From: an uncultured Bifidobacterium sp.
GTDB taxonomy: Bacteria; Acidobacteriota; Vicinamibacteria; Vicinamibacterales; CAVVIG01
Assembly (NCBI GenBank): GCA_964386715.1
Contig: CAYLTD010000002.1
Coordinates: forward strand, 109,449-173,448
DNA: 64,000 bases
Reading direction: 5' to 3'
Part shown: positions 1-64,000 of the stretch, piece after piece
How the letters are laid out: each line of letters starts with the position of its first letter
Numbering within the stretch: position 1 is the first letter of the stretch
Notes under the pieces: generated by a model
Told to the model about the DNA's origin: nothing
The model's database searches: none
What the model saw: the letters and a program-made list of their open reading frames with translations, nothing else
Made by a program: the position numbers and the translations under genes

Positions 1-1
1 T

Positions 2-751
2 GTCGAGAACGGGTTCGCGTTCGACCCGACGACGCTTCCGGACACGGCATGGGAGCGGGTGCAGCTGCTGTATGTGTGCTCACCTGGCAACCCGACGGGC
101 CGCGTGCTCTCGCTGGACGACTGGCGGACCATTTTTGCCTACGCGGATCGCTATGGGTTCGTGATCGCCTCGGACGAGTGTTATTCGGACATCTACCCGG
201 ACGAGCAGCAGCCACCAATCGGCGGGCTCGAGGCCGCTGTGCGGCTCGGGCGCACTGATTTCCGCCGCCTGGTCGTCTTCGCCAGCCTCTCGAAGCGGTC
301 GAACGTTCCGGGCATGCGCTCTGGCGCCGTCGCGGGAGATGCCGACCTGCTCGCGCGCTTCCTCCTCTACCGCACGTATCACGGCAGCGCCATGAGCCTG
401 CCCGTGCAGCACGCCAGCATCGCTGCCTGGAACGACGAACCGCACGTGGTCGCCAACCGGGCGTTGTATCGTGAGAAGTTCGCCGCGGTCACGCCGATGC
501 TGGCTGGCGTCCTGCGGGTTTCAACGCCCGACGCGGGCTTCTACCTCTGGGCCGGCGTGCCCGGAGGAGACGACGAGGCGTTCGCCCGCGAACTCTTCGA
601 GGCCACTCACGTCACCGTCCTGCCCGGCCAGTACCTGGGCCGGACGGCGCACGGCGTGAACCCGGGGCGCGGGTACGTGCGCATCGCGCTCGTGCCCGGG
701 ATCGAGGAATGCCTCGAGGCCGCACGCCGCATCGTTGCCTTCTGCCACTGA
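2..751 (+). CDS. dapC: N-succinyldiaminopimelate aminotransferase (PLP class I/II), 5'-truncated by the window edge
   Basis: Frame is open from base 2 (VENGFAFDP...). Motifs [14 protein letters not shown] and [14 protein letters not shown] (PLP Lys). Lies directly upstream of dapD-dapE. Confidence 0.88.
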
Positions 752-767
752 CGAGTCGCACAGCGCC

Positions 768-1592
768 ATGGACATCATTGCCCTCCAACCGATCATCGAC
801 GCCGCCTTCGAACGGCGCGCGGACCTGAATCCGAACGCGGTCCCACCCGAACTCGCGCAGGCACTCGACGCGGTGCTGGCCGCCCTCGAGACGGGCGAAC
901 TCCGCGTGGCCGAGCGGATCGACGGCGCCTGGGTCACCCACCAGTGGGTGAAGAAGGCGGTCCTGCTGTACTTCCGCACCCACGACAACCGCGTCATGCC
1001 CGGTGCGGGCACGAACTTCTTCGACAAGGTTCCGCTGCGCTTTGACGGCTGCACCGAGGCGCAGTTCCGCGCCGGCGGGTTCCGCGTGGTGCCGCCCGCG
1101 GTGGCGCGCGCCGGCACCTTCATCGGTCGCAACGTCGTGCTGATGCCGTCCTACGTCAACATCGGCGCCTACGTGGACGAGGGCACCATGGTGGACACCT
1201 GGGCAACCGTCGGGTCGTGCGCGCAGATCGGCAAGCACGTGCACCTGTCGGGCGGCGTCGGCATCGGGGGCGTCCTTGAACCGCTGCAGGCGAACCCGAC
1301 CATCATCGAGGACCACTGCTTCATCGGCGCGAGGTCCGAGATCGTGGAAGGCGTGATCGTGGAGGCACACTCTGTCATCTCGATGGGCGTCTTCATCGGC
1401 CAGAGCACGCGGATCTACGACCGCTCGACGGGGGAGATTCACTACGGACGCGTGCCGTCCGGCTCGGTGGTCGTTCCAGGCAGCCTGCCGTCACCCGACG
1501 GGCGCTACTCGCTGAACTGCGCAGTCATCGTCAAGCGGGTCGATGCGCAGACGCGCGCCAAGACCTCCATCAACGAGCTGCTCCGTGACTGA
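768..1592 (+). CDS. dapD: 2,3,4,5-tetrahydropyridine-2,6-dicarboxylate N-succinyltransferase
   Basis: [68 protein letters not shown] and [10 protein letters not shown] all match proteobacterial-type DapD. ATG at 768 chosen as start. Confidence 0.97.
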
Positions 1593-1640
1593 GTCGCGCC
1601 CACCAGCCGGTCCCGCGCCGCGGGCCGCGACAATCGAACG

Positions 1641-2804
1641 ATGGCGATGACGAGCGTCTCGTCGCCAGACCCGGCAGCCGACACGCTGGCGCTGGCCCGC
1701 CAGCTCGTGCAGTGCCGATCCGTCACGCCGGACGACGGCGGCAGCCTCGATTTGCTGGCGGACCGGCTGCGCCCGCTTGGTTTTGCCTGCGAGCGCATGG
1801 ACCGCGGCGGCGTGCGCAACCTCTGGGCGCGCCTCGGCACCTCGGGTCCGCTCGTCTGCTTTGCAGGCCACGTGGATGTCGTGCCTACGGGTCCGATGGA
1901 GCAGTGGAGCGTGGACCCCTTCGCCGGCGTCGAGCGCGACGGTTTCCTGTTCGGGCGCGGTGCGGCCGACATGAAGGCGTCGGTGGCGGCGTTCACCACC
2001 GCGGTGGAGCGGCTCGCCCGTCGCTCCCCACCCCTGGCCGGGTCGGTCGCCGTCCTGCTGACCTCCGATGAAGAAGGCGACGCCGTCGACGGCACGGCGG
2101 CGGTCATCGAGCGGCTGCGCGCCCGTGGCGAACGCATCGATGCCTGCATCGTCGGCGAGCCCACGTCGTCCGGGCGCTTTGGCGACACGATCAAGAACGG
2201 GCGTCGGGGCTCGCTGAACGGCGTGCTCACGGTTCGTGGGGTGCAGGGCCACGTCGCCTATCCCGAGCGCGGACGGAACCCGATTCACGAAGCCGCGCCC
2301 GCGCTGGCGGAGTTGTGCGCCGCGCAGTGGGATCGGGGGAACGACTGGTTCGGGGCGACCAGCTTTCAGGTGTCGAACATCCACGCGGGGACGGGGGCGG
2401 TCAACGTCGTGCCCGGTGCGCTGCAGGTGTCGTTCAACTTCCGCTTCTCGCCCGAGTCGCCGGCCGACGTCCTCATGGCTCGCGTCCAGGAGGTGCTCGA
2501 CCGGCACGGGCTCGACTGCACCGTGGAGTGGACGGCCAATGCGCAGCCGTTCATCACGCCCCCGGGCCGGCTGGTCGATGCGGTCATCGCAGCCGTCGAC
2601 CACATCACCGGCATACGCCCGGCGCTCTCTACGAGCGGGGGCACGTCGGACGGGCGGTTCATCGCCACCCTGGCGCGTGAGGTGGTGGAGTTCGGGCCGC
2701 TCAACGACACGATCCACAGGATCGACGAGCGCGTTGCCATCGCCGACCTGGGGCCGCTGTCGCAGGTATACGAGCAGGCAGCGCTCGAACTGCTGCGCGG
2801 CTGA
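1641..2804 (+). CDS. dapE: Succinyl-diaminopimelate desuccinylase (M20)
   Basis: [57 protein letters not shown]...TIHRIDE; dap operon context. Confidence 0.96.
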
Positions 2805-2880
2805 TCTTCCCTGGGGGAGCAGGCACGGTCCAGATCCGGCCCGTCGCTTGCGCCCCAGCCGCTTTCCCCCGCGTACAGAT

Positions 2881-2920
2881 GAAAGGCCCGGCGCCTGACG
2901 GCGTCCGGGCCCTTCTTGTG
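2881..2920. terminator. Probable intrinsic (possibly bidirectional) terminator between convergent dapE and the DinB-family gene
   Basis: Hairpin GGCCCGG-CGCC/TGAC/GGCG-T-CCGGGCC followed by CTTCTTGTG. Confidence 0.55.
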
Positions 2921-2968
2921 TGAGGAATGCTCAGCCTGGCGGCAACGGCCAGGCTGCGGCGGTCCGGC

Positions 2969-3547
2969 TTACTTGCTCCAGGGCGGCACCACGCGGTTCG
3001 CGCGGGCGTAGGCGATGAGCTGACCCAGGTGCTCGTGGAGGTCGCCCCCGATCATCAGCGCCGTCTCGACGACCGAGCGCTGCTGACCCATGACGGTGCG
3101 CTTGCCCGTGAGCGTTGCGGGGTCGACCGCCTCGAGTTCCGACTTCGCGTGCGCGAAGGCCTTGTTGACGGCGGCAATCAGGGCCGCCTTGTCGGTTGTC
3201 GTACGGAGGGCGGCCATTTCCTCACGCGTCGCGCCCGCCTTGCCGCCGAAGTTGGTCGGCACGAAGGCATAGCCTTCGGAGGCGGCCAGGGCGAGCACCT
3301 CGGCCACCGAGCGGACACCATCCATGGGGCGGTACGTGTACTTGTCCTGCGGGAACGCCTCGGCGAGCCCGACGAACTTTCCGCGCATGACCTCGAGGTC
3401 CGCGAGGAACGCGGCCTTGACGGCCGCGGCGCCTTCCTTCGAAATCGCGTCCTGCGCCGCGGCTGGCGTGGCGAGGGAGAGGGCGGACGAAAACGCGGCG
3501 GCGACGATGAGGCTTCGACACCACGCGGACGAGACAGAGTGCAGCAT
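2969..3547 (-). CDS. Secreted DinB-family four-helix protein
   Basis: Signal peptide ending AAA-QD; PQDKYTYRP..GVRSVAEV and HEHLGQLIAYARAN.VVPPWS typical of DinB; SD AAGGAG upstream. Confidence 0.8.
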   Translation of the reverse strand: MLHSVSSAWCRSLIVAAAFSSALSLATPAAAQDAISKEGAAAVKAAFLADLEVMRGKFVGLAEAFPQDKYTYRPMDGVRSVAEVLALAASEGYAFVPTNFGGKAGATREEMAALRTTTDKAALIAAVNKAFAHAKSELEAVDPATLTGKRTVMGQQRSVVETALMIGGDLHEHLGQLIAYARANRVVPPWSK

Positions 3548-3618
3548 GCAGGCTCTCCTTGAAAAACTGTGCGACCCCGAAGTTTACCCGATTCCCGTGC
3601 TCCGCGACCTTTTTGGCG

Positions 3619-5673
3619 TCAGGGCCGCTGCGGGCCGGGGCCACGCCGGGCCGCCCAGCGGGCGGACAGGCCGGCTGACGCCGACGCCCGACACGGTGGC
3701 GGATCGTCGGGCTGGAACAGCTCGTATCGACCGTCACTGTGTACCGGCACCAACCGCAGGATGTCGGTGGCGGCGTCCCTCAGAGCGCGCGAGGCTCGCG
3801 CCGAGTCGATCACCACGAACCCGACGCACGTCCGTGCCAAAAAGTCGTCGCGGCGGCGCCTGGCGCGGCGCAGCAGCCGCTCCGGCTGTACTGCGCCACT
3901 CGGCGCGCTCAGTTCCACCAGCACCCGCAACACGGGGTTACGCATCGTCTCCTCGCGCCGCCACGTGCTCACGCGGGACAGGTACCCGCCGACGAGCGGC
4001 CGGCCGTGGTGCGTCTGATAGAACTGCGTCGACGCCTGGAAGTCTCCGAGCGAACTGGTGCCGTCGCGAATGCCTGTCGGCAACTCCATGATGGCGCCGG
4101 ACTCGTCGCCCGTCGCGAGCAGGCGGTAGACCTCGGGGACGTCGGCGCGAAAGAGCCGCCGAGGCGCGGGCGTCAGTTCGAGGGCACAGAGCAGGACGAC
4201 CACCGCGGCCGCCGTGCGGCTCCTCGCCGACGCGCTCCGGAGCCACCCGTCCAGCATCCAGCCAAAGAGCAGCGCGAAGCCCAGGCTGGCCACGATGCTG
4301 AACCTGGACGGCGCCCGCGCGAGATCGACGATCGGGACGTACCGCAACAACGCCCACGGGCCGGGGACGAAAGTGTTCACACTGGCGACGTGTACAAAAG
4401 GGCCGAGCGACAACGCCGCAAAGATCGCCGTGAAGCCCAACCAGAGTGCGGGCAGCTGACGACGCGCCGTGGCAATGGCGATCGCGATGATGGCCACTAT
4501 CGAGAAGGAGGCGACAAACTCGGGGAACGCGTCCGGATAGGACGGCATGAACCAACCGGCAGTGAGCTGTCCGAACCAGGGGTTGAGCGGGTTCGGAACC
4601 AGGTAGCCCAGCAGGTCCACGCCTCGAGGACTGCTCCGCCAGAACACGTCAGTCGTCGGCATGCGGCTGAGCAGCATGCGGCGCGCCACGCCGAGCAGCG
4701 GTGGCGCCATGAGCAGCACGCAGGTCCCAACGGCGGTGGCCGCGAGCGGGAGCAGACGACGCAGTCGCTCCGCGGCTCCCGTCACCGGGACCAGCCTCAC
4801 AGGCCGGCGGGACAACGCGCGGAGGAGCCCTCCAACCGTGAGAATCAGCACGGGCGTGTAGATCGGTTCGATGCGGATGCGCAGCGGACCGAGTTCCAGT
4901 CCGGAGTATCCGGCCAGCCGCAACGCCACGATCAGCGTCGCGACCGCCAGCACGCCGTTGAGGAGACGCAGGGCGAGGCGGCGTCCGTCCGTTGCCGCGC
5001 GAACCGCCGGCCGCCGCTCCAGGCACGCGAACTGGGGCGCGAGCACGACAGCCCCGGCCAAAGCGCAGTAGATGCCGAGGTACGCGTCGGAGTAGGACGC
5101 CAGCGCGGTCAGCGCACCGAGCGTGACCGCATCCCGGTGACGCTCACGTTCGAGCACCCGCAGCAGCTGCCACAGGAAGAGCGGAAGACCCGCCGTGGCC
5201 ACCAGACTGGCGTGAGCGACCTGCCGCGCCGTGTGCGTGGGCGCCGCGATGAAGATGACTCCCGCGGCAACCGCCGCAACGGGGCCGATCCCGAGACGCC
5301 GCGCCAGCAGGACGACCGCGAGCCCGCTCGCAGCCGACGCAGCCATCAGCAGCAGGTTGAATGTCCCGACGACGCCGACGGCCCTGAGCAGGGGCAGGCC
5401 CAGGAGCCCGGCCAAGGGCGTGTAATTGTGGAGTGCGAAGTCGGCCCCCTGCGTGAAGGCGAATACGTGGTCAGTGGAGAACGGCAGCCGACCGTGCTCC
5501 ATCAGTTCGTGGTGGAACACCCAGATGTTCCAGACGTACACGCCAAGATCGCCGGCAGGGTCGCCTGTCAGGTGGCTGAAGAGGTGGAGCGGCAGGGGCC
5601 AGACCAGCAGAACAGCCACCGCGCAGACGACCGTCACGATCCCAACGCGTCGGGCCCAGCGCGAGCTCATCAT
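3619..5673 (-). CDS. Polytopic membrane protein, probable GT-C-fold (lipid-linked-sugar) glycosyltransferase, YfhO-like
   Basis: 684 aa with many TM segments; N-terminal loop GDPAGD..VYVWNIW...HNYTPL; RAPSRF; soluble C-terminal domain (ELP...QFYQTHHGRPLVGGYLSR). Confidence 0.6.
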   Translation of the reverse strand: MMSSRWARRVGIVTVVCAVAVLLVWPLPLHLFSHLTGDPAGDLGVYVWNIWVFHHELMEHGRLPFSTDHVFAFTQGADFALHNYTPLAGLLGLPLLRAVGVVGTFNLLLMAASAASGLAVVLLARRLGIGPVAAVAAGVIFIAAPTHTARQVAHASLVATAGLPLFLWQLLRVLERERHRDAVTLGALTALASYSDAYLGIYCALAGAVVLAPQFACLERRPAVRAATDGRRLALRLLNGVLAVATLIVALRLAGYSGLELGPLRIRIEPIYTPVLILTVGGLLRALSRRPVRLVPVTGAAERLRRLLPLAATAVGTCVLLMAPPLLGVARRMLLSRMPTTDVFWRSSPRGVDLLGYLVPNPLNPWFGQLTAGWFMPSYPDAFPEFVASFSIVAIIAIAIATARRQLPALWLGFTAIFAALSLGPFVHVASVNTFVPGPWALLRYVPIVDLARAPSRFSIVASLGFALLFGWMLDGWLRSASARSRTAAAVVVLLCALELTPAPRRLFRADVPEVYRLLATGDESGAIMELPTGIRDGTSSLGDFQASTQFYQTHHGRPLVGGYLSRVSTWRREETMRNPVLRVLVELSAPSGAVQPERLLRRARRRRDDFLARTCVGFVVIDSARASRALRDAATDILRLVPVHSDGRYELFQPDDPPPCRASASAGLSARWAARRGPGPQRP

Positions 5674-5727
5674 GAGGAACCGCGGATCTTACATCATTGC
5701 TGAGTTGATCGTCTCAGCCCGCGCCGG

Positions 5728-7983
5728 TCAGAATCGCAACAACCGGGTCAGTTTTATCGCCAGCGACCGGTTGAGGAGGCCGGTCAAGGCACCGCTGTCC
5801 AGCGTATTGCGACCGTCGCTGTAGACGACGAACAGCTCGCTGCCCGGCAGGTACTCCCAGCGGAGGCGGATGCTCGACGTGAGCGTGTGCGCGCTGACGT
5901 TCATCTGCACGAGGCTCGTGATCATCATGCGCGGCGTCGGCGTGAGGATGAACCGGTTGCTGACGATCTGCGCCGAGAAGTCGCCGTAGGGCAGGCGCAC
6001 CCAGTTCAGCGTCAGCGTCGGCTCGACGGCGAACTGCGGCACGATCCCGATGCGGCCGCTGTAGCTGGTCTCCGTGCGCGTGCCGTTGTAGAGGGAGCCG
6101 CGCCCGAATGACACGCGCCCGGACACATACCGCTGCTGCCCGAGCGAATACGAGGTGCGCAGGTTCTGGTACTCGTAGGGCCCGGCCGGCACGATCACGC
6201 CGGGTGAGATGGTGAAGTTGCGCGGCAGACGCTCGTAGGAGCGGACGTAGTCGACGCTGAACTGGTCACTGCTCTGGAAGTTGATGTCGAACGAGCCGCG
6301 CAGGTCGCGGTTCAGCAGCACCGTGGACCGTGCGTCGGTGACGTGGTCGAGGCTGGCCACGTAGCTGAACTTGCGGATCACCCGGCGGTTGCCGGGGCGC
6401 GGCGTGAACCGCAGCTCGGCGAAGTTGCGGCGGAAATCGGTCCGGCGCGCGAACCCGGTCTGCGGCTCGAATCCCTGGCCCACGAGCAGGTGCTCGACGT
6501 TGAAGCCGTACCGGTCGCTCGCGTAGTCCATGGTGCCGCGATAACTCGCGGACCCGTCACTCCGACCGTCGGTGACCGTGCGCGCGTAGTACGCGTTCGC
6601 CGTCAGGTTCGTGAACAGGAAGAAGTTCGCGTCGGCGCCGACCAGCGAGTTGGCGCCGATCCCGTTCTGCGCCACCGATCGGTGCGTGGCGACCATCCCG
6701 ATGTTGCTGCGGCGCAGGACGTCGCGCTTGATGCGCATGGCGGTGAAGTTCGTGGCGACCGCACCCGTGGACGGCTGGTCCTCAGTCTCGATGTTGAGCG
6801 CACCGATGCTGTAGCGGCCGCTTCGTCCGGTGACGCGCCCTCCGCCGAGCACGGGTGTCGGCTGCCCGCGGTTCAGCCCGATCTGCCGGCTGAAGAACAT
6901 CACCGGCACGTCACCCGGCGTGCCGTTGCCGGATCCGACGCCGCCGAACGCGAAGATGCCCTGGCCCTCGAGGAAGAACTCGCGCTTCTCGGGAAAGAAC
7001 AGGTTGAACCGGGTCAGGTTCACCTGCTGCTGGTCTTCCTCGACCTGTGCGAAGTCGGTCCGGTAGGTAAGGTCCGCGATCAGTCCTCGCGTGAGCCCGT
7101 ACTTGAAGTCGAAGCCGCCGTTCGACTGCAGATCGTTCGAGTAGGGCGTCGCGGCCGTCCGGTCCGTCACCGACGCCGCCACGCCGTAGGGCTTCAGTTC
7201 GAGGTTCTTGGCATTGCGAGGGGTCTCGAGACCCACCATGGTGCCCGCGGGTCCCATCTGCCCGATGGCCTGGCCCGTCCCGTAGGACGCGGGCATGAAG
7301 GTGAGATACGAGTATTCGTTCTTCCACCGCACGACGCGCCGGAAGTTGATGCCCCAGGTCTGCGGCCCCGACGAGGGGTAGCGCAGCGACTTGAAGGGGA
7401 TCACCATCTCCAGCGTCCACCCTCCGTCGAAGCGGCCGGTGCGGACGTTCCACACGGTGTTCCAGCTCACGTTGAGCTGGTTGTCGATGATGGCCTGGTC
7501 GCGCAGCGCACCGAGCGGGTTGGTCTGGAAGAAGAAGCCGTTCCGGCGGTCGAGGAAGGTGTCGAAGACGACCGTGAAGCTCTCGTTCTGCGTGATGTTG
7601 TTCTGATCCCGACGCATCTCGGTCATCACGTCGAGTTCCGGATGGCTGTCGTGGCAACGAGCCGCGACGTAGACGTTCCGATCGTCGTAGAACAGCCAGA
7701 CCTCGGTGGGCTCGGTGGCCGGCGCCCCCTCACGCGGTTCCTGCTGGATGAACCCGTCGATGGCTGGGGTGATCTCGTAGATCGACTCGTCGAGGCGGCC
7801 GTCGAGCGTGATCGGCCGCGGGATGCGCACCGCGCGGACCGTGGCCTGGCCGGCGTCGTCCCGGCTCAGCGTCTCGGGAGCCACCGGTGGCGGCACCGCA
7901 GGACCGCGCCCCTGGGCCGACGCAGGCGCGGCGAGGCAGAGCAGGAACAGAATGGTTGGAACCGGCAGAAATCCGACACGCAT
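5728..7983 (-). CDS. DUF5916 / CBM9-like-domain outer-membrane beta-barrel protein
   Basis: Signal peptide from MRVGFLP (ATG 7983); ITLDGRLDE, FQTNPLGALRD, GGWTLEMVIPFKSLRY, DFAQVEEDQQQVNLTRFNLFFPEKREFFLEG; amphipathic beta-strands; C-terminal Phe (RLLRF). Confidence 0.8.
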   Translation of the reverse strand: MRVGFLPVPTILFLLCLAAPASAQGRGPAVPPPVAPETLSRDDAGQATVRAVRIPRPITLDGRLDESIYEITPAIDGFIQQEPREGAPATEPTEVWLFYDDRNVYVAARCHDSHPELDVMTEMRRDQNNITQNESFTVVFDTFLDRRNGFFFQTNPLGALRDQAIIDNQLNVSWNTVWNVRTGRFDGGWTLEMVIPFKSLRYPSSGPQTWGINFRRVVRWKNEYSYLTFMPASYGTGQAIGQMGPAGTMVGLETPRNAKNLELKPYGVAASVTDRTAATPYSNDLQSNGGFDFKYGLTRGLIADLTYRTDFAQVEEDQQQVNLTRFNLFFPEKREFFLEGQGIFAFGGVGSGNGTPGDVPVMFFSRQIGLNRGQPTPVLGGGRVTGRSGRYSIGALNIETEDQPSTGAVATNFTAMRIKRDVLRRSNIGMVATHRSVAQNGIGANSLVGADANFFLFTNLTANAYYARTVTDGRSDGSASYRGTMDYASDRYGFNVEHLLVGQGFEPQTGFARRTDFRRNFAELRFTPRPGNRRVIRKFSYVASLDHVTDARSTVLLNRDLRGSFDINFQSSDQFSVDYVRSYERLPRNFTISPGVIVPAGPYEYQNLRTSYSLGQQRYVSGRVSFGRGSLYNGTRTETSYSGRIGIVPQFAVEPTLTLNWVRLPYGDFSAQIVSNRFILTPTPRMMITSLVQMNVSAHTLTSSIRLRWEYLPGSELFVVYSDGRNTLDSGALTGLLNRSLAIKLTRLLRF

Positions 7984-8106
7984 GTCCGAGGGGGCCGGGG
8001 TAGCGTAACAGATTGCCGCCGCCCGTGCGCCCGGCGCTGACCGACTGCCGAACGGCCGACCTGAATTGATGGGAAGATAACGGCGGATCAGGAGGACCCC
8101 CACCGC

Positions 8107-9333
8107 ATGGGCGCATCGCTGAGGACCGTCGCCACCCGAACCCTCGCCCTGGCCGCGCTGGCCGCCGCACCGGCCGGACAGGCGCCGCCCCCGTCACTGC
8201 CGCCGATTTCACCCACACCCGTTACCGCGGTCGAGACGCTCGTGTCGCGACTCGACCTAGAACGGTACAAGGCCACCATCAAGGGCCTCACGCAGTTCGG
8301 CGACCGTCGCCAGGGCACCGAGCGGAATCGACGAGCCGTCGACTGGATCGAGGCGCAGCTCCGGAGCTACGGCTGTCCCACGGAGCGCCTGCAGTACACC
8401 TACGATCCCCCGCCGCCTCGGGCAGGCCAGGCTCCTGCCTCGCGCCCGCCCGAGCCGCGTATTCCACGCGCCGTTGGCGGTGGCCGGCCCCGCGGCGTTC
8501 GCACGCCCACCGGCGTCAACACCGACCCGCTGAAACAGCCCAACGAGAACCTGCGCCAGCTCAATGCCGAGCCTGCGACCAACGGGCCGCGGGAGCAGGT
8601 CTACTGCACGAAGGTCGGCCGCACGCGCCCCGATGAGATGTACATCGTGAGCGCCCATATGGATGGACACGGCTGGGGCGAAGCGGCCAATGACGACGGG
8701 TCGGGCACGGCGCTCGTCATGGAACTGGCCCGCATCTTCAGCATGCCGGACGTGCAGACCGACCGGACCATCCGCTTCGCCCTCTGGAACAACGAGGAGA
8801 CGGGCCTCGGCGGGGCGTCCGCCTACGTGGCGCAGCGCAGGGCGCTGCAGGGGCGCGAGACCCCGCCGGGTTCGGGGCGGTATCCCGAGCCTCGCTGGCT
8901 GGGGATGATTCAGCACGACATGATGCTGTTCGATCACGGCATGCCCCGGCCCGACGGCACCATCCCGCCCGAGCAGCGGCCCGAAGCCGACGTGAACATC
9001 GAGTTTCAGATGAACGCCAGGCAGACGCTCGGCGCCCAGGCGCTGGCCTGGTTTCTCCACGCGGCGAACGAGAAGTACGCGACCGACTATCCGGCGCAGG
9101 TGGGTCCGCACATGACCAACACGGACTCGACTCCGTTCATGGACGACGTGCCGGCGATCAGCGTGCGCGAGAACGAGCGCGGCGTGCACATCGGCAGCGG
9201 CTGGGACCCGCAGTGGCACCAGCCGACCGACGTCTTCGCGACGTACAGCGACAAGGACTTTCGCCTGGGGCTCAACGCCGCGATGACCACGCTGGGTGCG
9301 GTGGGGGAACTCGTCGGGGCGACGGTCCGGTGA
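8107..9333 (+). CDS. Secreted M28-family metallopeptidase
   Basis: Signal peptide; co-catalytic Zn ligands SAHMDG, ANDDGSGT, NNEETG, HDMML, WHQPTD; AGGAGG upstream. Confidence 0.85.
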   Translation: MGASLRTVATRTLALAALAAAPAGQAPPPSLPPISPTPVTAVETLVSRLDLERYKATIKGLTQFGDRRQGTERNRRAVDWIEAQLRSYGCPTERLQYTYDPPPPRAGQAPASRPPEPRIPRAVGGGRPRGVRTPTGVNTDPLKQPNENLRQLNAEPATNGPREQVYCTKVGRTRPDEMYIVSAHMDGHGWGEAANDDGSGTALVMELARIFSMPDVQTDRTIRFALWNNEETGLGGASAYVAQRRALQGRETPPGSGRYPEPRWLGMIQHDMMLFDHGMPRPDGTIPPEQRPEADVNIEFQMNARQTLGAQALAWFLHAANEKYATDYPAQVGPHMTNTDSTPFMDDVPAISVRENERGVHIGSGWDPQWHQPTDVFATYSDKDFRLGLNAAMTTLGAVGELVGATVR

Positions 9334-9455
9334 CCCGCCACCGGTCGGCGTCGGCAGCCGGCGCCGGCCAATGGGGGCAGGCGAAACACCGGCCAATACG
9401 CACCCGGGGAACCAGTTGGCACGAAAATACGTCAAACGCGCGGAAGGGAGTGCAC

Positions 9456-10850
9456 ATGAAGGCGATACCGATGGTCTGGCTCGCGGCGGCGCTGGTGGCG
9501 CTGGCGGGCAATGCGAGTCCGGCGGCCGCAGCTCCGGAGGTTCCCGGAGAAGTCACCTTCACCAAGGACATTGCGCCGATTCTGCAGCGCAGCTGCCAGA
9601 ACTGCCATCACGTCGACGGCGTCGCGCCAATGTCCCTCGTCACCTACGCCGAGGTCCGGCCGTGGGCGCGCGCCATCAAGACCCGCACGGGCATCGGCCC
9701 CAAGGCCGGCGTCATGCCGCCCTGGTACGTCGAGCGGACCGTCGGCATCCAGAAGTACAAGAACGACCCGTCCCTCAGCGAACCCGAGATCGCCAAGATC
9801 GCGAAGTGGGCCGACACCGGCGCCCGGGAAGGCAACCCCGCCGACCTGCCGCCCGCCCGCACGTTCGACGACGGGAACACCTGGGCCATCGGGCAGCCGG
9901 ACATCGTGGTCCGCAGCCAGAACATCGTGGTCAAGGGCAACGCTCCCGACTGGTGGGGCGAAATCCCCCCGATCGACCTGGGCCTCACGGAGGACCGGTA
10001 CGTCGCCGCGCTGCAGGTCCGCGAGGTCAATGACGTCCCGAGCGCGAAGGACACCGGCCGCGCGACGGTCGGCGGCCGCTATGTCGTCCACCACCTGATC
10101 TGGGCCACCGACAAGGGCGGCGGCGGCGGCACCAATACCCCGTGGCCGGTGCACGAAGTGGGACGCGGTGCGGACTTCTTCCCGCCCGAGGCGGGCCGCC
10201 TGCTCAAGGCGGGCGAGAGAATCGTCTCCGACTCGATTCACCTGCACTCGAATGGCCGCGACACGACGGCGCACCTCGAGATCGGCTTCAAGCTCCATCC
10301 CGTCGGATACAAGCCTACCGTCCGGCAGTCGCAGAGCCGCGGCCTCGGAAACGGGCTCGACATCTCGATCCGGCCGAATGAAGCCAACCAGCAGCTCCAC
10401 GCCTACACCGTGCTGCAGGAGAACACCAAGGTCACCTCGTTCGAGCCGCACCTCCACGCTCCCGGAGCCCGGATGTGCCTCGAGGCGATCTGGGGGATCA
10501 ACATCGAAACGCTGACCTGCGCCGGCTACGACCACAACTGGGTGCGGGGCTACGACTACGCGGACGACGCGGCGCCGCTCCTGCCGAAGGGCACCATCCT
10601 GCACATCGTCGGCTACATGGACAATTCGCCGTCGAACAAGAACGTGCCCGATCCGCGCAACTGGCAGGGCTCGGGCAACCGCTCCGTCGCCAACATGTTC
10701 ATCGACCTGGGTCAGGGCGTCGCCCTCACCGACGAGCAGTTCGAGCAGGAGATGATCAAGCGGCGGCAGTCCACGAAGGGCGACCGCGTACCGGGCTGCC
10801 CGCTCTGTAACACCGTCCAGGTGCCACGCAGCACCAACAACCAGCAGTAG
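9456..10850 (+). CDS. Secreted fusion of a mono-haem cytochrome c and a copper type II (PHM/DBH-like) monooxygenase domain
   Basis: SD GGAAGGGAG then ATG 9456; signal peptide; CQNCH at 9594-9608 and MPPW distal Met; VVHH, IHLH, FEPHLH and NMF in PHM ligand order; C-terminal CPLC. Confidence 0.72.
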   Translation: MKAIPMVWLAAALVALAGNASPAAAAPEVPGEVTFTKDIAPILQRSCQNCHHVDGVAPMSLVTYAEVRPWARAIKTRTGIGPKAGVMPPWYVERTVGIQKYKNDPSLSEPEIAKIAKWADTGAREGNPADLPPARTFDDGNTWAIGQPDIVVRSQNIVVKGNAPDWWGEIPPIDLGLTEDRYVAALQVREVNDVPSAKDTGRATVGGRYVVHHLIWATDKGGGGGTNTPWPVHEVGRGADFFPPEAGRLLKAGERIVSDSIHLHSNGRDTTAHLEIGFKLHPVGYKPTVRQSQSRGLGNGLDISIRPNEANQQLHAYTVLQENTKVTSFEPHLHAPGARMCLEAIWGINIETLTCAGYDHNWVRGYDYADDAAPLLPKGTILHIVGYMDNSPSNKNVPDPRNWQGSGNRSVANMFIDLGQGVALTDEQFEQEMIKRRQSTKGDRVPGCPLCNTVQVPRSTNNQQ

Positions 10851-10852
10851 CG

Positions 10853-11785
10853 ATGGGTGGTGCACCCGTGTTTCGACTACCGTTGCGAGCCGCCGCCGTT
10901 CTTGCCCTGTTCTGCGCAGCCATGTGGCTGCCGGCAGGGGATGCGCGCGCCCAGTCCTACGATCGCGGCCAGCAGGTCTGGCCCGCGTTCGAGGGATGGG
11001 AGAAGAACGAGGACGGCACCTTCAACCTCGTGTTCGGCTACATGAACGACAACTGGGAAGAGGAGCTGGATGTCCCGGTCGGGCCGGACAACAGCTTCTC
11101 GCCCGGGCCCGCAGACCAGGGGCAGCCAACGCACTTCCTGCCGCGGCGGAACCGGTTCATCTTCCGGGTGAAGGTGCCGAAGGATTTCGGCACCAAGGAA
11201 CTGGTCTGGACGCTCAAGACACAGGGTAAGGAGACGAAGGCCTTCGGGTCGCTGCGGCTCGACCTGCTGATCGAGAACGTGGACATCATGTCCGAGACGG
11301 GGGCGCTCGGCGCCGGTTCGAGCAACCCGGAACTGCGCGCCGACAAGGCGCCCGTGGTGAAGATCGAGGGGAGCCGGACGCTCACCGCCAAGGTAGGGCA
11401 GCCCCTGCAGTTGGCCGCGACCGTGACCGACGACGGAATCCCGCGGGTGCGGCCGATCCCGCCCGACCGCGCCAAGCAGGCGATGCGGATTCCACCGTAC
11501 CGGCCGACCGTCAACAAGAACCTTGGACTACATCTGAGCTGGTTCCAGTACCGCGGACCTGGAGTGGTTGAATTCGATCCGCCTCAGGTGAAGGTGTGGG
11601 AAGACACGCGGGTGGGAACCAACTCGCCGTGGGCGCCGGTGTGGGTGCCCCCGCCGCTGCCGTCCGACGGGCGGCATCAGGTGAAGGTCACCTTCAGCGA
11701 GCCTGGCACCTACGTGCTGCGGGCGCGGGCCGACGACGGGGCGCTGACGTCGGATGAGGATGTGACCGTGACCGTCACGCGCTGA
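10853..11785 (+). CDS. Secreted hypothetical protein with C-terminal Ig/PKD-like segment
   Basis: Starts 2 nt after the previous stop; signal peptide ending ARA-QS; ends FSEPGTYVLRARADDG...VTVTVTR. Confidence 0.8.
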   Translation: MGGAPVFRLPLRAAAVLALFCAAMWLPAGDARAQSYDRGQQVWPAFEGWEKNEDGTFNLVFGYMNDNWEEELDVPVGPDNSFSPGPADQGQPTHFLPRRNRFIFRVKVPKDFGTKELVWTLKTQGKETKAFGSLRLDLLIENVDIMSETGALGAGSSNPELRADKAPVVKIEGSRTLTAKVGQPLQLAATVTDDGIPRVRPIPPDRAKQAMRIPPYRPTVNKNLGLHLSWFQYRGPGVVEFDPPQVKVWEDTRVGTNSPWAPVWVPPPLPSDGRHQVKVTFSEPGTYVLRARADDGALTSDEDVTVTVTR

Positions 11786-11813
11786 CGCGTGACGCCGTCG
11801 CGCTACTGAAACG

Positions 11814-11849
11814 GACAGCACGAAGGCCCTGTCGGGTCTTCGTGCTGTC
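11814..11849. terminator. Strong hairpin (probable bidirectional terminator) between convergent genes
   Basis: GACAGCACGAAGGCCC-TGTC-GGGTCTTCGTGCTGTC: 16-bp stem with one G-U pair. Confidence 0.7.
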
Positions 11850-11860
11850 GAACGTTCGTC

Positions 11861-12205
11861 TTACCAGCGCGGCTCGGTGCGTCGGCCGCCACGGCCGCCA
11901 CCGTTCCCGCCGAACCCGCCACCGCGGTTGCCCCCGCCACCGAAGCCGCCCGACCGCTCCTGCGGACGCGCCTCGTTCACGGTCAGGGCGCGCCCACCGA
12001 ACTCACGACCATTCGTCGCGTCGATGGCGGCTTGCGCCTCCTCGTCCGAGCCCATCTCCACGAAGCCGAAGCCCCGTGCGCGGCCCGTGGCCATGTCGCG
12101 CATCACGCGAACCGATTCCACAGTCCCGGACTCGGCGAAGAGCGACTCGAGTTCGCCCTCTGTGGTGTTGTACGAAAGGTTACCGACGTAGAGTTTACGA
12201 CCCAT
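11861..12205 (-). CDS. RRM RNA-binding protein with Gly/Arg-rich tail
   Basis: RNP2 KLYVGNL, RNP1 RGFGFVEM, LTVNEARP, GGFGGGGNRGG tail; SD AGGAG. Confidence 0.95.
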   Translation of the reverse strand: MGRKLYVGNLSYNTTEGELESLFAESGTVESVRVMRDMATGRARGFGFVEMGSDEEAQAAIDATNGREFGGRALTVNEARPQERSGGFGGGGNRGGGFGGNGGGRGGRRTEPRW

Positions 12206-12374
12206 TGCTACGACTCCTGCGTTCCCGTGTCGGGAACGCTGCCCTCGGGGCGGTTGTCAGGAAACTTATCCAGAGCGTGAATCGCTCGACTAAACGGACA
12301 CGCAGGAGGGAGCGGGGAACGTAGCTCGTCCGGGTGCAGGTAAAGCGGGTGGCTCAGCTTCCTAAGTGCCCCTC

Positions 12375-12411
12375 AGTGTAGCACAGGAACCGTAAACACA
12401 CGTGCTACAAT
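12375..12411. promoter_or_regulatory. Back-to-back extended -10 promoters for the RRM gene (-) and the cold-shock gene (+)
   Basis: GTGCTACACT on the minus strand (12375-12384) and GTGCTACAAT on the plus strand (12402-12411). Both fit TGnTAnnnT and are 17 bp apart. Confidence 0.55.
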
Positions 12412-12476
12412 CGTTAGCGAGTCTTCCCGGCTCCACGCAGGTCAGCGAGGGGTGGCACGCGGCGGGAAGGCACCTC

Positions 12477-12773
12477 ATGAAAGGGCGTTCGATGCGGTCC
12501 TCCTCGTCTTCGCGCGGAGTGCCTCCCCGGCCGGTCTATTCGGGGAAGGAAACGACAGGCAAGGTCAAGAGCCTGACGCGCGGCCAGGGCTGCGGCATGA
12601 TCAGCGCCGCGGACGGCGACGTCTTCTTCCACAAAGCCGACTTCAAGGGCGAGTTCTTCGACCTCCAGGTTGGCGACAAGGTCGTGTTCGAGCTTCTGAA
12701 CGACACCATCAGCGGCAAGCGCGCGCAGAACGTGCGCGTGGCGCCGGCACGCACCAGGGCCAAGGCTCGCTAG
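12477..12773 (+). CDS. Cold-shock domain protein (atypical RNP1)
   Basis: GKVKSL..GQGCGMI, DVFFHKADF, LQVGDKVVFEL, RAQNVR; SD GGAAGG before ATG 12477. Confidence 0.85.
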   Translation: MKGRSMRSSSSSRGVPPRPVYSGKETTGKVKSLTRGQGCGMISAADGDVFFHKADFKGEFFDLQVGDKVVFELLNDTISGKRAQNVRVAPARTRAKAR

Positions 12774-12914
12774 CTCCAGCCCGGGCAGATTCCTCGACTC
12801 GGTCGTGTCCGCCGGCGTGGCTGTCCCGATGCCACGCCGCACGGCACCTCAACCGGGGTCCACGCCCCGCCTCGCCCAGGCCGCCCGCCCGCGGCGTTCA
12901 GCACGGCCTGCATG

Positions 12915-12950
12915 GGGCAGACCACCCAGTGACCAGGGCAGACCACCCAG
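12915..12950. repeat. Perfect 15-bp direct repeat with 21-bp period just upstream of the LLM gene
   Basis: GGGCAGACCACCCAG at 12915-12929 and 12936-12950. Confidence 0.85.
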
Positions 12951-12959
12951 CCATCGCAC

Positions 12960-13973
12960 ATGCCGCTCCAGCTCAGCGTCCTGGACCAATCGCCCATCTC
13001 GCAGGGCATGACCACCGGCGACGCGTTGCGCAACAGCATCGACCTGGCGCAGACCGCTGACCGGCTCGGCTACACCAGGTACTGGGTCGCCGAACATCAT
13101 GCGTCCCGGATGCTGGCGTGCGCGAGCCCGGAAGCGCTGATCGGCCCGATTGCCGCCGCCACCTCGCACATCCGCGTGGGCAGCGGCGGTGTGATGCTGC
13201 CGCACTACAGCCCGCTCAAGGTCGCCGAAACCTTCGGGATGCTCGCCGCCCTCTACCCGTCGCGCATCGACCTGGCTGTGGGCCGGGCTCCTGGCAGTGA
13301 TCCGCTGACCGCTTTTGCCCTGCAGCGGGATCGACGGCACGCCGCACCCGACGATTTCCCTGAACAGCTGGCAGAACTGCTCGCCTACACGCGCGACGGC
13401 CTGCCGGCCGGCCATCGGTTCGCACGCATCGCCGCCGTGCCTCCGCAAGCCGAGCGGCCCGAGCCCTGGCTGCTGGGCTCCTCTCCGCAGAGTGGCGTCT
13501 GGGCGGCCGAGATGGGGCTGCCCTATGCCTTTGCCGATTTCATCAGCCCGGGAGGCGCCGTCGTGGCCCAGCGGTACGCCGGCTCGTTCGTGCCCTCTCC
13601 GGCGCTCGACCGGCCGCGCATCGTCGTGGCCGCATGGGTACTGTGCGGGGAGACCGATGCCGAGGCCGAGCGTCTGGCCTCGAGTTCGCGGATGGCCTTT
13701 GCCCACTTCCTGAGCGGCAATCTGATCCAGGTACCGCCAGTAGACACCGCCCTCGCATTCCTCGAGCAGAATGCGCATTTGCGCGAAGGGATCACGCGCC
13801 GGCGGCGTGCCATCGTCGGTTCACCGTCGAACGTGCGCGAGAGGGTGGACGCCCTGGCCTCGGAATATGGCGCCACCGAAGTGATGATCGTGACCATCAC
13901 CTACGACCATGCCGCGCGCCGACGCTCGTATGAACTCCTGGCCGAGGCATTCGCACTCCAGCCGCCGAGCTGA
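12960..13973 (+). CDS. LLM-class flavin-dependent oxidoreductase (luciferase-like monooxygenase)
   Basis: LSVLDQSP, RYWVAEHH, IRVGSGGVMLPHYSPLKVAE, RIDLAVGRAPG, PWLLGSS. Confidence 0.93.
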   Translation: MPLQLSVLDQSPISQGMTTGDALRNSIDLAQTADRLGYTRYWVAEHHASRMLACASPEALIGPIAAATSHIRVGSGGVMLPHYSPLKVAETFGMLAALYPSRIDLAVGRAPGSDPLTAFALQRDRRHAAPDDFPEQLAELLAYTRDGLPAGHRFARIAAVPPQAERPEPWLLGSSPQSGVWAAEMGLPYAFADFISPGGAVVAQRYAGSFVPSPALDRPRIVVAAWVLCGETDAEAERLASSSRMAFAHFLSGNLIQVPPVDTALAFLEQNAHLREGITRRRRAIVGSPSNVRERVDALASEYGATEVMIVTITYDHAARRRSYELLAEAFALQPPS

Positions 13974-16136
13974 TCAGCCCGACGTCGACGGCCCGGCCTC
14001 GTGCTCGTCCTGCTCGTCCGAGGCCTGGCGATGGCTCCAGGTCATGAGCGCGTCCTGCGCGCTGAAGGGCGGCTCGCCCGAAGCAGGAACGATTTTCTGA
14101 TACTTGCCCTCGCGCAGCACGTACGCACGCTGGTTGTCGCGCAGGTAGGCCTCGAGAACCACATCCCGCACGTGCCGGACGAGCCCGGTGTCCCGAATGC
14201 GGCAGAGCGTCTCGACCCGTCGGTCCAGGTTGCGCTCCATGAGATCCGCGCTGCCGATGTACAGCTCCTCGTCACCTCCATTGCGAAACCAGAAGATGCG
14301 TGAGTGTTCGAGGAAGCGGCCAACGATGGAGCGCACGCGGATGTGGTCGCTGATGCCGGGGATGCCGGGACGCAGGACGCACATGCCCCGGACGATCAGG
14401 TCGATCTGGACACCCGCGCGTGATGCACTGTAAAGGGCGCGGATCACCGCAGTGTCGGTGAGCCCGTTCACCTTCATGACGATGTGGGCCGTCTCGCCGC
14501 GAGTGGCGTGGGCCATCTCACGCTCGATGCGCGACAACAGCTCACGGCGCACACCGTTGGGCGCGACGAGCAGTTGCCGGAAGTTCCTGCGGCGTGAGTA
14601 GCCGGTCAGCGCGTTGAAGACGTCCGACACGTCGTCCACGATCGCGGGATCGGCGGTGAACAGCCCGAGGTCCGTGTACACCTGTGCCGTGCTGCGGTTG
14701 TAGTTGCCGGTACCGATGTGCACGTAACGCTGGATCCCGTACGGCTCGCGCCGGACCACCAGGCACAGCTTGGCGTGGGTCTTCAGCGCTTCCACGCCGT
14801 AGACGACGTGCACACCCGCGTCCTCCAGGCGCGTCGCCCATGCGATGTTGTTGCGCTCGTCGAAGCGTGCCTTCAGTTCCACCAGCACGGCCACCTGCTT
14901 GCCGGCCTCTGCTGCTTCGATCAGCAGCTCGATGAGCGGCGAGTTCTCGCCGATCCGGTACAGCGTCATCTTGATGGCCAGCACGTGGGGGTCGGTGGCC
15001 GCGTCGCGCACGAACGACTCCACGGCCCCGAACGAGTCGAACGGATGGTGCACGAGGATGTCTTCGGTGCGGATGTCGTCGAAGACGACCGAGCCGCGCC
15101 CCTCGGTGGGCCAGGTGGTGTGCGGGACCAGGGGCGGGTACTTGAGGCCGGCGAGGGGCAGCTTGTACAGGGCCGCCCAGTCGCAGAACGCCAGGCGCTC
15201 CCGGGTGCGCATCACCACATCGTCGTCCACGTCCAGGTTCTCCACGAGGAGTTCGAGGAGGCGGCGCGGCATGGTGTCCTCGACGTGCAGCAGCGAGGGC
15301 GGTCCGTCGCGCAGTTCGCGCAGGCTGCGGTGCACCTCCTCCATCAGGTCCTCGCCTGCGTTGCGCACGTCGATGTCGCTGTCCCGCACGACGCGAAACA
15401 GGTGCGCGCTGACCACCTCGACGCCTGGAAAGAGGTCGCCCAGGTGGGTGCGCACGATGTCCTCGAGGAAGGCGAAGCGGTGCGGCGCCTGACCCGCGCG
15501 GCCTGGCAGCGGGACGAAGCGTGGCAGCAACGCCGGGATCTTGAGGCGCGCCACGCGCAACCGCCGGTTGTGACGCACCAGTACGGCGATGTTGGTGCTG
15601 CGGTTCGAGATCTGCGGGAAGGGGTGGCCCGGATCGATCGCGAGCGGGGTGAGCAGGGGATAGACGTCGGCGGCAAAGTACGAACTAAGGTACGTGCGAG
15701 CGGCCTCGTCGTAGTCGTCGGGCTCGACGAACTCCACGCCGACCTTGGCGAGTGCCGGGCGGAGTTCCTCGTTCCAGCACGTGGCCTGGTTCTTCAGCAG
15801 AACGGACAGGCGGCGCCTCACCGCGCTGAGCTGCTGACCCACGGTGAGCCCATCGGGCCCGGCGTGCTCCTGCCCGGCGCGCTGCCAGCGGCGCAGCGAG
15901 GCCAGGCGCACCATGCAGAATTCGTCAAGGTTGGAGCCCACGATGGCGAGGAACCTGACACGCTCGAGGAGAGGGTGCGATCGGTCCCATGCCTGATCGA
16001 GAACGCGTTGGTGGAAATCGAGGGCACTCAGCTCACGATTGCCGTAGAGCGCCGTGTCGTCGAGGTTGGGTACTGCGTCGCTGCCGGCGTCGTGTGCTGG
16101 GGTGGGCACTCGCAGGGTCTGCGTCCGTGTGGCCAT
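13974..16136 (-). CDS. ppk1: Polyphosphate kinase 1
   Basis: NRELSALDFHQRVL, SNLDEFCMVR, DPGHPFPQISN, HHPFDSF, IKMTLYR, ELKARFDERNNI, KTHAK, HIGTGNYN, GRFLEHSRI, SADLMERNLDRRVE. ATG 16136 chosen as start. Confidence 0.96.
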   Translation of the reverse strand: MATRTQTLRVPTPAHDAGSDAVPNLDDTALYGNRELSALDFHQRVLDQAWDRSHPLLERVRFLAIVGSNLDEFCMVRLASLRRWQRAGQEHAGPDGLTVGQQLSAVRRRLSVLLKNQATCWNEELRPALAKVGVEFVEPDDYDEAARTYLSSYFAADVYPLLTPLAIDPGHPFPQISNRSTNIAVLVRHNRRLRVARLKIPALLPRFVPLPGRAGQAPHRFAFLEDIVRTHLGDLFPGVEVVSAHLFRVVRDSDIDVRNAGEDLMEEVHRSLRELRDGPPSLLHVEDTMPRRLLELLVENLDVDDDVVMRTRERLAFCDWAALYKLPLAGLKYPPLVPHTTWPTEGRGSVVFDDIRTEDILVHHPFDSFGAVESFVRDAATDPHVLAIKMTLYRIGENSPLIELLIEAAEAGKQVAVLVELKARFDERNNIAWATRLEDAGVHVVYGVEALKTHAKLCLVVRREPYGIQRYVHIGTGNYNRSTAQVYTDLGLFTADPAIVDDVSDVFNALTGYSRRRNFRQLLVAPNGVRRELLSRIEREMAHATRGETAHIVMKVNGLTDTAVIRALYSASRAGVQIDLIVRGMCVLRPGIPGISDHIRVRSIVGRFLEHSRIFWFRNGGDEELYIGSADLMERNLDRRVETLCRIRDTGLVRHVRDVVLEAYLRDNQRAYVLREGKYQKIVPASGEPPFSAQDALMTWSHRQASDEQDEHEAGPSTSG

Positions 16137-16254
16137 ACCGCTGGGACTCCATACAGGATGCGTGCCGAGTGGCTGAGGTCCACCGACGCCGGTCGTGCGG
16201 CACGGCCGACGGCTGGACCGTTCGGGCGGACGGATCTTTGCAGCCACCCCGCCG

Positions 16255-18099
16255 ATGCAACCAGGCGACGGGGAAGCTTGCCAGACGGGCCGTGGGTACC
16301 CGCGCCCGCAACTGCAGCGTGAGCGCTGGCAATCGCTGAACGGCGAATGGGACGCCGCACTCGACCACGACGGGCGATGGGACGAACCGGACCACGTGCC
16401 CTGGGATCGGATCATCCTGGTGCCGTTCTCGCCCGAGGTGGAACGAAGCGGCATCGCCGAACCGGGCTTCTTTCAGGCGGTGTGGTACCGGCGTACGGTC
16501 CCGTGTCCCACCCTCGCTCCCGACGACCGCTGGATCCTGCACTTCGGGGCGGTGGACTATCGGGCCACCATCTGGGCCGACGGTCGTGTGCTGGGCACGC
16601 ACGACGGGGGCTATACCCCCTTTTCGATCGATCTGACCGCGGCAGTGCCCGCCGACGGCTCCGCGATCACGCTGGTGGTGCGCGCCGAGGACGACCCCCA
16701 CGACCTTGCAAAGCCCCGTGGCAAGCAGGACTGGCAGCTCGATCCGCACTCGATTTGGTACCCGCGCACGAGCGGCATCTGGCAGACGGTCTGGACCGAG
16801 GTTGTGCCCGCGACGCGCATCGCCTCGCTGCGATGGACGCCGAACCTGGAGCGCTGGGAGATCGGGCTCGAAGCCCTGATCCACGGCGACTCGCGGGAGC
16901 GCCTGCGGATGAGGGTGCACCTGCGTGCCGGCGACGCCCTCATTGCGGACGACACGGTCACCGTGATCGCCGGCGAGGTGCACCGGCGCATTGCCCTCTC
17001 GGATCCCGGCATCGACGACTACCGCAACGAACTCCTCTGGAGCCCTGAGAAGCCGACGCTGATCGAGGCCGAGATCGAGCTGTGGGGTGACCGCGGCGAG
17101 CGGCTCGATCGCGTCCGCAGCTACACGGCCATCCGCTCGGTGGCCGCACAGCGTGACCGGTTCATGCTGAACGGCCGACCATACCCGATGCGCATGGTGC
17201 TCGATCAGGGGTACTGGCCGGGAGCCGGGCTCACTGCGCCAGACGACGATGCGCTGCGACGCGACGTCGAACTGGCCAAGGCCATGGGCTTCAACGGCGT
17301 CCGCAAGCACCAGAAGATCGAGGATCCGCGCTACCTGTACTGGGCCGACAGGCTCGGTTTGCTCGTCTGGGCGGAAATGCCCAGTGCGTATCGCTTCACC
17401 AAGGTATCGGTGGAGCGCGTGACGCGCGAGTGGATGGACGCGATAGCGCGCGACTACAGCCATCCGTCGGTCATCGCGTGGGTGCCGTTCAACGAGTCGT
17501 GGGGGGTGCCCAATTTGCCCGACAGCGCGCGCGAGCGCCACTACGTGCAGGCGCTCTACCACCTCACGAAAACCCTCGATCCCACGAGGCCCGTCATCGG
17601 CAACGACGGGTGGGAGAGCGTGGCCACCGACATGATTGGCATCCACGACTACGACGACGACCCGGGAAGGATGGCGCGTCGATACCAGGCCGACGAGGTC
17701 CTGCCGCGGCTGTTCCGACGCGAGCGGCCCGGCGGGCGCCTGCTCGTGCTGCACGAACAGCCCGCCACCGATCAGCCGATCGTGCTGTCGGAGTTCGGGG
17801 GCATTGCCTATTCGCCCGACCCCGCCACGTGGGGCTACACGCGATGCCAGGCGCCGGACGAACTCGAGGAGCGTTACACCGCCCTGCTCGACGTGGTTCG
17901 GAGCCTGCCCGTCCTCTGCGGGTTCTGCTACACGCAGTTCAGCGATACCTACCAGGAGGCCAACGGGCTCCTGTACGCCGACCGGACGCCCAAGTTCCCG
18001 CTGGCGTCCATCGCGCGCGCGACCCGGGGCCTGCGCGAGAGCCGCACGCTGGTGGTGGACCCCATCGAGGCTGCGCGCGGCTCGGAGACCGAGCGGTGA
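16255..18099 (+). CDS. Glycoside hydrolase family 2 (beta-galactosidase/beta-glucuronidase-like)
   Basis: YPRPQL, LHFGAVDY, PRGKQ, GFNGVRKHQK, acid/base FNESWG, nucleophile SEFGG, FCYTQ. Start uncertain (16195 or 16255). Confidence 0.9.
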   Translation: MQPGDGEACQTGRGYPRPQLQRERWQSLNGEWDAALDHDGRWDEPDHVPWDRIILVPFSPEVERSGIAEPGFFQAVWYRRTVPCPTLAPDDRWILHFGAVDYRATIWADGRVLGTHDGGYTPFSIDLTAAVPADGSAITLVVRAEDDPHDLAKPRGKQDWQLDPHSIWYPRTSGIWQTVWTEVVPATRIASLRWTPNLERWEIGLEALIHGDSRERLRMRVHLRAGDALIADDTVTVIAGEVHRRIALSDPGIDDYRNELLWSPEKPTLIEAEIELWGDRGERLDRVRSYTAIRSVAAQRDRFMLNGRPYPMRMVLDQGYWPGAGLTAPDDDALRRDVELAKAMGFNGVRKHQKIEDPRYLYWADRLGLLVWAEMPSAYRFTKVSVERVTREWMDAIARDYSHPSVIAWVPFNESWGVPNLPDSARERHYVQALYHLTKTLDPTRPVIGNDGWESVATDMIGIHDYDDDPGRMARRYQADEVLPRLFRRERPGGRLLVLHEQPATDQPIVLSEFGGIAYSPDPATWGYTRCQAPDELEERYTALLDVVRSLPVLCGFCYTQFSDTYQEANGLLYADRTPKFPLASIARATRGLRESRTLVVDPIEAARGSETER

Positions 18100-19187
18100 T
18101 GTTCACCGAGCGTTTTCGTAAGCCGGATGGTCGTGAGCTGCTGCTCTACGGGCGCGAGCCGGTCCGGGTCACGGCTCCCGTGCCGTCACCCTCCACGACG
18201 CCCCTTGCCCCCAACGCGCATCTGCGCTGGCACCCCCTGCGCGGCGAATGGGTCGCCTATGCCACGCATCGCCAGCACCGGACGTTCCTGCCGCCGGCCG
18301 CGTACAACCCTCTGGCCCCGACGACGGACCCGGCCCACCCGACCGAACTGCCGTCAGGCCAGTACGACGTCGCCGTCTTCGAGAACCTGTTTCCAGCGTT
18401 GACGGGGCTGGCGCACGATCCGCCCGACCTGGCCGGCATCCCCACGCGGCCGGCACACGGCGCGTGCGAGGTCGTGGTGTTCACGACCGATGCGCAGGGC
18501 TCGCTGGGATCGCTGCCGCTCGATCATCTGGCCCTGATCGTCGACGTGTGGGCGCAGCGGTACCTCGAGCTCGGGGCACGGCCGGACGTCGAGTACGTCT
18601 TCCCGTTCGAGAATCGCGGCGTCGAGGTCGGGGTGACACTGCATCATCCGCACGGGCAGATCTACGCGTATCCGTTCGTGCCGCCGATTCCGGCCCGCGA
18701 ACTCGCCCAGCAGCGCGCGTACCTGGAGGCCAACGGGCGCGGCCTGCTCGAGGATTTCGTCGCCAGGGAACTTGCCGAGGACCGCCGCACGCTGTACGTC
18801 GGGCCCTCGGTCGCAGCGTTCGTGCCCGCCTGCGCACGTTACCCCTACGAGGTCTGGGTGGCGCCGAAGCGGCCAGCCGCCTCGGTGGCGGCGCTGACCG
18901 ACGAGGAGCGGCTCGACTTCGCCCGCGCCCTGAAGCACACGCTGACCACGTTCGATGCGCTGTGGGGGACGCCCTTCCCCTACATCATGGCGTTTCACCA
19001 GGCACCGACCGACGGCGACGCCCATCCAGAGGCGCATCTGCACGTCGAGTTCTACCCGGCGTATCGGATGAAGGGTCGGTTGAAGTACCTCGCGGGCAGC
19101 GAAATCGGCGCCGGCGTCTTCACGGCAGACACCGATCCGGACGAGCGGGCGGCGGAGTTGCGGCGCGCACAGGTGTCGCGTGCCTGA
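18099..19187 (+). CDS. galT: Galactose-1-phosphate uridylyltransferase
   Basis: LRWHPLRGEWV, FENLFP, FENRG..VGVTLHHPHGQ (HxHxQ), YPYEVW; TGATG overlap with the GH2 stop. Confidence 0.93.
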   Translation: MFTERFRKPDGRELLLYGREPVRVTAPVPSPSTTPLAPNAHLRWHPLRGEWVAYATHRQHRTFLPPAAYNPLAPTTDPAHPTELPSGQYDVAVFENLFPALTGLAHDPPDLAGIPTRPAHGACEVVVFTTDAQGSLGSLPLDHLALIVDVWAQRYLELGARPDVEYVFPFENRGVEVGVTLHHPHGQIYAYPFVPPIPARELAQQRAYLEANGRGLLEDFVARELAEDRRTLYVGPSVAAFVPACARYPYEVWVAPKRPAASVAALTDEERLDFARALKHTLTTFDALWGTPFPYIMAFHQAPTDGDAHPEAHLHVEFYPAYRMKGRLKYLAGSEIGAGVFTADTDPDERAAELRRAQVSRA

Positions 19188-20280
19188 GCCACGGGAGCTG
19201 TTCGCACAGGTATTCGGCGGCACCGCTGACGTCGCCGTCACTGCGCACGGCCGCGTCAACCTGATAGGTGAGCACACCGACTACAACGACGGCTTCGTGC
19301 TGCCACTCGCGATTCCACAGGCGACCACCGTCCTTGCCGCAAGCCGTCCGGACGAGCGCGTGCGCCTGTGGAGTGCGAATGTGTCGCACCCGGCGTCGGG
19401 AGCCGAGTTCACGCTCGGCGAGGAGCGGAGGACGGGCACCTGGACCGACTACGTCCAGGGAGTGACGCAGGCCCTCCACGCAGGCGGACATCGCCTTGGC
19501 GGCGCGGACCTGTACGTCGCGTCCGACATCCCGGTCGGGGCCGGACTCTCGTCGAGTGCCGCCCTGGAGGTTGCGACCGTGCGAGCCTTCGCGGCGTTGT
19601 ACGGATTCGCGATCACGCCCCTCGAGTCGGCGCGCGTCGCGCACGAGGCCGAGGTGTCGTTCGTGGGGGTGCCCGTCGGCGTGATGGATCAGATGGCGTC
19701 GGCCATGGCTCGCACCGACGCGGCTTTGTTCATCGACACCCGCAGCCGCAGCGTCGAGCAGGTGCCCCTGCCGCGGGAGGTGGAACTGCTCGTCATCGAC
19801 TCCGCCGTGCCGCACGCGCACGCCGGCGGGGAGTACCGGACCAGGCGTCGGGAATGCGACGAGGCGGCCCGCCTGCTGGGCGTGGCAGCGCTGCGCGATG
19901 CGACACCCGAGAGCCTGCAATCCGCCGGGCTGCCCCCGCCGCTCGACAGGCGCGCACGGCACGTCCTCACTGAAAACGAACGCGTGCTCGAGATGCGTGC
20001 CGCGCTGCACGCGGCCAACGTGCCGGCTGCCGGCGCGCTGATGAATGCGTCCCACCGGTCGATGCGGGACGACTTCGAGGTCTCGACGGCCGAAGTCGAC
20101 GTGCTGGTCGACCTCGCGCAGTCGACCGACGGAGTCGCGGGGGCGCGCCTCACCGGCGGAGGCTTCGGCGGGTGCATCGTCGCGCTCGTCGCACGCGGCA
20201 GGGCGGCCGACGTGGGCCACGACGTGGTGCGGAAGTATGTCCAGCGGGTCGGCCGGCCCGCACGGGTGCTCGTCCCGTAG
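19180..20280 (+). CDS. galK: Galactokinase (GHMP family)
   Basis: GRVNLIGEHTDYNDG, PVGAGLSSSAALE, GVMDQ, GARLTGGGFGG; GTG start overlapping galT. Confidence 0.95.
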   Translation: MPEPRELFAQVFGGTADVAVTAHGRVNLIGEHTDYNDGFVLPLAIPQATTVLAASRPDERVRLWSANVSHPASGAEFTLGEERRTGTWTDYVQGVTQALHAGGHRLGGADLYVASDIPVGAGLSSSAALEVATVRAFAALYGFAITPLESARVAHEAEVSFVGVPVGVMDQMASAMARTDAALFIDTRSRSVEQVPLPREVELLVIDSAVPHAHAGGEYRTRRRECDEAARLLGVAALRDATPESLQSAGLPPPLDRRARHVLTENERVLEMRAALHAANVPAAGALMNASHRSMRDDFEVSTAEVDVLVDLAQSTDGVAGARLTGGGFGGCIVALVARGRAADVGHDVVRKYVQRVGRPARVLVP

Positions 20281-20358
20281 GCGCAGGGCGTCCGCGGTCG
20301 AGCGTGGCGAGCCCGGCAGGTGCGGGCACGGAAATTGGAGAGCACCTGACGGGTGACC

Positions 20359-21465
20359 ATGGACATTCTGTGCCTGTCCCATCTGCGGTGGGACTTCGTC
20401 TTTCAGCGGCCGCAGCATCTGCTCACGCGCGCCGCGCGCGAGGCCCGTGTGTTCTACGTGGAGGAGCCGGTGCTGCGCGATGGGCCTCCGGTGATGGAGC
20501 ATCGCGCCGTGACGCCGACCCTGCGCATCCTCACGCCTCATCTGCCCACAGGCAGCTCCCCGGCGGACCAGGCCCGCCTGCAGGCGGGACTGCTGCAGGA
20601 TCTGGTCGCGGAGCAGGACGTGACGCAGTTCGTGCTCTGGTACTACACACCGATGGCGCTGGCGTTCACGCACCAGCTGACCCCGTCGGCGGTGATCTAC
20701 GACTGCATGGACGAGTTGTCGGCCTTCGACGGGGCGCCCCCTGAACTGCGACAACGGGAGCAGGAGCTCTTTGCGACGGCCGATGTCGTGTTCACCGGCG
20801 GCCAGTCCCTGTACGAGGCCAAGCGCACACAGCATCACAACGTCCATGCGTTCCCGAGCAGCGTGGATGTCGCGCACTTCGCCCGCGCGCGCCAGGGCGG
20901 CGAGGAGGTCGAGGGCCAACGGGCGCTTCCTCGTCCGCGCATCGGGTTCTACGGCGTGATCGACGAGCGCATGGACTACGCGCTGCTGCGCGGCGTCGCC
21001 GCGGCACGATCGGACTGGCAGCTGGTGATGATCGGTCCCACCGCGAAGGTGGACCCCGCCGCGTTGCCGCAGGCGCGCAACATCCACTATCTCGGAGGCC
21101 GTCCCTACGAGCGTCTGCCCGACTACCTCCGAAGCTGGGACGTCGCGATGCTGCCGTTTGCGAAGAACGCGGCGACGCGCTTCATCAGCCCGACGAAGAC
21201 GCCGGAGTACCTCGCCGCCGGTCTGCCTGTCGTGTCCACGTCCATCCGGGACGTGGTGCGGCCGTACGGGGAGCTGGGGCTGGCGCGGATCGCGGACACC
21301 GTGGACGACTTCGTGGCCGCCGTCGACGCGGCGTTGACCGACGACCGGGCGGCCCATCGGCGCGCCGCCGACGACTTCCTCCGGAACCTCTCCTGGGATC
21401 GCACCTGGGAGGCCATGCGACGGCAACTGGCGAACGTCGCCGAAAGGCGGACTACACGTGTTTGA
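20359..21465 (+). CDS. Glycosyltransferase (GT-B, GT4/GT1-like) associated with glf
   Basis: CLSHLRWDFVFQRPQHL, WYYTPMA, YDCMDELS, GFYGVIDER, ISPTKTPEYLAAGLPVVST. Start 20353 (GTG) or 20359 (ATG). Confidence 0.88.
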   Translation: MDILCLSHLRWDFVFQRPQHLLTRAAREARVFYVEEPVLRDGPPVMEHRAVTPTLRILTPHLPTGSSPADQARLQAGLLQDLVAEQDVTQFVLWYYTPMALAFTHQLTPSAVIYDCMDELSAFDGAPPELRQREQELFATADVVFTGGQSLYEAKRTQHHNVHAFPSSVDVAHFARARQGGEEVEGQRALPRPRIGFYGVIDERMDYALLRGVAAARSDWQLVMIGPTAKVDPAALPQARNIHYLGGRPYERLPDYLRSWDVAMLPFAKNAATRFISPTKTPEYLAAGLPVVSTSIRDVVRPYGELGLARIADTVDDFVAAVDAALTDDRAAHRRAADDFLRNLSWDRTWEAMRRQLANVAERRTTRV

Positions 21466-22573
21466 TTACCTGATCATCGGCGCCGGGTTCGCCGGCAGCG
21501 TGCTCGCGGAACGCCTCGCCGCCGGCATGGACAAGAAGGTGCTCGTCGTCGACAAGCGCCCGCACATCGGCGGCAACGCCTACGATCACTACAACGAAGA
21601 CGGCCTGCTCGTGCACCGCTATGGGCCGCACATCTTTCACACGAACTCGAAAGAGGTCTTCGCCTATCTCTCGCGGTTCACGGAGTGGTTTCCGTACCAG
21701 CATCGCGTCCGAGCCTGGGTGGACGGGCAGCTCGTCCCCATCCCGATCAACCTCGACACGATCAACCGCCTGTACGGCACCAGCTTCACAGCGATGGAGC
21801 TCGCCGGGTTCTACAAGTCGCTCGCCGAGGCCCGCGATCCGGTACGAACGTCGGAGGACGTGATCGTCAGCCAGGTAGGGCGGGAGCTGTACGAGAAGTT
21901 CTTCCGCAACTACACGCGCAAGCAGTGGGGACTGGACCCCTCCGAACTCGACGCCGCGGTGACTGCCCGCGTGCCGGTGCGCACCAACCGGGACGACCGT
22001 TACTTCACCGACACGTACCAGGCCATGCCGAAGCACGGCTACACGCGCATGTTCGAGCGCATGCTCGCGCATCCGAACATCAAGATCCTGCTCAATACCG
22101 ACTACAGGGAAATCGAAGGGTCGATCCTGTACGACGAGGTCATCTGCACCGGCCCGATCGACGAGTACTTCGACTGCCAGTTCGGCAAGCTGCCGTACCG
22201 CTCGCTCGAGTTCCGCCACGAGACGCTCGATGCGCCGCAGGTGCAGGAAGTCGCGGTCGTGAACTACCCGAACGACCACCTGTACACGCGGGTCACCGAG
22301 TTCAAGCACCTCACGGGTCAGGTGCACCCGAAGACGGCACGCGTCTACGAGTACCCGCAGGCGGAAGGGGACCCGTACTACCCGATCCCGCGCCCGGAGA
22401 ACGCGGCGCTGTACAAGCGATACCAGGAGCTGGCCGACCGGACGCCGGGCGTGCACTTCGTCGGCCGCCTCGGAACCTACCGCTACTACAACATGGATCA
22501 GGTCGTGGCGCAGGCGCTGACGCTCTTCTCGAAGATCGCGGGCGTCCGTCGATCCGACTGCGTCGGGGCATGA
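21458..22573 (+). CDS. glf: UDP-galactopyranose mutase
   Basis: IIGAGFAG, HIGGNAYD, HRYGPHIFHTN, YTRKQWG, RYFTD.YQ, YPN...TRVTEFKH, DPYYP, GRLGTYRYYNMDQ. Confidence 0.97.
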   Translation: MFDYLIIGAGFAGSVLAERLAAGMDKKVLVVDKRPHIGGNAYDHYNEDGLLVHRYGPHIFHTNSKEVFAYLSRFTEWFPYQHRVRAWVDGQLVPIPINLDTINRLYGTSFTAMELAGFYKSLAEARDPVRTSEDVIVSQVGRELYEKFFRNYTRKQWGLDPSELDAAVTARVPVRTNRDDRYFTDTYQAMPKHGYTRMFERMLAHPNIKILLNTDYREIEGSILYDEVICTGPIDEYFDCQFGKLPYRSLEFRHETLDAPQVQEVAVVNYPNDHLYTRVTEFKHLTGQVHPKTARVYEYPQAEGDPYYPIPRPENAALYKRYQELADRTPGVHFVGRLGTYRYYNMDQVVAQALTLFSKIAGVRRSDCVGA

Positions 22574-24714
22574 CGTCGCGGGCCGGGCCGATCGAGTTGT
22601 GGGGCGGCATCGAGTGCACCATCAACAGGGTGCACGACCGCTACAACGACCAGCTCACGCGTGTGTCGGCCTATGACGTCGACCGGCTGGTCGACCTCAT
22701 TGCTGGGCTCGGCTTCCGCGTCGTCAGGTGGCCGGTGCTGTGGGAGCGCACTGCGCCCGCCGGTCTGCAGTCGGCCGACTGGGACTGGTGCACGCGGTCG
22801 CTGGAGGCCCTGCGCGACCGCGGCATCGAACCAATCGTGGGGCTCGTGCACCACGGGAGCGGTCCACCCGACACGCACCTGCTCGACCCGCAGTTTCCGT
22901 CGCGGCTAGCCGCCTACGCAACGGCCGTGGCCGAGCGTTTCCCGTGGGTGCGGTTCTTCACACCGGTCAACGAGCCCCTGACGACCGCGCGCTTCTCCGG
23001 CCTGTACGGACACTGGTACCCCCATCGGGCCGACGATGCCTCGTTCCTGAGAGCCCTCGACCACCAGGTCGCCGGCACGCTCGAGGCGATGCGAGCCATC
23101 CGGCAGGTGATCCCCGCGGCCAGGCTGATCCAGACCGAGGATGCGGGCAGCACGCAGGCCACCGCACCGCTGCGCGAGCAAGCTGCCTTCGAGAACGCAC
23201 GACGCTGGCTCAGCCTCGACCTGCTCTCGGGCCGCGTGGCACAGGACCATGCGCTGGTCCCGTACCTCGATCGCCATGGGCTCACGGAGGAACGTCGGGC
23301 CTGGTTCGGCGAGCATGCGATCGTACCGGACGTGATCGGCCTGAACTACTACGTCACCAGCGACCGCTTCCTCGATCACCGGCTCTCCCGCCATCCTTCG
23401 CACACCCACGGCGGCAACGGGCGCCAGAGGTACGCCGACGTCGAGGCCGCGCGGACCCCGGACGCCAGCGTGCGCGGTCACGAAGCGGTGCTGGTCGAGG
23501 CGTGGACGCGGTACGGAACCCCCGTCGCAATCACGGAGGCACACCTCGGCTGCACTCGCGAGGAACAGATCCGCTGGCTGCGTGACGCCTGGGTCGGTGC
23601 GCACGCGGCCCGCGCCCGTGGGGCAGACGTGCGCGCGGTCACGCTGTGGGCGCTCCTCGGCTCGACCGACTGGGACTCGCTCGTGACGCGTGACGCCGGC
23701 CACTACGAACCGGGAGCGTTCGACATGCGGGCGCCGACACCGCGCCCGACAGCCCTTGCCGCGGCCGCCGTCACGATCTCACGCGAGGGTCGCCTCGCAC
23801 ATCCGGCGGCGGACGGTCCGGGGTGGTGGGACCACCGGGCGCCGGCGCTTCCCGGGCGCCGCCCGATCGTGGTCCTCGGCGCCACGGGAACCCTCGGTTA
23901 CGCCACGCTGCGCGCCTGCGAGCGCCGCGGCCTCGCCGCGGTGGCGGTGTCCCGTCACGACCTCGACCTCTCCGACGTGTCGTCGGTACTCACGATGCTC
24001 GCGGCTCACCGTCCCTGGGCCGTGGTGAACGCCGCGGGGTACGTGCGTGTGGACGATGCCGAGCGCGAGGTCCGCGCCTGCCGCCGCGTGAACGCGGTCG
24101 TGCCCGCGGTGCTGGCACTCGCCTGTCGGAAAGCCGGGGTCGCGCTGGCGACCTTCTCATCCGATCTGGTCTTCGACGGGGCGACCGACGTGCCGTATCG
24201 CGAGTCGGACCGGGTCCAGCCTCTGAACGTCTACGGGCACAGCAAGGCCGAAGCGGAGCATCGCGTGATGGCCCTGGACCCGAAGGCGCTCGTCATCCGC
24301 ACGAGCGCCTTCTTCGGACCGTGGGATCGGGCGAACTTCGTCACGCACGCGCTCGAGCGCCTCGCCGCGCGCCAGCCGCTCCGGGCACCCTCCGACGTGA
24401 CGGTGTCGCCCACCTACGTGCCCGACCTGGTGGACGCGACGCTCGATCTGCTGGTGGACGGGGCAGGGGGGCTGTGGCACCTCGCCAACGACGGAGCCGT
24501 CAGCTGGTACGAGCTGGCGCAGCTGGCGGCGCGGCACGTGGGGCTCGTGCCGTCCACGCTCGAACCGTGCTCGAACGATTCGCTCCAACTGCCGGCCACG
24601 CGGCCGAGGTATTCCGCGCTGAGCACGTCGCGCGGCGCGCTGATGCCGTCGCTCGAGGATGCCCTCGTTCGCTACGTCTACCAGCGCGCAGGCGCGGCGA
24701 GCAACGCTGCCTAG
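22570..24714 (+). CDS. Fusion protein: N-terminal GH1-like glycosidase plus C-terminal RmlD-like SDR (sugar-nucleotide reductase)
   Basis: ATGA overlap with glf. GH1-type VNEPL and ITEAH; then GATGTLG, VVNAAGYVRVDDAE, FSSDLVFDG, YGHSK, SPTYVPDL, RPRYSAL. Confidence 0.85.
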   Translation: MTSRAGPIELWGGIECTINRVHDRYNDQLTRVSAYDVDRLVDLIAGLGFRVVRWPVLWERTAPAGLQSADWDWCTRSLEALRDRGIEPIVGLVHHGSGPPDTHLLDPQFPSRLAAYATAVAERFPWVRFFTPVNEPLTTARFSGLYGHWYPHRADDASFLRALDHQVAGTLEAMRAIRQVIPAARLIQTEDAGSTQATAPLREQAAFENARRWLSLDLLSGRVAQDHALVPYLDRHGLTEERRAWFGEHAIVPDVIGLNYYVTSDRFLDHRLSRHPSHTHGGNGRQRYADVEAARTPDASVRGHEAVLVEAWTRYGTPVAITEAHLGCTREEQIRWLRDAWVGAHAARARGADVRAVTLWALLGSTDWDSLVTRDAGHYEPGAFDMRAPTPRPTALAAAAVTISREGRLAHPAADGPGWWDHRAPALPGRRPIVVLGATGTLGYATLRACERRGLAAVAVSRHDLDLSDVSSVLTMLAAHRPWAVVNAAGYVRVDDAEREVRACRRVNAVVPAVLALACRKAGVALATFSSDLVFDGATDVPYRESDRVQPLNVYGHSKAEAEHRVMALDPKALVIRTSAFFGPWDRANFVTHALERLAARQPLRAPSDVTVSPTYVPDLVDATLDLLVDGAGGLWHLANDGAVSWYELAQLAARHVGLVPSTLEPCSNDSLQLPATRPRYSALSTSRGALMPSLEDALVRYVYQRAGAASNAA

Positions 24715-24857
24715 CCCTTGAGGTACTTCTCGGGATCGGCGTCGAACTTGCGCTTGCAGCTGGCGGCGCAGAAGTAGTACGTCTGCCCCTTGTACTCGCT
24801 GGTTCCGGCGTTCTTCTTCTCGTCCACCTGCATCTTGCACACGGGATCGACGGCCAT
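24711..24857 (-). CDS. 48-aa stand-alone YHS/TRASH-domain protein (absent from the ORF track)
   Basis: Translated by hand: MAVDPVCKMQVDEKKNAGTSEYKGQTYYFCAASCKRKFDADPEKYLKG*. It lies immediately downstream of copA. Confidence 0.9.
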   Translation of the reverse strand: MAVDPVCKMQVDEKKNAGTSEYKGQTYYFCAASCKRKFDADPEKYLKG

Positions 24858-24914
24858 CACACACCCCCAGTGGCTCAGCCGGCAGCTTCACGCCGCCGGA
24901 CTGCCTCGATCATC

Positions 24915-27212
24915 TCACAGCACCAGCCGCCGGAGGCGCAGCGCGTTGCCGATCACAGACACCGAGCTGAACGTCATGGCCGCGCTCGCCCAGATCGGGC
25001 TGATGAGCGTACCGGTCAACGGGTACAGGAGGCCCGCGGCGACCGGCACCCCGACGGCGTTGTACACGAAGGCCAGGAACAGGTTCTGCCGGATGTTCCG
25101 CATCGTCGCGCGTGACAGCCGGCGGGCGCGCACCAGTCCACGCAGGTCCCCCTTCACGAGCGTGATGCCGGCACTCTCAATGGCCACGTCGGTGCCCGTG
25201 CCCATCGCGATCCCGACCGCAGCTTCGGCCAGCGCCGGTGCGTCGTTGATGCCGTCGCCCGCCATCGCCACCGAGCTTCCGTTTCGCTGAAGCTCGCGCA
25301 CCACATCACGCTTCGCGTCAGGCAGCACACCCGCGTGCACCTCGTCGAGGCCAAGCCGGTCGGCCACGGCGCGCGCCGTGGCCTCGTCGTCGCCCGTCAG
25401 CATGACGATACGAAGTCCCTCGGCGCGCAGTGCCCGAATCGCGTCCGGCGTCGAGGGTTTGATCGGATCAGCGATGCCGAGGAGTGCAACCAGCCGGCGG
25501 TTCCACGCCAGGTAGACGACGGTCTGCCCCTCGCGCCGCAGGTCGTTGGCGCGCGCCTGCGCGTCTTCGATATCGATGGCGGCCGCGGTCATCATCGCGG
25601 GATTGCCGAGCGCCACGGCGCTGCCTGCGATCTCTCCCTCGATACCGTGCCCCGGCACTGCGCGGAAAGCCGTGACGCCCGACAGGGGCAGCCCCCGCGC
25701 GCGCGCCGCGGCAACGACCGCCTGCGCCAGCGGGTGTTCGCTCGCCTGCTCGAGTGATGCCGCCACCCCGAGTGCCGCATCGTCGGCTACACCACCGAAC
25801 GTGGTGATGGACACGAGCGAGGGACGACCTTCGGTCAGCGTGCCCGTCTTGTCGACGATCAGCGTGTTCACCCGTTCGAGCCGCTCGAGTGCCGCAGCGT
25901 CGCGCACCAGGACGCCCTCCGTGGCTCCCCGGCCCGTGCCAACCATGATTGCCATCGGCGTCGCCAGCCCGAGGGCGCACGGACAGGCGATGATCAGCAC
26001 CGCCACGGCCGCCACCACCGCGTGCGCGAGTTTCGGCTCCGGACCTGCGACGAACCAGCTCACGAACCCCGTGATGGCCACCAGGACGACCGCAGGCACG
26101 AAGAACGCCGAGACGCGGTCGGCGAGCCGCTGGATCGGGGCGCGGCTGCGCTGTGCCTCGGTCACCATCTGGACGATGCGGGCCAGCAGCGTATCGCGGC
26201 CCACGCGCTCGGCGCGGAACACGATGGATCCCGTGCCGTTGATCGACCCGGCGGTGACCCACGCCCCGGGCTGCTTCTCGACGGGGATCGGTTCGCCGCT
26301 GATCATGCTCTCGTCGATCGACGTCGTGCCTTCGAGCACCGTGCCGTCCACCGGCACCCGGTCGCCCGGCCGTACCCGGCACACATCGCCCACACGAACC
26401 TCGCCGAGCGGCACGTCGGCTTCGTCGCCGTCCCTGAGCACGCGCGCCGTGTCGGGCGCAAGGCCGAGCAGTTGGCGGATCGCCGAGCTGGTCTGGTGCC
26501 GCGCTCGCAGTTCGAGCACCTGGCCCAGCAGCACGAGAACGGTGATCACGACGGCCGTGTCGAAGTACGTGTCCACCGCTCCGTGCGGCCGGAGAGCCGG
26601 AGGAAAGAGGACCGGCAGCATAGTCCCGAGCGCGCTGTACGCGAACGCTGCACCGACGCCGAGCGCGATCAGCGTGAACATGTTCGGGCTGCGGTTGGCC
26701 ACGGACAACCAGGCGCGTTCGAAAAACGGGCGCCCGGTCCAGAACACGACCGGTATGGACAACAGAAGGCTCGCCCAGTTCAGCAATTGCCCACGGGCCA
26801 TCATCAACGCGCCGCCGGTAAGCATGTCGCCCATGGTCACCAGGAACACTGGCGCCGCGAGCCCGGCCGCAAGCCAGAACCGGCGGGTCATGTCGACCAG
26901 TTCCGGGTTCGGTCCATCGTCGAGCCGCACCACCATGGGCTCCAGGGCCATCCCGCAAATGGGACACGGCCCTGGCTGGTCGCGGACGATCTCGGGGTCC
27001 ATGGGACAGGTGTACTGGACGGCTTCGCCTTCGCCTGTCTCGGGCACTGGAGGGACGTACGGCTCATCTCCGAGGAACTGCGCGGGGTTCTCGCGGAAGC
27101 GCTCGAGGCAGACCTCCGCACAGAAGTGGTAGGTCACCCCTTCGAACTCGACCGTACCGACCGAGTCCTCTTCCTCGATTTCCATCTTGCACACTGGATC
27201 GACGTAGCTCAT
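24915..27212 (-). CDS. copA: P1B-1 Cu(I)/Ag(I)-exporting ATPase with N-terminal YHS and heavy-metal-binding (YTCPMDP...[10 protein letters not shown]) domains
   Basis: Start [10 protein letters not shown] at 27212; TGE-like [48 protein letters not shown] and MTFSS. Confidence 0.9.
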
Positions 27213-27293
27213 GGGTGGTTCGATCTTGGCACGAAGTGCGCGACGGAGGAATGCGCCGGCGGAGCGGGCCACCGGCTCGCGTATGCTCGACGC

Positions 27294-28709
27294 ATGCGGC
27301 GTCTCTCGCGGACCGAGTGGCTGCTTTCCCTGGGAACGTGCCTTGTCCTGCTGCTCTTCGTCCTGATCGTGCGGAACAACCTCGACGCCATGCGGACCCT
27401 GCGCGACGAAAGTACGCTGGCGATGCGCACACTCGAGGTGCAGCGGCGCCTGGACGGCGTGCTCCTTGCCGAGGTCCAGGCCGACAGCGCGGCGCGCGCG
27501 TTCCTGCTCACACGGAACCCGAGCCTCCTGCCCCAGCTGCGCGACGCACAGGCGCAGGCCGTCGACCGGGTGGAGCAACTGGCGGGACTCTCCGCCGGCA
27601 ACCCTGCAGTGGAGCAGCGCGTGCCGCACCTGCGCGAGGCCGTCCGCCGCATGAACACGCGGCTGGCCGCCGTGGTGGCGACGCGGGAGGCCGGGACGAT
27701 TGGCGACGCCCTCGACGCCGCGCGCTCGGCGGACACGAGTGGAGCTCGATCGGATATCCGCCGGATCATCGCCGACATGGAACGGGAGGAACTTCGCCAG
27801 CTGGCCGAGCGGCGGACCGCGGCGGACCAGGCCTACGAGCGGGCCGTTGGCGGGCGGGTGGGCAGCGCGGTGGTGAGCGGGGCGCTGCTCGTGGCGGTCA
27901 CGCTCCTCTCGCTGCGCCACGCACGCGGCCGCGCCGATCGCGAGGCATCCCTGATGGAGAGCGAACGGCGCGCCCGGGAGGCGGCGGAGCGCGAGCAGGA
28001 GGCCCGTGCGGAGGCGGAGCTGGCCAACCGGCGCAAGGATCAGTTCCTCGCGGTGCTGTCCCATGAGCTGCGCACCCCACTGAACGCCGTGCTCGGGTGG
28101 ACCCAGATCCTGCAGGTGTCGAAGGTGGAAGAGGCGACACTGGCGCGCGCGCTGGCGTCGATCAGACGCAACGCCGAGGCGCAGCAGCACCTGGTGGAGG
28201 ACCTCCTCGATGTCTCGCGCATCCTGGCCGGAAAGCTGCCGATGGAGCGCGCGAGTGTCGACCTGCGCGACGTGGTCGCGCAGGTCGTCGAGGCGATGCG
28301 GCCCGACGCGGCGCGCAAGGGACTCGAACTCGTCGCGTCGCTCGGCGATGCCGGGAGCGTGAATGGCGACCGGCACCGGATGCGGCAGGTGGTGGCGAAT
28401 CTCCTCAGCAACGCAGTGAAGTTCACGCCACAGGGCGGGCGCGTGACCGTGACGCTCACGCGTGAGGGCCACACCGCGGCGCTGCTCGAGGTCCAGGACA
28501 CCGGGCAGGGTTTCGACGAGAGCTTCGCGCCCCGCCTGTTCGAGCGATTCCAGCAGAGCGACGCAAGCACGACCCGCTTACACGGCGGACTGGGCCTGGG
28601 GCTCGCCATCGTCAAGCACATCGTCGACGCGCACGGCGGCACGATCGAAGGGGCCAGTGACGGGCCGCAGCAGGGCGCGACGTTTCGTGTGCGCCTGCCA
28701 ACCGTCTAG
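27294..28709 (+). CDS. Membrane sensor histidine kinase with CHASE3-like extracytoplasmic domain
   Basis: Two TM helices flanking a helical domain ([13 protein letters not shown]); [36 protein letters not shown]. No receiver domain. Confidence 0.88.
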
Positions 28710-28718
28710 AATCAGGGG

Positions 28719-29375
28719 ATGCGTTCATTCATTCCTTCTGCGTCTTCTGGGCTCGCGAACCTGTTGCTGGTCGCCGTGCTGCAGGGCGCGTGCGGCGGCG
28801 CGAGCGAGCAGCCGGCGCCCGCCCCCGCCGCAGCAGCCGTGCCCGCGGCGGACACAGGCATCCAGATCGTGACGGGCATGGCGCCTCCCGCCTCGGGCAG
28901 CTATCCCGCGATCGTCGTGCTCGAGCCCATTGGCGGAGGCCCGCAGCCACCCCAGGCCGCGCCTCCCGTGATGGACCAGGTGCAGCAGACGTTCATTCCC
29001 TCCGTGCTCCTGGTGCGCACGGGCCAGACGGTCGAGTTCAAGAACAATGACGACGTGCTGCACAACGTGCGGGTGCGCGAGGACGCCACGCGCGAGCCGA
29101 CGTTCAACGTCGCGATCCCGACCGGCGAGACCTACCGGCACACCTTCCCGCGCGACGGTTTCTACGACGTCGGCTGCGACATCCACCCTGGAATGTCCGC
29201 GCAGGTGATGGCGTCGTCGAGCCCGTACATGGTCGTGGCGGACCCGTCAGGATCCTTCTCGATCGCGAACGTGCCGAACGGCCCGTACAAGGCGATCGCC
29301 TACGCGGGCGCGGACCTCATCGAGAAGGAAATCAGCGTGGCCGCTGGCGTGGGGCCGATCGACCTGCGAAAGTAG
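28719..29375 (+). CDS. Cupredoxin (type-1 copper) lipoprotein with C-terminal carboxypeptidase-regulatory-like domain
   Basis: Lipobox-like LQGAC; MDQ..QTFIP, FKNNDDVLHNV, VGCDIHPGM (His...Cys-x2-His-x2-Met). Confidence 0.78.
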   Translation: MRSFIPSASSGLANLLLVAVLQGACGGASEQPAPAPAAAAVPAADTGIQIVTGMAPPASGSYPAIVVLEPIGGGPQPPQAAPPVMDQVQQTFIPSVLLVRTGQTVEFKNNDDVLHNVRVREDATREPTFNVAIPTGETYRHTFPRDGFYDVGCDIHPGMSAQVMASSSPYMVVADPSGSFSIANVPNGPYKAIAYAGADLIEKEISVAAGVGPIDLRK

Positions 29376-29390
29376 GGCAGCGGACGCACG

Positions 29391-32300
29391 CTAGAAGCTG
29401 AGGAAGAGCAGCAGGTCGATGCCGGCGCGCTCGACCCGCCGGAACGGCGAGCGGGCCGACAGCGTGCCGGCGTCGGAGAAGGTCGCCCGGATCCGCAGGA
29501 TGCGCGAGAGGTAGTACTCGAGCGTCGCCTCGTCGTAGTCGGCAGGCCCGAACTGGCGGCTGAACCTGGCCACCAGGCCTGGCGCGATCTCGTTCCCGAT
29601 GGTCACCCGTGGTCCGCTGCGGATGTCCGCACCTGGTTCGATCTCGAGCGTGTCGATCCCGAGCGAGCGTTCGAGGGCTGCCACCATCGGTGCGGCGATG
29701 AAGCCGGCGGCCAGCGTCCCGGCTCGCACCGCCAGCTGCTGCTGCTGCAGCGCCGAAAGCTCGTTGGTGGACGTGTTGAAGACGATGAGTGACAGCACGT
29801 CGGACGGATCGAGTGGCGGTACGCTGCTCAGTCGAAGCTCCGGCTGCTGCATCGGTCCGATGATCGAGACGCGCGTCTCGACGCCGGAAATGATCCGGCT
29901 CACCACCACGTAGAGTTCCGGGCTCAGGTCCCCGCGGAAGTTGATGGAACTCGTGGGATCGAGATCGAAGCGCCGGCCCTGGAACGCGTAGGTGCCCGAC
30001 ACCGAGTCGAACGACCCGTTGACATACAGGGGATCGGACGGGTCCTTGTAGAGATACAGGTCGCCGATCACGCGCAGGTTGATGTCGCCGAGGCCGAGCG
30101 GAGTCCCGGGTGTCACCTGGACGTTCTCGCCAACCAGCCGCAGGGTGCCCGGCACGTTCAGCTCGATTCCCAGGCCCATGCGCGACCACGGGTTCAGCGC
30201 CACGATGGGATCGAGTTCGGGCAGCGTGGCCTCCTGCGTGGCGTACGGCTGGAACAGCGTGCGGTCGAGAATACGATCCACCGACAGCGTGCCCCCGCTC
30301 ACCGCGATGCGGCCAGTCAGCCTCGGCGACTCGAACTCGCCCTCGACGTTGAGCCGCGCGTCGATGTCGAGCTGCCCATACTCGTTGTTCAGCACCCGGA
30401 ACTGGCGCGCGTTCATGGCGACCCGCAGGTCGCCCACGCGCATCTCGTGTGTGCCAAGGCTGCCGGTCAGTTCCAGCGGGTTCCCCTGCTCGTCCTCGAC
30501 ACGGAGCTGCTGCACGTCGACCCGGTCGCTGGCCAGGCGCAGCGAGACACGCCCGTTCCGGTACCGCGCACCCGAGGACACGACGCGGAACCGCGCGTTG
30601 CGGACGTTCACCGTCCCGGTGAAGTGCGGATCCTGCGAAGTGCCGATGACGGTCACATCGAGCTGCATCTCGCCATCGACGTCGCGCACGACATCGGTGA
30701 CCCCCTCGACCAGCGTCAGACCGACGGGACTCGATCGGACGACGACGTTGACGGGCTGCGGAGGACTGGTGCGGTCGAAGACACCGATCGGCACCGTTCC
30801 CGAGGCCGTGAGCCACACGCCGGTGGCCTGGTCCAGACGGACGTCCAGGGTCACCACGTCTGCGACGAGTTCGAGGCGGCCACCGACACGATCGAAAGGC
30901 AGACGGCGAACACGGCCGTTGGTCACCGCGAACTCGGCGCTGACCGTCGGCCGGTCTGCCGTTCCGCTGATGACGGCCGTGACGTCGAGCGTGCCCCCCA
31001 CGCGAGGCACCGTGGCCTGCGACGAGAGCAGCGCGTCCAGCGAGAGGCGCCGCCCCGCGACGCGCAGCGCGCCTCCGCCCGCGCTGCGCCAGGTGCCGTC
31101 CACCCGGACCTGCTGCTGGCCCGTCTGGATGTCGGCCAACGAGAGGTCCCGCACGTCGAGCCCGGCATCCGACCACGCAACGAGCGGCCGGGTGCCCGTG
31201 GGCAGGCGCCACGTGGTACCGAACGCCGACAGCGTGAGCTGATCACCCTCGAGCGTCCGCGCCGCCGGGTCCACATGGAACACGCCGTCGAGCGCCAGGG
31301 CGAGATCGGGCTGCGCACGCCCCGTGGCGCTCGCCGTCAGTCTGCCTGTGTCGTACGTCAGGGTCGCTGCGAACTCCGGCAGTTCCCGGCCGAGGACCTG
31401 AACGAACGTGGCGCGCGCCTCAACGGCCGCAATCGCCCGGGCCGCATCGAAGTCGGGCAGCGTGACGTCGTACCGCGCCGTCGTTGCAAGTGCGGTCACG
31501 CGGGGCGCCGCGAACCGTGAGAGCGTCGCTTCGCCCGTGAGCCGCGGCCGATCGAGCGGGCCGGTGAGCGTACCGTGCGTCACGAGTTCGCCTTCGTAGC
31601 CTGGACCGACGACGTCTGGCAGCCTCGCGAGGTCGCTGTGCGTCACCTGGTACTCGACGCGGGAACTGCGCACGCCGTCCAGTTCGAGGCTGCCCCGGGC
31701 CTCGAGGTCGGCTCCGGGAGCGCCGAGCACCAGGCGCGACGCCGACAGCGTCGAGCGTTCCAGCGTCGCCTCCACTTCGCCGGTCGTCACGACAACTCCG
31801 CGCACCTCCGCGTCACGGAGGGCGAGGCTGGCGTGCGCCGTGTAGTCGTCGAGCGTCACCTCGCCCGTGAGCAGGTGGAGGACGTGCACGTCACCGCGGC
31901 CGAGGCCGGTCAGCTGCGCCTGGAAGCGCGGGTCGTCCATCGCCACGGCCGGATTCACGCGGAAGAGCCGGCCGTCGTAACGGCCGGTCAACGAGCCCTC
32001 GGCAATCGAGACGCTGACGTCCGCATCGGACAGCTGTCCCTCGAACACCGACGCACTCGCCAGTCGTCCGCCGCCCTCGAGCGTCATGGTCGCCAGTTCC
32101 GAGCCGGTTCCGCTGACGCGGAAGTGTCCGCGCACGGTCCCCGCGTAGCGCGGCTCGCGGAGCCAGGTGATCTCCAGGGCATGGCCGAAGCGGTTCAGGT
32201 CGACATCGTCGATGGTGCCCTCGCCGCTGTAGCGAAGGGGCTCGGCGTGCGTGTCGATGGCGCCGGTCGCGCCGGCCTCGATGCTCGCGCCGAGGAACGT

Positions 32301-33731
32301 CGAGGCGTCGAAGATCGCCGACCCGGTGATGAACGGGTCGGTGAACTGGCCCGTCACGTCGTAGTCCAGCGCCAGCGTGCTCTCGACATGCGGCACGGGC
32401 ACCGGCGGGGGCAGTTGTCGCAGGTCGAGGCCGGCCGCCCGTCCGACGAAATGAAACGGGTACGGCGAGTCGATGGCGAGCGTGCTGGGCGACAGCCGTA
32501 CGTTGGCCCCGTAGGCGGTGGCCGTGGCGGCGGCGAGTTCGACCTGCGTATCGGTAATGCGGCCGCGCGCGACGACGTCGTTGGCCGTGTATCCGAGATA
32601 GGCCGCCCGCGGCCCGTTGAAGCGGAACGTGCCGGCCGGGAACCGCCCCCCGAGGTGCAGGTCCAGGTCGAACTCCACCTCGCCAGTGATGTCGGACGGA
32701 CGATCGGGGCGATTGAGCCACCGGGCAACGTCCACCCGCTGGACCGCCGCTGCGCCCGCTCCGTGCCAGCCGGGCACCGAGCTGTCCAGCACCAGGGTGG
32801 CACGCAGTGCACCGCCCGACGACTGGAGGTCGATGGAAGTCTGCAGGGCAGCGGGCGGGCCCGAGAGCCGTGCATTGAAGCCCGCCTCGACCGCGATGTT
32901 GCGAAGCCCCGTGAGCACGCCGCCCCATTCCTGGAAGGCGAAACGCGGCGCCGCGACCGTCAGGTCGAGGCGTGTCGGCGTGACGCGCCGATCGATGTCG
33001 CCCGTCAGGGTGAAGGCGCTGCCGGGGGACTCGACGTGCAGGTCGCGAAAGTGCCAGCCTTCCGGGCCGCTTCCGATCGCGCCTGACAACGCGTTGACCT
33101 GCAGAGCAGGATCATCCGCCGTGAACGACGCCTCGGAGAAGTCCACCCTCCACCCGTCGGGACCAGAGGCGAAGGCCATCGCGATGTTCACGTCTCGGTA
33201 GCCGGTCGGCACATGTGCGGCTCCGAGCATGACGGCGTTGCCCAGGCGGACGTTCCCGTTGCGGATGAGGATCGTGTCGATCTGAATCGGTCGGGGAGGC
33301 CCCTGGGAGGGCGGGCGGTTCGGATCGCGTCGGATCAGCGCCGCAACATCCCACCGCCCATCCGGCTCGCGCGCGGCCTGCACCCGCAACCCGTCCAGCA
33401 CCAGCCTCCGGATGAGGGTTCCCCCGCTGAACAGCTCACCCGGGCTGTAACTGACGACGACGCGGTCGAGCGCCACGAGCACGCGCCCGTCACGCGAGAG
33501 CCGGACCCCGTCGAGTTCGACGCCGCGCAGGAGCGATCCGCCGAGCCGATCGATCTCGAGGGTGGCGGTCAGGTACTGGTTGGCCTGGGAAACGACGAGC
33601 GCGCGCAGTTGCTCCGTGCCCCACGCCGTCCGGAGAAGGAGGGCGATCCCCACGGCGGCAGGCAGCACCACCGCGAGCAGAACCCACACGCCGCGGGCCA
33701 TCCACGTGCGGAATCGACGCCATCCCTGCAT
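29391..33731 (-). CDS. tamB: Translocation/assembly module TamB-like (AsmA family) protein
   Basis: 1446 aa; N-terminal TM anchor; beta-taco-like repeats; C-terminal DUF490-like GSFDSVSGTYAFQGRRF...PELRLSSVPPLDPSDVLSLIVF. Confidence 0.8.
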   Translation of the reverse strand: MQGWRRFRTWMARGVWVLLAVVLPAAVGIALLLRTAWGTEQLRALVVSQANQYLTATLEIDRLGGSLLRGVELDGVRLSRDGRVLVALDRVVVSYSPGELFSGGTLIRRLVLDGLRVQAAREPDGRWDVAALIRRDPNRPPSQGPPRPIQIDTILIRNGNVRLGNAVMLGAAHVPTGYRDVNIAMAFASGPDGWRVDFSEASFTADDPALQVNALSGAIGSGPEGWHFRDLHVESPGSAFTLTGDIDRRVTPTRLDLTVAAPRFAFQEWGGVLTGLRNIAVEAGFNARLSGPPAALQTSIDLQSSGGALRATLVLDSSVPGWHGAGAAAVQRVDVARWLNRPDRPSDITGEVEFDLDLHLGGRFPAGTFRFNGPRAAYLGYTANDVVARGRITDTQVELAAATATAYGANVRLSPSTLAIDSPYPFHFVGRAAGLDLRQLPPPVPVPHVESTLALDYDVTGQFTDPFITGSAIFDASTFLGASIEAGATGAIDTHAEPLRYSGEGTIDDVDLNRFGHALEITWLREPRYAGTVRGHFRVSGTGSELATMTLEGGGRLASASVFEGQLSDADVSVSIAEGSLTGRYDGRLFRVNPAVAMDDPRFQAQLTGLGRGDVHVLHLLTGEVTLDDYTAHASLALRDAEVRGVVVTTGEVEATLERSTLSASRLVLGAPGADLEARGSLELDGVRSSRVEYQVTHSDLARLPDVVGPGYEGELVTHGTLTGPLDRPRLTGEATLSRFAAPRVTALATTARYDVTLPDFDAARAIAAVEARATFVQVLGRELPEFAATLTYDTGRLTASATGRAQPDLALALDGVFHVDPAARTLEGDQLTLSAFGTTWRLPTGTRPLVAWSDAGLDVRDLSLADIQTGQQQVRVDGTWRSAGGGALRVAGRRLSLDALLSSQATVPRVGGTLDVTAVISGTADRPTVSAEFAVTNGRVRRLPFDRVGGRLELVADVVTLDVRLDQATGVWLTASGTVPIGVFDRTSPPQPVNVVVRSSPVGLTLVEGVTDVVRDVDGEMQLDVTVIGTSQDPHFTGTVNVRNARFRVVSSGARYRNGRVSLRLASDRVDVQQLRVEDEQGNPLELTGSLGTHEMRVGDLRVAMNARQFRVLNNEYGQLDIDARLNVEGEFESPRLTGRIAVSGGTLSVDRILDRTLFQPYATQEATLPELDPIVALNPWSRMGLGIELNVPGTLRLVGENVQVTPGTPLGLGDINLRVIGDLYLYKDPSDPLYVNGSFDSVSGTYAFQGRRFDLDPTSSINFRGDLSPELYVVVSRIISGVETRVSIIGPMQQPELRLSSVPPLDPSDVLSLIVFNTSTNELSALQQQQLAVRAGTLAAGFIAAPMVAALERSLGIDTLEIEPGADIRSGPRVTIGNEIAPGLVARFSRQFGPADYDEATLEYYLSRILRIRATFSDAGTLSARSPFRRVERAGIDLLLFLSF

Positions 33732-33747
33732 GAGCCTGCCAGAAATG

Positions 33748-34146
33748 TTAGCAGTCCGCGCGCGCGCAGAAGCGATGGACCAGGGCAAGCAGGCGGTCGA
33801 AGTCGAGCGGCTTCCGCAGGAAGGCCACGCCGCCCAGTTCACCGGACCGGGAGGGGTTGACCGCCGACAGCACGACGACCGGCACGTCGGCAAGCCGGGA
33901 ATCCTGCAGCTGGCGCCGGCGGAACTCCCAGCCGTCCATCACGGGCATCATGAGGTCGAGCAGGATCACCGCCGGACGCCCGCTGTGTGCCAGGTATTCA
34001 AGGGCCTCGAGCCCGTTCGACGCGGTTTCAGGGCGATACCCCTCGACGGTGAGGAGCTGAGCCATCATCTCCCGGAGATCGGGGTCGTCTTCGACGATCA
34101 AGATGGGGCGTTCGCGCGGTGTCGGCCGATCGGGCGGGTTCTGCAT
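33748..34146 (-). CDS. Single-domain response regulator (CheY-like)
   Basis: ILIVEDD, ILLDLMMPVMDG, PVVVLSA, FLRKP; ATG 34146. Confidence 0.92.
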   Translation of the reverse strand: MQNPPDRPTPRERPILIVEDDPDLREMMAQLLTVEGYRPETASNGLEALEYLAHSGRPAVILLDLMMPVMDGWEFRRRQLQDSRLADVPVVVLSAVNPSRSGELGGVAFLRKPLDFDRLLALVHRFCARADC

Positions 34147-34234
34147 GCAGGCGGTCTGTGCTCCAGCACGCCCATAGGCAACGATGACGCCAAAACGGGC
34201 GCGGCAGGCTGACCTATAATCGCGCCAACCCGCT

Positions 34235-35935
34235 GTGTCCGACACCTCACTGTCCGCAACACCCGGGCCGTTTCGGCTCGTGGTGGCGGGGCTCCTCCTC
34301 CTGCTTGGGGTGACCCTGTTCTGGCGGCTCGGTGCCGCCTCGTTCTGGGACCCCGACGAAGCCCATTACGCCCAGGCGTCCCGCGAACTCATCCTGAGCG
34401 GCGACTGGATGGCACCGCACTACAACGGGCAGCCGTTCTTCGACAAGCCCATCGTCTTCTATTGGATGCAGGCGCTCCCGATGGCGCTGGGGTTCGATGT
34501 CGAATGGTCGGCCCGTGTCGGTGGGGCACTCGCGGGCGTCGTGCTGGTCGCAGTCACCTGGTGGCTGGGAACGGTCCTCGCGGGCCCCGCCACGGGCGTC
34601 CTGGGCGCGCTCCTGATGGCCGCCAACCCGGGGCTGTTCGGCCTGGCACGGTACGCGATCCTGGACCTGCCGTTCACGACCGCGCTGTTCGCAGGCGTCG
34701 CCATGATTGCGGTGGCCATGCTGCGGCAGCGGAACAGGCTCGAATGGCCCGGGTACGCACTGATCGGGGTGGCCACTGCCATCAAGGGGCCCCTTGCGCT
34801 GGTCCTGTGCGGCCTGGTCTTCGCCGCCACGGCGGCGGTCTCGGCCGATCTGCGGCGACGCCTGTTCGGCCTGCGGTGGGTGAGAGGCCTGCTGATTGCG
34901 GGTGGCATCGGCGCGGTGTGGCCGGCGTACATGCTCTGGCGCTTTGGGCAGTTGTTCGTGGACAACTACCTGCTCAAGGAGAACATCAGCCTCTACGCCA
35001 CGACCCAGTATCAGAACCAGCCCGGATGGTGGTTCTATCTCGGCATCATCGCGGCGGGCATGCTGCCGTGGACGCCGCTGGTCGCGTCGCGCGCGATCGA
35101 ACAGGCCACCGGTGGCAGCGGCAGGGGAGAGAGCGCTGACGCCTTCGACGTCCTGCTCTGGTGCTGGGTGGGCGCAATCCTCGCGTTCTTCTCGTTCTCC
35201 AGCTTCAAGCTCGATCACTCCATCTTTCCGACCACACCCGCGCTGTGCCTCATCACGGCGCGTTCCTGGTGGCGGTGGCGCGCCCGGCCCGCGCAGGCAC
35301 CGCTCCTCATCCGATGGTCCGTGGCGCTGATCGGGCCCATCCTCATCGCGACGGGCACGGGGATGTCGTACGCCGCAATCGTCCTCCTCGATCTGTCGCG
35401 GTGGTTCCTGCTCGTGCCTGCTGCCCTCGTGGCGGCAGGGGGCTTCGCCGTCCGCCAGTACATGCGCGGGGCCGCGGCGCCGCGCCTGCCCGTGGCGCCG
35501 TTGATCGCGCTCGGCATCGTGTATCTGGGAGCGGTGGTCTGGGTGATCCCGAAGCTCGAGGCTGGCAAGGTGGTACCCGACGTGGCGCAGTGGATCGACC
35601 GACACGCCGGCCCTGGCGACCGAATCGCCGGATTCAGGCTGAACCGCTGGGAGAAGACGTATCGCTTCTACGTGAACCGGCCCATCACGCGTATCGAAAG
35701 CGACGAGGAGGCCAGGCAGTTCTTCTCCGACCCGCGGCCGTACTATTGCCTGATGAGCGGCGAACTCTTCGAGGCGCTCAAGGCCGCCGGTGTGCCCCTG
35801 CGCGCCGCGTACAGCCGTGAGGGCATCTGGGTCACGTCGGGCCGCGCGCTCTGGCGCAATCCCTCGGCCCGGACCACCTTCGTGGTCGCCGTGCCGGACA
35901 CCCGCACCGCGCCTGCGAAACCGGGCGCGCTATAA
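34235..35935 (+). CDS. ArnT/GT83-like (GT-C) membrane glycosyltransferase
   Basis: WDPDEAHY, APHYNGQPFFDKP, LARYAILD, AIKGP, GMLPWTP, SSFKLDH.IFP; TATAAT at 34215-34220. Confidence 0.85.
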   Translation: MSDTSLSATPGPFRLVVAGLLLLLGVTLFWRLGAASFWDPDEAHYAQASRELILSGDWMAPHYNGQPFFDKPIVFYWMQALPMALGFDVEWSARVGGALAGVVLVAVTWWLGTVLAGPATGVLGALLMAANPGLFGLARYAILDLPFTTALFAGVAMIAVAMLRQRNRLEWPGYALIGVATAIKGPLALVLCGLVFAATAAVSADLRRRLFGLRWVRGLLIAGGIGAVWPAYMLWRFGQLFVDNYLLKENISLYATTQYQNQPGWWFYLGIIAAGMLPWTPLVASRAIEQATGGSGRGESADAFDVLLWCWVGAILAFFSFSSFKLDHSIFPTTPALCLITARSWWRWRARPAQAPLLIRWSVALIGPILIATGTGMSYAAIVLLDLSRWFLLVPAALVAAGGFAVRQYMRGAAAPRLPVAPLIALGIVYLGAVVWVIPKLEAGKVVPDVAQWIDRHAGPGDRIAGFRLNRWEKTYRFYVNRPITRIESDEEARQFFSDPRPYYCLMSGELFEALKAAGVPLRAAYSREGIWVTSGRALWRNPSARTTFVVAVPDTRTAPAKPGAL

Positions 35936-35953
35936 TCGCGGGGTTTCCCACTC

Positions 35954-36226
35954 ATGCGCCTCGCGCGTCACTATCTCGTCACCGGCCGCGTGCAGGGCGT
36001 CGGCTTCCGCTACTTCGTCGAACGTGCGGCCCTGGTCGAGGGTCTGCACGGCTGGGTGCGCAACCTGGCGGACGGCCGCGTCGAGATCACGGCCGAGGGG
36101 GAAGCCACGGCGCTGGAGCGGTTCGAATGGCAGGTGCGGCAGGGGCCGCCGCGCGCGCGTGTGGACGCCCTCGAGACCACGGAACACGGCGCCACCGGCA
36201 GCGAGGCCGGGTTCTTCATTCGCTAG
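35954..36226 (+). CDS. acyP: Acylphosphatase
   Basis: GRVQGVGFR, GWVRNLADGRVE, GPPRARV; TATAAT at 35931-35936. Confidence 0.95.
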   Translation: MRLARHYLVTGRVQGVGFRYFVERAALVEGLHGWVRNLADGRVEITAEGEATALERFEWQVRQGPPRARVDALETTEHGATGSEAGFFIR

Positions 36227-36262
36227 GCGGCGCTCATCTTCGCCCCAGCATCACACCCACAC

Positions 36263-36778
36263 ATGGACACTCTGAAGAGCAGGATTCGTCACGTTCCCGA
36301 CTTTCCGAAAGCCGGCATCCTCTTCTACGACATCACCACGCTGCTGCAGGACCCAGCCGGCTTCAAGCTCGCCATCGACAGCCTCGTGACGCCGTTCGAA
36401 GGCAAGGGCATCGAGGTCGTCGTCGGCATCGAGAGCCGCGGGTTCATCTTCGGATCGGCCGTGGCCGATCGCCTCGGCGCTGGCTTCTCACCGGTCCGCA
36501 AGCCAGGCAAGCTTCCATCCTCCACCATGCGGGCCAGCTACGACCTCGAATACGGCTCCGACGCGCTGGAGATCCACGACGATGCGGTGAAGCCGGGTCA
36601 GAGGGTGTTGATCGTGGACGACCTGCTGGCCACAGGCGGCACAGCGAAGGCCGCAAGTGACCTTGTCCAGCGGCTGGGTGGCGAGGTGCACGCGCTGGCG
36701 TTCCTGATCGAACTCGTTGGTCTCAAGGGACGCGACCGTCTCGCCGGCCACGCGCTCCATACGGTCCTGACCTACTGA
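36263..36778 (+). CDS. apt: Adenine phosphoribosyltransferase
   Basis: [47 protein letters not shown]. Confidence 0.97.
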
Positions 36779-37024
36779 GACCATCGGCTCAGACACGATG
36801 CGGCGAGTCACCGCTGCGCGCGACAGATCCGGCAGCCCCCGCAGGATGGGGCGCGAGCGGACCCGTGACGACCCGGAGCGCTGCGATCACGTAGCGCGGG
36901 CACGCTTACAGGCCTCGTAAGGCGGCGCGCGCTCCTGTCGCGATTTTCCGGGCGCATCCGCGCGAACGGGTCGGGCACCCGTCTTGCCATGTCCCCCGCC
37001 AACTCGCACTGTGCCCGGAGGACC

Positions 37025-37474
37025 ATGCAGAGAACACGACAAATCCTGATTGCCCTGATGATGGCGGTCGGCGCTGCCGGCTGCGACGAAAACCTGAGTA
37101 CGCTGGCCGGTCCGACTCCGGACCTGGAGCCGACCTTCAGCAGCATCCAGCGCAACATCTTCGAGGCACCCGACTCCGCGGGGCGCCCGGCGTGCACTAA
37201 CTGCCACACCAATGTGGGGCGCAACCCAGCGGCGGGCCTGAACCTGCTGAATTCCGTGGCCTACGACCAACTGGTGAACGTCGCCAGCGTGCAACAGCCT
37301 GGTCTCCGGCGCGTGCTGCCGGGCAGTCCCGATGCCAGCTATCTCCTTCACAAGGTGGACGGCCGGTCCGGGATTACGGGGCGGAGGATGCCGCTCAACG
37401 GTCCACCGTTCCTGACCGACGGTCAGATCCTGATCCTGCGGCGCTGGATTGAACTCGGCGCCGCGCGCAACTGA
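37025..37474 (+). CDS. Mono-haem c-type cytochrome lipoprotein
   Basis: SD GGAGG; lipobox AAGC; PTFSSIQRNIF, CTNCH, RVLPGSPDASYL..K, RMP, ILRRWI..GA. Confidence 0.82.
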   Translation: MQRTRQILIALMMAVGAAGCDENLSTLAGPTPDLEPTFSSIQRNIFEAPDSAGRPACTNCHTNVGRNPAAGLNLLNSVAYDQLVNVASVQQPGLRRVLPGSPDASYLLHKVDGRSGITGRRMPLNGPPFLTDGQILILRRWIELGAARN

Positions 37475-37493
37475 CCCTGACGAGGAGACCGCT

Positions 37494-38312
37494 GTGAACC
37501 GATTTGTCGTACGCCTGTTTGCCGTGTCGGCGCTCGTGCTGGCCCTCGCCCCGGCCGCCTTCGCACAGGACGATGACCCGTCCGTGCTGCGCCCGGCCGA
37601 ACCCGACTACACGCTGGCCAGCCTGCCGACGGGCCTGCGTCTGCCCACGTTCAAGAGCGCGTTCCGCGTCACCCACCGGTTCCTGCGGCCGGTAGGCGCC
37701 GGAGACTTCGGCGATCTCGCCGGCGATCTCTTTGGGCTCGACGCCGGCGCGCAGATCGGCCTCGAGTACCGCTTCGGGATCATCAAGAACGGGCAGGTGG
37801 GCCTGCACCGCACGAGTGACAAGACGCTGGAGTTCTTCGGCCAGTACAGCCTCCTGCGGCAGACCAACGGCTTCCCCCTCGACGTCACCGCGATGGCCGC
37901 GATTGACGGGACGAACAACTTCCAGGACAGCTACACGCCGGTGCTCGGCGCCATCCTGTCCCGCAAGGTTGGCGAGGTGGCGGCCCTGTACGTCGAGCCG
38001 ATGTGGCTGAACAACACGAACGCGCTCCCGAAGGAGGTCGTGGACGACAACGATACGTTCGGCGTCGGGCTCGGCGCCCGGATCCGCATCCGCCCGACGG
38101 TCTACCTGGTGGGCGAGGTCACACCGCGCGCGGCGGGCTACCGGCCGGGAACCAACCAGGCGAGCTTCGCAATCGAGAAGCGGGCGGGCGGGCACGTGTT
38201 TCAGTTGAACGTCTCCAACGGCTTCGGGACGACCCTCAGCCAGATTGCCCGCGGGGCCCAGAACAGCGACGACTGGTATCTGGGGTTCAACCTCTCCCGC
38301 AAATTCTTCTGA
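37494..38312 (+). CDS. DUF5777-like outer-membrane beta-barrel protein
   Basis: SD GAGGAG then GTG; signal peptide; FRVTHRF, LFGLDAGA, IEKRAGGHVFQLNVSN, WYLGFNLSRKFF (C-terminal Phe). Confidence 0.8.
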   Translation: MNRFVVRLFAVSALVLALAPAAFAQDDDPSVLRPAEPDYTLASLPTGLRLPTFKSAFRVTHRFLRPVGAGDFGDLAGDLFGLDAGAQIGLEYRFGIIKNGQVGLHRTSDKTLEFFGQYSLLRQTNGFPLDVTAMAAIDGTNNFQDSYTPVLGAILSRKVGEVAALYVEPMWLNNTNALPKEVVDDNDTFGVGLGARIRIRPTVYLVGEVTPRAAGYRPGTNQASFAIEKRAGGHVFQLNVSNGFGTTLSQIARGAQNSDDWYLGFNLSRKFF

Positions 38313-38320
38313 CGACGTCG

Positions 38321-38351
38321 GGGAGTCCGGCCCGTTTCGGCCGGCCTCCCT
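38321..38351 (+). terminator. GC-rich hairpin after the DUF5777-like gene (no U-tract)
   Basis: GGGAG-T-CCGGCCCG/TTT/CGGGCCGG-C-CTCCC. Confidence 0.4.
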
Positions 38352-38508
38352 GGCATGGCCGGGCGCTGCTGCCGACGGGCCAGGGGACCCGTCGCCCCGT
38401 GCGCCCGCCGGACATACGACATAGGCTTTCCATCGAGTGTGAAACAGAACTATCTATTTGCCGATAAGAGCCGGCCCCGCTAGCGTCTCTGGCAGGAGGA
38501 ACGCTGCG

Positions 38509-39102
38509 ATGTATAGCGCACTGCGCACCCGACCCAGCCGTCCTGAAGACGACTACTTCCTGCTCAAGGACGTGGAACTCATCGCCCGTGCCCGCGAGGC
38601 ACACCGCGTCCAATCCTCGGGCACCGCGAGTTCATGCCTCGATCCGGAACGCAGGGCGCTCGCCGGCGCCATTGGCACCGACGAGCAGGAAATCCTGGAA
38701 ACGCTCTTCCTGTCCGGCCTGCGCGCGGACACCATCGACCTGCTCGAGTCGCTTCCGGCCATCGAGGTGGCCTGGATCGACGACCTCGACCTGCAGGAGC
38801 GCGAGGAACTGCGGCGACAGTTCATGGAGCATCATGCCGCCCATCCGCGGTGCATGACGCTGCTGACGGAGTGGCTGTTCGTGCAGCCCCCGGCCGACCT
38901 CCTGATGGCCGGCCGCCGGGCACTCGCCGCGCGTCTGAAGAAGCTCGCGCCAGACGCGCGTGACCTCGCCATCGATCGCGTCATCGGCCGCTGCGAGGCT
39001 GTCAGCCGTGCATCCGGTGGGCTCATGGGCCTCGGCGCCGTGTCGTCGGCCGAGCGACGACACATCAACCTGATCCTGCATGACCTGGACCTCGCCCATT
39101 GA
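38509..39102 (+). CDS. Hypothetical helical protein (TerB-like C-terminus)
   Basis: SD AGGAGG before ATG 38509; EDDYFLLKDVELI, LP.IEVAW, ASGGLMGLGAVSSAER. Confidence 0.6.
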   Translation: MYSALRTRPSRPEDDYFLLKDVELIARAREAHRVQSSGTASSCLDPERRALAGAIGTDEQEILETLFLSGLRADTIDLLESLPAIEVAWIDDLDLQEREELRRQFMEHHAAHPRCMTLLTEWLFVQPPADLLMAGRRALAARLKKLAPDARDLAIDRVIGRCEAVSRASGGLMGLGAVSSAERRHINLILHDLDLAH

Positions 39103-39235
39103 CCTCACGCGGGGCGGTCGACCGTCGCCGGTCGGCCGCCTCGCCCGCGCTTCCCCGCGCTGTCCCTCCCGTCTCGCGGCCTTGCCTCTCCCGTTTGCCG
39201 GTTTCACTGATAAACTAAGGCGTTTCGAGTAGAGT

Positions 39236-39311
39236 GCGCCCGTAGCTCAGGGGATAGAGCACCCGCCTCCTAAGCGGGGGGCCGCCAGTTCAATTCTGGC
39301 CGGGCGCGCCA
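39236..39311 (+). tRNA. tRNA-Arg (anticodon CCT)
   Basis: Cloverleaf: acceptor GCGCCCG/CGGGCGC, D arm GCTC/GAGC, anticodon arm CCCGC-CTCCTAA-GCGGG, T arm GCCAG-TTCAATT-CTGGC, encoded CCA; -10-like TAAACT at 39211. Confidence 0.96.
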
Positions 39312-39344
39312 CCGCCGCCGGAATCCGTGTACACAAGCCACGTT

Positions 39345-40076
39345 ATGCAGAGAACCGAACGTCATCACCTGAAAGAGAACGAGCTCGCGCACCTCGTCGC
39401 CGGGGCCAGCGACGTGATTGGGGCGCGCCGCGGCCCGCTCCTGGGCGCCATTGCCGCCGTCATCGTGATCGCCCTCGGGGTGGGCGGCTACCTCTCGTGG
39501 AGGAACCGGACCGAATCGCAGGCCCACGCCAAGCTGGCAGCCGCCCTCGCGATCGAGGAAGCGCGCATCGGTCCGCCCGCGGCGTTCGGCTCGCAGGCAC
39601 CGACCGGCCTCAGCTTCGTCACCCAGCGCGAGAAGGATCAGGCCGCGCTCACGAAGTACAAGGAGGTGGCCGACGAGTTCCCGAACAGCGAGGCCGGCCT
39701 CTATGCGCGCTTCCGACAGGCGTCCACCTACATGGCCCTCGGCGTGCCGAACAACGCCGTCGAGGCGTACCAGGACGTCATCAACAAGGGCGGGAACGGC
39801 CACATCGCACAGATGGCCAGGCTGGGGCTCGCCGAGGCCAAGGCCCAGACCGGCTCCTACGACGATGCGATCTCGACCTTCCGGGACCTGTCGCAGCGCA
39901 AGGACGGTCCGTTGCCCGTGGACGGGCTCCTGCTGCGCCTCGGACGCATCCAGCTCGAGGCCGGCAAGGGGAGCGAGGCGGAGCAGACCTTCAACCGCCT
40001 GGTGCAGGAGTTTCCCGACTCGCCGTTCGCCGCCGACGCCCGCAAGGCGCTCGACACGATGAAGAAAGCCAGTTGA
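39345..40076 (+). CDS. YfgM-like membrane-anchored TPR protein
   Basis: ERHHLKENE, a single TM helix, then TPR helices (EFPNSEAG, ARLGLAEA, LVQEFPDSPFAADA). Confidence 0.8.
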   Translation: MQRTERHHLKENELAHLVAGASDVIGARRGPLLGAIAAVIVIALGVGGYLSWRNRTESQAHAKLAAALAIEEARIGPPAAFGSQAPTGLSFVTQREKDQAALTKYKEVADEFPNSEAGLYARFRQASTYMALGVPNNAVEAYQDVINKGGNGHIAQMARLGLAEAKAQTGSYDDAISTFRDLSQRKDGPLPVDGLLLRLGRIQLEAGKGSEAEQTFNRLVQEFPDSPFAADARKALDTMKKAS

Positions 40077-40131
40077 ACGACGGCGTGGGAGCGGCCGCGG
40101 CAGGCCGCTCTCACTCGCCGCACCTCTCCTC

Positions 40132-41028
40132 CTACCGTCGGCGCACGTCGTCGCCAAACCGATAGGCGAGCAGCTTGTAGGCGAGCTTCGCGCAGAGCAG
40201 ATCAGGCGCGGCGAAGCCGCGCAGCGGCGCCAGCTCCACGACGTCACAGCCCACGATGAGCCGCATCTCGGCAACGCTGCGCAGCAGGGCGATGGTTTCG
40301 TACCAGCTGAGCCCTCCGGGCTCCGGCGCGGGCGTCGCCGGCATCGTGCCGGGCTCCAGGCCGTCTACGCTGATGGTCACGTACACCGCTTCACCGAGCG
40401 AGTCCACGATACGGGCGATCCACCGGTCGTCCGCGCGCATGTTGAAGTCGTAGAAGATCTCGGTCGGCAGCGTCGGCGCGGCCTCCGCCTCCTCGGGCGA
40501 GAGGCTGCGGATGCCGACCTGCGTCGCACGGGCAAACTCCAGGGCCCGCCGCATCGCGCAGCGGTGATGGTGCGGCGTGCCCAGGTGACGGTCCCGCAGG
40601 TTGGCGTGCGCCCCGATGTGCAGCACCGACAGCCCGCTGTGGCGCTGCGCCATGGCTGCGACGATCGGCCCGGTGATGGCGTGCTCGCCGCCGAGAAAGA
40701 CGGGAAACTTCCCCTCGGTAATCAGCCACGCCGCCACACGCCTGATCTCCGCGACGGCCTCGTCAAGATCCGCAGGCCACGCGTGCATCGCGGGCAGAGT
40801 GCACACCCCGATGTGCGCGGCCACACACTGCATCTCCTCGTCCCACAGCGCCAATTGCGCCGAGGCTGTCAGGATGGCGAGCGGTCCGGACGACGTGCCG
40901 GTGGCGGAGCCGTTGGTCCGGTCGAAGGGCAGCGGCAGCACCACCACGCGCGCGCGGTCGAACGGCACCTGCGGAAAGTGGATGCCCCCGTAGGGAATCA
41001 GCGTGCCCTGGTCGTCATCGAGCGGCAG
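40132..41028 (-). CDS. Agmatinase/ureohydrolase-family protein with degenerate metal site (start uncertain: CTG 41028/41031 after an SD, or GTG 41127)
   Basis: VVLPLPFD, GP.AILTAS, LGGEHA, QVGIRS, PEPGGLSW, GCDVVELAP, AKLAYK. It has GAHAN instead of DAHxD and SVD instead of DxD. Confidence 0.8.
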   Translation of the reverse strand: MPLDDDQGTLIPYGGIHFPQVPFDRARVVVLPLPFDRTNGSATGTSSGPLAILTASAQLALWDEEMQCVAAHIGVCTLPAMHAWPADLDEAVAEIRRVAAWLITEGKFPVFLGGEHAITGPIVAAMAQRHSGLSVLHIGAHANLRDRHLGTPHHHRCAMRRALEFARATQVGIRSLSPEEAEAAPTLPTEIFYDFNMRADDRWIARIVDSLGEAVYVTISVDGLEPGTMPATPAPEPGGLSWYETIALLRSVAEMRLIVGCDVVELAPLRGFAAPDLLCAKLAYKLLAYRFGDDVRRR

Positions 41029-41074
41029 CAGCGTGCCTCCTCGGGCCGCCGCGTCTTCTCCGGCCGGCCGGTCG

Positions 41075-44005
41075 CTAGAACGCGCGCCCCATGCGCGCGT
41101 AAATCGTCGTGCCGCGCGGCAGGCCACCGTTGCGGCCCCACGCCATACCCGCCGTCAGGGTCAGCGGCAGCCCGTAACCCGCGACCACGTCCGCAGACAG
41201 TTCCGCCCCCCAGGCGGCCTTCCATCGCGGGTCGGGCCTGAGGTCCGACCAGATGCGTCCCGCATCGGCAAACGCCGCCACGTGGAGCCACCGCACGAAC
41301 ACGGGCAGCGTCCCGACTCCGCGCTCGAGACGCGGCAGCGGGACCCGGTATTCGGCATTGAAGACCGCGATTCGTGTTCCCGCGAAGCTGCCGGCCGGAA
41401 AGGCTCGCAGCAGTCCCAGCGCATCCGAGGCGAACGACGTGACGCTCGGCGACGCCTGCACACCACCAAGCTGGAACGCACGACGCGTGCCGACCGTGCC
41501 AGCCGACACCCCTCCAGCGCCCCGCACCGCAAGCACCTGATGCCGACCGGCGCCTCGCACATAGCCGCGCACATCCATGGTGGCGGTGTTGGTGTCGCCC
41601 GCAGATCCCAGCGCCTGGCGGGCCACCTCGGCCGTGCCGCCCGCGAGAATGCCGTCGACAGGACTGATCGAGTAGCCGTAGACGCGAGCCGTCCGAGCCA
41701 CGGCGGAGGCGCGCCCCGCGACGGTCCGGATACTCCTCGGCCCCGCAGGCAGGAGAAAACGGCTCTCGCTCGACAGGAACGAGACGGCCACCTGTTCTGC
41801 ACGCCGTGCATGCACGAATGGCAGAGAAACGCCCGCCTGCAGTTCCCGCTGGCCGACGGTCGTGAGTCCGGTACTCGGCTCGAGGTCTGTACGGAGGAAG
41901 TCGGTTTGCCGGGCGCCGGAGACGAAGAAGACCGGCCGCCATCGCGTGTAGGCGTACGAGACGTTCCAGTCGGGCGAGGTGCGATTCGGCTGTCGTGGCG
42001 CGTCGGGCCCCTCCACGAGCCAGGTCAGGTCCGCAGCGTAGGCATGGCGTCCCAGCACGTCCGCGCCTCCGATTGCAGCACCGGCCCTGACCTGCACGCC
42101 ATCGTCGGTCAGCACTGGCGTCCAGGAGGTGGGCGCCAACGTGCCGAGCGGGGAGTACACCCGCCCGGCCGCCTCCGCCGCGGCAGGCACGTCACCCGTG
42201 CGGAATTCGCCGCTGGGTGCCGGCGCAACGGCTGATACGCCGGTCACCGACGTCTGGCTGCGCGCGGTGCGAGGTGCGCGCTCGGGATACGGCATCAGGA
42301 ACAGGTCGAATCCGCGCGCCGTGTAGCCCGCGTAGACGATCGAGCGGCCGTCCGGCGACACGTCCGGCCAGTACGCACCGTTCGACTGTGTCAGCCTCGT
42401 GGCCGGACCGCCCTCCAGCGGGAACTCGTAGAGTTCGAACGCCCCCCCGTCGAAGTCCGCGGCCGCCACGACCGCCTGTCCATCGGGGCGCCACGCCGGC
42501 GTGACGATGCGCGCCGCCGGGTCCGCCGCCAGCAGTCGCACCGCTCTCGTTGCCACATCGACGATCACCAGGTCGGGCAAGGCGCCAAGACGGCGCCGTT
42601 CCACGGCGACCGTCCGCCCGTCCGGCGACCACTTCGGCACGCTGAACTGCTCGTCGGCTGCCGACGCGATCACCGTGATCGCCTCGGTAGGGATGCCTGA
42701 ATCCGCGCGCAGCGCAGGCGGGACGAGCACGAGTTCACGCCGGTCCTGCCGCTGGCGCACGGCGACGATACGCCCGTCCGTGGCCACGTCGGGATCCATA
42801 AGCCGCTGCTCGCGCGTAAGCGCGCGGACGTCTCCAGTGCGGCGATCCAGCCGGTACAGGTCGGAGTACAGCCCCACGTTGCGACGGAACTCCTGCTGGT
42901 CGAAGACCAGGTAGGGCGCCTGCACGCCGACGGTCTCGCCGAGGAAGCGCAGCGTGAGCCGCCGATCGCCGCCGCCGTCCGCGCCGATGCGGCGCATCTC
43001 CGGAAAGGTGTCGGGGTTGCGCGCGGCGTAGATGATCTCAGCCGCGCATTCGTCGCAGGCAGCCGGCGCGAAACGTGGTCCCGACACGAACTGCCCGTGC
43101 ATCGTCAGGCGCTTTGCCGGCGTCCTCGAGTCGTCGGCGACCACGAACGTTTCGGCGTCGGCGCGCGAGCGCTGCTCGTAGTCCCGCCACAGGGTACCGA
43201 GCGACGCACCGAAGACCGGTCGGAAGGCGCGAGACCCGAAGTAGGGAAGGCGCCGTGCGGTGGCCACGGCGAGCTGACCGAGCGATGCAGGCCCGAAACG
43301 CTCCGCGAGATAGTCGTGAAATCCCAGCCCGTATGCGTAGGCCCCGTGACCGGTCGGCCAGCGCACCAGCCCGCCGTTCAGCCGGTCCAGCCGTTCCACG
43401 CCGCCCGACGCAGCCGCAACGCGTTCGATCGCCCGGAAGTCGCCGGCCGCAAGACGCCCCTGGCCGGCCAGCGCGCTCTCCTGCCACGTGGCCAGTCCCT
43501 CGATCTGCCACTGCGGAAGCCACAGGTTGGGGAAGGCAAGCGGTGATCGGCCCAGCAGGCCGCGAGCGACGGTGGACCAGCCGCGCGACAGGTCGAGGTG
43601 AACGATGTGCGTGTATTCGTGCGTGAAGACGAGCCGCAGCCAGTCGTCGGTGCGGCCGATGAACGCGGCGCCCGGGGGTACGGCGGCGGTGAGAAAGACG
43701 ATGTTGCGGGGGAGAGGCGTCGCCCAGCCGTTGGCCAGCTCCGCCTGGTCCGCCAGGATGACATGCGTGAGTCGCGGCGGCTCGACGCCCAGCGCCCGGC
43801 CGACCTGGATGCGCACGTCTTCCACGAGTGTGGCCAGACGGGCGGCCAGCGGCTCTTCGCCGCGGTGGTAATAGATGACGAAATGCGCCGTGCGCCGTTC
43901 GCGGAACCGCAGCGCGGGGTCCACGATGGTCGCCGCCTGCGCAATGGTCGCCCAGAGCAGCGCCAGGCAGAGCGACACGGCGAGGCTAGTTGGCCGTGCC
44001 ACCAC
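41075..44005 (-). CDS. Omp85/BamA-TamA-family protein with N-terminal zinc metallopeptidase (HExxH) and WD40/PD40 beta-propeller
   Basis: Signal peptide; THEYTHIVH...WQIEGLATWQE; PD40-like SVPKWSPDG, TPAWRPDG, WPDVSPDG; barrel with LRAF, FNAEYRVP, FADAG and C-terminal RAF. Confidence 0.78.
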   Translation of the reverse strand: MVARPTSLAVSLCLALLWATIAQAATIVDPALRFRERRTAHFVIYYHRGEEPLAARLATLVEDVRIQVGRALGVEPPRLTHVILADQAELANGWATPLPRNIVFLTAAVPPGAAFIGRTDDWLRLVFTHEYTHIVHLDLSRGWSTVARGLLGRSPLAFPNLWLPQWQIEGLATWQESALAGQGRLAAGDFRAIERVAAASGGVERLDRLNGGLVRWPTGHGAYAYGLGFHDYLAERFGPASLGQLAVATARRLPYFGSRAFRPVFGASLGTLWRDYEQRSRADAETFVVADDSRTPAKRLTMHGQFVSGPRFAPAACDECAAEIIYAARNPDTFPEMRRIGADGGGDRRLTLRFLGETVGVQAPYLVFDQQEFRRNVGLYSDLYRLDRRTGDVRALTREQRLMDPDVATDGRIVAVRQRQDRRELVLVPPALRADSGIPTEAITVIASAADEQFSVPKWSPDGRTVAVERRRLGALPDLVIVDVATRAVRLLAADPAARIVTPAWRPDGQAVVAAADFDGGAFELYEFPLEGGPATRLTQSNGAYWPDVSPDGRSIVYAGYTARGFDLFLMPYPERAPRTARSQTSVTGVSAVAPAPSGEFRTGDVPAAAEAAGRVYSPLGTLAPTSWTPVLTDDGVQVRAGAAIGGADVLGRHAYAADLTWLVEGPDAPRQPNRTSPDWNVSYAYTRWRPVFFVSGARQTDFLRTDLEPSTGLTTVGQRELQAGVSLPFVHARRAEQVAVSFLSSESRFLLPAGPRSIRTVAGRASAVARTARVYGYSISPVDGILAGGTAEVARQALGSAGDTNTATMDVRGYVRGAGRHQVLAVRGAGGVSAGTVGTRRAFQLGGVQASPSVTSFASDALGLLRAFPAGSFAGTRIAVFNAEYRVPLPRLERGVGTLPVFVRWLHVAAFADAGRIWSDLRPDPRWKAAWGAELSADVVAGYGLPLTLTAGMAWGRNGGLPRGTTIYARMGRAF

Positions 44006-45524
44006 TCCGGGAAACGTCCTTGAGGAACGAGAAGTCGGCCAGCGGGTTCAGTCGCAGGCCCTGCAGGTCGCGCTGCGCGACGGCCACGTTGGTCTTGTGC
44101 CACAGGCTGATGTACGGCACGTCGGCGGCAATCACCTGCTGCACCTCGTGGTACAGCGCGAGGCGTCTCGCCTCGTCCAGTTCGCTGCCCGCCGCGTCCA
44201 GCAGGCCGTCCACGCGGGGATTGCTGTATCGCCCGCGGTTGAAACCCGCCGGGGGCACCTGGGTCGAGTGGAAGACGCGGCGGAGGATGTCCGGGTCGGC
44301 CAGGGATGCGGCGGTCCACTGCAGGGTATAGAGCTGGAAATTGCCGGCGAGCACGTCGGCATACAACGTCGCGAACTCGTAGGTGCGCACGTCGAGCGCG
44401 ATGCCGATGTCCCGCAAGTCCTGCTGGATCACCGAGGACTGCAGGCGGTTGAACTCGCTGTTCGATACCTTGAGGGTCAACGCGAAGCGCACGCGCGGGC
44501 CGTCGCCGTCCGGGTCGGCGTATCCCGCTTCATCGAGCAGCGCCCGCGCCCTGGCGGGATCGTGCGGGAACGAGAAGAGGTCGGGAGACGCCGCCCACGA
44601 AAGCGCTGGCAGCATGCCGGCTGCCGGCGCCGCCAGTCCCCGCCGGAGGTGGGCGACGATCGCGTCCCGATTGATGCCGTGGGCCAGGGCCTGCCGCACG
44701 CGTACGTCCCTCAGGACCGGATCGCGCAGGTTCACGCCGACGTACTGGTAGTCGACCCCGGGGCCCTGAACCACCTGAAGGCCGGCGTGTGAGCGCAACT
44801 GGTGCACGAGGTCAGGCGCGACATCGTTGACCACCAGGTCCATGGTGCCCCTGCGCAGTTCGAGCCCACGCATCACGTCGTCGGGCACGATCTTCATCAC
44901 GAGGCCGCGGTTCTTCGGCGGGCCGGCCCAGTAGTGCGAATTGGCCTCGAGTTCCACCTGGTCGTCCACGGCATAGCGGACGAATCGGTAGGGCCCCGAG
45001 CCGACGGGACGATCGCGCAGCGAGGCGTCCGCCCCTTTCGGCACGATTGGCATCATCAGGTTGATCGGGAAGGAGGGAAACGGCTGGCGAAGGGTGAAGA
45101 CGACGGTGTACGGGTCCGTTGCCACGACCGACGCGAGCTCGCGGTAGCCTCCCTTGCGCGGCGAAGTGAACGCCGGGTCGATCATCTGGCCGAAGGTGAA
45201 CACCACGTCATCGGCCGTCAGGCCGCGGCCATCGTGGAAGTGGATGTCGCGTCGGATACGGGCCACGTAGGTCAGCGGGTCCGGGTGCTCGAGCGATGCC
45301 GCGACCCTGGGCACGACGCGAAGGCGGTCGTCGAGGTCCACCAGGTTGTCGAAGATCAACTGGTGCAGTTTCTGCGACGCGTCGTCGGTTGCGAACCGCG
45401 GGTCGAGGTTGTTCGGCCCGGTCGTGATGCTGACGACGAGCATGCCGGGAGCAGTGGCTGGACGGCGCAGGCAGGCGGGGCTGGCCAGCACCAGGGCCAG
45501 CGTCAGCAGCGCCCCCAGCCTCAC
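43986..45524 (-). CDS. ABC transporter substrate-binding lipoprotein, family 5 (DppA/OppA)
   Basis: Lipobox ASPAC; NLDP, FHDGRGLTADDVVF, PVGSGPYR, VRVRQALAHGINR, DVPYISL. Confidence 0.92.
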   Translation of the reverse strand: MRLGALLTLALVLASPACLRRPATAPGMLVVSITTGPNNLDPRFATDDASQKLHQLIFDNLVDLDDRLRVVPRVAASLEHPDPLTYVARIRRDIHFHDGRGLTADDVVFTFGQMIDPAFTSPRKGGYRELASVVATDPYTVVFTLRQPFPSFPINLMMPIVPKGADASLRDRPVGSGPYRFVRYAVDDQVELEANSHYWAGPPKNRGLVMKIVPDDVMRGLELRRGTMDLVVNDVAPDLVHQLRSHAGLQVVQGPGVDYQYVGVNLRDPVLRDVRVRQALAHGINRDAIVAHLRRGLAAPAAGMLPALSWAASPDLFSFPHDPARARALLDEAGYADPDGDGPRVRFALTLKVSNSEFNRLQSSVIQQDLRDIGIALDVRTYEFATLYADVLAGNFQLYTLQWTAASLADPDILRRVFHSTQVPPAGFNRGRYSNPRVDGLLDAAGSELDEARRLALYHEVQQVIAADVPYISLWHKTNVAVAQRDLQGLRLNPLADFSFLKDVSRSGGTAN

Positions 45525-48187
45525 AGCTGGGCGTCCTTCCGCAACTCCGCCAGCATCGTCAGCGCCTCGAGCGGCGTCATCCGGTCCACATCCAGCGATG
45601 CCAGCTTGTCGCGCAGGCGATCGTCGGACGGACTCGATTGGAACAGCCCCAGCTGCTGCTGCGGTTCGTTCGGGGTGCCGCTCATGGAGGGCCGCCCGCC
45701 TCGCGACAACTCGTCACGTTCGAGCGCGGACAGAATCTCCCGCGCGCGCTCGACGACCGCGCGGGGGAGGCCGGCCAGCCTTGCGACCTGGATGCCGTAG
45801 CTGCGGTCGGACCGGCCCGGCACGATCTTGCGCAGGAAGATGATGTCGTCCTTCCACTCCCTCGCCGCGACGTGGTAGTTCACGACGCCGGGCGTCGCGT
45901 CGGCCAGGTCGGTCAGCTCGTGATAGTGGGTGGCAAACAGGGTCTTCGGCCGTACCTTCGGGTTGGTCGCGAGGTACTCCGCCACAGCCCACGCGATGCT
46001 GAGCCCGTCGAACGTCGCGGTGCCGCGCCCGATTTCATCGAGCACCACAAGGCTGCGCGAGGTCGCCGTGTGCAGGATGTTGGCCGTCTCCTGCATCTCC
46101 ACCATGAACGTGGAGTGTCCCCGCGCGATGTTGTCCGAGGCGCCGACACGGGCGAAGATGCGGTCGACCAACCCAAGCTTCGCCTCGCGCGCGGGCACGA
46201 AGCTGCCGGCCTGGGCCATCACCGACATCAGCGCCGTCTGGCGCAGGTAGGTGGACTTGCCTCCCATGTTCGGTCCGGTGAGCACGACCAGCTGGCACGT
46301 GGTGGCGTCCAGGGTGATGTCGTTCGGGACATACGGCTCGCCTGCCGCCGCCGTGCGCCGCTCCACGACCGGATGGCGTCCGTCGACGACGCTGATTTCG
46401 TCGCCGTCGTGCACGTGCGGCTTCGTGTAGTTGTTCACAGCCGCCGCCTCGGCGAGCGCGGACAGCACGTCGAGGGCCGCGATGGCCCGGGCCGCCCCCT
46501 GGATGCGTGGCGCCTCCGCGGCCACGGCGCGCCGCAGCCCGTCGAACAGCTCCAGCTCACGCTCGACGATCCGCTCGTCCGCGCCGAGCACCTTCTCTTC
46601 GTACTCCTTCAGGGCGGGCGTGATGAACCGTTCACCGCCCGCGATCGTCTGCTTCCGGTGGTAGTCCGGGGGCACGGCGTGCAGGTTGGACTTCGAGATC
46701 TCGATGTAGTAGCCGAAGACCCGGTTGTAGCGGATCTTCAGGGACCCGATGCCGGTGCGGGCCCGCTCCCGCTCCTCCATCTCGGCGATGTACTGCTTGC
46801 CGGAGCGCGAGATGCGCCGGAGTTCGTCGATCTCGCCGTCGAGGCCGTCGCGGGTGAAGCCGCCGTCGCGGGCCAGGACGGGCGGGTCGTCCACGAGCGC
46901 CGTCTCGATGCGGTCCCGCACGTCGGCCAGGTCGTCGAGAGCCGCCGACAGCGAGCGGACCAGCGGCGCCTGCAGGTCCGACAGGATCGTGCGCAACCGC
47001 GGGATCAGCGCGATGGACTGCTTGAGGCCGACGAGGTCACGCGGTCCGGCCGTGCCCAGCGCGGCCCGGGCGACCAGCCGCTCCAGATCCTGCACGCCCT
47101 TGATCGCATCGCGGAACTTGCCGCGCTCCGTCGTGCGGAACGCGAGTTCCTCGACCGCGTCGAGCCGATCGCGGATCGCATCGAGGGCCAGGAGGGGCCT
47201 GAGGAGCCAGCCGCGCAGGACGCGGCTTCCCATCGCCGTCACCGTTCGATCGAGTTCATCGAGCAGCGACCCCTCGCGTCCACCGTCCGAGCCCTCGACG
47301 ATCTCGAGGTGCCTGAGCGTCGTCGGATCGACGAGCAGGGCATCGGCGCGCTGGCGGTATGCAATGGCCCGCACATGCGCGAGATCGGCTTTCTGGGTGG
47401 AACGCAGGTAGTGAACGAGCGCACCGGCGGCCGACACGGCAGCGGGCCTGCGTTCCAGCCCGAACCCTTCAAGGCCTCCCGCCCGGAGCTGATCCAGCAG
47501 CGTGCGCCGCGCGGTCTCGGGGTCGAACACCCACCCGTCAACCGGAGTCAGCGGCAGGCCGGCCGACGCGAGCGCCGGCCAGGCGTGCGCTGCTGCCTGC
47601 TGGGCCGCTGCGACGTCGGAGGACGACGGGTCGCCGGCCACGATCACTTCGCGTGGGCGCAGGACGGCGACTTCGTCGGCGAACGCCTGCGCGCCGTCGG
47701 CGCCGCCGTACTCGGCGGCCGTGAACTCGCCGGTGGACACATCCAGCAGGGCCACGCCGATCGACGGCCGCTCCTTGTGTTCGAGGCGGTGGACGGCCAT
47801 CAGGAACGCCGGCTCGCGCGCGTCCAGGTAGCTGCTGTCGGTGAACGTGCCGGGCGAGACGACGCGGACCACCTCGCGCCTGACGATGCCCTTGGCCTTC
47901 CTGGGGTCCTCCACCTGGTCGCAGATGGCGACGCGGTAACCCTTCTTGACGAGACGGGCGATGTAGGTGTCGGCGGCGTGGAAGGGGACTCCGCACATCG
48001 GGATCCCGCCGCCGGCGGCGTCCTTCGACCGCGAGGTCAGGGTGAGTTCGAGCGTGCGCGCCGCGAGCAGGGCGTCTTCGTAGAACATCTCGTAGAAGTC
48101 GCCCATCCGGAAGAACAGGATCGCATCGCGGTACTGTCCCTTGGCTTCCAGGTACTGCCGCATCGCCGGCGTCGCCGACGTTGACAT
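45521..48187 (-). CDS. mutS: DNA mismatch repair protein MutS
   Basis: TPAMRQY, FFRMGDFYEMF, MCGVP, Walker A TGPNMGGKSTYLRQ, STFMVEM, DEIGRGT, FATHYHEL, SYGIQVA. ATG 48187. Confidence 0.98.
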   Translation of the reverse strand: MSTSATPAMRQYLEAKGQYRDAILFFRMGDFYEMFYEDALLAARTLELTLTSRSKDAAGGGIPMCGVPFHAADTYIARLVKKGYRVAICDQVEDPRKAKGIVRREVVRVVSPGTFTDSSYLDAREPAFLMAVHRLEHKERPSIGVALLDVSTGEFTAAEYGGADGAQAFADEVAVLRPREVIVAGDPSSSDVAAAQQAAAHAWPALASAGLPLTPVDGWVFDPETARRTLLDQLRAGGLEGFGLERRPAAVSAAGALVHYLRSTQKADLAHVRAIAYRQRADALLVDPTTLRHLEIVEGSDGGREGSLLDELDRTVTAMGSRVLRGWLLRPLLALDAIRDRLDAVEELAFRTTERGKFRDAIKGVQDLERLVARAALGTAGPRDLVGLKQSIALIPRLRTILSDLQAPLVRSLSAALDDLADVRDRIETALVDDPPVLARDGGFTRDGLDGEIDELRRISRSGKQYIAEMEERERARTGIGSLKIRYNRVFGYYIEISKSNLHAVPPDYHRKQTIAGGERFITPALKEYEEKVLGADERIVERELELFDGLRRAVAAEAPRIQGAARAIAALDVLSALAEAAAVNNYTKPHVHDGDEISVVDGRHPVVERRTAAAGEPYVPNDITLDATTCQLVVLTGPNMGGKSTYLRQTALMSVMAQAGSFVPAREAKLGLVDRIFARVGASDNIARGHSTFMVEMQETANILHTATSRSLVVLDEIGRGTATFDGLSIAWAVAEYLATNPKVRPKTLFATHYHELTDLADATPGVVNYHVAAREWKDDIIFLRKIVPGRSDRSYGIQVARLAGLPRAVVERAREILSALERDELSRGGRPSMSGTPNEPQQQLGLFQSSPSDDRLRDKLASLDVDRMTPLEALTMLAELRKDAQL

Positions 48188-48205
48188 ATCCTTACAGTTT
48201 ACTGC
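48188..48205. promoter_or_regulatory. Overlapping divergent -10 elements for leaderless-like mutS and tsaB
   Basis: TACAGT (+, 48193-48198) is 7 nt before the tsaB ATG. TAAACT (-, 48201-48196) is 8 nt before the mutS ATG. No SD on either side. Confidence 0.5.
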
Positions 48206-48928
48206 ATGCGAGTACTCGCCCTGGACACCACCACGCGCGCCGGCAGCGTTGCAGTCGTCGACAACGGTGTCGTCGTCGTCGCGCGCAGCGGCGATTCCGC
48301 GCGGTCGCACGCAGAGCGCCTGCCGCAGGACATCCTCGACGCACTGCACGACGCCGGCCTGGACGGCGCCGCGATCGACCTCTACGCCGTCGCGGCCGGC
48401 CCCGGCATGTTCACCGGGCTGCGCATCGGCATCGCGACGATGCAGGGCCTGGCCTTCGTCCACCGGCGGAAGATCGCCGCGGTATCAGCCCTGCGTGCAC
48501 TGGCCGAGCACGCTGCGCGCGAGGCCGGGCCCGGCACCACCGTCGCGGCGTGGATGGACGCGCACCGTCGCGACGTGTTCGCAGCCGCATATCGCGTGGA
48601 CGCCGCGGCGATCCCACCCGGCACGGCCAGGCTGGTCGAAGTGGCGGCGCCCACCGTGGACGCGCCAGGCCCGACGCTCGAGCGGTGGCGCGCGGCCGGG
48701 GTCCGGCCGGGCGTGATTTGCGGGGACGGCGCCGTGCTCTTCGAGGCCGTGGTGGCGCGGCAGGCGCGCGTGCTCCCGGCGCCGCCGCTCGCGCCGATCC
48801 TGGCGGCGCTCGCCCTCGACGCGCATGCGGCCGGCCTCACCATGGCGCCCGCCGCCGTCCAGCCGCTGTACGTGCGGCGGCCGGACGCCGAGGTCGCACG
48901 CGAGACGCGCGCCGCGCTCGAGCCATGA
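48206..48928 (+). CDS. tsaB: tRNA threonylcarbamoyladenosine biosynthesis protein TsaB
   Basis: LALDTTT, HAERL, GPGMFTGLRIG, MDAHRRDVF, PLYVR. Confidence 0.92.
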   Translation: MRVLALDTTTRAGSVAVVDNGVVVVARSGDSARSHAERLPQDILDALHDAGLDGAAIDLYAVAAGPGMFTGLRIGIATMQGLAFVHRRKIAAVSALRALAEHAAREAGPGTTVAAWMDAHRRDVFAAAYRVDAAAIPPGTARLVEVAAPTVDAPGPTLERWRAAGVRPGVICGDGAVLFEAVVARQARVLPAPPLAPILAALALDAHAAGLTMAPAAVQPLYVRRPDAEVARETRAALEP

Positions 48929-49386
48929 TGCCGTGGCACGTCGCACCGTTGGCGAGCGAACGGGAACTCGACGACATCATTCGCATCGAGAGCCTGTCGT
49001 TCCGGAATCCGTGGACCCGGGAGATGTACCTGTCGGAGCTGGAGCACCGGGAGGTCTCCACCTTCTACCTCGCGCGCGACCCGGTCGGCGAGCCCGTGGG
49101 GTTCATCGCGGTCTGGCGCGTGCTCGACGAACTGCATGTCAACAACCTGGCCGTGCTGCCGGAGCATCGGCGCAGCGGGGTGGCGTCAGCCCTGCTGACG
49201 CGCGCGCTTGCCGATGCCGCAGCCCGGGGCGCCACGCGCGCCACGCTCGAGGTCCGCGCGTCCAACGAGCCCGCGCTCCGGCTGTACGAACGGTTCGGAT
49301 TTGCCGTGACGGCCGTGCGACGCGGCTATTATGCGCAGCCCGAGGAAGATGCCCTCGTGCTGTGGCGTGAACCACCGGCCCGCTGA
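48925..49386 (+). CDS. rimI: Ribosomal-protein-alanine N-acetyltransferase (GNAT)
   Basis: ATGA overlap with tsaB; IESLSFRNPW, DELHVNNLAV.PEHRRSG, LEVRASN, RRGYY..PEEDA. Confidence 0.9.
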   Translation: MMPWHVAPLASERELDDIIRIESLSFRNPWTREMYLSELEHREVSTFYLARDPVGEPVGFIAVWRVLDELHVNNLAVLPEHRRSGVASALLTRALADAAARGATRATLEVRASNEPALRLYERFGFAVTAVRRGYYAQPEEDALVLWREPPAR

Positions 49387-49494
49387 TCTTGAAACGCCCG
49401 GCAGCGTGTGTTAGCGTCCTCTCAACAGGGTCGGAGCGGACGCCGCTGCCCGTACCAGCCATCCGTTCCGGTTCTGCCTTCAAGGAGGCGGACC

Positions 49495-49722
49495 ATGAAT
49501 GAGCAGACACAGGACCTGAAGGCACTGTTGCTGCAGACGAACGAGGAATTCCACCACCTCGCCGCCAAGCACCACGAGCTCGAAGGGCGCCTGCACGAAC
49601 TCCTCAACAAGTCCCACCTGTCCGAGCCCGAGCAGGTCGAAGAAGTCACCCTGAAAAAGCAGAAGCTGCAGTTGAAGGACCGCATGGAAGCCATCGTGCG
49701 GGACTACCGGCAGCACCACTGA
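49495..49722 (+). CDS. DUF465 / YdcH-family small coiled-coil protein
   Basis: SD AAGGAGG; EEFHHL..KHHELE, LKKQKLQLKDRM. Confidence 0.85.
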   Translation: MNEQTQDLKALLLQTNEEFHHLAAKHHELEGRLHELLNKSHLSEPEQVEEVTLKKQKLQLKDRMEAIVRDYRQHH

Positions 49723-49929
49723 GCACCATTACCTGACGGCGGCAGCGACGGCCGCTCGGAAGGACGAAGGTCAGGGGCTGGCATCCGGGTTCGAACGGCC
49801 CTCCTCCTTCTTCCTTCGCGGCCGGGCCGTGCCTTCGCAGCCGGGCTGCGGCCTGGCGACCGGGGGTTCGCCCACGGCCGGGCTCCGCCTCCGCGGAAAC
49901 CTGGGCGTGCCGTGATTAGATAGGGGTCG

Positions 49930-50568
49930 ATGACTCGAGTCGCCATCGACCCCGCCGGTTATCCGTTCATCCTCGGTGCCCTCGGCCTCGGCCTCGTCGC
50001 CGGTGCGGCCGTGTCCCCATGGCTCGCGACACCGCTCGTCGCGCTGGCCGCGTTCTTCCTGTTCTTCTTCCGCGACCCCGATCGCGTCGTCGCTGCCGCG
50101 GGAGACGCGGCGGTCCTGTCTCCGGCGGACGGGCGCGTCCTGGTCGCCGGACCGGCGGTGGCCGGGGCCGCGCCGGACGGCGAATGGCTGCAGATCAGCA
50201 TTTTCCTGTCGCCGATGGACGTTCACGTGAACCGCGTACCCGTCTCGGGACGCGTCACGCGCGTGAGCTATACACCCGGGCGCTACCTGCCCGCGTACCG
50301 GCAGGATGCTGCGACGGCCAACGAGCGCAGCGAGATCTGGATCGATCACGCCGGCCAGTTCGTGGTCGCGCGACAGATCGTCGGCGCGCTGGCTCGTCGT
50401 GTCGTGTGCCGCCTCGCCACTGGAGCCGAGGTCAGGGCCGGCGATCGATACGGCGTGATGAAGTTCGGATCGCGCATGGACATCTTCCTGCCCACCACCG
50501 CGGAGATCACCGTCGAGGTGGGAGCGACCGTGCGCGGCGGGGAATCGGTGATCGCGGTGCTACACTGA
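49930..50568 (+). CDS. psd: Phosphatidylserine decarboxylase proenzyme
   Basis: FFRDPDR, SPADG, SIFLSPMDVHVNR, NER, RYGVMKFGSRMD (self-cleavage GS). Confidence 0.94.
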   Translation: MTRVAIDPAGYPFILGALGLGLVAGAAVSPWLATPLVALAAFFLFFFRDPDRVVAAAGDAAVLSPADGRVLVAGPAVAGAAPDGEWLQISIFLSPMDVHVNRVPVSGRVTRVSYTPGRYLPAYRQDAATANERSEIWIDHAGQFVVARQIVGALARRVVCRLATGAEVRAGDRYGVMKFGSRMDIFLPTTAEITVEVGATVRGGESVIAVLH

Positions 50569-50595
50569 AGCCCGTCCACGCGAGGACCGACGGGC

Positions 50596-51423
50596 ATGCC
50601 GCAATCGATCAACGACGAGACACGCGTCCGGTTCCTGCGCCGGGCCGATCGACGGCCGCGCGTCCGGCGCGGCGTCTCGCTGTTGCCCAGCCTCTTCACG
50701 ATGGGCAACATGTTCTGCGGCTACTCCTGCATCCTGTATTCGCTGAAGGGTGACTTCGAGAGCGCGGCACCCTACATCGGCATCTCGATCGTGCTCGACA
50801 TGCTCGACGGACGTATCGCGCGCCTCACCGGCACCTCGAGCGAGTTCGGCCTGCAGCTCGACTCCCTCGCCGACGCCATCTCCTTCGGTGTCGCACCGGC
50901 CATCCTCGCCTACGCCTGGGGCCTGGAACCGCTCGGGCGCCTGGGTATGTTCTCCGGGTTCCTCTTCGTCAGCGCGGCGGTGCTCCGCCTCGCGCGGTTC
51001 AACGTGCAGTCGGCAACCGGGGGCGACAAGCGCTATTTTGTCGGCATGCCCAGCCCGGCGGCTGCCGGCGTGCCCGCAGCCACGGTGTACATGTTCTCCG
51101 ACGGGGTCACCGACTACCGGGCAGCGTGGGCGGTGCTCGCCATGGTGCTCGTGCCCGCCGTGCTCATGGTCAGCACGATCCGCTTCCGCAGCTTCAAGAC
51201 ACTCGACCTGCAGATGCGCCGGCCCTACTCGGTGCTGTTCCTGGTTGCGGCCGGGTTGATGGCGGTGGCCACGCACCCGCGCGTCGTGCTCGTCGTGATG
51301 GCCTACACCTACCTGGCCTCAGCCTTCATCGGCCTGGCGCTTTCGCGACTCCGCCATCGGGGCCACGCGCACGCGGCCGCAACACAGCCGGCGGTCCCGT
51401 CGACGGACGCCGCGAACCGGTAA
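50596..51423 (+). CDS. pssA: CDP-diacylglycerol--serine O-phosphatidyltransferase
   Basis: LLPSLFTMGN, DMLDGRIAR, FG.QLDSLAD.ISFGVAP, RLARFN, FVGMPSP; follows psd. Confidence 0.94.
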   Translation: MPQSINDETRVRFLRRADRRPRVRRGVSLLPSLFTMGNMFCGYSCILYSLKGDFESAAPYIGISIVLDMLDGRIARLTGTSSEFGLQLDSLADAISFGVAPAILAYAWGLEPLGRLGMFSGFLFVSAAVLRLARFNVQSATGGDKRYFVGMPSPAAAGVPAATVYMFSDGVTDYRAAWAVLAMVLVPAVLMVSTIRFRSFKTLDLQMRRPYSVLFLVAAGLMAVATHPRVVLVVMAYTYLASAFIGLALSRLRHRGHAHAAATQPAVPSTDAANR

Positions 51424-51513
51424 GCACGGGCCACTCGCAGGGGCCGCGTTGCGTCCGGCCCGCCTGGGCGCGGCTTCACCGCAGGCGGGGAAGGGCACCC
51501 GCCTCGCCCCGGT

Positions 51514-52575
51514 TCACGAGCGCTCCTGGCTTCTGGCGGACGCCACCGCGAAGCGCCGCTCCTGCCCCGGCATCCGGTCGTCGGCAAGCGTGGCCTGCAT
51601 CCAGGCCGGGTACTCCGGCGCGAGCTTGCTGACGGCATCGAGCGCCGCGAGTTCCTCCGCCGTCAGCGCAAGTTCCACCGACCTGAGGTTGTCGTCGAGC
51701 TGGGCCATCTTCCGCGCCCCGATGATGACGCTCGTCACGCGCGGCTGCGCGAGGACCCACGCCAGTGCCACCTGCGCCACACTGGCCCCGTGGGCCGCCG
51801 CAATCGGCACCATCACGTCGATGATGTCGTAGGCCTTGTCCTTGTTGACCGGCGGGAAGTCGAACGTCGCGCGCCGGGCGGCGTCGTCGCCGCCGGTGCG
51901 GGTGAATTTGCCCGACAGGAACCCGCCCGCGAGCGGACTCCACACGAGCAACCCGAGCCGCTGGTCGGTGATGCAGGGAATGATCTCGCGCTCCAGTTCG
52001 CGGCCCGCCAGCGAGTAGTAGCTCTGGGTGGACACGAATCGCGCGAGGTGGTTCTGGCGCGAGATCCCGAGCGCCTTCATCATCTGCCACGCGGCGAAGT
52101 TCGAGCACCCGATGTAGCGCACCTTGCCCGCATGGACCAGGTCGTCGAGCGCGCGGAGCGTGTCCTCGAGGTCGGTGAGCGCGTCGAAGCGATGCACCTG
52201 GTACAGGTCGATGTAGTCGGTTCCAAGGCGCGTCAGCGACGCGTCGATCGACTGCAGGATGTGCAGGCGCGACAGCCCGACATCGTTGGGTCCCTTGCCC
52301 ATGCGCCCGCGCACCTTGGTTGCGAGCACCACCTCGTGACGCCGTGGACCGAGCGCCTTGCCCAGCATCGTCTCGGACTCGCCGAGCGAGTACACGTTGG
52401 CGGTGTCGATGAAGTTGATACCCGCATCGAGGGAACGGTGGACGATGGCGTCCACGTCGGGCTGGCTGAGGCCAGCAATCACCTCCCACTGCTGGCCGCG
52501 CCCGCCGAAGGTCATCGCGCCCAGGCACAGTTCCGACACGAACACGCCGGTATCCGAGAGTTGTCTGTACTTCAT
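51514..52575 (-). CDS. Aldo/keto reductase
   Basis: VSELCLGAMTFG, GINFIDTANVY, TDYIDLYQVH, GKVRYIGCSN, WSPLAGG, VIIGARK. Confidence 0.94.
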   Translation of the reverse strand: MKYRQLSDTGVFVSELCLGAMTFGGRGQQWEVIAGLSQPDVDAIVHRSLDAGINFIDTANVYSLGESETMLGKALGPRRHEVVLATKVRGRMGKGPNDVGLSRLHILQSIDASLTRLGTDYIDLYQVHRFDALTDLEDTLRALDDLVHAGKVRYIGCSNFAAWQMMKALGISRQNHLARFVSTQSYYSLAGRELEREIIPCITDQRLGLLVWSPLAGGFLSGKFTRTGGDDAARRATFDFPPVNKDKAYDIIDVMVPIAAAHGASVAQVALAWVLAQPRVTSVIIGARKMAQLDDNLRSVELALTAEELAALDAVSKLAPEYPAWMQATLADDRMPGQERRFAVASARSQERS

Positions 52576-52653
52576 GATCGTCGCCGCGCTCCTTGGTCCC
52601 GCTCCCGCCTGCGAGGTCGCCGCCCATTATCGCCGGCCTCGGGCCGCCCGGCG

Positions 52654-55600
52654 CTAGGGCTGGGCGGCCGGCAGCGACAGCGACACGGTCGTGCCGACTC
52701 CGCGCTCGCTGTGCACCTCAACCCGCCCTCCGAGCAGTTCAAGGTTGCGCCGGGCAATCGTCAGCCCGAGGCCGGTGCCGGTGGCCTTCGTCGAGAAGTA
52801 GGGCTCGAAGATGCGCGCCAGGGCTTCGGCATCCATGCCGATCCCGGTGTCGGTCACGTCCACCCGCAGCATCGCGGGCGTACCCGGTCCGGCAGCGGCC
52901 AGCCGCGCACGAATCGTGAGCGCCCCTGTGCCAGGCATCGCGTGCAGCGCGTTCTCGATCACGTTGGTCAGCGCGCGCCCGAACAGTGTCCGGTCCACCC
53001 ACGCGGCGGGAAGGCCGGGCTCGATGTCCAGGTCGATCCCGATTCGTGGCTCGAGGCCGGCACGATAGGGTTCGACGACCTCCTCCAGGATGGCGCCCAG
53101 ATCCGCTGACTCCGGACGCGGTACGGGCGAGGACGCGAAGCTGGAGAACTCGGTCGAAATCTGCCGGAGCAGCGTCACCTGCGACAGGATCGACGCGACG
53201 CACTCGTCGAGGATCGGCGACAGCGGGCGGCCCCGGTCCTGGTTGACACGGCGGGCATGTTCGGCCGAGAGCTGGATGGGCGTCAGCGGGTTCTTGATGT
53301 CATGCGCCACCTGGCGCGCCATCTCCGCCCAGGCTTCGAGGCGCTGCGTCCGTTCGCGCTCGACCCGTTGCTGCTGGAGATCGCTCGCCATCTGGTTGAA
53401 GTCCTCGACCAGCCTCCGCAGTTCATCGGACGACGTGGCGGCAATGCGCGCGTCGAGGTCGCCGCGCGCGATGCGCCGCGTCGCCCGCGTCAGCCGGTTG
53501 ACCGGATCCGCGATACGTTCCGCCATCCAGTAGCCCAGCGCCGACCCGAGCAGCACGAACAGTACTGCGGCCGACAGGACCCGCCGGTCGATCTCGTCGA
53601 TCTGCGCCTCGATCTCCCGCTGCCGGAGGGTCTGCGGCACCGTGACGATCCCCTCCCGTCCCCGTGCTCGCACCGGGGCCGCGGCCACCAGGTAGCCGGG
53701 CGTACCAACCCCTTGCTCGACGACCACAGCCGTGGGCAGCCGATCGAGGACGATGGCGCGGTACACCTCCGCCGACGTGCGGCTCGGCAGCAGTCGTGAC
53801 ACGAACAGCGGCCGCTCGCTGGTGGCCTGCAGGCGCGCACCGTCGAACAGGTTCACGTCTTCGTCGATGGCCCGCCGGACGAGCAGCATGAACTCGTCGT
53901 CGATCCGGTCCAGCGATCCGGCGCCACGCTGCTGGAGCGCGACGTAGTCCTCGACGAGTCGCTGGGCGACGGTCGCCGTCTTGACCGCGGACTCCTCGAC
54001 ATCGGCGCGGAACTGGTTGGCGAAGTACGTGCTCGTGGCGAGCGCCAGCACCACCACAGGAATGACCGCCGCCGCCACGAAGGCGATGAACAGCTTGCGG
54101 TAGAAGCTGGATCGGACTTCGCGCAGCAGCGCCCGCCCGCCTGCCGGCGTCTGCCCGCTGACGAGATTGAACGCGCTCGCGGCCAGCAGCAGCGCCATGT
54201 AGAGGACGCCCGTCAGGAAGACCAGTTCCCCGAGGTTCACGAGGTGGCCGAAACGCGTGATGACGGGATAGCCCAGCGCGTAGATGCCTCCGCGGTCGTT
54301 GAAGAAATACACGCGGAACGTCTCGCCGTCGCGATTGACGCGCGTCCAGAGCGGTTCGCGTCCTTCACTCATCCCGTCGAACACATCGTCGGCCAGCGGC
54401 CAGACCTTGGTGCCCGATGCATACAGCGGCGCGCGGCTCCAGCCGTAGACGACGAGTTCCACGTCACTGCCAGACGCCGTTTCGGGGCGCGAGGGCGACG
54501 CCGGCGTCAGCGACTGAAGATAGGGGCTCTGGGTGGAGATGAACGGCAGCGCATGGTAGTCGAGACGCACCCGCACGACGATGGCGCCGACGCGTCGACG
54601 ATCCTCGCAGATCGCGCGGCTGGCCCGCAGGACGTTGCGCAGCGTCGACAACGTGCCGAAGGGGGACACTTCCTCGTAGAGTTCCCACTCCGTGCACGAG
54701 CCGCCGCGATACTCCACGTTGACGTACTCGGGCAGATTCAGGGCGAAGCGGCTGACCAGGGCGCCGCTCGCGGCATACAGTTCGACGGCCGACGTCGTCC
54801 GTTCATCCGACAGGACGGTCTGGGCCCACACCAGGAACGCGCGGTCGGTGACCGGCGCGGCCGTTGCCGGTGGCGTGCTGGAGACGAACTGCGGCAGCGC
54901 GGTCATCGCGTCGATTGCCTCCAGCGCCAGGGGGAGTTGCCGCGCCTGCAGGTCCTCGCGCTGGTTCGCGACCTCGGGCGCGAACGTCGTGTCGATCAGG
55001 CGCTCCTTGGCGGCAACGGCAAGGGCGTGCAGGGACGGGTAGAAGGCGAGGGCCGGCAGCACCAGGCCGGCAAACAACAGCCCGAGGCGTGCGGCCTGCG
55101 AGGCGCGGCGGGCTGTTCCGCGGGGCCGCGCGAGGGCCGCGGCCATCAGGCCTGCAGTCGACGCCGCGAGCAGCAGCGGGCCATCCGGCACGGGGCTGGC
55201 AAAACGGCGGAGCGCCAGGAAGGCGAGCGCCGCCCCCACGGTGGCCGCCAGTCCCCAGACCAGGCCGAGGCGTGGGCGCCGTTGCACGCGCCAGAGCACC
55301 ATCGGCAGGCGCAGGACCGCGGCGCCTCCCCAGACCACCGATGCGTGGAGCAGGACGACTGCCGAAGCCGTCGCGAGGCGCTCGAGATCCAGCGGATGCA
55401 GCGAGAAGCGCAGCAGGTCGTGTGAGGAGCGCGCCGTGATGTCGGCGAGCACCCGCTCGTACCGCACGACCGCCGCCACCACCATCGCGCCGGCGGCCAT
55501 CAGCGCCGCCCCCCGCAGCACCAGCGCAGACCGGCCGTGGAGCAGCACGGGCCGCGGCGGCGACACCCGTCGCCGCTCAATCGTGTCCAGAGCGAGCCAG

Positions 55601-56568
55601 ACGAGCGCGACCAGGAGGAGGGAGGACGGCAGGAGTTCGAGCGGCCCCTCCGTCTCGCGCGTCGCGATCGGAGCGAGCGCGGCGCCCAGGAGTCCGCGCG
55701 CCCCGACGAGCAGTGCGACCAGCGCCGTCGTGGCGGCCGCGAAGCTGCCCGGCGCACGCGCGTGCCGGCGCAGGTCGAGCAGTGGGGCCGCGCACCAGAG
55801 CAGGGTGCACGCGACGACGCCCAGCCAGGCTGCACGCCGGCGTTCGGCCCAGGTCCGGCGCCCCGCCGCGACATCCGCAGGCGCGACATCCGCCCTCACC
55901 AGCGGCTCGCCCCCTGCGGAGCGGATGACAAAGGCGTAATCCGACGGCCGGTCGGTGCCGGCCACCGGGCGTACCGACACTTCCACCGCGGCGGTGCGCA
56001 GGCGGACCGCCGTCGCGGCGCCGAGCATCGGGGAGGCACGATCCCCGAGCAGTTGCTCCGACACCACGGCAGCGAGCGGCGGCCCCTGCGGACGGGCGGG
56101 GTCGGGCACGAGCGCCACGAAGCGCAGCCGAATCCCGAGCGCATCGACCAGCACGGAAAGGCCGGGCCGCGAAATCTGTTCGCGGGGCAGGTCGGAGACC
56201 CGGCCGGCCCACGCGATGGGCGCGCCACGCGGGTCGAACACGGTCAGGCCCGCGATGCCGGCCGCGTCGTCGGGGAGTTCCTGGGACAGCCGCACGAACC
56301 ACGAGCGGATGGTGGCGGTGTCGCGCGCGTCGTGGGGCGACCGGCCGATGTGGGCCACCACCCGCGCGGCGCGCTCGGACAGGGCCGCTGCGGTGGCCAG
56401 GAACCGGTCCTCGAGTTCGGCGCGGACGCGCGCCACCGCCTCGCCGTCGGTCCGTCCCAGCCTCGACCGCTCGATCATGGTGACGATCGCGAGCGCCAGG
56501 AGCGCCAGCAGGCCGCCGGTGAGAGCTATACGGACGAGCGACCGAAGGACGGAAGGCGACCTCCTCAC
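52654..56568 (-). CDS. Very large multi-TM HAMP sensor histidine kinase (NtrY-like kinase core)
   Basis: 1304 aa; many TM helices; HAMP (DPVNRL...DELRRLVEDFNQM), ARQVAHDIKNPLTP, NVIENALHAM, DTGIG, FEPYFSTK.TGTGLGL. Confidence 0.9.
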   Translation of the reverse strand: MRRSPSVLRSLVRIALTGGLLALLALAIVTMIERSRLGRTDGEAVARVRAELEDRFLATAAALSERAARVVAHIGRSPHDARDTATIRSWFVRLSQELPDDAAGIAGLTVFDPRGAPIAWAGRVSDLPREQISRPGLSVLVDALGIRLRFVALVPDPARPQGPPLAAVVSEQLLGDRASPMLGAATAVRLRTAAVEVSVRPVAGTDRPSDYAFVIRSAGGEPLVRADVAPADVAAGRRTWAERRRAAWLGVVACTLLWCAAPLLDLRRHARAPGSFAAATTALVALLVGARGLLGAALAPIATRETEGPLELLPSSLLLVALVWLALDTIERRRVSPPRPVLLHGRSALVLRGAALMAAGAMVVAAVVRYERVLADITARSSHDLLRFSLHPLDLERLATASAVVLLHASVVWGGAAVLRLPMVLWRVQRRPRLGLVWGLAATVGAALAFLALRRFASPVPDGPLLLAASTAGLMAAALARPRGTARRASQAARLGLLFAGLVLPALAFYPSLHALAVAAKERLIDTTFAPEVANQREDLQARQLPLALEAIDAMTALPQFVSSTPPATAAPVTDRAFLVWAQTVLSDERTTSAVELYAASGALVSRFALNLPEYVNVEYRGGSCTEWELYEEVSPFGTLSTLRNVLRASRAICEDRRRVGAIVVRVRLDYHALPFISTQSPYLQSLTPASPSRPETASGSDVELVVYGWSRAPLYASGTKVWPLADDVFDGMSEGREPLWTRVNRDGETFRVYFFNDRGGIYALGYPVITRFGHLVNLGELVFLTGVLYMALLLAASAFNLVSGQTPAGGRALLREVRSSFYRKLFIAFVAAAVIPVVVLALATSTYFANQFRADVEESAVKTATVAQRLVEDYVALQQRGAGSLDRIDDEFMLLVRRAIDEDVNLFDGARLQATSERPLFVSRLLPSRTSAEVYRAIVLDRLPTAVVVEQGVGTPGYLVAAAPVRARGREGIVTVPQTLRQREIEAQIDEIDRRVLSAAVLFVLLGSALGYWMAERIADPVNRLTRATRRIARGDLDARIAATSSDELRRLVEDFNQMASDLQQQRVERERTQRLEAWAEMARQVAHDIKNPLTPIQLSAEHARRVNQDRGRPLSPILDECVASILSQVTLLRQISTEFSSFASSPVPRPESADLGAILEEVVEPYRAGLEPRIGIDLDIEPGLPAAWVDRTLFGRALTNVIENALHAMPGTGALTIRARLAAAGPGTPAMLRVDVTDTGIGMDAEALARIFEPYFSTKATGTGLGLTIARRNLELLGGRVEVHSERGVGTTVSLSLPAAQP

Positions 56569-56588
56569 GGCCGGCGTGGGGCGGCTGA

Positions 56589-57629
56589 ATGCACGGATGT
56601 TATAGTGACATCGAATTGCACCTGAAGCTGCTGCTGAAACGCGGCGCGCTGCTCGCCGCTGCGAACTGGCCCGTCGTCATCGTGCAGTTCGCCGCCCAAA
56701 CCACCTTCCAGGTCCTGCTTGCGGTCCCGATCATCGGCGCGGCGATTCTCGTGGCGGTCCTCCTCGGCGGCGACCTGTCCCCTCTGCTCGCCGGCAGCAT
56801 GCGGGACATCTTCACGACGATCACCAATGCGCTGATGTCCGAGCCGTTCGCGCTCGGCGCATTCATCGTGTCGTTCGTGATCGCGCTGGTCGGCGGCTCG
56901 CTGCTCATGTTTCTGGTGAAGGGCGGCACGGTTGACGTCATGCTGGCCGCCAACGACGCGGTCGGACCGATCGAGGAGCGCCCGATCACCCTGACCGCCG
57001 TACACCAGGCGGCAGCGTTCTCGATCCCGCGCTATATCGCCGGCTGCGGCCGGCTGTTTCGTCCGTATGTCGTGCTCGGCTTCGTGTTGATGGTGGCGTA
57101 CGCCGTCACGGCAGGCGGCTACCTGGCGTTCATCGTGTACGGCTACCGCGCCGCAGGTGAGGGTGTCCTGTTCATCGGCTGGACGATGCTGGCGGCCATG
57201 GCCACCATCGGCCTTTTCCTCTGGATCACCGCGATCAACCTGATCTACCTGCTGCTGCAGATCGCCACGGCCTCTGGTGAAGCGGGCTTCTTCAAGGCCG
57301 CGCGCGCGGTCGCCCGCTTCGTGCGCGTCGAGTTCCGCGAGTTGAGCGGCGTATTCCTTGTGGTCTTCGGGATGGTCGTCGGCGCATGGCTGGCGTCCGC
57401 CCTTGCCTGGTCCGGCGTCGGACTGGTCGCCTTCGTGCCGCTGGTCGGCCTGGCCGTGTTTCCGCTGCAGATTGCGGCGCTGCTGGTGCGCGGGCTGGTC
57501 TTCGAGTACATCGGCCTGCTGGCCATGGGCGCGTACGTCACGATGTACCAGCGGTACGCCGCCGCCGAGGGCGCACGCGCATCCGCGCGCAGCGTCGACC
57601 CGGGCGCAAGCCTCCGCCCGGCACACTGA
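56589..57629 (+). CDS. Hypothetical polytopic membrane protein (true start may be TTG 56616)
   Basis: 346-aa ORF with about 6-7 hydrophobic helices; TG-T-TATAGT at 56598-56606 suggests a later start. Confidence 0.65.
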   Translation: MHGCYSDIELHLKLLLKRGALLAAANWPVVIVQFAAQTTFQVLLAVPIIGAAILVAVLLGGDLSPLLAGSMRDIFTTITNALMSEPFALGAFIVSFVIALVGGSLLMFLVKGGTVDVMLAANDAVGPIEERPITLTAVHQAAAFSIPRYIAGCGRLFRPYVVLGFVLMVAYAVTAGGYLAFIVYGYRAAGEGVLFIGWTMLAAMATIGLFLWITAINLIYLLLQIATASGEAGFFKAARAVARFVRVEFRELSGVFLVVFGMVVGAWLASALAWSGVGLVAFVPLVGLAVFPLQIAALLVRGLVFEYIGLLAMGAYVTMYQRYAAAEGARASARSVDPGASLRPAH

Positions 57630-57668
57630 CGGCCGGTCGGCCGCCGTTGCGGCCGTCAGGGCGGGCCG

Positions 57669-58961
57669 CTAGCGGCGCCCCGGCGGGCCGGGCGTTGGCG
57701 ATCCGACAGGCGAGCCCGACGAATCGGTCGCGGCGCCGGCGCCCGCCGAGGGCAGGGGACTGCCGGCTGGCCTCCCGGCCACCGCGCCGGCGGCCGGGGA
57801 AGCGGCCGGCGCCGGTGCCGGCAGCATGACCGCATTCGGCATGGTCACGACGCCCTTGATGTCCGGCTCGACACTCCGCCGAACCGCCGAGACGCGGGTG
57901 CCGTGCTCCAGATCGCGGGCCACGAGCATGACCTGCGGAAGCCCGCGCACCTCGGTCGCATGGGGAGCGCCGGCCAGTTCACCGGTGGCCGTGAGCTCGC
58001 CGGCCGGTGTGCCGTCGTTCATCAGGTAGGCAGAGACGCGCGTGGCCAGCCCGCTGACGAGCAGGGTATCGGCCACACGCACGGGCCCGCGCGTCGGCCG
58101 ATTGGGCAGCGAGCGTTTCCATCGCTGTGCGCCCGATCGCAGGTCGAGGGCGCGAAGCACGTTGTCCATCGACACGAAGTAGACCCGCCTGTCGTCGGCC
58201 ACGGGCACCCCGATCACGTCCGCGCCCGTCCGCCAGCGCCAGGCGACCTCTCCATCATCGGCGTGCAGGCAGTACAGGAAATTGTCGTCCGACCCCACGT
58301 AGAGGCGGTCGTCGAGCGCCAGCATGTCGTTGGGCGCGCCGCCGAGCCGTCGCTCCCAGAGCGGCGCGCCGGTCTGCACCTGCAGGGCGACCACGCGGTG
58401 ATCGGCGACGGAGATGTAGACCCGGTCGGTCCCGAGCGCGGGGGACGCGTGGAGGCGCGCGCCAAGGTTGTACCGCCAGATGAGTTCGCCGTCGCTCGCC
58501 CGGAATGCGAGCACGGTGCCCGATGTGGTCGCTGCCACCAGCCACCCGTTGTCCCAGACCGGGGGAACGGCGAGCGGCTCGTCGAACGGCAGCGCCCACT
58601 CGACTGCGCCGGTGTCCTGCCGCAACGCGCGAAGCGCGCCGGGTTCAACCGTGAAGAGCAGTCCGCCGCCGGCCGTCGGCGTCATGAGCGGGCTGGCCTG
58701 CACCGTCCACTCGGGCTGACCCACCCGCGTGTCGTAGGCCAGGATCTGATCCCCTTCGACCCCGAAGAAGGCGCGATCCGCGTCGTAGGCAGGGTCGACC
58801 CGGGTCACGTGGTCGAGATCGAGCGACCAGGCTGGCTGCACCGGGAACAGCCGCAGCGCGGCAGGTGGCGCCTGGGCGGCAAGGTGCGAGCTGGGAAGCA
58901 GCAGGGAGAGCAGGGCGAGGGCAACTGCACTACAACGGGTTGTGGTCCGCGGGTCGCCCAC
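57669..58961 (-). CDS. PQQ-like beta-propeller repeat protein (BamB-like) with Pro/Ala/Ser-rich tail
   Basis: Signal peptide; repeats such as AFRASDGELIW, ALQVQTGAPLW, CLHADDGEVAW, ALDLRSGAQRW. Confidence 0.82.
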   Translation of the reverse strand: MGDPRTTTRCSAVALALLSLLLPSSHLAAQAPPAALRLFPVQPAWSLDLDHVTRVDPAYDADRAFFGVEGDQILAYDTRVGQPEWTVQASPLMTPTAGGGLLFTVEPGALRALRQDTGAVEWALPFDEPLAVPPVWDNGWLVAATTSGTVLAFRASDGELIWRYNLGARLHASPALGTDRVYISVADHRVVALQVQTGAPLWERRLGGAPNDMLALDDRLYVGSDDNFLYCLHADDGEVAWRWRTGADVIGVPVADDRRVYFVSMDNVLRALDLRSGAQRWKRSLPNRPTRGPVRVADTLLVSGLATRVSAYLMNDGTPAGELTATGELAGAPHATEVRGLPQVMLVARDLEHGTRVSAVRRSVEPDIKGVVTMPNAVMLPAPAPAASPAAGAVAGRPAGSPLPSAGAGAATDSSGSPVGSPTPGPPGRR

Positions 58962-58967
58962 ACCGCT

Positions 58968-58974
58968 TATAATA
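58968..58974. promoter_or_regulatory. Shared -10 core: TATAAT (+, towards guaA) overlapping TATTAT (-, 7 nt before the GTG of the BamB-like gene)
   Basis: Sequence CTTATAATAG inside an otherwise GC-rich spacer between divergent genes. Confidence 0.5.
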
Positions 58975-59046
58975 GCGTCGATTCACATCCTTTCCCCGTG
59001 ACGGGTCCGAGCGGGCCCGCGACGTCGCCTAGATTGCAGGCCCTGC

Positions 59047-60591
59047 GTGAGCCATCAGACCATCATCGTCCTGGATTTCGGATCGCAATACACTCAGCTC
59101 ATCGCGCGGCGCCTGCGCGAGTTGTCGGTCTACTCCGAAATCTGGCCGCCACACAGCCCGGCGGAGGCGATCCTGGCACGCAATCCCGCCGGCATCATCC
59201 TGTCCGGCGGTCCCAGGAGCGTGTCGGACCCCGGCGCGCCGGTGTGCGACCCACGTGTCTTCGAGCTGGGCGTCCCCGTGCTCGGCATCTGCTACGGGAT
59301 GCAGTTGATGGCCCATCGCCTCGGCGGCACCGTGGCACCAGCCTCTCACCGTGAGTTCGGCCATGCGTCGGTGCGCGTGGCGGCGCAGGGCGACCCCGCC
59401 GTGCTGTTCACCGATGTCCCCGCGGAGATCCGCGTGTGGGCCAGCCACGGCGACTTCGTCGCGGCCGCGCCTTCCGGTTTCACCGTGGCGGCGACCAGTG
59501 CGAATGCTCCGGTCGCGGCGATGTCCGATCCAGGCCGCCGCCTCTATGCGCTGCTGTTCCATCCGGAGGTGGTGCATACCGAGAGCGGCCTCGAGATCAT
59601 CCGCAACTTCGCGTTCCGGGTGTGCGGCTGCACCGGGGACTGGACGATGCAGTCGTTCGTCGAGGAATCGGTGGCGCGTATCCGCGGCCTGGTCGGAGAC
59701 GGGCGGGTGGTGTGCGGCCTGAGCGGCGGCGTGGACTCGACGGTTGCGGCGCTTCTCATCCACAAGGCCATCGGCGACCACCTCACCTGCATCTTCGTGG
59801 ACAACGGGGTGCTGCGCCTCGACGAGGCCGCGCAGATCCGGCGGCGATTCGAACGGCTGCATTTGCCGCTGGTCTTCGTGGATGCTTCGGACCTCTTCCT
59901 CGATCGCCTGGCCGGCGTGACCGACCCCGAACAGAAGCGGAAGATCATCGGCAGCACCTTCATCGACGTTTTCGAGGTCGAGGCCCACAAGCTCGGGCAG
60001 GTCGATTTCCTCGGGCAGGGCACGCTCTATCCCGACGTGATCGAGTCCGTGCCGGTCGTGGGACAGTCGGCGGTCATCAAGAGCCATCACAACGTCGGCG
60101 GGCTTCCCGAGCGCATGCGGATGCGCCTGGTGGAGCCGCTGCGCGAACTGTTCAAGGACGAGGTGCGAGCGGTCGGGCGGGAACTGGGGCTGGACGAAGA
60201 GTTCGTCGTGCGGCAGCCGTTCCCCGGGCCAGGCCTGGCCGTCCGGATCCTCGGTGAGGTGACCCGCCCGAGGCTCGACCTCCTGCGACGGGCCGATGCG
60301 GTCGTCGCGCAGGAGGTGCGACGAGACGGCTGGTATCAGCGCCTGTGGCAGAGCTTTGCGGTGCTGCTGCCGGTGCAGAGTGTCGGCGTCATGGGCGACG
60401 AGCGCACCTACGAATACACCGTCGCGATCCGCGCCGTGGAGAGCCGCGACGGGATGACGGCCGACTGGGCGCGGCTGCCGCACGAGCTGCTCGCCCGCAT
60501 CTCGTCACGGATCGTGAACGAGGTGCGGGGGATCAACCGCGTCGTCTACGACATCAGTTCGAAGCCGCCGTCCACGATCGAGTGGGAGTGA
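59047..60591 (+). CDS. guaA: GMP synthase (glutamine-hydrolysing)
   Basis: [74 protein letters not shown]. Confidence 0.98.
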
Positions 60592-60688
60592 CGGTGCGAT
60601 CCTGAAGTGGGCAAGCGAGTTCGTGAACTGGTGAAGGATCATCGACCGATTCCTCCAGTCATCCGTTCGGCAGTGCAAGCGTCACCCC

Positions 60689-63600
60689 ATGTCTGAGTTC
60701 GTCCACCTTCACCTCCACACCGAGTTCTCGCTCCTCGACGGGGCGTGCCGGATCGACGAGCTGCTGGACCAGGCCGTCGCGCTCAAGATGCCCGCCATCG
60801 CGGTCACCGAGCACGGCAACATGTTCTCGTCGGTGGTGTTCCACGATCATGCGCGCGCGCGGGGCCTGAACCCGATCCTCGGGTGTGAGGTGTACGTGGC
60901 GCCTGGCGACCGCCGCAACAAGAGCGGCGTGCCGGGCGAGACCCAGAATCACCTTGTCCTGCTGGCGGAGACACTGGAGGGATACCACAACCTCATCAAG
61001 CTGGTGTCGTCCGGCTATACCGAGGGCTTCTACTACAAGCCGCGGATCGACAAGGAACTGCTGGCCCAGCACGCCGCGGGGCTCATTGGCCTGAGCAGCT
61101 GCCTCAAGGGCGAGGTGGCCGAGGGGCTGGCGCACCGCCAGGAGCGCAAGGCCCTCGAGGCGGCCGCCGCCTACCGGGACATCCTCGGGCCCGGCAACTT
61201 CTTCCTCGAGATGCAGTGGCACGGGATCGAGGAGCAGCGCACCGTCAACAGCGGCATCCCGGCCATCGCGCGGGAGCTCGGTCTGCCCATGGTCTGCACG
61301 AACGACGTGCACTACCTGCGCGACAGCGACGCCCACCCGCACGACATCCTGCTCTGCATCGGGACAGGCAAGGCCTTCACGGATCCCAAGCGCCTGCGGT
61401 ACGACGCCCGGCAGTTCTTCCTGAAGACCGCCGACGAGATGGCGGCCACCTTCAAGGACTACCCGGACGCGCTGGCGAACACGATGCGCATCGCCGAGCG
61501 CTGCAACGTCACGCTGCCCTCGGGCGAGAACCACCTGCCCGACTTCGACGTGCCGCCCGGGTTCACGGTGGACAGCTACTTCGACCACGTCACCCGCGAG
61601 GGCTTCGCGGCGCGCCTCCCGCGCCTGAAGCAGCTGCAGGCGCAGGGACTGTTGCGCCATACCATCGAGGAGTACGAGCGGCGGCTGGACTACGAGCTCG
61701 AGATGATCAAGAAGATGAAGTATCCCGGATACTTCCTGATCGTCTGGGACTTCATCCGTTACGCGCGCGAGCAGGGGATTCCCGTCGGCCCGGGCCGGGG
61801 CTCCGCCGCGGGCAGCCTCGTCGCCTACTGCCTGCGGATCACCGACGTCGACCCCATCGACTACGACCTCATCTTCGAGCGCTTCCTGAACCCCGAGCGC
61901 GTCTCGCTGCCCGATATCGACGTGGACTTCTGCGAGCGCCGCCGCGGCGAGGTCATCGAGTACGTCACCAAGAAGTACGGCCGCGAGAACGTCTCCCAGA
62001 TCATCACCTTCGGGACGATGAAGGCCAAGGCGGTCATCAAGGACGTGGGCCGCGTCCTCGAGTGGACCTTCGCGGAGGTCGACAAGGTCGCCAAGCAGAT
62101 CCCGCCGGCACTGGACATGACCCTCGACAAGGCGCTCGAGGAGAATCCGGTGCTCAAGGAGATGGAGCAGAACGACCCGAAGGTGAAGGAACTCTTCGCG
62201 GTCGCCCGGCGCCTCGAGGGCATGACCCGTCACGCCTCTGTCCACGCGGCCGGCGTGGTCATCGCGCCGAAGGCCATCACGGAGTACGCGCCACTCTACA
62301 AGGGGGCCCGCGACGAAATCGTCACGCAGTGGACGATGAAGGACGTCGAGCGCATGGGCCTCCTGAAGATGGACTTCCTCGGGCTGTCCACGCTGACGCT
62401 GATCTACGACTGCCTCGCCGAGATCGAACGGACGACGGGTGAGCAACTCGACATCGACGCCGTCCCGCTGGACAACGCGAAGGCCTACCAGATCTTCCAG
62501 GACGGCCAGACGTACGGCATCTTCCAGTTCGAGTCGAGCGGCATGCGGGACATCCTGCGCAAGGCGCGCCCGCAGCGCCTGGACGACCTCATCGCGCTGA
62601 ACGCCCTCTACAGGCCTGGTCCCCTGCGCAGCGGCATGGTGGACGACTACATCGCGCGCAAGCAGGGCCGGACCGAGGTCGTCTACGAGTTCGACGAACT
62701 CGAGCCGGTGCTCTCCGACACCTACGGGGTCATTGCCTACCAGGAACAGGTGATGCGCATCTCGAACGTGCTCGCGGGCTTCTCGCTCGGCGAAGCGGAC
62801 CTGCTCCGCAAGGCCATGGGCAAGAAGAACCCCGAGGTCATGGCGAAGATGCGGGGGAAGTTCGTCGAGGGCGCCGTCAGGAAGGGTCACCCGGAAAAGA
62901 AGGCGGCGCACATCTTCGAGCTGATGGAGCACTTCGCGGGGTATGGCTTCAACAAGTCACACTCCACCGCCTATGCGTACCTCGCGTACCAGACGGCCTA
63001 CCTCAAGGCGAACTACCCCTGGCACTTCGCTGCGGCGCTGCTCACCATCGAGGCGCAGAACACCGACAAGCTGGCGCTGTACCTGGGTGAGTGTCGCGAA
63101 CGCGAGATCCCGGTGCTCCCGCCCGACGTGAACGAGAGCGAACTGCGCTTCACGGTGGAGCCGGGCCGCGGCGTGCGCTTCGGCCTCACCGCCATCAAGA
63201 ACGTAGGCGAGGGGGCAATCGAGTCGCTGCTGGGCGTGCGGAAGGCGCAGGGACGCATCCAGTCGCTGCACGCGCTCTGCGAGGACCTCGACCTGCGCCT
63301 CGCCAACAAGCGCGTGTTCGAGAGCCTGGTCAAGGCCGGCGCATTCGACTCGGTCGCCCGCGTCGATCCCGGTCTCGCCGACGTTCCGTCGACCGCCATC
63401 CGTCCACGGCTGATGGCCGCCATCGACGCGGCGTGCGAACATGGCGCGCGGCACCAGCGCGACCGCCTGGAGGGACAGGCGCAGCTGTTCGGCGGCTTCG
63501 GCGGCGACGAGCAGCCGGGCGCCTCGGCCCGCGTTCCGCTGCCGGCAGCCACACCCTGGTCCGAGCAGGAGCAGTTGTCCTGCGAGAAGGAGACGCTCGG

Positions 63601-64000
63601 CCTCTATTGGAGCGGGCACCCGACCGATCGGTATGCATCCGAGCTGCGCGAGTACGGCGCCCGGACCACCGCGCAGCTCCTTGATCAGGAGGTGCGCTCC
63701 GGCGGCCAGGAGTGGGGGCCGGGTGGCCGCAAGCCGCTCGAGGCCGACACGGCGGTCGGCGGCGTCATTGCCACCGCCCGCCAGCTCAAGACCAAGAAGG
63801 GCGACCGGATGGCCGTGTTCACCCTGGAAGACGCCCAGGGAAGCGTGGAGGTCCTGTGCTTCCCGGACACCTACCAGAAGTGCGGGTCTCTCATCGAGGC
63901 CGGCACCATGGTCCTGGTTCGCGGCAAGCTCGAGAAAGACGAAGAGAGTGCCCGTATCCTCTCGACCGAGATTGCCCCCATCGAGGTCGTCCGCGAACGT
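60689..64000 (+). CDS. dnaE: DNA polymerase III alpha subunit, 3'-truncated by the window edge (absent from the ORF track because it has no stop)
   Basis: ATG 60689: MSEFVHLHLHTEFSLLDGAC, TEHGNMF, GCEVY, TNDVHY, GPGRGSAAGSLVAY, FERFLNPER.SLPDIDVDF, SVHAAGVVI, LKMDFLGL, YGFNKSH, KNVG, OB-fold start. Frame open to the end of the window. Confidence 0.97.
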   Translation, partial: MSEFVHLHLHTEFSLLDGACRIDELLDQAVALKMPAIAVTEHGNMFSSVVFHDHARARGLNPILGCEVYVAPGDRRNKSGVPGETQNHLVLLAETLEGYHNLIKLVSSGYTEGFYYKPRIDKELLAQHAAGLIGLSSCLKGEVAEGLAHRQERKALEAAAAYRDILGPGNFFLEMQWHGIEEQRTVNSGIPAIARELGLPMVCTNDVHYLRDSDAHPHDILLCIGTGKAFTDPKRLRYDARQFFLKTADEMAATFKDYPDALANTMRIAERCNVTLPSGENHLPDFDVPPGFTVDSYFDHVTREGFAARLPRLKQLQAQGLLRHTIEEYERRLDYELEMIKKMKYPGYFLIVWDFIRYAREQGIPVGPGRGSAAGSLVAYCLRITDVDPIDYDLIFERFLNPERVSLPDIDVDFCERRRGEVIEYVTKKYGRENVSQIITFGTMKAKAVIKDVGRVLEWTFAEVDKVAKQIPPALDMTLDKALEENPVLKEMEQNDPKVKELFAVARRLEGMTRHASVHAAGVVIAPKAITEYAPLYKGARDEIVTQWTMKDVERMGLLKMDFLGLSTLTLIYDCLAEIERTTGEQLDIDAVPLDNAKAYQIFQDGQTYGIFQFESSGMRDILRKARPQRLDDLIALNALYRPGPLRSGMVDDYIARKQGRTEVVYEFDELEPVLSDTYGVIAYQEQVMRISNVLAGFSLGEADLLRKAMGKKNPEVMAKMRGKFVEGAVRKGHPEKKAAHIFELMEHFAGYGFNKSHSTAYAYLAYQTAYLKANYPWHFAAALLTIEAQNTDKLALYLGECREREIPVLPPDVNESELRFTVEPGRGVRFGLTAIKNVGEGAIESLLGVRKAQGRIQSLHALCEDLDLRLANKRVFESLVKAGAFDSVARVDPGLADVPSTAIRPRLMAAIDAACEHGARHQRDRLEGQAQLFGGFGGDEQPGASARVPLPAATPWSEQEQLSCEKETLGLYWSGHPTDRYASELREYGARTTAQLLDQEVRSGGQEWGPGGRKPLEADTAVGGVIATARQLKTKKGDRMAVFTLEDAQGSVEVLCFPDTYQKCGSLIEAGTMVLVRGKLEKDEESARILSTEIAPIEVVRER

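Follow-up and report, generated by a model that had tools for sequence, protein, structure and literature searches.

A predicted haem-c-linked two-copper monooxygenase of the PHM/DBH type and its dedicated Ig-like subunit

Peptidylglycine alpha-hydroxylating monooxygenase (PHM) and dopamine beta-hydroxylase (DBH) stand as the textbook cases of non-coupled two-copper monooxygenases; their characterised members are, to our knowledge, eukaryotic and ascorbate-using. We asked whether two adjacent genes within a 64,000-nucleotide stretch of DNA (hereafter, the window) encode a bacterial counterpart of these enzymes, how such an enzyme would receive its electrons, and whether the neighbouring genes take part. 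A first-pass annotation had proposed that one gene encodes a PHM-like monooxygenase reduced by its own fused cytochrome, and that it might act on peptides together with a downstream secreted partner and an upstream M28 peptidase.

Domain organization of the enzyme

Direct translation of the enzyme gene recovered the features on which this proposal was based. A Shine-Dalgarno sequence (GGAAGGGAG) lies 5' of the ATG, and the protein begins with a Sec-type signal peptide (MKAIPMVWLAAALVALAGNASPAAAA) and carries the CQNCH and MPPW motifs, followed by VVHH (10083-10094), IHLH (10236-10247), FEPHLH (10440-10457) and NMF (10692-10700). In a 264-member family alignment that reaches down to ~35% identity, six His/Met residues of this list are kept throughout, as are the haem motif and its distal Met (261-264 of 264 members), but the second His of IHLH (H264, kept in 173/264) and the C-terminal CPLC motif proved to be specific to subfamilies. 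Since CPLC is confined to one subfamily, the extra redox or metal site that had been suggested for it lies outside the core mechanism of the enzyme; the motif may be a CxxC with a redox role or one in handling Cu(I).

Of the haem-motif residues, C47, C50 and H51 each persist in 261-262 of the 264 sequences, and M87, the Met of MPP, is invariant (264/264), in agreement with the earlier view that the enzyme carries a fused cytochrome c module. Because the CxxCH motif is accompanied by this conserved Met, the haem is expected to have His/Met axial ligation. Attachment of haem c requires protein export, and the translated enzyme and partner each have a signal peptide. With CxxCH, a distal Met and an export signal, and with three helices in the AF2 model, the domain is predicted to be a class I-type monohaem cytochrome c. 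In Pfam, Cytochrome_CBB3, Haem_bd and PccH matched weakly, and the cytochrome models stayed below threshold (15 bits for the protein encoded at 9456-10850; E-values down to 1.7e-5 in relatives). When the enzyme was compared with PDB sequences by phmmer and by a profile search, only weak haem-motif matches appeared, to 4rlr and to the haem domain of hydrazine synthase. These PccH-type (4rlr) and hydrazine-synthase-type (5c2v) monohaem c domains, the sole PDB sequence matches to the haem domain, have the motif (E)VTFxKDIxPIxxxxCxxCH in common with it, but with E-values of 0.02-0.1 the similarity is weak and spans only ~25-40 residues, and the PccH- and hydrazine-synthase-type proteins themselves lack a fused PHM-like module.

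The AF2 model of the enzyme is of moderate confidence (pLDDT 71, and below 50 in the loop bearing M414). Its best PDB matches by Foldseek, the comparison that had been named as the test of a PHM/DBH fold, were DBH (4zel_B, E 1.3e-5) and ~25 PHM entries including 1sdw and 1phm, with probability 1.0 and target-normalised TM-scores of ~0.45-0.50 over ~330 columns. The modelled structure points to a two-domain beta-sandwich fold of the PHM/DBH type.

We then compared the family profile with rat PHMcc, whose sequence we checked to be identical to PDB 4e4z_A, using hhalign. H212/H213 and H262 aligned to the CuH ligands H107/H108 and H172, and H332/H334 and M414 to the CuM ligands H242/H244 and M314, with all six ligands co-linear (E 0.004-0.012); the use of a single-sequence template kept the hhalign probability low (4-9%). 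Global-mode hhalign of the C-terminal domain yielded nothing useful. Across the family, the CuH-type ligands H212, H213 and H262 are retained in 264, 264 and 263 of 264 members, and the CuM-type ligands H332, H334 and M414 in 264, 263 and 262. The order HH...H followed by HxH...M, which had been read as CuH and CuM, is consistent with this alignment, and we predict copper binding both by the His-His pair and third His of the N-terminal domain and by the His-x-His and Met of the C-terminal domain. By analogy with PHM and DBH, we infer copper binding and any catalytic activity of the enzyme, and the same analogy is the basis for the oxygenase chemistry, copper occupancy and direction of electron flow proposed below. 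In the C-terminal sandwich, C341 and C355 are each Cys in 169/264 members and are replaced in near-identical numbers (T 86 and S 86, per-column counts); because the Cys counts are equal and the replacement counts so similar, the two likely form a disulfide.

Pfam and NCBIfam scans of the enzyme (9456-10850) gave no copper-domain match at threshold, both PF01082 and PF03712 being absent. A sequence bridge is provided by relatives: among 29 diverse members, PF03712 (Cu2_monoox_C) was found in five and PF01082 (Cu2_monooxygen) in four. Relative P0321 matches both models in N-to-C order and P0266 matches PF01082, in each case below threshold, and P0299 is the sole relative to reach a cut-off (PF03712, 23.6 bits versus a gathering score of 23). 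Searches of P0299 and P0321 against PDB sequences returned nothing relevant. Because the enzyme has no family-HMM match and its relatives score barely at or below the gathering score, it appears to belong to a remote branch of the PHM/DBH superfamily and not to the Pfam families themselves.

Table 1. Features of the locus, with coordinates counted from the first nucleotide of the window.
Feature	Coordinates	Strand	Description
M28 aminopeptidase-family gene	8107..9333	+	Pfam PF04389, 82.6 bits; neighbour here, not a conserved part of the system
Enzyme gene	9456..10850	+	464 aa; predicted catalytic subunit with a signal peptide, a c-type cytochrome domain and two PHM/DBH-like beta-sandwiches, one CuH-type and one CuM-type
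Enzyme Sec signal peptide	9456..9533	+	~residues 1-26; hydrophobic core, then Ala-rich cleavage region
Predicted monohaem c-type cytochrome domain	9543..9830	+	~residues 30-125; CQNCH 9594-9608; axial-Met motif MPP(W) 9714-9722
Predicted N-terminal beta-sandwich (PHM CuH domain equivalent)	9873..10310	+	H212-H213 10089-10094; H262 10239-10241
Predicted C-terminal beta-sandwich (PHM CuM domain equivalent)	10323..10730	+	H332-x-H334 10449-10457; M414 10695-10697
CPLC motif, C-terminal in enzyme	10797..10808	+	subfamily-specific; in ~128/264 members, all closer relatives
Partner subunit gene	10853..11785	+	310 aa; signal peptide 10853-10951 and two tandem Ig-like beta-sandwich domains
Hairpin	11813..11850		16-bp stem between convergent partner gene and RRM-protein gene

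The partner subunit and the surrounding genes

The ATG of the partner gene lies 2 nt past the enzyme TAG (10848-10850), and the signal peptide of its product is predicted to end at ARA, ahead of QS. Pfam and NCBIfam scans of the partner gave no match. Its AF2 model has a pLDDT of 84, and the top Foldseek matches were all tandem Ig-like domains; DOMON was absent among the best 50 structural matches. In a family alignment built from excised partner modules (a global MAFFT alignment of whole fusions aligned poorly), no His, Cys or Met was invariant.

We surveyed how consistently the two genes occur together, counting as assessable those loci with room to see a neighbouring partner gene. The partner adjoined the enzyme gene in 79/79 assessable loci, in ~74 of them immediately downstream on the same strand. 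Natural fusions were also frequent: among 119 relatives of at least 600 aa, the partner was found at the N terminus in 81, at the C terminus in at least 4 (~9 by inspection), and split in ~25, with its N-domain preceding the enzyme and its C-domain following it. Because of this complete adjacency and the many fusions in three topologies, the partner is a dedicated, obligatory subunit of the enzyme, and the dedicated role assigned to it in the first-pass annotation holds. The lyase-like function offered for it, analogous to PAL (peptidyl-alpha-hydroxyglycine alpha-amidating lyase), does not: the model consists of two Ig-like sandwiches and not a six-bladed beta-propeller, and the family lacks an invariant His for Zn. 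We likewise rejected an LPMO-like partner, since the mature N terminus is Gln and not His and no His is invariant. An obligatory Ig-like subunit that is fused in three topologies is unusual among PHM/DBH-class enzymes, and we know of no counterpart.

Upstream of the pair, the earlier identification of an M28 peptidase was sound, as the PF04389 score far exceeds the cut-off of 21.3 bits and the metal-ligand motifs AHMDGH, NDDGSG and NEETG align to those of solved M28 enzymes. Its inclusion in the system was not upheld by the survey of loci. An M28 homologue lay within 6 kb of the enzyme-partner pair in only 1/83 loci, where it was downstream and on the opposite strand, and for this reason the peptidase is an unrelated neighbour and not a member of the system. 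A 122-nt gap with a GC-rich hairpin separates the M28 stop from the enzyme gene. Downstream of the pair, where a strong hairpin had been described as closing the unit, the 75-nt intergenic region does fold strongly (dG -43.6 kcal/mol; z = -5.7; 0/200 shuffles fold as well). Because the flanking genes are convergent, this hairpin could terminate both, and it is likely a bidirectional terminator; it has no T-run, and was missed for that reason by a simple promoter/terminator scan of the locus, which also found no promoter. No paralogue turned up in a search of the window.

Beyond the window, the enzyme homologues, mostly from Acidobacteriota, fall at 90% identity into more than 7,600 clusters, and the partner has ~8,000 homologues; both families are widespread and neither has a Pfam or NCBIfam model. 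Identity to the enzyme was 72-90% in the top 120 matches listed, including one from Bryobacteraceae at 78%. Scanned with alignment A1, the species-representative genomes yielded at least 584 stretches, most of them from Acidobacteriota, and several genomes carry 2-3 paralogous pairs. A TonB-dependent-receptor-like gene adjoins the pair in ~13/84 loci. The neighbourhood survey found no conserved copper-loading, regulatory or substrate-pathway gene near the pair, nor any conserved cop- or cus-type gene. Literature searches found no paper on a bacterial cytochrome-fused PHM-like enzyme.

Proposed mechanism and competing explanations

We consider it probable that the pair forms a periplasmic two-subunit holoenzyme, a haem-c-reduced, ascorbate-independent two-copper monooxygenase whose branch of the PHM/DBH superfamily is bacterial and remote. 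The fused and conserved cytochrome c domain would argue for an electron donor other than ascorbate. The haem would draw electrons from respiratory carriers in the periplasm, for instance soluble cytochrome c, bc1 or ACIII, and reduce the CuH-type copper in place of the ascorbate of the animal enzymes, after which one electron would cross the interdomain cleft to the CuM-type copper. O2 would be activated at CuM, probably as Cu(II)-superoxo, for C-H hydroxylation according to R-H + O2 + 2e- + 2H+ -> R-OH + H2O. The Ig-like partner may bind the enzyme 1:1, probably clamping it near its N and C termini, and could shape the substrate site or recruit the substrate; a catalytic role for the partner is unlikely. 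A Gly-extended peptide is probably not what the enzyme acts on.

This last point bears on the peptide-processing route of the first-pass annotation, in which the M28 enzyme would trim peptides, the PHM-like enzyme hydroxylate the C-terminal glycine, and a PAL-like partner free the amide and glyoxylate. Although the pair is directly preceded by the M28 gene, in the same orientation, and PHM, together with DBH, is the closest characterised fold, we regard this route as scarcely credible. The hairpin-bearing gap and the single M28-associated locus separate the peptidase from the pair, and the partner has neither a propeller nor invariant His, Cys or Met residues for Zn. Moreover, the carboxylate- and backbone-binding residues with which PHM holds glycine are exchanged: R240 corresponds to E330 (E/Q in 259/264), N316 to I416 (I/Q/F/L) and Y318 to L418 (L/W). 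Because these three equivalents are replaced, amidation of Gly-extended peptides, as had been envisaged, is unlikely.

A different use of the same scaffold would be electron transfer, either to reduce O2, H2O2, superoxide or a nitrogen oxide in the periplasm at the expense of cytochrome c, or to oxidise a small substrate and pass its electrons from copper through haem to the respiratory chain. A tethered cytochrome c is the usual means of wiring periplasmic copper redox enzymes to respiration, as in cytochrome-c-fused NirK. The vicinity of the pair shows no conserved substrate-pathway genes, and the unusually high identity (that seen in the top 120 matches listed) would suit a small, universal substrate. 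On the other hand, every enzyme of this fold and ligand set characterised so far is a monooxygenase, the His2Met CuM-type site, which activates O2 in PHM and DBH, is kept in at least 262/264 members, and the obligatory Ig-like partner and occasional TonB-dependent-receptor-like neighbour better fit an organic, imported substrate; we judge an oxidase or reductase unlikely. Fewer grounds exist for a non-catalytic periplasmic role in which the protein would store or chaperone copper, or convert Cu(II) to Cu(I), with the haem reducing bound copper and the CxxC tail passing on Cu(I). The CPLC tail of the protein encoded at 9456-10850, its two His-rich sites and the lack of conserved substrate-pathway neighbours would accord with such a role, but about half of the family has no CPLC and no cop/cus-type genes are conserved near the pair. 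The near-invariant, complete PHM-type ligand set and the many invariant polar residues are typical of an enzyme, and the 2-3 paralogous pairs in several genomes suggest substrate diversification, making copper handling quite improbable.

Relation to known enzymes and significance

Like the proposed monooxygenase, PHM (the PAM catalytic core; 1phm, 1sdw, 4e4z) is secreted or lumenal and has two beta-sandwiches with CuH HH...H and CuM HxH...M in the same order and register. The enzyme described here differs in being bacterial and periplasmic, with only ~10% identity to PHM and scores below the Pfam thresholds, in having a fused c-type cytochrome instead of soluble ascorbate and an obligatory Ig-like subunit instead of a PAL partner, and in not conserving R240, N316 and Y318. 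DBH, tyramine beta-monooxygenase and MOXD1 (4zel) have the same copper ligand pattern, and the extra N-terminal beta-sandwich of DBH (DOMON) loosely parallels those relatives that carry the Ig-like partner as an N-terminal fusion. Animal DBH-type enzymes take their electrons from ascorbate, which is regenerated by cytochrome b561; the bacterial enzyme has no dimerisation domain and would receive electrons via its haem c domain. The principle of a tethered or dedicated cytochrome that feeds copper is also found in three-domain, cytochrome-c-fused NirK and in the cytochrome of cellobiose dehydrogenase (CDH) with LPMO. In NirK/CDH-type designs, single electrons pass from the cytochrome to an electron-transfer copper and on to the catalytic copper. 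This likeness is an analogy only, as the NirK and LPMO copper domains have unrelated folds (cupredoxin and the LPMO histidine brace) and other chemistry, and no homology was detected.

The open-to-closed transition of DBH and PHM has been discussed as part of the debate on CuH-CuM electron transfer (PMC12164859). A bacterial branch whose haem donor is covalently tethered would be an experimentally convenient system in which to study electron entry at CuH and the crossing to CuM, both long debated. It would add a new type of oxygenase to those of the acidobacterial periplasm, in a soil phylum that ranks among the most abundant and the least characterised, and would define two protein families that lack a Pfam or NCBIfam model, enabling their annotation. 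More tentatively, and with somewhat less confidence than we place in the monooxygenase itself, the families may represent a large unannotated class of ascorbate-independent two-copper monooxygenases, wired to respiration through a built-in cytochrome c and dependent on an Ig-like subunit, whose periplasmic substrate in soil Acidobacteriota would be something other than a peptide, perhaps taken up through TonB-dependent receptors. If true, the pair would be an oxygenase so far overlooked in the turnover of carbon or nitrogen in soil, and would offer a natural model of how electrons reach CuH.

Gene organization around the pair

We examined the candidate copper monooxygenase (the enzyme), the protein encoded downstream of it (the partner; together, the pair) and their surroundings in the window. 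The enzyme ATG is preceded by a GGAAGGGAG ribosome-binding site, and both the enzyme and the partner begin with Sec-type signal peptides. Translation confirmed, at their expected positions, all of the enzyme motifs that the first-pass annotation had picked out. The region of the hairpin that follows the partner gene has a folding energy of -43.6 kcal/mol (z = -5.7), and none of 200 shuffled sequences folded as well. G+C content of the window is ~69%, and homologue and genome searches identified Vicinamibacterales (Acidobacteriota) MAGs as its nearest relatives. In the DUF5916/CBM9-like protein a signal peptide (MRVGFLPVPTILFLLCLAAPASAQG) begins only at residue 41, and the real start of this gene therefore probably lies near 7983. 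Homologues of this protein occur near the pair in the window and in five of 83 other loci, standing between both genes in one (L058) and just downstream in another (L048).

Features of the pair and its surroundings (window positions)
Feature	Position	Strand	Remarks
M20 peptidase gene	1641-2804		neighbour
PTPS_related-type polytopic membrane protein gene	3619-5673		neighbour
DUF5916/CBM9-like protein gene	5728-8103	-	mechanical annotation from GTG, 3 nt off M28 start
M28 peptidase gene	8107-9333	same as pair	ORF, 408 aa
M28-side hairpin	9341-9369		~13 bp stem, 3-nt loop, GC-rich; directly after M28 stop codon
Enzyme gene	9456-10850	same	ORF, 464 aa, counted from ATG used by homologues
CQNCH	9594-9608		enzyme gene
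MPP	9714-9722		enzyme gene
VVHH	10083-10094		enzyme gene
IHLH	10236-10247		enzyme gene
FEPHLH	10440-10457		enzyme gene
C341	10476-10478		enzyme gene
C355	10518-10520		enzyme gene
NMF	10692-10700		enzyme gene
CPLC	10797-10808		enzyme gene
Partner gene	10853-11785	same	ORF, 310 aa; begins 2 nt past enzyme stop
16-bp hairpin	11813-11850		between partner gene and convergent RRM-protein gene
Glycine-rich RRM RNA-binding protein gene	11861-12205		neighbour
Cold-shock-domain (CSD) protein gene	12402-12773		neighbour
Luciferase-like monooxygenase gene	12960-13973		neighbour
Polyphosphate kinase 1 (PPK) gene	13974-16454		neighbour

Relationship of the enzyme to PHM and DBH

The enzyme matched no Pfam or NCBIfam model above threshold; the cytochrome c matches it gave were all weak. 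At 90% identity its homologues fall into more than 7,600 clusters, every one of which bears the label ‘hypothetical’ or ‘mono/diheme cytochrome c family protein’. When representatives at 50% identity were searched exhaustively, 539 enzyme clusters matched at E ≤ 1e-30. The best 120 matches listed are 72-90% identical to the window enzyme and include one from Bryobacteraceae (P0095, 78%). For acidobacterial classes as distant as these, such sequence identity is unusually high, implying either very strong constraint or horizontal transfer.

An AlphaFold2 model of the enzyme, built from 52 homologues (pLDDT 71; pTM 0.69), places three N-terminal helices as the cytochrome domain ahead of two all-beta domains. 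Its best Foldseek match in the PDB was human dopamine beta-hydroxylase (4zel_B; E = 1.3e-5), followed by ~25 PHM entries, all at probability 1.0 over ~330 columns, with cupin and vicilin matches below 0.5; the PHM-like fold proposed at first pass was thus borne out. Pfam matches in relatives offer a bridge to PHM/DBH at the sequence level that is independent of the fold search. When 29 diverse relatives (34-81% identical) were scanned singly, PF03712 (Cu2_monoox_C) was matched in five and PF01082 (Cu2_monooxygen) in four; both were present in the correct N-to-C order in one (P0321), and another (P0299) just passed the PF03712 gathering score.

To place the candidate ligands, we aligned the enzyme-family profile by hhalign to the single sequence of rat PHMcc (residues 45-356 of PAM; identical to PDB chain 4e4z_A), from which the H107A mutant entry of PHM deviates at precisely the expected position. 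One co-linear alignment was obtained, pairing H212 and H213 with PHM H107 and H108 and H262 with H172 (CuH), and H332 and H334 with H242 and H244 and M414 with M314 (CuM). Because a single sequence served as template, its scores are poor (E = 0.004-0.012; probability 4-9%); the register of the three separate ligand motifs is consistent with the fold search and the Pfam domain positions. Among 264 near-full-length family members aligned to the family HMM, the six candidate ligands are kept in 262-264, M87 in all 264 and C47, C50 and H51 in 261-262. These residues of the first-pass assignment are near-invariant, whereas two other elements that it had included, H264 (the second His of IHLH; 173 members; aligned with PHM G174) and CPLC (~128 members), proved subfamily-specific. 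H383, without a ligand counterpart in PHM, is kept in 253 members. H233, H315 and H360 are likewise subfamily-specific, each occurring in roughly half of the members. For C341 and for C355, Cys is retained in 169 members, with replacements near-equal in number (T 86/S 86), and the two are absent together in a smaller diverse alignment; from the matched counts and joint loss, they probably form a disulfide of the CuM-type domain that is specific to a subfamily. In the hhalign alignment and among the 264 members, the PHM contacts to the glycine carboxylate and backbone are not conserved in the enzyme family, the equivalents of R240, N316 and Y318 being E/Q, I/Q/F and L/W.

The partner and the genomic neighborhood

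The partner has homologues in ~8,000 clusters and carries no annotation. We surveyed 83 loci, three from exact-protein look-up and 80 from species-representative genomes, and found a partner homologue in all 79 that are long enough to reveal one, directly downstream of the enzyme on the same strand in ~74. Natural fusions also bear out a dedicated partner, as first proposed. Among 119 enzyme-family members of 600 aa or more, the whole partner is N-terminal to the enzyme in 81 and C-terminal in at least four by automatic classing (~9 after inspection of ambiguous cases), and ~25 are split fusions, with partner domain 1 before the cytochrome and domain 2 after the CuM-type domain. The occurrence of three fusion topologies, of which one amounts to a domain insertion, speaks for a tight 1:1 complex and suggests that both enzyme termini would be close to the point where the two partner domains meet. 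N-terminally fused partner modules (e.g. P0278, P0419 and P0441; residues ~245-262) end, just before the cytochrome domain, in a conserved GNFGYHCCWTN (His-Cys-Cys-Trp) that is missing from the unfused window partner and might serve as an additional metal or redox element where the two proteins join.

The AlphaFold2 model of the partner (pLDDT 84) consists of two tandem Ig-like beta-sandwiches, for which Foldseek matches were confined to Ig-type proteins of a generic kind (titin, KIT, SbsC and intimin among them); its top 50 matches held no PAL, DOMON or copper chaperone, at odds with the PAL-like lyase initially envisaged as one option. Invariant partner residues are Gly, Pro, Asp, Asn, Gln, Arg and aromatics, and the family alignment holds no invariant His, Cys or Met. 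Together with the Ig-only matches, this makes a catalytic or metal-binding role unlikely, and our best guess is that the partner is structural, substrate-shaping or substrate-recruiting.

The M28 gene product is a genuine M28 member (PF04389; 82.6 bits), with its first three metal-ligand motifs aligning to solved enzymes. We ruled it out as the component of the system it had been taken for: a homologue lies <6 kb from the pair in only one of 83 loci (L002, the closest relative), downstream and on the opposite strand, and in the window 122 nt holding a hairpin separate it from the pair. This hairpin could terminate M28 separately; the whole 136-nt stretch around it folds no better than shuffles (z = -0.45). 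In L002 the PPK, luciferase-like, CSD, M28 and DUF5916 genes recur around the pair in rearranged order, so that the position of M28 beside the pair looks more like synteny by inheritance than like a functional link.

Proposed mechanism and alternatives

Taken together, the evidence comprises two secreted proteins linked throughout, the PHM/DBH fold, a c-type haem motif together with a conserved Met, and a set of CuH-type and CuM-type ligands that is complete and near-invariant. We consider it very likely that the enzyme is a two-copper protein of the PHM/DBH superfamily to which a cytochrome is fused and which has an obligatory partner. From PHM/DBH chemistry and other cytochrome-tethered copper enzymes, we infer that the haem would accept electrons from periplasmic respiratory-chain carriers and reduce CuH, which would pass an electron to CuM; CuM would then activate O2 and hydroxylate a substrate C-H bond in the interdomain cleft, possibly assisted by the partner. 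To our knowledge, ascorbate is generally absent from bacteria, so a built-in cytochrome would be a sensible replacement. By analogy only, cytochrome-c-fused NirK and the CDH cytochrome-LPMO pair are parallel designs.

This full haem-driven monooxygenase mechanism is, in our judgment, somewhat favored. The same scaffold might instead be used as an oxidase or reductase, which appears unlikely, and a function in copper handling is improbable. Least credible is the original model of peptide processing, which we hold to be very improbable: the loss of the PHM glycine-binding residues, the lack of a PAL equivalent and the unconserved peptidase all argue against peptide amidation. Although it belongs to their structural superfamily and presumably works alike, the enzyme differs from PHM and DBH in falling below the Pfam family thresholds and in its electron supply, subunit composition and cellular setting. 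In the full-text literature searched, whose coverage is incomplete, we found no account of a bacterial PHM-like enzyme with a fused cytochrome, and a 2025 PHM/DBM review contains none (PMC12164859).

Clustering of all flanking ORFs in 84 loci revealed no other conserved neighbor of the pair. The commonest (16 loci) encodes a CarboxypepD_reg/TonB-dependent-receptor-like outer-membrane protein, directly adjacent in ~13 (L005, L019, L022, L024, L032, L033, L057, L061, L063, L065, L067, L080 and L083), where the gene product is ~1,000 aa and the gene is on the same strand or divergent. An AraC regulator lies upstream on one metagenomic contig with such a gene beside the pair. The window holds no second copy of the pair by paralogue search; among the 80 best matches alone, several genomes contain two or three paralogous pairs apiece (L022/L026/L069 in MAG SMAG_U6528; L057/L071, ~12 kb apart on contig CAWFCS010000006.1; L008/L058; L009/L025; L006/L033). 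These paralogues suggest that the pair has diversified functionally, and the receptor-like genes may hint that some paralogous pairs act on imported substrates.

What the first reader, a model, noticed from the sequence alone, without database searches (positions are those of the whole stretch)
16255..24714. Complete scavenging-to-galactofuranose operon with two glycosidases and no galE
Seen: GH2-galT-galK are coupled by overlaps, and after a 72-78 bp gap GT-glf-(GH1::RmlD) are coupled by overlaps. Catalytic motifs are intact in all six. Known: GalK+GalT give UDP-Galp and Glf gives UDP-Galf. Inference: the glycosidases release galactose, which is routed straight to Galf for a GT4-built glycoconjugate. 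The lack of export or polymerase genes and of evident signal peptides suggests a cytoplasmic Galf product that is made and recycled (e.g. a stress solute, glycolipid or storage glycoside) whose identity I cannot assign.
Basis: partly seen in the sequence, partly recalled or inferred. Interest (0 to 1): 0.55.

Follow-up and report, generated by a model that had tools for sequence, protein, structure and literature searches.

The report
Cytoplasmic galactofuranose make-and-recycle operon
Six soluble enzymes in a soil Acidobacterium appear to build an unidentified galactofuranose compound inside the cell, break it down and re-activate the released galactose, and the core of this gene set is conserved but uncharacterised in about ten bacterial phyla.

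Summary
Six co-directional genes lie at 16255-24714: GH2, galT, galK, then after a 78-bp gap GT, glf and a GH1-like::RmlD-like fusion. Each triplet is joined by 1-8 nt overlaps, and the catalytic motifs are intact.

- **GH2.** It is not a LacZ-type galactosidase. It belongs to the furanosidase branch of GH2 and keeps the residues that bind galactofuranose O5/O6 in the Streptomyces Galf-ase.
- **Core triad.** GT-glf-fusion recurs in most of 79 loci from about ten phyla. Gene fusions tie its parts together: GT::Glf and GT::GH1-like barrel.
- **Recycling genes.** GH2, galK, galT or galE join the triad in 25 of 42 fully flanked loci. Within the genus, GH2, glf and the fusion are found together or all missing, apart from one fusion-less variant.
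- **Location.** No protein has a signal peptide or membrane segment. No export or priming gene recurs.
- **"No galE".** This is only local: a galE lies about 80 kb away, and many related loci carry one.

Best reading: a cytoplasmic galactofuranoside is made, tailored, hydrolysed and recycled. Its identity and the fusion's reaction are unknown. This scan met the core cassette before on other DNA. No paper describing it was found.

The parts
16255..18099 (+). GH2 glycosidase of the furanosidase branch (GH2 group III, GH2_19-like). Probably an intracellular beta-D-galactofuranosidase.
   Evidence: - Pfam finds the GH2 N, Ig and TIM domains.
- PDB matches: 7XYR 334 bits, 7SF2 238, Streptomyces Galf-ase 9J6N 227; LacZ and GUS score below 95.
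- K157, Y169, H352, N413, E414, E513 and E568 match ORF1110 K212, Y228, H401, N463, E464, E530 and E594.
- These residues are conserved in 24 cassette-linked homologues.
- No signal peptide.
18099..19187 (+). galT, galactose-1-phosphate uridylyltransferase
   Evidence: TIGR00209 157.5 bits against a cut-off of 102.1. HPHGQ at residues 183-187. Its ATG overlaps the GH2 stop by 1 nt.
19180..20280 (+). galK, galactokinase
   Evidence: TIGR00131 305 bits against a cut-off of 226.65. GEHTDY and PVGAGLSSS motifs. 8-nt overlap with galT.
20359..21465 (+). GT-B glycosyltransferase (TuaH-like, Glyco_trans_1_4), the presumed UDP-Galf-using transferase
   Evidence: - PF13692 44.6 bits; weak TuaH match of 87.7 bits.
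- AF2 pLDDT 90; nearest folds are MshA, sucrose-phosphate synthase, OtsA, the MMP mannosyltransferase, PimA and BshA.
- The same family is fused to Glf in Nostoc punctiforme and many others, and to a GH1-like barrel in P0241 and P0266.
21458..22573 (+). glf, UDP-galactopyranose mutase
   Evidence: TIGR00031 398.4 bits against a cut-off of 303.75; PF03275 270.7 bits. GAGFAG FAD motif. 8-nt overlap with GT.
22570..24714 (+). Fusion protein, 714 aa: GH1-like barrel (residues about 8-406), linker, RmlD-like SDR (residues about 432-713)
   Evidence: - Pfam and NCBIfam matches.
- AF2 pLDDT 86, pTM 0.88.
- Foldseek: C-domain TM 0.91 to RmlD 1VL0; N-domain about 0.70 to the Thermotoga GH1.
- Catalytic residues of both halves are invariant in 81 sequences from about ten phyla.
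22591..23787 (+). GH1-like (beta/alpha)8 barrel domain of the fusion
   Evidence: TPVNEP aligns with the GH1 acid/base motif. AITEAH aligns with the ITENG nucleophile. LWALLGSTDW aligns with WSLLDNFEW.
23863..24711 (+). RmlD-like NAD(P)-binding reductase domain of the fusion
   Evidence: TIGR01214 scores 221.6-224.5 bits against a cut-off of 224.05. GATGTLG, S531, Y555 and K559 are present. The domain is 39% identical to the genome's stand-alone RmlD-like gene.

Best explanation
The six genes encode a self-contained cytoplasmic pathway that makes, tailors, degrades and recycles a galactofuranose (Galf) glycoside of unknown identity.

1. GalK and GalT turn free galactose into UDP-galactopyranose. 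A GalE elsewhere in the genome can also supply it. These assignments rest on family scores and motifs.
2. Glf contracts the ring to give UDP-Galf. This also rests on family assignment.
3. The TuaH-like GT-B transferase takes UDP-Galf directly from Glf and glycosylates a soluble or cytoplasmic acceptor, either a small metabolite or a growing oligosaccharide. This is inferred from conserved adjacency and natural GT::Glf fusions.
4. The GH1-like::RmlD-like fusion works on the transferase's product. The barrel trims or transglycosylates a beta-glycoside. The reductase half carries out an NAD(P)H-dependent carbonyl reduction on that product or on the released moiety. That the fusion belongs to the pathway is inferred from synteny and GT::barrel fusions. 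Its chemistry is a guess.
5. The intracellular GH2 furanosidase releases Galf. The free sugar re-equilibrates to the pyranose form and re-enters at step 1. This is inferred from active-site conservation and co-inheritance.

The block is an accessory, horizontally mobile module enriched in soil and terrestrial bacteria. That fits a storage or stress-protective compound better than a core envelope component.
For: **Gene identities and coupling:**

**GH2**
- It belongs to the furanosidase group.
- It has 7 of the 8 ORF1110 Galf-binding and catalytic residues, including the O5/O6 binders. These are conserved in 24 linked homologues.
- GH2_19 members are about 90% non-secreted.
- The linked GH2 and GH43 proteins lack signal peptides in several phyla.

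**Synteny**
- A GT lies within 3.5 kb of the fusion in 48 of 60 loci, and a mutase in 44 of 60.
- GH2, galK, galT or galE lies within 10 kb in 25 of 42 loci.

**Rosetta-stone fusions and replacement**
- GT::Glf.
- GT::GH1-like barrel.
- In Gemmatimonadota, Glf is replaced by a non-orthologous long UGM-like flavoprotein.

**Genome-level co-occurrence**
- Where synteny is broken, all 5 genomes tested still carry Glf and the GT.
- Within the genus, the 4 congeners with the fusion have GH2 and glf in the window's order. One congener has GH2-galT-galK-GT-glf-galE. The 4 other congeners tested, plus one genome of another genus in the family, have neither GH2, glf nor the fusion.

**Other**
- No export, priming or polymerase family appears among neighbour clusters found in at least 3 of the 79 loci.
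- The GT's nearest folds are enzymes that glycosylate soluble acceptors or cytoplasmic polysaccharides.
- Both catalytic centres of the fusion are invariant.
Against: - No product is known and none can be derived from sequence.
- A GT-B of GT4 type would normally retain configuration and give alpha-Galf, whereas GH2 group III and GH1 enzymes cleave beta-linkages. The GT's stereochemistry is untested: it lacks EX7E and has an invariant His after beta-1.
- One congener has the operon without the fusion, so the fusion is not obligatory.
- An MFS transporter sits in 5 related loci and a HAD phosphatase in 3, so variants may import or export.
- Beta-Galf has been reported in one Nostoc exopolysaccharide (PMC12266578).
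- Synthesis and hydrolysis in one operon would be a futile cycle unless it is regulated.
- No promoter or terminator evidence shows whether there is one transcript or two.
Confidence: 0.5

Rival explanations
1. It is a catabolic module for imported galactofuranosides, for example fungal or lichen galactomannan fragments or a non-reducing Galf disaccharide. GH2 and the GH1-like barrel hydrolyse them, and GalK/GalT feed the Leloir route. The GT works in reverse like sucrose synthase (Galf-OR + UDP gives UDP-Galf). Glf then pulls UDP-Galf to the favoured UDP-Galp.
For: - GH2-galT-galK looks like a sugar-utilisation operon.
- An MFS sugar-type transporter lies directly upstream of GH2 in Archangium and occurs in 4 cyanobacterial loci.
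- Extra intracellular GH43 and stand-alone GH1-like hydrolases sit in related loci.
- The Glf equilibrium favours the pyranose nucleotide, and sucrose synthase is a reversible GT4 (established knowledge).
- The GT's fold neighbours include sucrose-phosphate synthase.
Against: - This genome has no homologue of the MFS, GH43, M24 or PhyH genes that accompany the cassette elsewhere.
- No conserved regulator or transporter was found in the 79 loci.
- Free Galf needs no mutase to enter the Leloir route.
- Reversing a GT on an ordinary glycoside is thermodynamically unfavourable (inference).
- The GT-Glf-fusion core is more conserved than the hydrolase and Leloir genes.
- Many carriers are photoautotrophic cyanobacteria.
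Confidence: 0.2
2. The GT, Glf and fusion contribute a Galf (or Galf plus 6-deoxyhexose) unit to a surface glycan such as LPS, EPS or an S-layer glycan. Its priming, flipping and polymerising genes lie elsewhere. GH2, GalK and GalT only salvage galactose.
For: - All characterised bacterial uses of Glf are envelope glycans (established knowledge).
- Beta-D-Galf has been reported in the Nostoc sphaeroides polysaccharide NS0-1 (PMC12266578).
- The RmlD-like half scores at the RmlD cut-off.
- The best named hit for the GT is teichuronic-acid TuaH.
- The genome has rmlC and rmlB-like genes on contigs C4 and C29.
Against: - No membrane-bound or polyprenyl-linked enzyme, flippase, ABC exporter or polymerase appears near the cassette in any of the 79 loci from about ten phyla.
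- The cassette occurs in phyla with very different envelopes.
- It is patchy within one genus: 4 of 11 congeners.
- An intracellular Galf-ase co-inherited with the biosynthetic genes is hard to explain for an exported polymer.
- A stand-alone RmlD-like gene already exists in a separate sugar cluster.
Confidence: 0.2
3. Two unrelated units are merely adjacent: a galactoside-utilisation operon (GH2-galT-galK) and a separate glycan operon (GT-glf-fusion).
For: A 78-bp gap separates the two overlap-coupled triplets. Many related loci have the triad alone.
Against: - GH2, galT and galK homologues at 57-72% identity lie beside the triad in Acidobacteria, Cyanobacteria, Myxococcota, Geomonas and Ramlibacter, in different orders and orientations.
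- The genes are jointly present or jointly absent in the congeners tested.
- The GH2 is a furanosidase type matched to the Glf product.
Confidence: 0.07

Closest known systems
Streptomyces sp. JHA19 ORF1110 beta-D-galactofuranosidase (GH2_18; PDB 9J6M/9J6N), and GH2 group III in general (GH2_18/GH2_19; PDB 7XYR)
   Same: - Three-domain GH2 architecture, with an NE acid/base and a Glu nucleophile.
- The O2, O3, O5 and O6 ligands K212, Y228, H401, N463 and E594 are conserved.
- There is no LacZ- or GUS-like similarity.
- The absence of a signal peptide is typical of GH2_19.
   Different: - It is only distantly related to ORF1110 (227 bits), and that enzyme is secreted and carries a CBM42-like AbfB domain.
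- The window's enzyme is nearer to 7XYR. That entry was deposited as a glucuronidase, lacks the NE motif and is regarded as uncharacterised.
- Activity is untested.
- Here the gene is translationally coupled to galT-galK.
Leloir pathway operons (galETK) combined with glf in O-antigen, EPS and arabinogalactan biosynthesis
   Same: GalK, GalT and Glf are clear members of their families. UDP-Galp to UDP-Galf is the expected flux.
   Different: - There is no galE in the locus.
- There is no GT2- or GT111-type galactofuranosyltransferase.
- There is no priming transferase, flippase, polymerase or ABC exporter.
- All proteins are soluble, and a Galf-ase is in the same operon.
Cytoplasmic glycoside or glycan make-and-break modules: sucrose-phosphate synthase with invertase, OtsA/TreH, MshA and BshA small-molecule glycosylation, and the mycobacterial methylmannose-polysaccharide cluster (GT4 ManT plus a hydrolase)
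   Same: A soluble GT-B transferase whose nearest folds are exactly these enzymes. It is paired with dedicated intracellular hydrolases and has no export machinery.
   Different: The donor would be UDP-Galf, which is unprecedented for these systems. The minimal version has no phosphatase or methyltransferase. The acceptor is unknown. The GT lacks the EX7E motif.
dTDP-4-dehydrorhamnose reductase RmlD (PDB 1VL0, 1KBZ, 4WPG)
   Same: The fold matches (TM 0.91). The glycine-rich NAD(P) motif and the S/T-Y-K triad are present. The TIGR01214 score is at the cut-off.
   Different: - It is fused behind a GH1-like barrel.
- It is not next to rmlA, rmlB or rmlC.
- The genome has a separate RmlD-like gene.
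- The substrate is unknown.
Uncharacterised GT::Glf / GH1-like::RmlD-like / GalE cassette seen earlier in this scan, for example in Nostoc punctiforme
   Same: The same three protein families at 50-75% identity and the same order, GT-glf-fusion.
   Different: Here GT and Glf are separate genes. galE is absent from the locus. The cassette is welded to GH2-galT-galK, the minimal version with a full recycling arm.

Membership tests
Galactokinase (GalK, GHMP kinase) | Equivalog HMM above the cut-off; galactose-binding signature GEHxDY; GHMP motif PxGxGLSSS | tested here: met
   TIGR00131 305.2 bits against 226.65. PF10509, PF00288 and PF08544 match. Motifs at residues 30 and 118.
Galactose-1-phosphate uridylyltransferase (GalT, type 1) | Equivalog HMM above the cut-off; HPH active-site motif | tested here: met
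   TIGR00209 157.5 bits against 102.1. HPHGQ at 183-187.
UDP-galactopyranose mutase (Glf) | Equivalog HMM above the cut-off; FAD-binding GxGxxG; GLF domain | tested here: met
   TIGR00031 398.4 bits against 303.75. PF03275 270.7 bits. GAGFAG at residue 8.
GH2 group III furanosidases (GH2_18/GH2_19) | GH2 three-domain architecture with NE acid/base and Glu nucleophile | tested here: met
   PF02837, PF00703 and PF02836 match. N413-E414 and E513 are aligned to ORF1110 N463-E464 and E530.
GH2 group III furanosidases (GH2_18/GH2_19) | Closer to group III structures than to any galactosidase, glucuronidase or mannosidase | tested here: met
   7XYR 334 bits, 7SF2 238, 9J6N 227; the next best is below 95. 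The group definition comes from PMC12243196.
GH2 group III furanosidases (GH2_18/GH2_19) | Galf O5/O6 recognition residues (ORF1110 K212, Y228, E594, Y551) | tested here: met
   K157, Y169 and E568 are aligned and invariant in 24 homologues. The equivalent of Y551 is probably Y528, but the alignment is uncertain there.
GH2 group III furanosidases (GH2_18/GH2_19) | Formal CAZy subfamily HMM assignment and measured Galf-ase or Araf-ase activity | not testable with these tools
Glycosyltransferase family 4 (retaining GT-B) | GT-B fold with a Glycos_transf_1-type C-terminal domain | tested here: met
   PF13692 44.6 bits against 27. PF00534 26.4 bits, exactly at its cut-off. AF2 model pLDDT 90; top folds are MshA, SPS, PimA, WaaG and BshA.
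Glycosyltransferase family 4 (retaining GT-B) | EX7E motif in the C-terminal domain | tested here: not met
   The only E.{7}E match is at residue 28, in the N-terminal domain. The donor-site segment reads ISPTKTPEYLAAG, with only the second Glu, E283.
Glycosyltransferase family 4 (retaining GT-B) | Retention of anomeric configuration; donor identity | not testable with these tools
   UDP-Galf as donor is inferred from GT::Glf fusions.
Glycoside hydrolase family 1 | (beta/alpha)8 fold with an NEP acid/base and a TE-x nucleophile on strands 4 and 7 | tested here: met
   PF00232 40.8 bits against 22.6. Motif alignment to 1GNX and 4R27. Foldseek TM about 0.70 to the Thermotoga GH1. E135 and E323 are invariant in 81 sequences.
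Glycoside hydrolase family 1 | Ordinary beta-glucosidase or 6-phospho-beta-glycosidase equivalog | tested here: not met
   TIGR03356 51.5 bits against a cut-off of 478.5. The glycone Glu of NFEW is replaced by Asp (D367).
dTDP-4-dehydrorhamnose reductase (RmlD) | Equivalog HMM score, NAD(P) motif and S/T-Y-K triad | tested here: inconclusive
   TIGR01214 scores 221.6 bits on the protein and 224.5 bits in the genome search, against a cut-off of 224.05. GATGTLG, S531, Y555 and K559 are present and invariant. The triad definition comes from PMC4832382.
dTDP-4-dehydrorhamnose reductase (RmlD) | Pathway context with rmlA, rmlB and rmlC | tested here: not met
   None lies in the window locus or recurs in the 79 loci. 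rmlC is on contigs C4 and C29, where a stand-alone RmlD-like gene also lies.
Envelope Galf-glycan loci (O-antigen, EPS, arabinogalactan type) | Polyprenyl-phosphate priming transferase, flippase or ABC exporter, polymerase, membrane-associated Galf-transferase | tested here: not met
   The flanks are ppk1 and a copper P-type ATPase. No such family appears among neighbour clusters recurring in at least 3 of the 79 loci.

The most novel reading that the evidence does not exclude
The cassette makes a so far undiscovered cytoplasmic galactofuranose metabolite. This could be a non-reducing Galf disaccharide or a short, possibly cyclic, oligogalactofuranoside whose reducing end or aglycone is processed by the glycosidase-reductase fusion. 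The compound would serve as a stress solute or carbon store in terrestrial bacteria of about ten phyla, with its own furanosidase and Leloir recycling loop. That would be the first intracellular role for galactofuranose and the first function for the GH1-like::RmlD-like family.
Probability: 0.3. Interest if true: 0.8.

Novelty: new variant of a known kind. Interest (0 to 1): 0.55.

Why it matters
- **A possible new role for galactofuranose.** In bacteria Galf is known almost only as a building block of exported envelope glycans, and it attracts interest because animals lack it. A conserved, fully soluble set of enzymes that couples UDP-Galf synthesis to an intracellular furanosidase and galactose re-activation points to an unrecognised intracellular Galf compound.
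- **A wide and ecologically important distribution.** The carriers include soil Acidobacteria, biocrust and symbiotic cyanobacteria, and Gemmatimonadota.
- **Three unassigned families.** Identifying the product would give a function to the TuaH-like GT, the GH1-like::RmlD-like fusion and cytoplasmic GH2_19.
- **A compact test case.** This window is the minimal six-gene version with no accessory genes. That makes it a clean template for in vitro reconstitution.

Tried and rejected
- Context came from the search for related loci plus my own ORF clustering instead.
- **Literature.** Searches for the fusion or the cassette found nothing relevant. The only Galf report for a carrier genus is a Nostoc EPS.
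- **Promoter and terminator scan.** It was uninformative: 0 promoter-like sites and only weak terminator-like sites.
- **Neighbours of the fusion where synteny is broken.** In Massilia, Noviherbaspirillum, Longilinea and Cnuella they gave no common partner.
- **The fusion as the cell's RmlD.** Rejected. A separate RmlD-like gene exists and there is no rmlABC context.
- **GH2 as a lactose-type galactosidase or glucuronidase.** Rejected on similarity and active-site residues.
- **P0394 as a GT::barrel::RmlD triple fusion.** Rejected. Its flanks are low-complexity and show no GT similarity.
- **A barrel::aminotransferase fusion (P0451).** This is a singleton and was kept only as a lead.
- **Homologues of the accessory PhyH, GH43, M24-like and MFS genes.** None was found in this genome.

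Full report
**1. What is in the sequence.**

The window is high-GC (about 69%), and GC3-filtered ORFs give one clear reading. There are six genes on the + strand:
- GH2, 16255-18099.
- galT, 18099-19187. Its ATG shares one base with the GH2 TGA.
- galK, 19180-20280, an 8-nt overlap.
- A 78-nt gap.
- GT, 20359-21465.
- glf, 21458-22573, an 8-nt overlap.
- A 714-aa fusion, 22570-24714, an ATGA overlap.

Pfam and NCBIfam place galK, galT and glf above their equivalog cut-offs. The expected motifs are present. The flanks are a divergent ppk1 and a convergent copper P-type ATPase. None of the six proteins has a signal peptide or a membrane segment by hydropathy.

**2. The GH2 is a furanosidase type.**

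- Against PDB sequences it scores 334 bits with 7XYR, 238 with 7SF2 and 227 with 9J6N. 9J6N is the Galf-specific beta-D-galactofuranosidase ORF1110 of Streptomyces sp. JHA19. All LacZ and GUS entries score below 95.
- The 2025 subdivision of GH2 puts 9J6M (GH2_18) and 7XYR (GH2_19) in "group III". That is the only part of the family with furanosidase activities, and GH2_19 is about 90% non-secreted (PMC12243196).
- The ORF1110 complex defines the residues that hold the Galf analogue: K212, Y228, H401, N463, E464, E530, Y551 and E594. K212, Y228 and E594 grip O5/O6 and discriminate Galf from Araf (PMC11627007).
- In the HMMER alignment these correspond to K157, Y169, H352, N413, E414, E513 and E568 of the window protein. 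The Y551 position is uncertain and is probably Y528.
- All of them are conserved in 24 cassette-linked GH2 homologues down to 28% identity.
- Caveat: 7XYR is deposited as a glucuronidase. It lacks the NE motif, and the CAZy authors treat it as uncharacterised.

**3. The fusion.**

- The N-terminal half aligns with GH1 enzymes through the acid/base (TPVNEP), the nucleophile (AITEAH) and the WSLLDNFEW-type strand, here LWALLGSTDW.
- The C-terminal half scores at the RmlD equivalog cut-off and keeps GATGTLG, S531, Y555 and K559. The triad definition is from PMC4832382.
- An AF2 model is confident as a whole (pLDDT 86, pTM 0.88).
- Foldseek matches RmlD structures (TM 0.91) and GH1 beta-glucosidases (TM about 0.70).
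- Across 81 sequences from about ten phyla, every catalytic residue of both halves is invariant.
- It is not the cell's RmlD. A stand-alone RmlD-like gene, 39% identical, sits in a separate deoxysugar cluster, and no rmlABC genes accompany the fusion.

**4. The transferase.**

- The GT has no sequence relative in the PDB. Its best named HMM hit is a weak one to TuaH.
- Its AF2 model (pLDDT 90) is a GT-B fold.
- The nearest folds are MshA, sucrose-phosphate synthase, OtsA, the mycobacterial methylmannose-polysaccharide mannosyltransferase, PimA, BshA and a pterin glucosyltransferase. These enzymes use soluble acceptors or cytoplasmic polysaccharides.
- It lacks the EX7E motif of GT4, and it has an invariant His right after strand 1 and an invariant YDCMDE segment. 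I therefore leave its stereochemistry open.

**5. Comparative evidence.**

*Distribution.* The fusion has thousands of homologues. The barrel alone gives 493 clusters (50% identity) at E <= 1e-30 among 1.84 billion representatives. At least 596 species-level genomes carry the fusion. The best 79 loci come from:
- Cyanobacteria, 32.
- Acidobacteriota, 24.
- Burkholderiales, 7.
- Gemmatimonadota, 5.
- Chloroflexota, 3.
- Armatimonadota/Abditibacteriota, 3.
- Bacteroidota, 2.
- Myxococcota, Geomonas and Actinomycetes, 1 each.

*Synteny.*
- tblastn and ORF clustering show the GT within 3.5 kb in 48 of 60 loci and a mutase in 44 of 60.
- At least one of GH2, galK, galT or galE lies within 10 kb in 25 of 42 fully flanked loci.
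- Gene orders and orientations differ between phyla.
- A galE-cluster gene is present in 19 loci, in most of them just after the fusion. Three representatives score above the TIGR01179 cut-off.

*Fusions and replacement.*
- In 22 cyanobacterial loci and in Longilinea, GT and Glf are one ORF. Deposited proteins of Nostoc punctiforme and many others confirm this.
- Other members of the same GT family carry a C-terminal GH1-like barrel (P0241, P0266).
- In Gemmatimonadota the short Glf is replaced by a long UGM-like flavoprotein that aligns end to end with Glf.
- Together these tie the transferase, the mutase activity, the barrel and, through the fusion, the reductase into one pathway.

*Genome-level co-occurrence.*
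- Where the fusion stands alone, the genome still has Glf and the GT elsewhere (5 of 5).
- The fusion occurs in 4 of 11 congeners, and in none of the 19 genomes from other genera of the family and order that were searched.
- In those four congeners, GH2 and glf lie in the window's order.
- One congener has GH2-galT-galK-GT-glf-galE without the fusion.
- Four other congeners, plus one genome of another genus in the family, lack GH2, glf and the fusion together.
- The block is thus an accessory unit gained or lost whole.

**6. What is not there.**

- No priming transferase, flippase, exporter or polymerase occurs in the window or among neighbour families that recur in the 79 loci.
- Recurrent extras are a PhyH-type dioxygenase (16 loci), an intracellular GH43 (12), an M24-fold hydrolase (9), an MFS transporter (5), stand-alone GH1-like barrels and a HAD phosphatase (3).
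- tblastn with the cassette-linked PhyH, GH43, M24-like and MFS proteins found no homologue in this genome. The window therefore holds the minimal version.
- galE is absent from the locus. It is present at contig C2:45861-46823 (423 bits against a cut-off of 262), about 80 kb upstream. The genome is 99.6% complete.

**7. Interpretation.**

The reading that fits best is a cytoplasmic galactofuranoside cycle:
1. Galactose goes to UDP-Galp through GalK and GalT, with GalE as a second source.
2. Glf converts UDP-Galp to UDP-Galf.
3. The GT passes Galf to an unknown acceptor.
4. The fusion tailors or trims the product.
5. GH2 hydrolyses it, and the released galactose returns to step 1.

The gene identities are shown. 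The links between steps are inferred from synteny, fusions and co-inheritance. The fusion's chemistry and the product are not known.

Three rivals remain, and I give them about 0.2, 0.2 and 0.07:
- **Catabolism of imported galactofuranosides.** This would need the GT to run in reverse, like sucrose synthase.
- **A contribution to a surface glycan made with genes elsewhere.** One Nostoc EPS is reported to contain beta-Galf (PMC12266578).
- **Chance adjacency of two operons.**

A point against my own model: a GT4-type transferase would give alpha-Galf, whereas the linked hydrolases are beta-specific. Also, one congener does without the fusion.

**8. Novelty.**

Every domain belongs to a known superfamily. 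However, full-text searches found no description of the fusion, of this GT family or of the cassette. Earlier notes of this scan had met the core GT/Glf/fusion cassette on other DNA and reached the same "product unknown, perhaps recycled" view. I re-tested their main claims here.

What this window adds is the compact six-gene form, in which a furanosidase-type GH2 and the Leloir salvage genes are translationally coupled upstream of the core.

I class it as a new variant of a known kind, Galf glycoconjugate metabolism, with moderate to good interest.

Noticed in passing
window 13974-16454 (-): The ppk1 ORF runs to ATG 16454 and would overlap the GH2 start. However, the PPK N-domain begins only at residue 137. 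An ATG at about 16136 gives a typical PPK1 N-terminus, which leaves a divergent intergenic region of about 118 bp before GH2.
   Followed up: partly
L099 (G013:C59:60000-78000): A congener carries GH2-galT-galK-GT-glf-galE, with galE where the fusion sits in the window. No fusion orthologue was found in that genome (96% complete). Only a weak 32% GH1-like hit appears on another contig.
   Followed up: yes
G011:C4:1029669-1030773: In one congener the glf match is split into two pieces (residues 1-112 and 108-368) in different open frames. This may be a frameshift, a pseudogene or an assembly error.
   Followed up: no
L079:12160-13704, also L055, L067, L039: Gemmatimonadota loci read GT - fusion - a 515-aa FAD protein. 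That protein aligns end to end with Glf at 20% identity and carries GGHV.FSH and RGRFGSWRYEVGNMDH motifs. It is a long UGM-like mutase replacing the short bacterial Glf.
   Followed up: partly
P0241, P0266 (about 800 aa); P0451 (822 aa): The GT family also occurs fused to a C-terminal GH1-like barrel. The barrel is 27-28% identical to the fusion's barrel and keeps both Glu contexts. One metagenomic singleton fuses the barrel to a class-III aminotransferase instead of the reductase. That hints that the barrel's partner domain acts on a carbonyl.
   Followed up: partly
L030:4282-12229: Filamentous cyanobacterium CCP2 has two fusion genes in divergent orientation around one GT::Glf gene.
   Followed up: no
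L027:3221-3910; also L011, L063: A HAD-family phosphatase ORF abuts the fusion gene's end in a Chloroflexia MAG and recurs in two other loci. This may be a sign of a phosphorylated intermediate in some lineages.
   Followed up: no
Cyanobacterial loci, e.g. L012:1290-4238, L016:4789-5886, L028: A PhyH-type dioxygenase, an intracellular GH43 and an M24-fold hydrolase recur beside the cassette. The M24 gene sits between galT and galK in L016 and L074. PhyH also lies next to the fusion in an Armatimonadaceae MAG and an Actinomycetes MAG. None has a homologue in the window's genome.
   Followed up: partly
G000 contig C29:11160-25300 and C4:145055-147505: The genome has two separate deoxysugar clusters. 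One holds a stand-alone RmlD-like gene (213 bits, just under the cut-off), an rmlC and several SDR genes. The other holds an rmlC and an RmlB-like gene without an adjacent rmlD.
   Followed up: no
L073 versus L053: A contig labelled Cyanobacteriota has the same gene order and similar identities as a Vicinamibacterales contig (GH2 on the opposite strand, GT, glf, fusion, galK). The bin may be mislabelled.
   Followed up: no

Follow-up and report, generated by a model that had tools for sequence, protein, structure and literature searches.

A ureohydrolase homologue lacking three metal ligands, probably a stand-alone pseudoenzyme, at a Vicinamibacterales locus that has lost the adjacent deoxyhypusine-synthase-like gene

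The window, a stretch of 64,000 nucleotides, carries on its minus strand an uninterrupted open reading frame for a full-length, ligand-deficient arginase-fold protein, with a maximal extent of 40132-41127 (331 aa from a GTG at 41127; stop codon at 40132-40134). The conserved part that is homologous to the orthologues begins at about 41031-41034. The probable translation start region (41026-41042, minus strand) contains a Shine-Dalgarno-like box, GAGGAGG (41042-41036), followed by two CTG codons (at 41031 and 41028). At the position of the orthologues' ATG the window gene reads ACG (41034-41032) and that of a metagenome relative, L033, reads AGC; the next in-frame GTG (V54, 40968-40966) is common to both. 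A reading of the DNA made without database searches (hereafter the sequence-only reading) had delimited an intact gene at 40132-41028. The intact frame stands, and the codon at 41028 is a CTG; the true start is uncertain because the ancestral ATG has been lost.

The gene is flanked in the same way as its orthologues, with a PD40/Omp85 gene upstream and a convergent TPR_21 gene downstream. A spacer of 46 nt (41029-41074, minus strand) runs from the stop of the PD40/Omp85 gene to the CTG codons, and the co-directional genes upstream (41075-45524, minus strand) encode a PD40/Omp85-type outer-membrane protein (41075-44005) and a family-5 solute-binding protein (SBP; 43986-45524). The SBP gene sits between mutS and the PD40 gene in both the window and L033, and is absent from that place in both canonical loci with a readable mutS side (L036/L037 and L038).

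The encoded protein belongs to the arginase superfamily, matching the Pfam Arginase profile (PF00491) with 183 bits from position 2 to position 277 of the 280 in the profile. It also passed the cut-off of the NCBIfam agmatinase equivalog TIGR01230 (187.0 bits, cut-off 174.3), a model that penalises ligand loss too little. The three-layer alpha/beta arginase fold predicted by AF2 is intact (pTM 0.83) and was matched by Foldseek to 3pzl, 3nio and 1wog at TM 0.75-0.80, the agmatinase 3pzl being the best match (TM about 0.8). In the trees the variant nests inside the Vicinamibacterales ureohydrolase orthogroup; the window gene is an orthologue of the SpeB-type, SpeY/DHS-associated ureohydrolase of this order.

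The active-site motifs were placed by aligning the protein with HMMER to 118 orthologues and to four agmatinase-type proteins of solved structure (3pzl, 3nio, 3lhl and 1wog). The six metal ligands, which read H-D-H-D-D-D in active ureohydrolases, are H-G-H-N-S-D in the variant: three of the four Asp ligands are gone, while both His and the last Asp are retained. The complete set was kept in 118 of the 121 homologues and in 29 of 29 family genomes. In the GGEH motif (40681-40692, minus strand), which the orthologues share, the ligand His149 (equivalent to H101 of arginase) is kept. At 40600-40620 (minus strand) H-I-G-A-H-A-N aligns with Q-I-D-A-H-A-D of the orthologues, so that DAHAD has become GAHAN (40614-40600); the changes are Q170H, D172G (the bridging Asp, arginase D124) and D176N (D128), with H174 (H126) kept. 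The adjoining loop (40558-40590, minus strand) is remodelled to R-H-L-G-T-P-H-H-H-R-C from S/T-F/Y-M-G-T-P-H-N-H-A-C, HLGTPHHHRC (40587-40558) standing where the orthologues have [FY]MGTPHNHAC; H181 and H187 are derived and H188 is the conserved catalytic His. At 40312-40371 (minus strand; S-V-D-G-L-E-P...P-A-P-E-P-G-G) SVDG (40371-40360) replaces DVDG, EP replaces DP, and PAPEPGG (40332-40312) replaces GTPEPGG, through D253S (arginase D232), D258E, G266P and T267A (equivalent to arginase T246), with D255 (D234) kept. Retained as well is E298 (40234-40236, minus strand), the guanidinium-binding Glu equivalent to arginase E277, so that the ligands H149, H174 and D255 remain together with the catalytic His188 and Glu298. 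The motifs GGEH, GAHAN, SVD, EP, PAPEPGG and HLGTPHHHRC, and with them the loss of three Asp, had been read from the bare sequence and were confirmed by these alignments. The stretch described as His-rich is present; H186 and H188 in it are ancestral, and only H181 and H187, plus H170 outside it, are new.

A DHS-like (SpeY-type, DS) gene of roughly 1.08 kb lies directly upstream of the ureohydrolase gene in 26 of the 29 family loci (and in L036/L038/G050), and at the canonical loci the ureohydrolase gene directly follows and overlaps it. The usual site of this gene corresponds to the spacer 41029-41074, where only its 3' tail with the Shine-Dalgarno box is still recognisable; homology to DS (PF01916) between the PD40 and ureohydrolase genes was found neither in the window nor in L033. 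The adjacent partner gene was deleted in the lineage of this genome, and of the features of the SpeY-associated module the window gene shows the orthology and lacks the neighbouring DHS-like gene. The module is dispensable in the genus: it is deleted in 8-9 of the 12 genomes, and in eight genomes other than this one DS and SpeB were cleanly excised. Frameshifts in the orthologue of one genome (G053) were rejected as a sign of decay and put down to assembly errors, since its speA, PD40 and aguA genes are fragmented too.

Elsewhere the genome carries an aguB-aguA pair, speA and a second SpeY-like gene; the sole DS-family gene above the Pfam cut-off is at C4:125799-126677. A pairing of the ureohydrolase with the second DHS-like gene was rejected, since every one of the 12 genomes of the genus has that gene, with or without the ureohydrolase. 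Routes that combine SpeY with either a ureohydrolase or an iminohydrolase have been described (PMC10981699, PMC13625781). Across the family, AguA and the SpeB orthologue are almost mutually exclusive (118 genomes, [[2,33],[61,22]], p = 2.8e-12): the ureohydrolase is missing from 33 of the 35 genomes that have the iminohydrolase, and this genome is one that keeps the gene. The genome has just one other PF00491 gene, on the same contig at a distance of about 146 kb, which encodes a canonical arginase of the rocF type; an intact speB paralogue, which the sequence-only reading had proposed to look for, is absent from the genome.

The relative L033/P0003, from an independent metagenome assembly, encodes a protein 79% identical to that of the window, in the same gene order and with exactly the same ligand substitutions, which excludes a sequencing or assembly error. 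Both frames are intact, with zero indels over 298 codons. In pairwise codon maximum likelihood (ML) between this genome (G000) and L033, dN was 0.117 (0.064-0.126 for three neighbouring genes) and omega about 0.03 (likelihood ratio against omega = 1, 283), an upper-bound style estimate given that the modelled dS is saturated (about 2-19). We therefore added a model-free comparison: four-fold sites were 43.2% identical, against 41.8% expected from composition, and codon positions 1 and 2 were 87.4% identical. The proposed targeted loss, kept in a small clade under purifying selection, is in line with these results, and the simple decay that was set against it is contradicted by an omega far below 1; neither gene has the disrupted frame or the dN/dS near 1 of a pseudogene.

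Purifying selection has nevertheless changed in strength and in place. The rate of canonical SpeB is 0.22-0.24 times that of PD40 and 0.26-0.32 times that of TPR21, against 1.03 and 1.88 times for the variant pair, and both the stem and the tips of the variant clade are long in the tree; once the ligands had been lost, the protein evolved at 4-6 times the rate of its active relatives. Relaxation at the active site shows in the set of 158 columns with conservation of 95% or more in canonical orthologues: 29 of them deviate in G000 and 28 in P0003 (canonical mean 1.2), and in 9 the two proteins are unlike each other, although with a clade of only these two sequences the constraint per site is poorly resolved. 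The two have diverged by 37% over the N-terminal third and by 26% over the C-terminal part, against 8.5% over the core, and the ratio of core to N-terminal divergence (0.23) is reached by just 0.17% of canonical pairs. Residues 146-275 now carry most of the constraint, and drift is seen in the substrate loops of the N-terminal region. Positions invariant in active orthologues have changed (T72, S73, Y74, H83, E84, E93, D102 and T267), several of them differently in the two proteins; the altered loops and acidic residues weaken the earlier suggestion of a guanidino- or polyamine-binding regulator. The clade is very rare: no further member was found among 5.8 billion protein clusters, and pattern scans with the variant motifs GAHANLR...SVDG and AHANLR[DE]...GTPH each gave 0 matches in the metagenome contigs and 0 in the genome contigs.

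Two more ligand-degenerate lineages, P0058 and P0122, occur in the same orthogroup, both at DS-less loci, and degeneration in this orthogroup has therefore happened at least three times independently. P0122 additionally lacks H174, D255, H188 and E298 and keeps the same conserved core. The changes D172G, Y181H and N/S187H recur in several independent ligand-deficient agmatinase-like lineages.

These observations suggest the following course of events. The gene is the orthologue of an enzyme of the SpeB type that is normally coupled in translation to the SpeY/deoxyhypusine-synthase-like gene that it follows and that, by analogy with the pathway of CdmS/SpeY plus ureohydrolase, would remove urea from an agmatine-derived intermediate to give homospermidine. 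The partner gene was deleted, the agmatine iminohydrolase/amidase (aguB-aguA) route is present and probably serves the cell instead, and the ureohydrolase then lost its ligands (D172G, D176N, D253S) and the Thr and Gly of the GTPEPGG loop. A binuclear Mn/Ni centre can presumably no longer be built, and the variant has therefore very probably lost its guanidino hydrolase activity. The gene was kept nonetheless, intact, encoding a well-folding protein and under purifying selection 4-6 times weaker than on the active orthologues, possibly because the agmatinase fold serves as a scaffold or in binding. The protein is intact and under purifying selection, with the constraint shifted to 146-275, and we therefore read it as a stand-alone pseudoenzyme that is probably kept for a putative non-catalytic role. 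The new His and Arg residues that surround the old metal position most likely make up for the missing metal; the derived residues there are all identical in both clade members, which would fit a remodelled functional site too.

Such remodelling leads to a different view, in which the protein is still an enzyme whose binuclear site was rebuilt as a mononuclear or other His-rich centre, composed of H149, H174, D255 and the new H170, H181 and H187, with a new or residual hydrolytic activity. A mononuclear enzyme had been among the suggestions of the sequence-only reading. Three ligands, the catalytic His188 and Glu298 are indeed retained, and HDAC-type enzymes work with one metal ion, which occupies the position of MnB in arginase. 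Moreover, the 20-residue LHIGAHANLRDRHLGTPHHH differs by a single I/L change between two proteins with an overall identity of only 79%; the segment 146-275 diverged by 8.5%, against 16% in active orthologues at equal overall divergence; and His at 181 or 187 recurs in other ligand-deficient agmatinase-like representatives, with His181 found in at least 4 ligand-deficient lineages but in just 1 of 137 canonical representatives. On the other hand, Gly stands in place of the bridging Asp D172, drift affects both the counterpart of arginase T246 (Ala versus Val) and residue 189 beside the catalytic His, and evolution along both terminal branches is still 4-6 times as fast as in active orthologues. 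The lineage P0122 has lost even H174, D255, H188 and E298 with the same core conserved, and AF2 is unsure of the His loop (pLDDT <50). We consider a rebuilt enzyme rather unlikely on this balance. Somewhat more doubtful still is the proposal that the loss of Asp and the gain of His170/181/187 and Arg180/189 were an adaptive rebuild into a mononuclear metal site rich in His, or into a site for a small ligand, which would let the protein carry out a new reaction or sense polyamine intermediates derived from agmatine. If true, the recurrent D172G, Y181H and N/S187H would represent an undescribed kind of active site that the arginase fold has reached by convergent evolution.

A functionless gene on its way to loss, kept open by chance or by weak selection against toxic truncated products, would agree with the dispensability of the DS-SpeB module (deleted in 8-9 of 12 genomes), the missing ancestral ATG, the 4-6 fold relaxed constraint and the rarity of the clade. 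Yet both frames are intact at saturated synonymous sites with positions 1 and 2 still 87% identical, dN equals that of functional neighbours, and in sister genomes unneeded copies were cleanly removed and not left decaying; codon ML and the four-fold-site comparison already largely refute such a fate, which we regard as very improbable. The sequence-only reading had also raised an inactive subunit of a heteromer, as in metformin hydrolase (MetCb/MfmB), and the partner would here have to be the canonical arginase of the genome. The loss of three of six ligands falls inside the range of the MetCb clade (3-5 of 6; PMC11271267), and the model matches MfmB/MetCb chains at TM about 0.77-0.80. However, the sole candidate partner is of the rocF type, that is of a different subfamily, and non-adjacent at about 146 kb; the variant originated from a single-copy orthologue and not from a duplicated pair, and Ni-chaperone genes were not seen beside it. 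Because the genome has no intact speB paralogue, such a heteromer is highly unlikely.

Taken as a stand-alone pseudoenzyme, the protein is of interest for annotation and for evolution. Annotation pipelines will call the variant 'agmatinase', a name that is probably wrong because the defining binuclear ligand set is incomplete, half of the metal site being gone, and metabolic reconstructions would credit these soil Acidobacteriota with a route that is probably no longer used. The locus offers an unusually well-resolved snapshot of the birth of a pseudoenzyme: the partner gene deleted, the competing aguBA present, the ligands lost, the constraint relaxed and shifted, and the frame preserved past synonymous saturation. 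The three independent degenerations, all at partner-less loci, form a natural series of replicates. For polyamine biology, the data support, in a new phylum, that ureohydrolase and iminohydrolase are an either/or choice for the finishing step of agmatine-dependent homospermidine synthesis, as recently described (PMC10981699, PMC13625781).

Among known systems, the closest are the ureohydrolases associated with SpeY/CdmS: TtSpeBap of Thermus thermophilus, the 'diagmatine ureohydrolase' of Caldilinea aerophila and that of Winogradskyella algicola (PMC10981699; PMC13625781). The window gene and the putative ureohydrolases that are its Vicinamibacterales orthologues share with them the fold, the subfamily and the GGEH-type motif; the orthologues lie directly behind a DHS-like gene (26 of 29), and the genome has speA, for agmatine, and a SpeY-like gene. 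Unlike these systems, the variant has replacements at three of the six ligands and at the GT of GTPEPGG, and its adjacent DHS-like gene is deleted. The likeness to canonical agmatinase SpeB (TIGR01230; E. coli 7LOL, D. radiodurans 1WOG, T. volcanium 3PZL) lies in the cut-off passed and in 3pzl as the best structural match, and the difference in the incomplete binuclear ligand set. MetCb/MfmB, the metal-free subunit of the Ni-dependent metformin hydrolase (PDB 8X3G, 8SNF; PMC11271267, PMC10927577), is itself needed and is the best-understood pseudoenzyme of the family; it too has the arginase fold with several ligands lost and is conserved. It is only about 19% identical to the variant, however, and is an ancient duplicate that is always encoded beside its catalytic paralogue MetCa and Ni chaperones, whereas the window gene has no adjacent paralogue and is a recent derivative of a single-copy orthologue. 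Stand-alone metal-less proteins of this fold have been reported as well, for example TbARG of Trypanosoma brucei (Hai et al. 2015; Mothersole et al. 2022; both as cited in PMC11271267). TbARG resembles the variant in being stand-alone and conserved without the binuclear cluster, and differs in being a eukaryotic protein of the arginase branch with five of six ligands lost, where the variant belongs to the agmatinase branch and keeps three. Metal-less arginase-fold proteins are thus already known, and the window protein adds a further member.

The ligand-deficient ureohydrolase homologue occupies 40132..41127 (-), where 331 codons are open from the first GTG (residues are counted from this codon). 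It matches the Pfam Arginase profile over nearly the whole profile (183 bits) and lies above the NCBIfam agmatinase equivalog cut-off (TIGR01230; 187.0 vs 174.3 bits). Motifs were placed by HMMER alignments to solved agmatinase-type structures (3pzl, 3nio, 3lhl, 1wog) and by MAFFT alignment with 120 database homologues, and both bear out the motif positions of the sequence-only reading: HIGAHAN stands against QIDAHAD in 118 of 121 aligned sequences, TISVDGLEP replaces TIDVDGLDP and PAPEPGG replaces GTPEPGG; the retained GGEH is not a change, because the orthologues carry it as well. In rat arginase I numbering the ligand losses are D124G, D128N and D232S, with H101, H126 and D234 kept and Ala at the T246 equivalent. 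The catalytic His (H188) and the guanidinium-binding Glu (E298) are both present. In the loop described earlier as His-rich, H186 and H188 are ancestral; the derived His residues are limited to H181 and H187, plus H170. AF2 predicts an arginase fold with confidence (pTM 0.83), the low-confidence stretches coinciding exactly with the 71-74 loop and the His-rich loop (177-189), and the best structural matches of the model are agmatinases (3pzl at TM about 0.8). The TIGR01230 model accepts the protein despite its missing ligands, databases give its relatives the names 'agmatinase' or 'N1-aminopropylagmatine ureohydrolase', and ligands go unchecked in automatic annotation; in practice the gene will receive the name 'agmatinase'.

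Canonical loci run from mutS through a gene for a PD40/Tricorn_N-type protein and a PF01916 gene of 360 aa (deoxyhypusine synthase family) to the ureohydrolase, whose start overlaps the PF01916 gene end by 17 nt, and a convergent TPR_21 gene. The deoxyhypusine-synthase-like (DHS-like) gene is directly upstream of the ureohydrolase at 26 of 29 loci of the GTDB family. From two agmatines the DHS homologue CdmS/SpeY makes N1,N9-bis(guanidino)homospermidine, which a SpeB-type ureohydrolase turns into homospermidine, and an agmatine-iminohydrolase homologue can replace the ureohydrolase in the finishing step (PMC10981699; PMC13625781). By analogy, the gene pair would correspond to this agmatine-dependent homospermidine route, and from gene context and literature we infer that reaction and substrate of the canonical orthologues are those of that route. 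The PD40/Omp85 neighbour (41075-44005 (-), 976 aa) has PD40/TolB-like propeller repeats and, at its C-terminus, an Omp85-type barrel, both as weak domain matches (NCBIfam, Pfam); it is conserved beside the locus family-wide, yet changes quickly, with about 50% identity from genus to genus.

The DHS-like gene is absent from the locus in the window and from L033, a 6.7-kb Logan contig on which the genes are arranged alike (SBP_bac_5, PD40/Omp85, arginase-like, convergent TPR_21). Past the PD40/Omp85 stop (41075) come 46 nt of spacer, where the sole recognisable remnant of the old gene is its 3' tail with the Shine-Dalgarno box. The position of the orthologues' ATG reads ACG in the window and AGC in L033. 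Both share GAGGAGG with CTG after it, residue 54 is an in-frame GTG in each, and only the window's genome (G000) has the GTG at 41127; with the ATG lost and several alternatives present, the start codon is uncertain. The CTG is favoured by residues 33-53, in which a resemblance to the N-terminus of the orthologues persists. Between mutS and PD40/Omp85, overlapping its neighbours on both sides, lies a family-5 solute-binding protein gene (43986-45524 (-); 495-2033 in L033), with best NCBIfam matches to Opp4A, GsiB and NikA-like models, all under cut-off, and no permease or ATPase gene nearby; it is missing at the two canonical loci readable on the mutS side (L036/L037 and L038), where PD40 follows mutS directly. 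At the DHS-less loci of the homologues P0004 and P0122 and of genome G053, the deletion junction carries a -10-like box, CCTATAATCG, just past the PD40/Omp85 stop codon (about 355-400 in L052, 2335-2370 in L064 and about 4440-4475 in L034, respectively), which suggests a single ancestral deletion by which a promoter of the ureohydrolase gene was made or preserved; the window and L033 have a different junction.

Among the best 120 of 2,691 homologues from a 5.8-billion-cluster protein collection, the ligand string HGHNSD (six metal ligands in order; canonical HDHDDD) recurs only in P0003, the 79% identical protein encoded on L033. Within the family, whose 118 genomes yielded 29 orthologues, every orthologue keeps the canonical string, and pattern scans of JGI metagenome contigs and GTDB genome contigs gave no further match to the variant motifs; the clade, defined by two sequences only, is rare. 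The earlier reading had named dN/dS near 1 as the mark of simple decay: the pairwise codon-model fit of G000 and L033 gave an omega of about 0.03 with saturated dS (likelihood-ratio statistic against omega = 1: 283), and a dN of 0.117, with 0.126, 0.107 and 0.064 for three flanking genes. Because dS was saturated, a model-free check was added: four-fold degenerate sites are 43.2% identical, where base composition predicts 41.8%, and codon positions 1 and 2 are 87.4% identical, so that the frame was preserved over a divergence that randomised the silent sites. This preservation came after the ligand loss common to both members, and the gene is neither an artefact nor simple decay.

The constraint has shifted in strength and place. 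Relative to the PD40 protein and TPR_21, canonical ureohydrolases evolve at rates of 0.22-0.24 and 0.26-0.32, respectively; in the variant pair these ratios are 1.03 and 1.88, a 4-6 fold relaxation that continues within the clade. In the tree its stem measures at least 0.56 substitutions per site and its tips 0.32 and 0.19 (median terminal branch 0.069). Of 158 columns at least 95% conserved among canonical orthologues, 29 deviate in G000 and 28 in P0003 (canonical mean 1.2): 15 are altered identically in both, 9 differently (T72, Y74, H83, E93, D102, A189, T267, V306, N309) and 9 in one alone. The pair's divergence is 37% N-terminally (residues 54-145), 8.5% in the core (146-275) and 26% C-terminally, against 23%, 16% and 22% for canonical pairs of equal overall identity; the core/N divergence ratio of 0.23 is matched by just 0.17% of canonical pairs. 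The N-terminal loops, which presumably bind the substrate tail in active enzymes and are invariant there, can by now drift freely, and the central segment with the remodelled motifs is under tight constraint.

G000 contains speA, an adjacent aguB-aguA pair and a second DHS-like gene (G000:C4:125799-126677, outside the window; 434 bits to 'homospermidine biosynthesis protein', NCBIfam cut-off 450), which occurs in 12 of 12 genomes of the genus, with or without ureohydrolase, and is probably the SpeY feeding an aguA/aguB-type finishing route. As to an intact speB paralogue, the only other PF00491 gene in the genome is a canonical rocF-type arginase with full ligand set, about 146 kb away. Across the 118 family genomes AguA homologues (35) and ureohydrolase orthologues (63; E <= 1e-40) exclude each other: 2 genomes have both, 33 AguA alone, 61 the ureohydrolase alone and 22 neither (Fisher p = 2.8e-12), the two being G000, whose copy is ligand-less, and G053, whose copy is canonical. 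Eight further genomes of the genus have the stop codons of PD40 and TPR_21 next to each other, DHS-like gene and ureohydrolase having been excised without remnants; clean deletion is therefore the module's usual fate after the switch, and the intact ligand-less copy is an exception. In G053 (L034 and other contigs) ureohydrolase, PD40, TPR_21, speA and aguA are each split into two to four frames; we rejected these as pseudogenes, such splits in all those genes being typical of uncorrected long-read assemblies.

Two more lineages of the orthogroup are ligand-degenerate with intact ORFs: P0058 (HDRDDG, plus H188R) and P0122 (HGQEDN, plus H188P and E298G; terminal branch 1.55). The P0122 gene lies directly behind PD40 without a DHS-like gene (tblastn on L064), and the size and spacing of called genes indicate the same for P0058. 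Canonical ligands are kept at other DHS-less loci (P0004/L052, G053, two or three others), so partner-gene loss precedes but does not force ligand loss; by lineage, degenerate copies occur at 3 of 8 DHS-less and 0 of 29 DHS-containing loci (Fisher p = 0.007, with phylogenetic independence only approximate). P0122 lacks ligands that G000 retains, yet its core segment (about residues 190-290) is preserved alike, which suggests that the shared constraint is not on a metal site. More widely, about 10 of the nearest 150 agmatinase-like 50%-identity representatives have incomplete ligand sets, among them P0122, P0168, P0216, P0259, P0261 and P0268, and a D255S group (HDHDDS-type) is possibly an uncharacterised family of its own. 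Position 181 is Tyr/Phe/Trp in 133 and His in 1 of 137 complete sets, and four or more ligand-deficient lineages have His there.

The most likely reading, which we judge probable, is a stand-alone pseudoenzyme in which the agmatinase scaffold is kept for a non-catalytic role. In arginase, catalysis is already crippled when a single one of these ligands is substituted; here Gly replaces the bridging Asp, and Asn and Ser replace two further Asp, so the binuclear centre should be unable to form. The protein would still fold and be kept for that role, with the new His/Arg residues probably making up for the charge of the lost metal. A reading with new chemistry at a rebuilt His-rich site is rather unlikely; in its favour are the perfect conservation of the derived residues in the two clade members and the recurrence of His181, His187 and Gly172 among other ligand-deficient agmatinase-like representatives. 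Functionless decay, contradicted by both the codon-model fit and the four-fold sites, is very improbable, and a hetero-oligomer of the MetCb kind, for which the adjacent catalytic paralogue is absent, is likewise very improbable.

The stand-alone pseudoenzyme would concern specialists in polyamine metabolism and in pseudoenzyme evolution. Metal-less arginase-fold proteins are already documented, so the kind of protein is not new: MetCb/MfmB has a known scaffold role, and the roles of TbARG, the arginase domain of Fusobacterium Oda and mammalian agmatinase-like proteins are unknown (PMC11271267, PMC10927577). What sets the variant apart is that it arose recently from a defined orthologue, together with a documented pathway switch and replicate degenerations.
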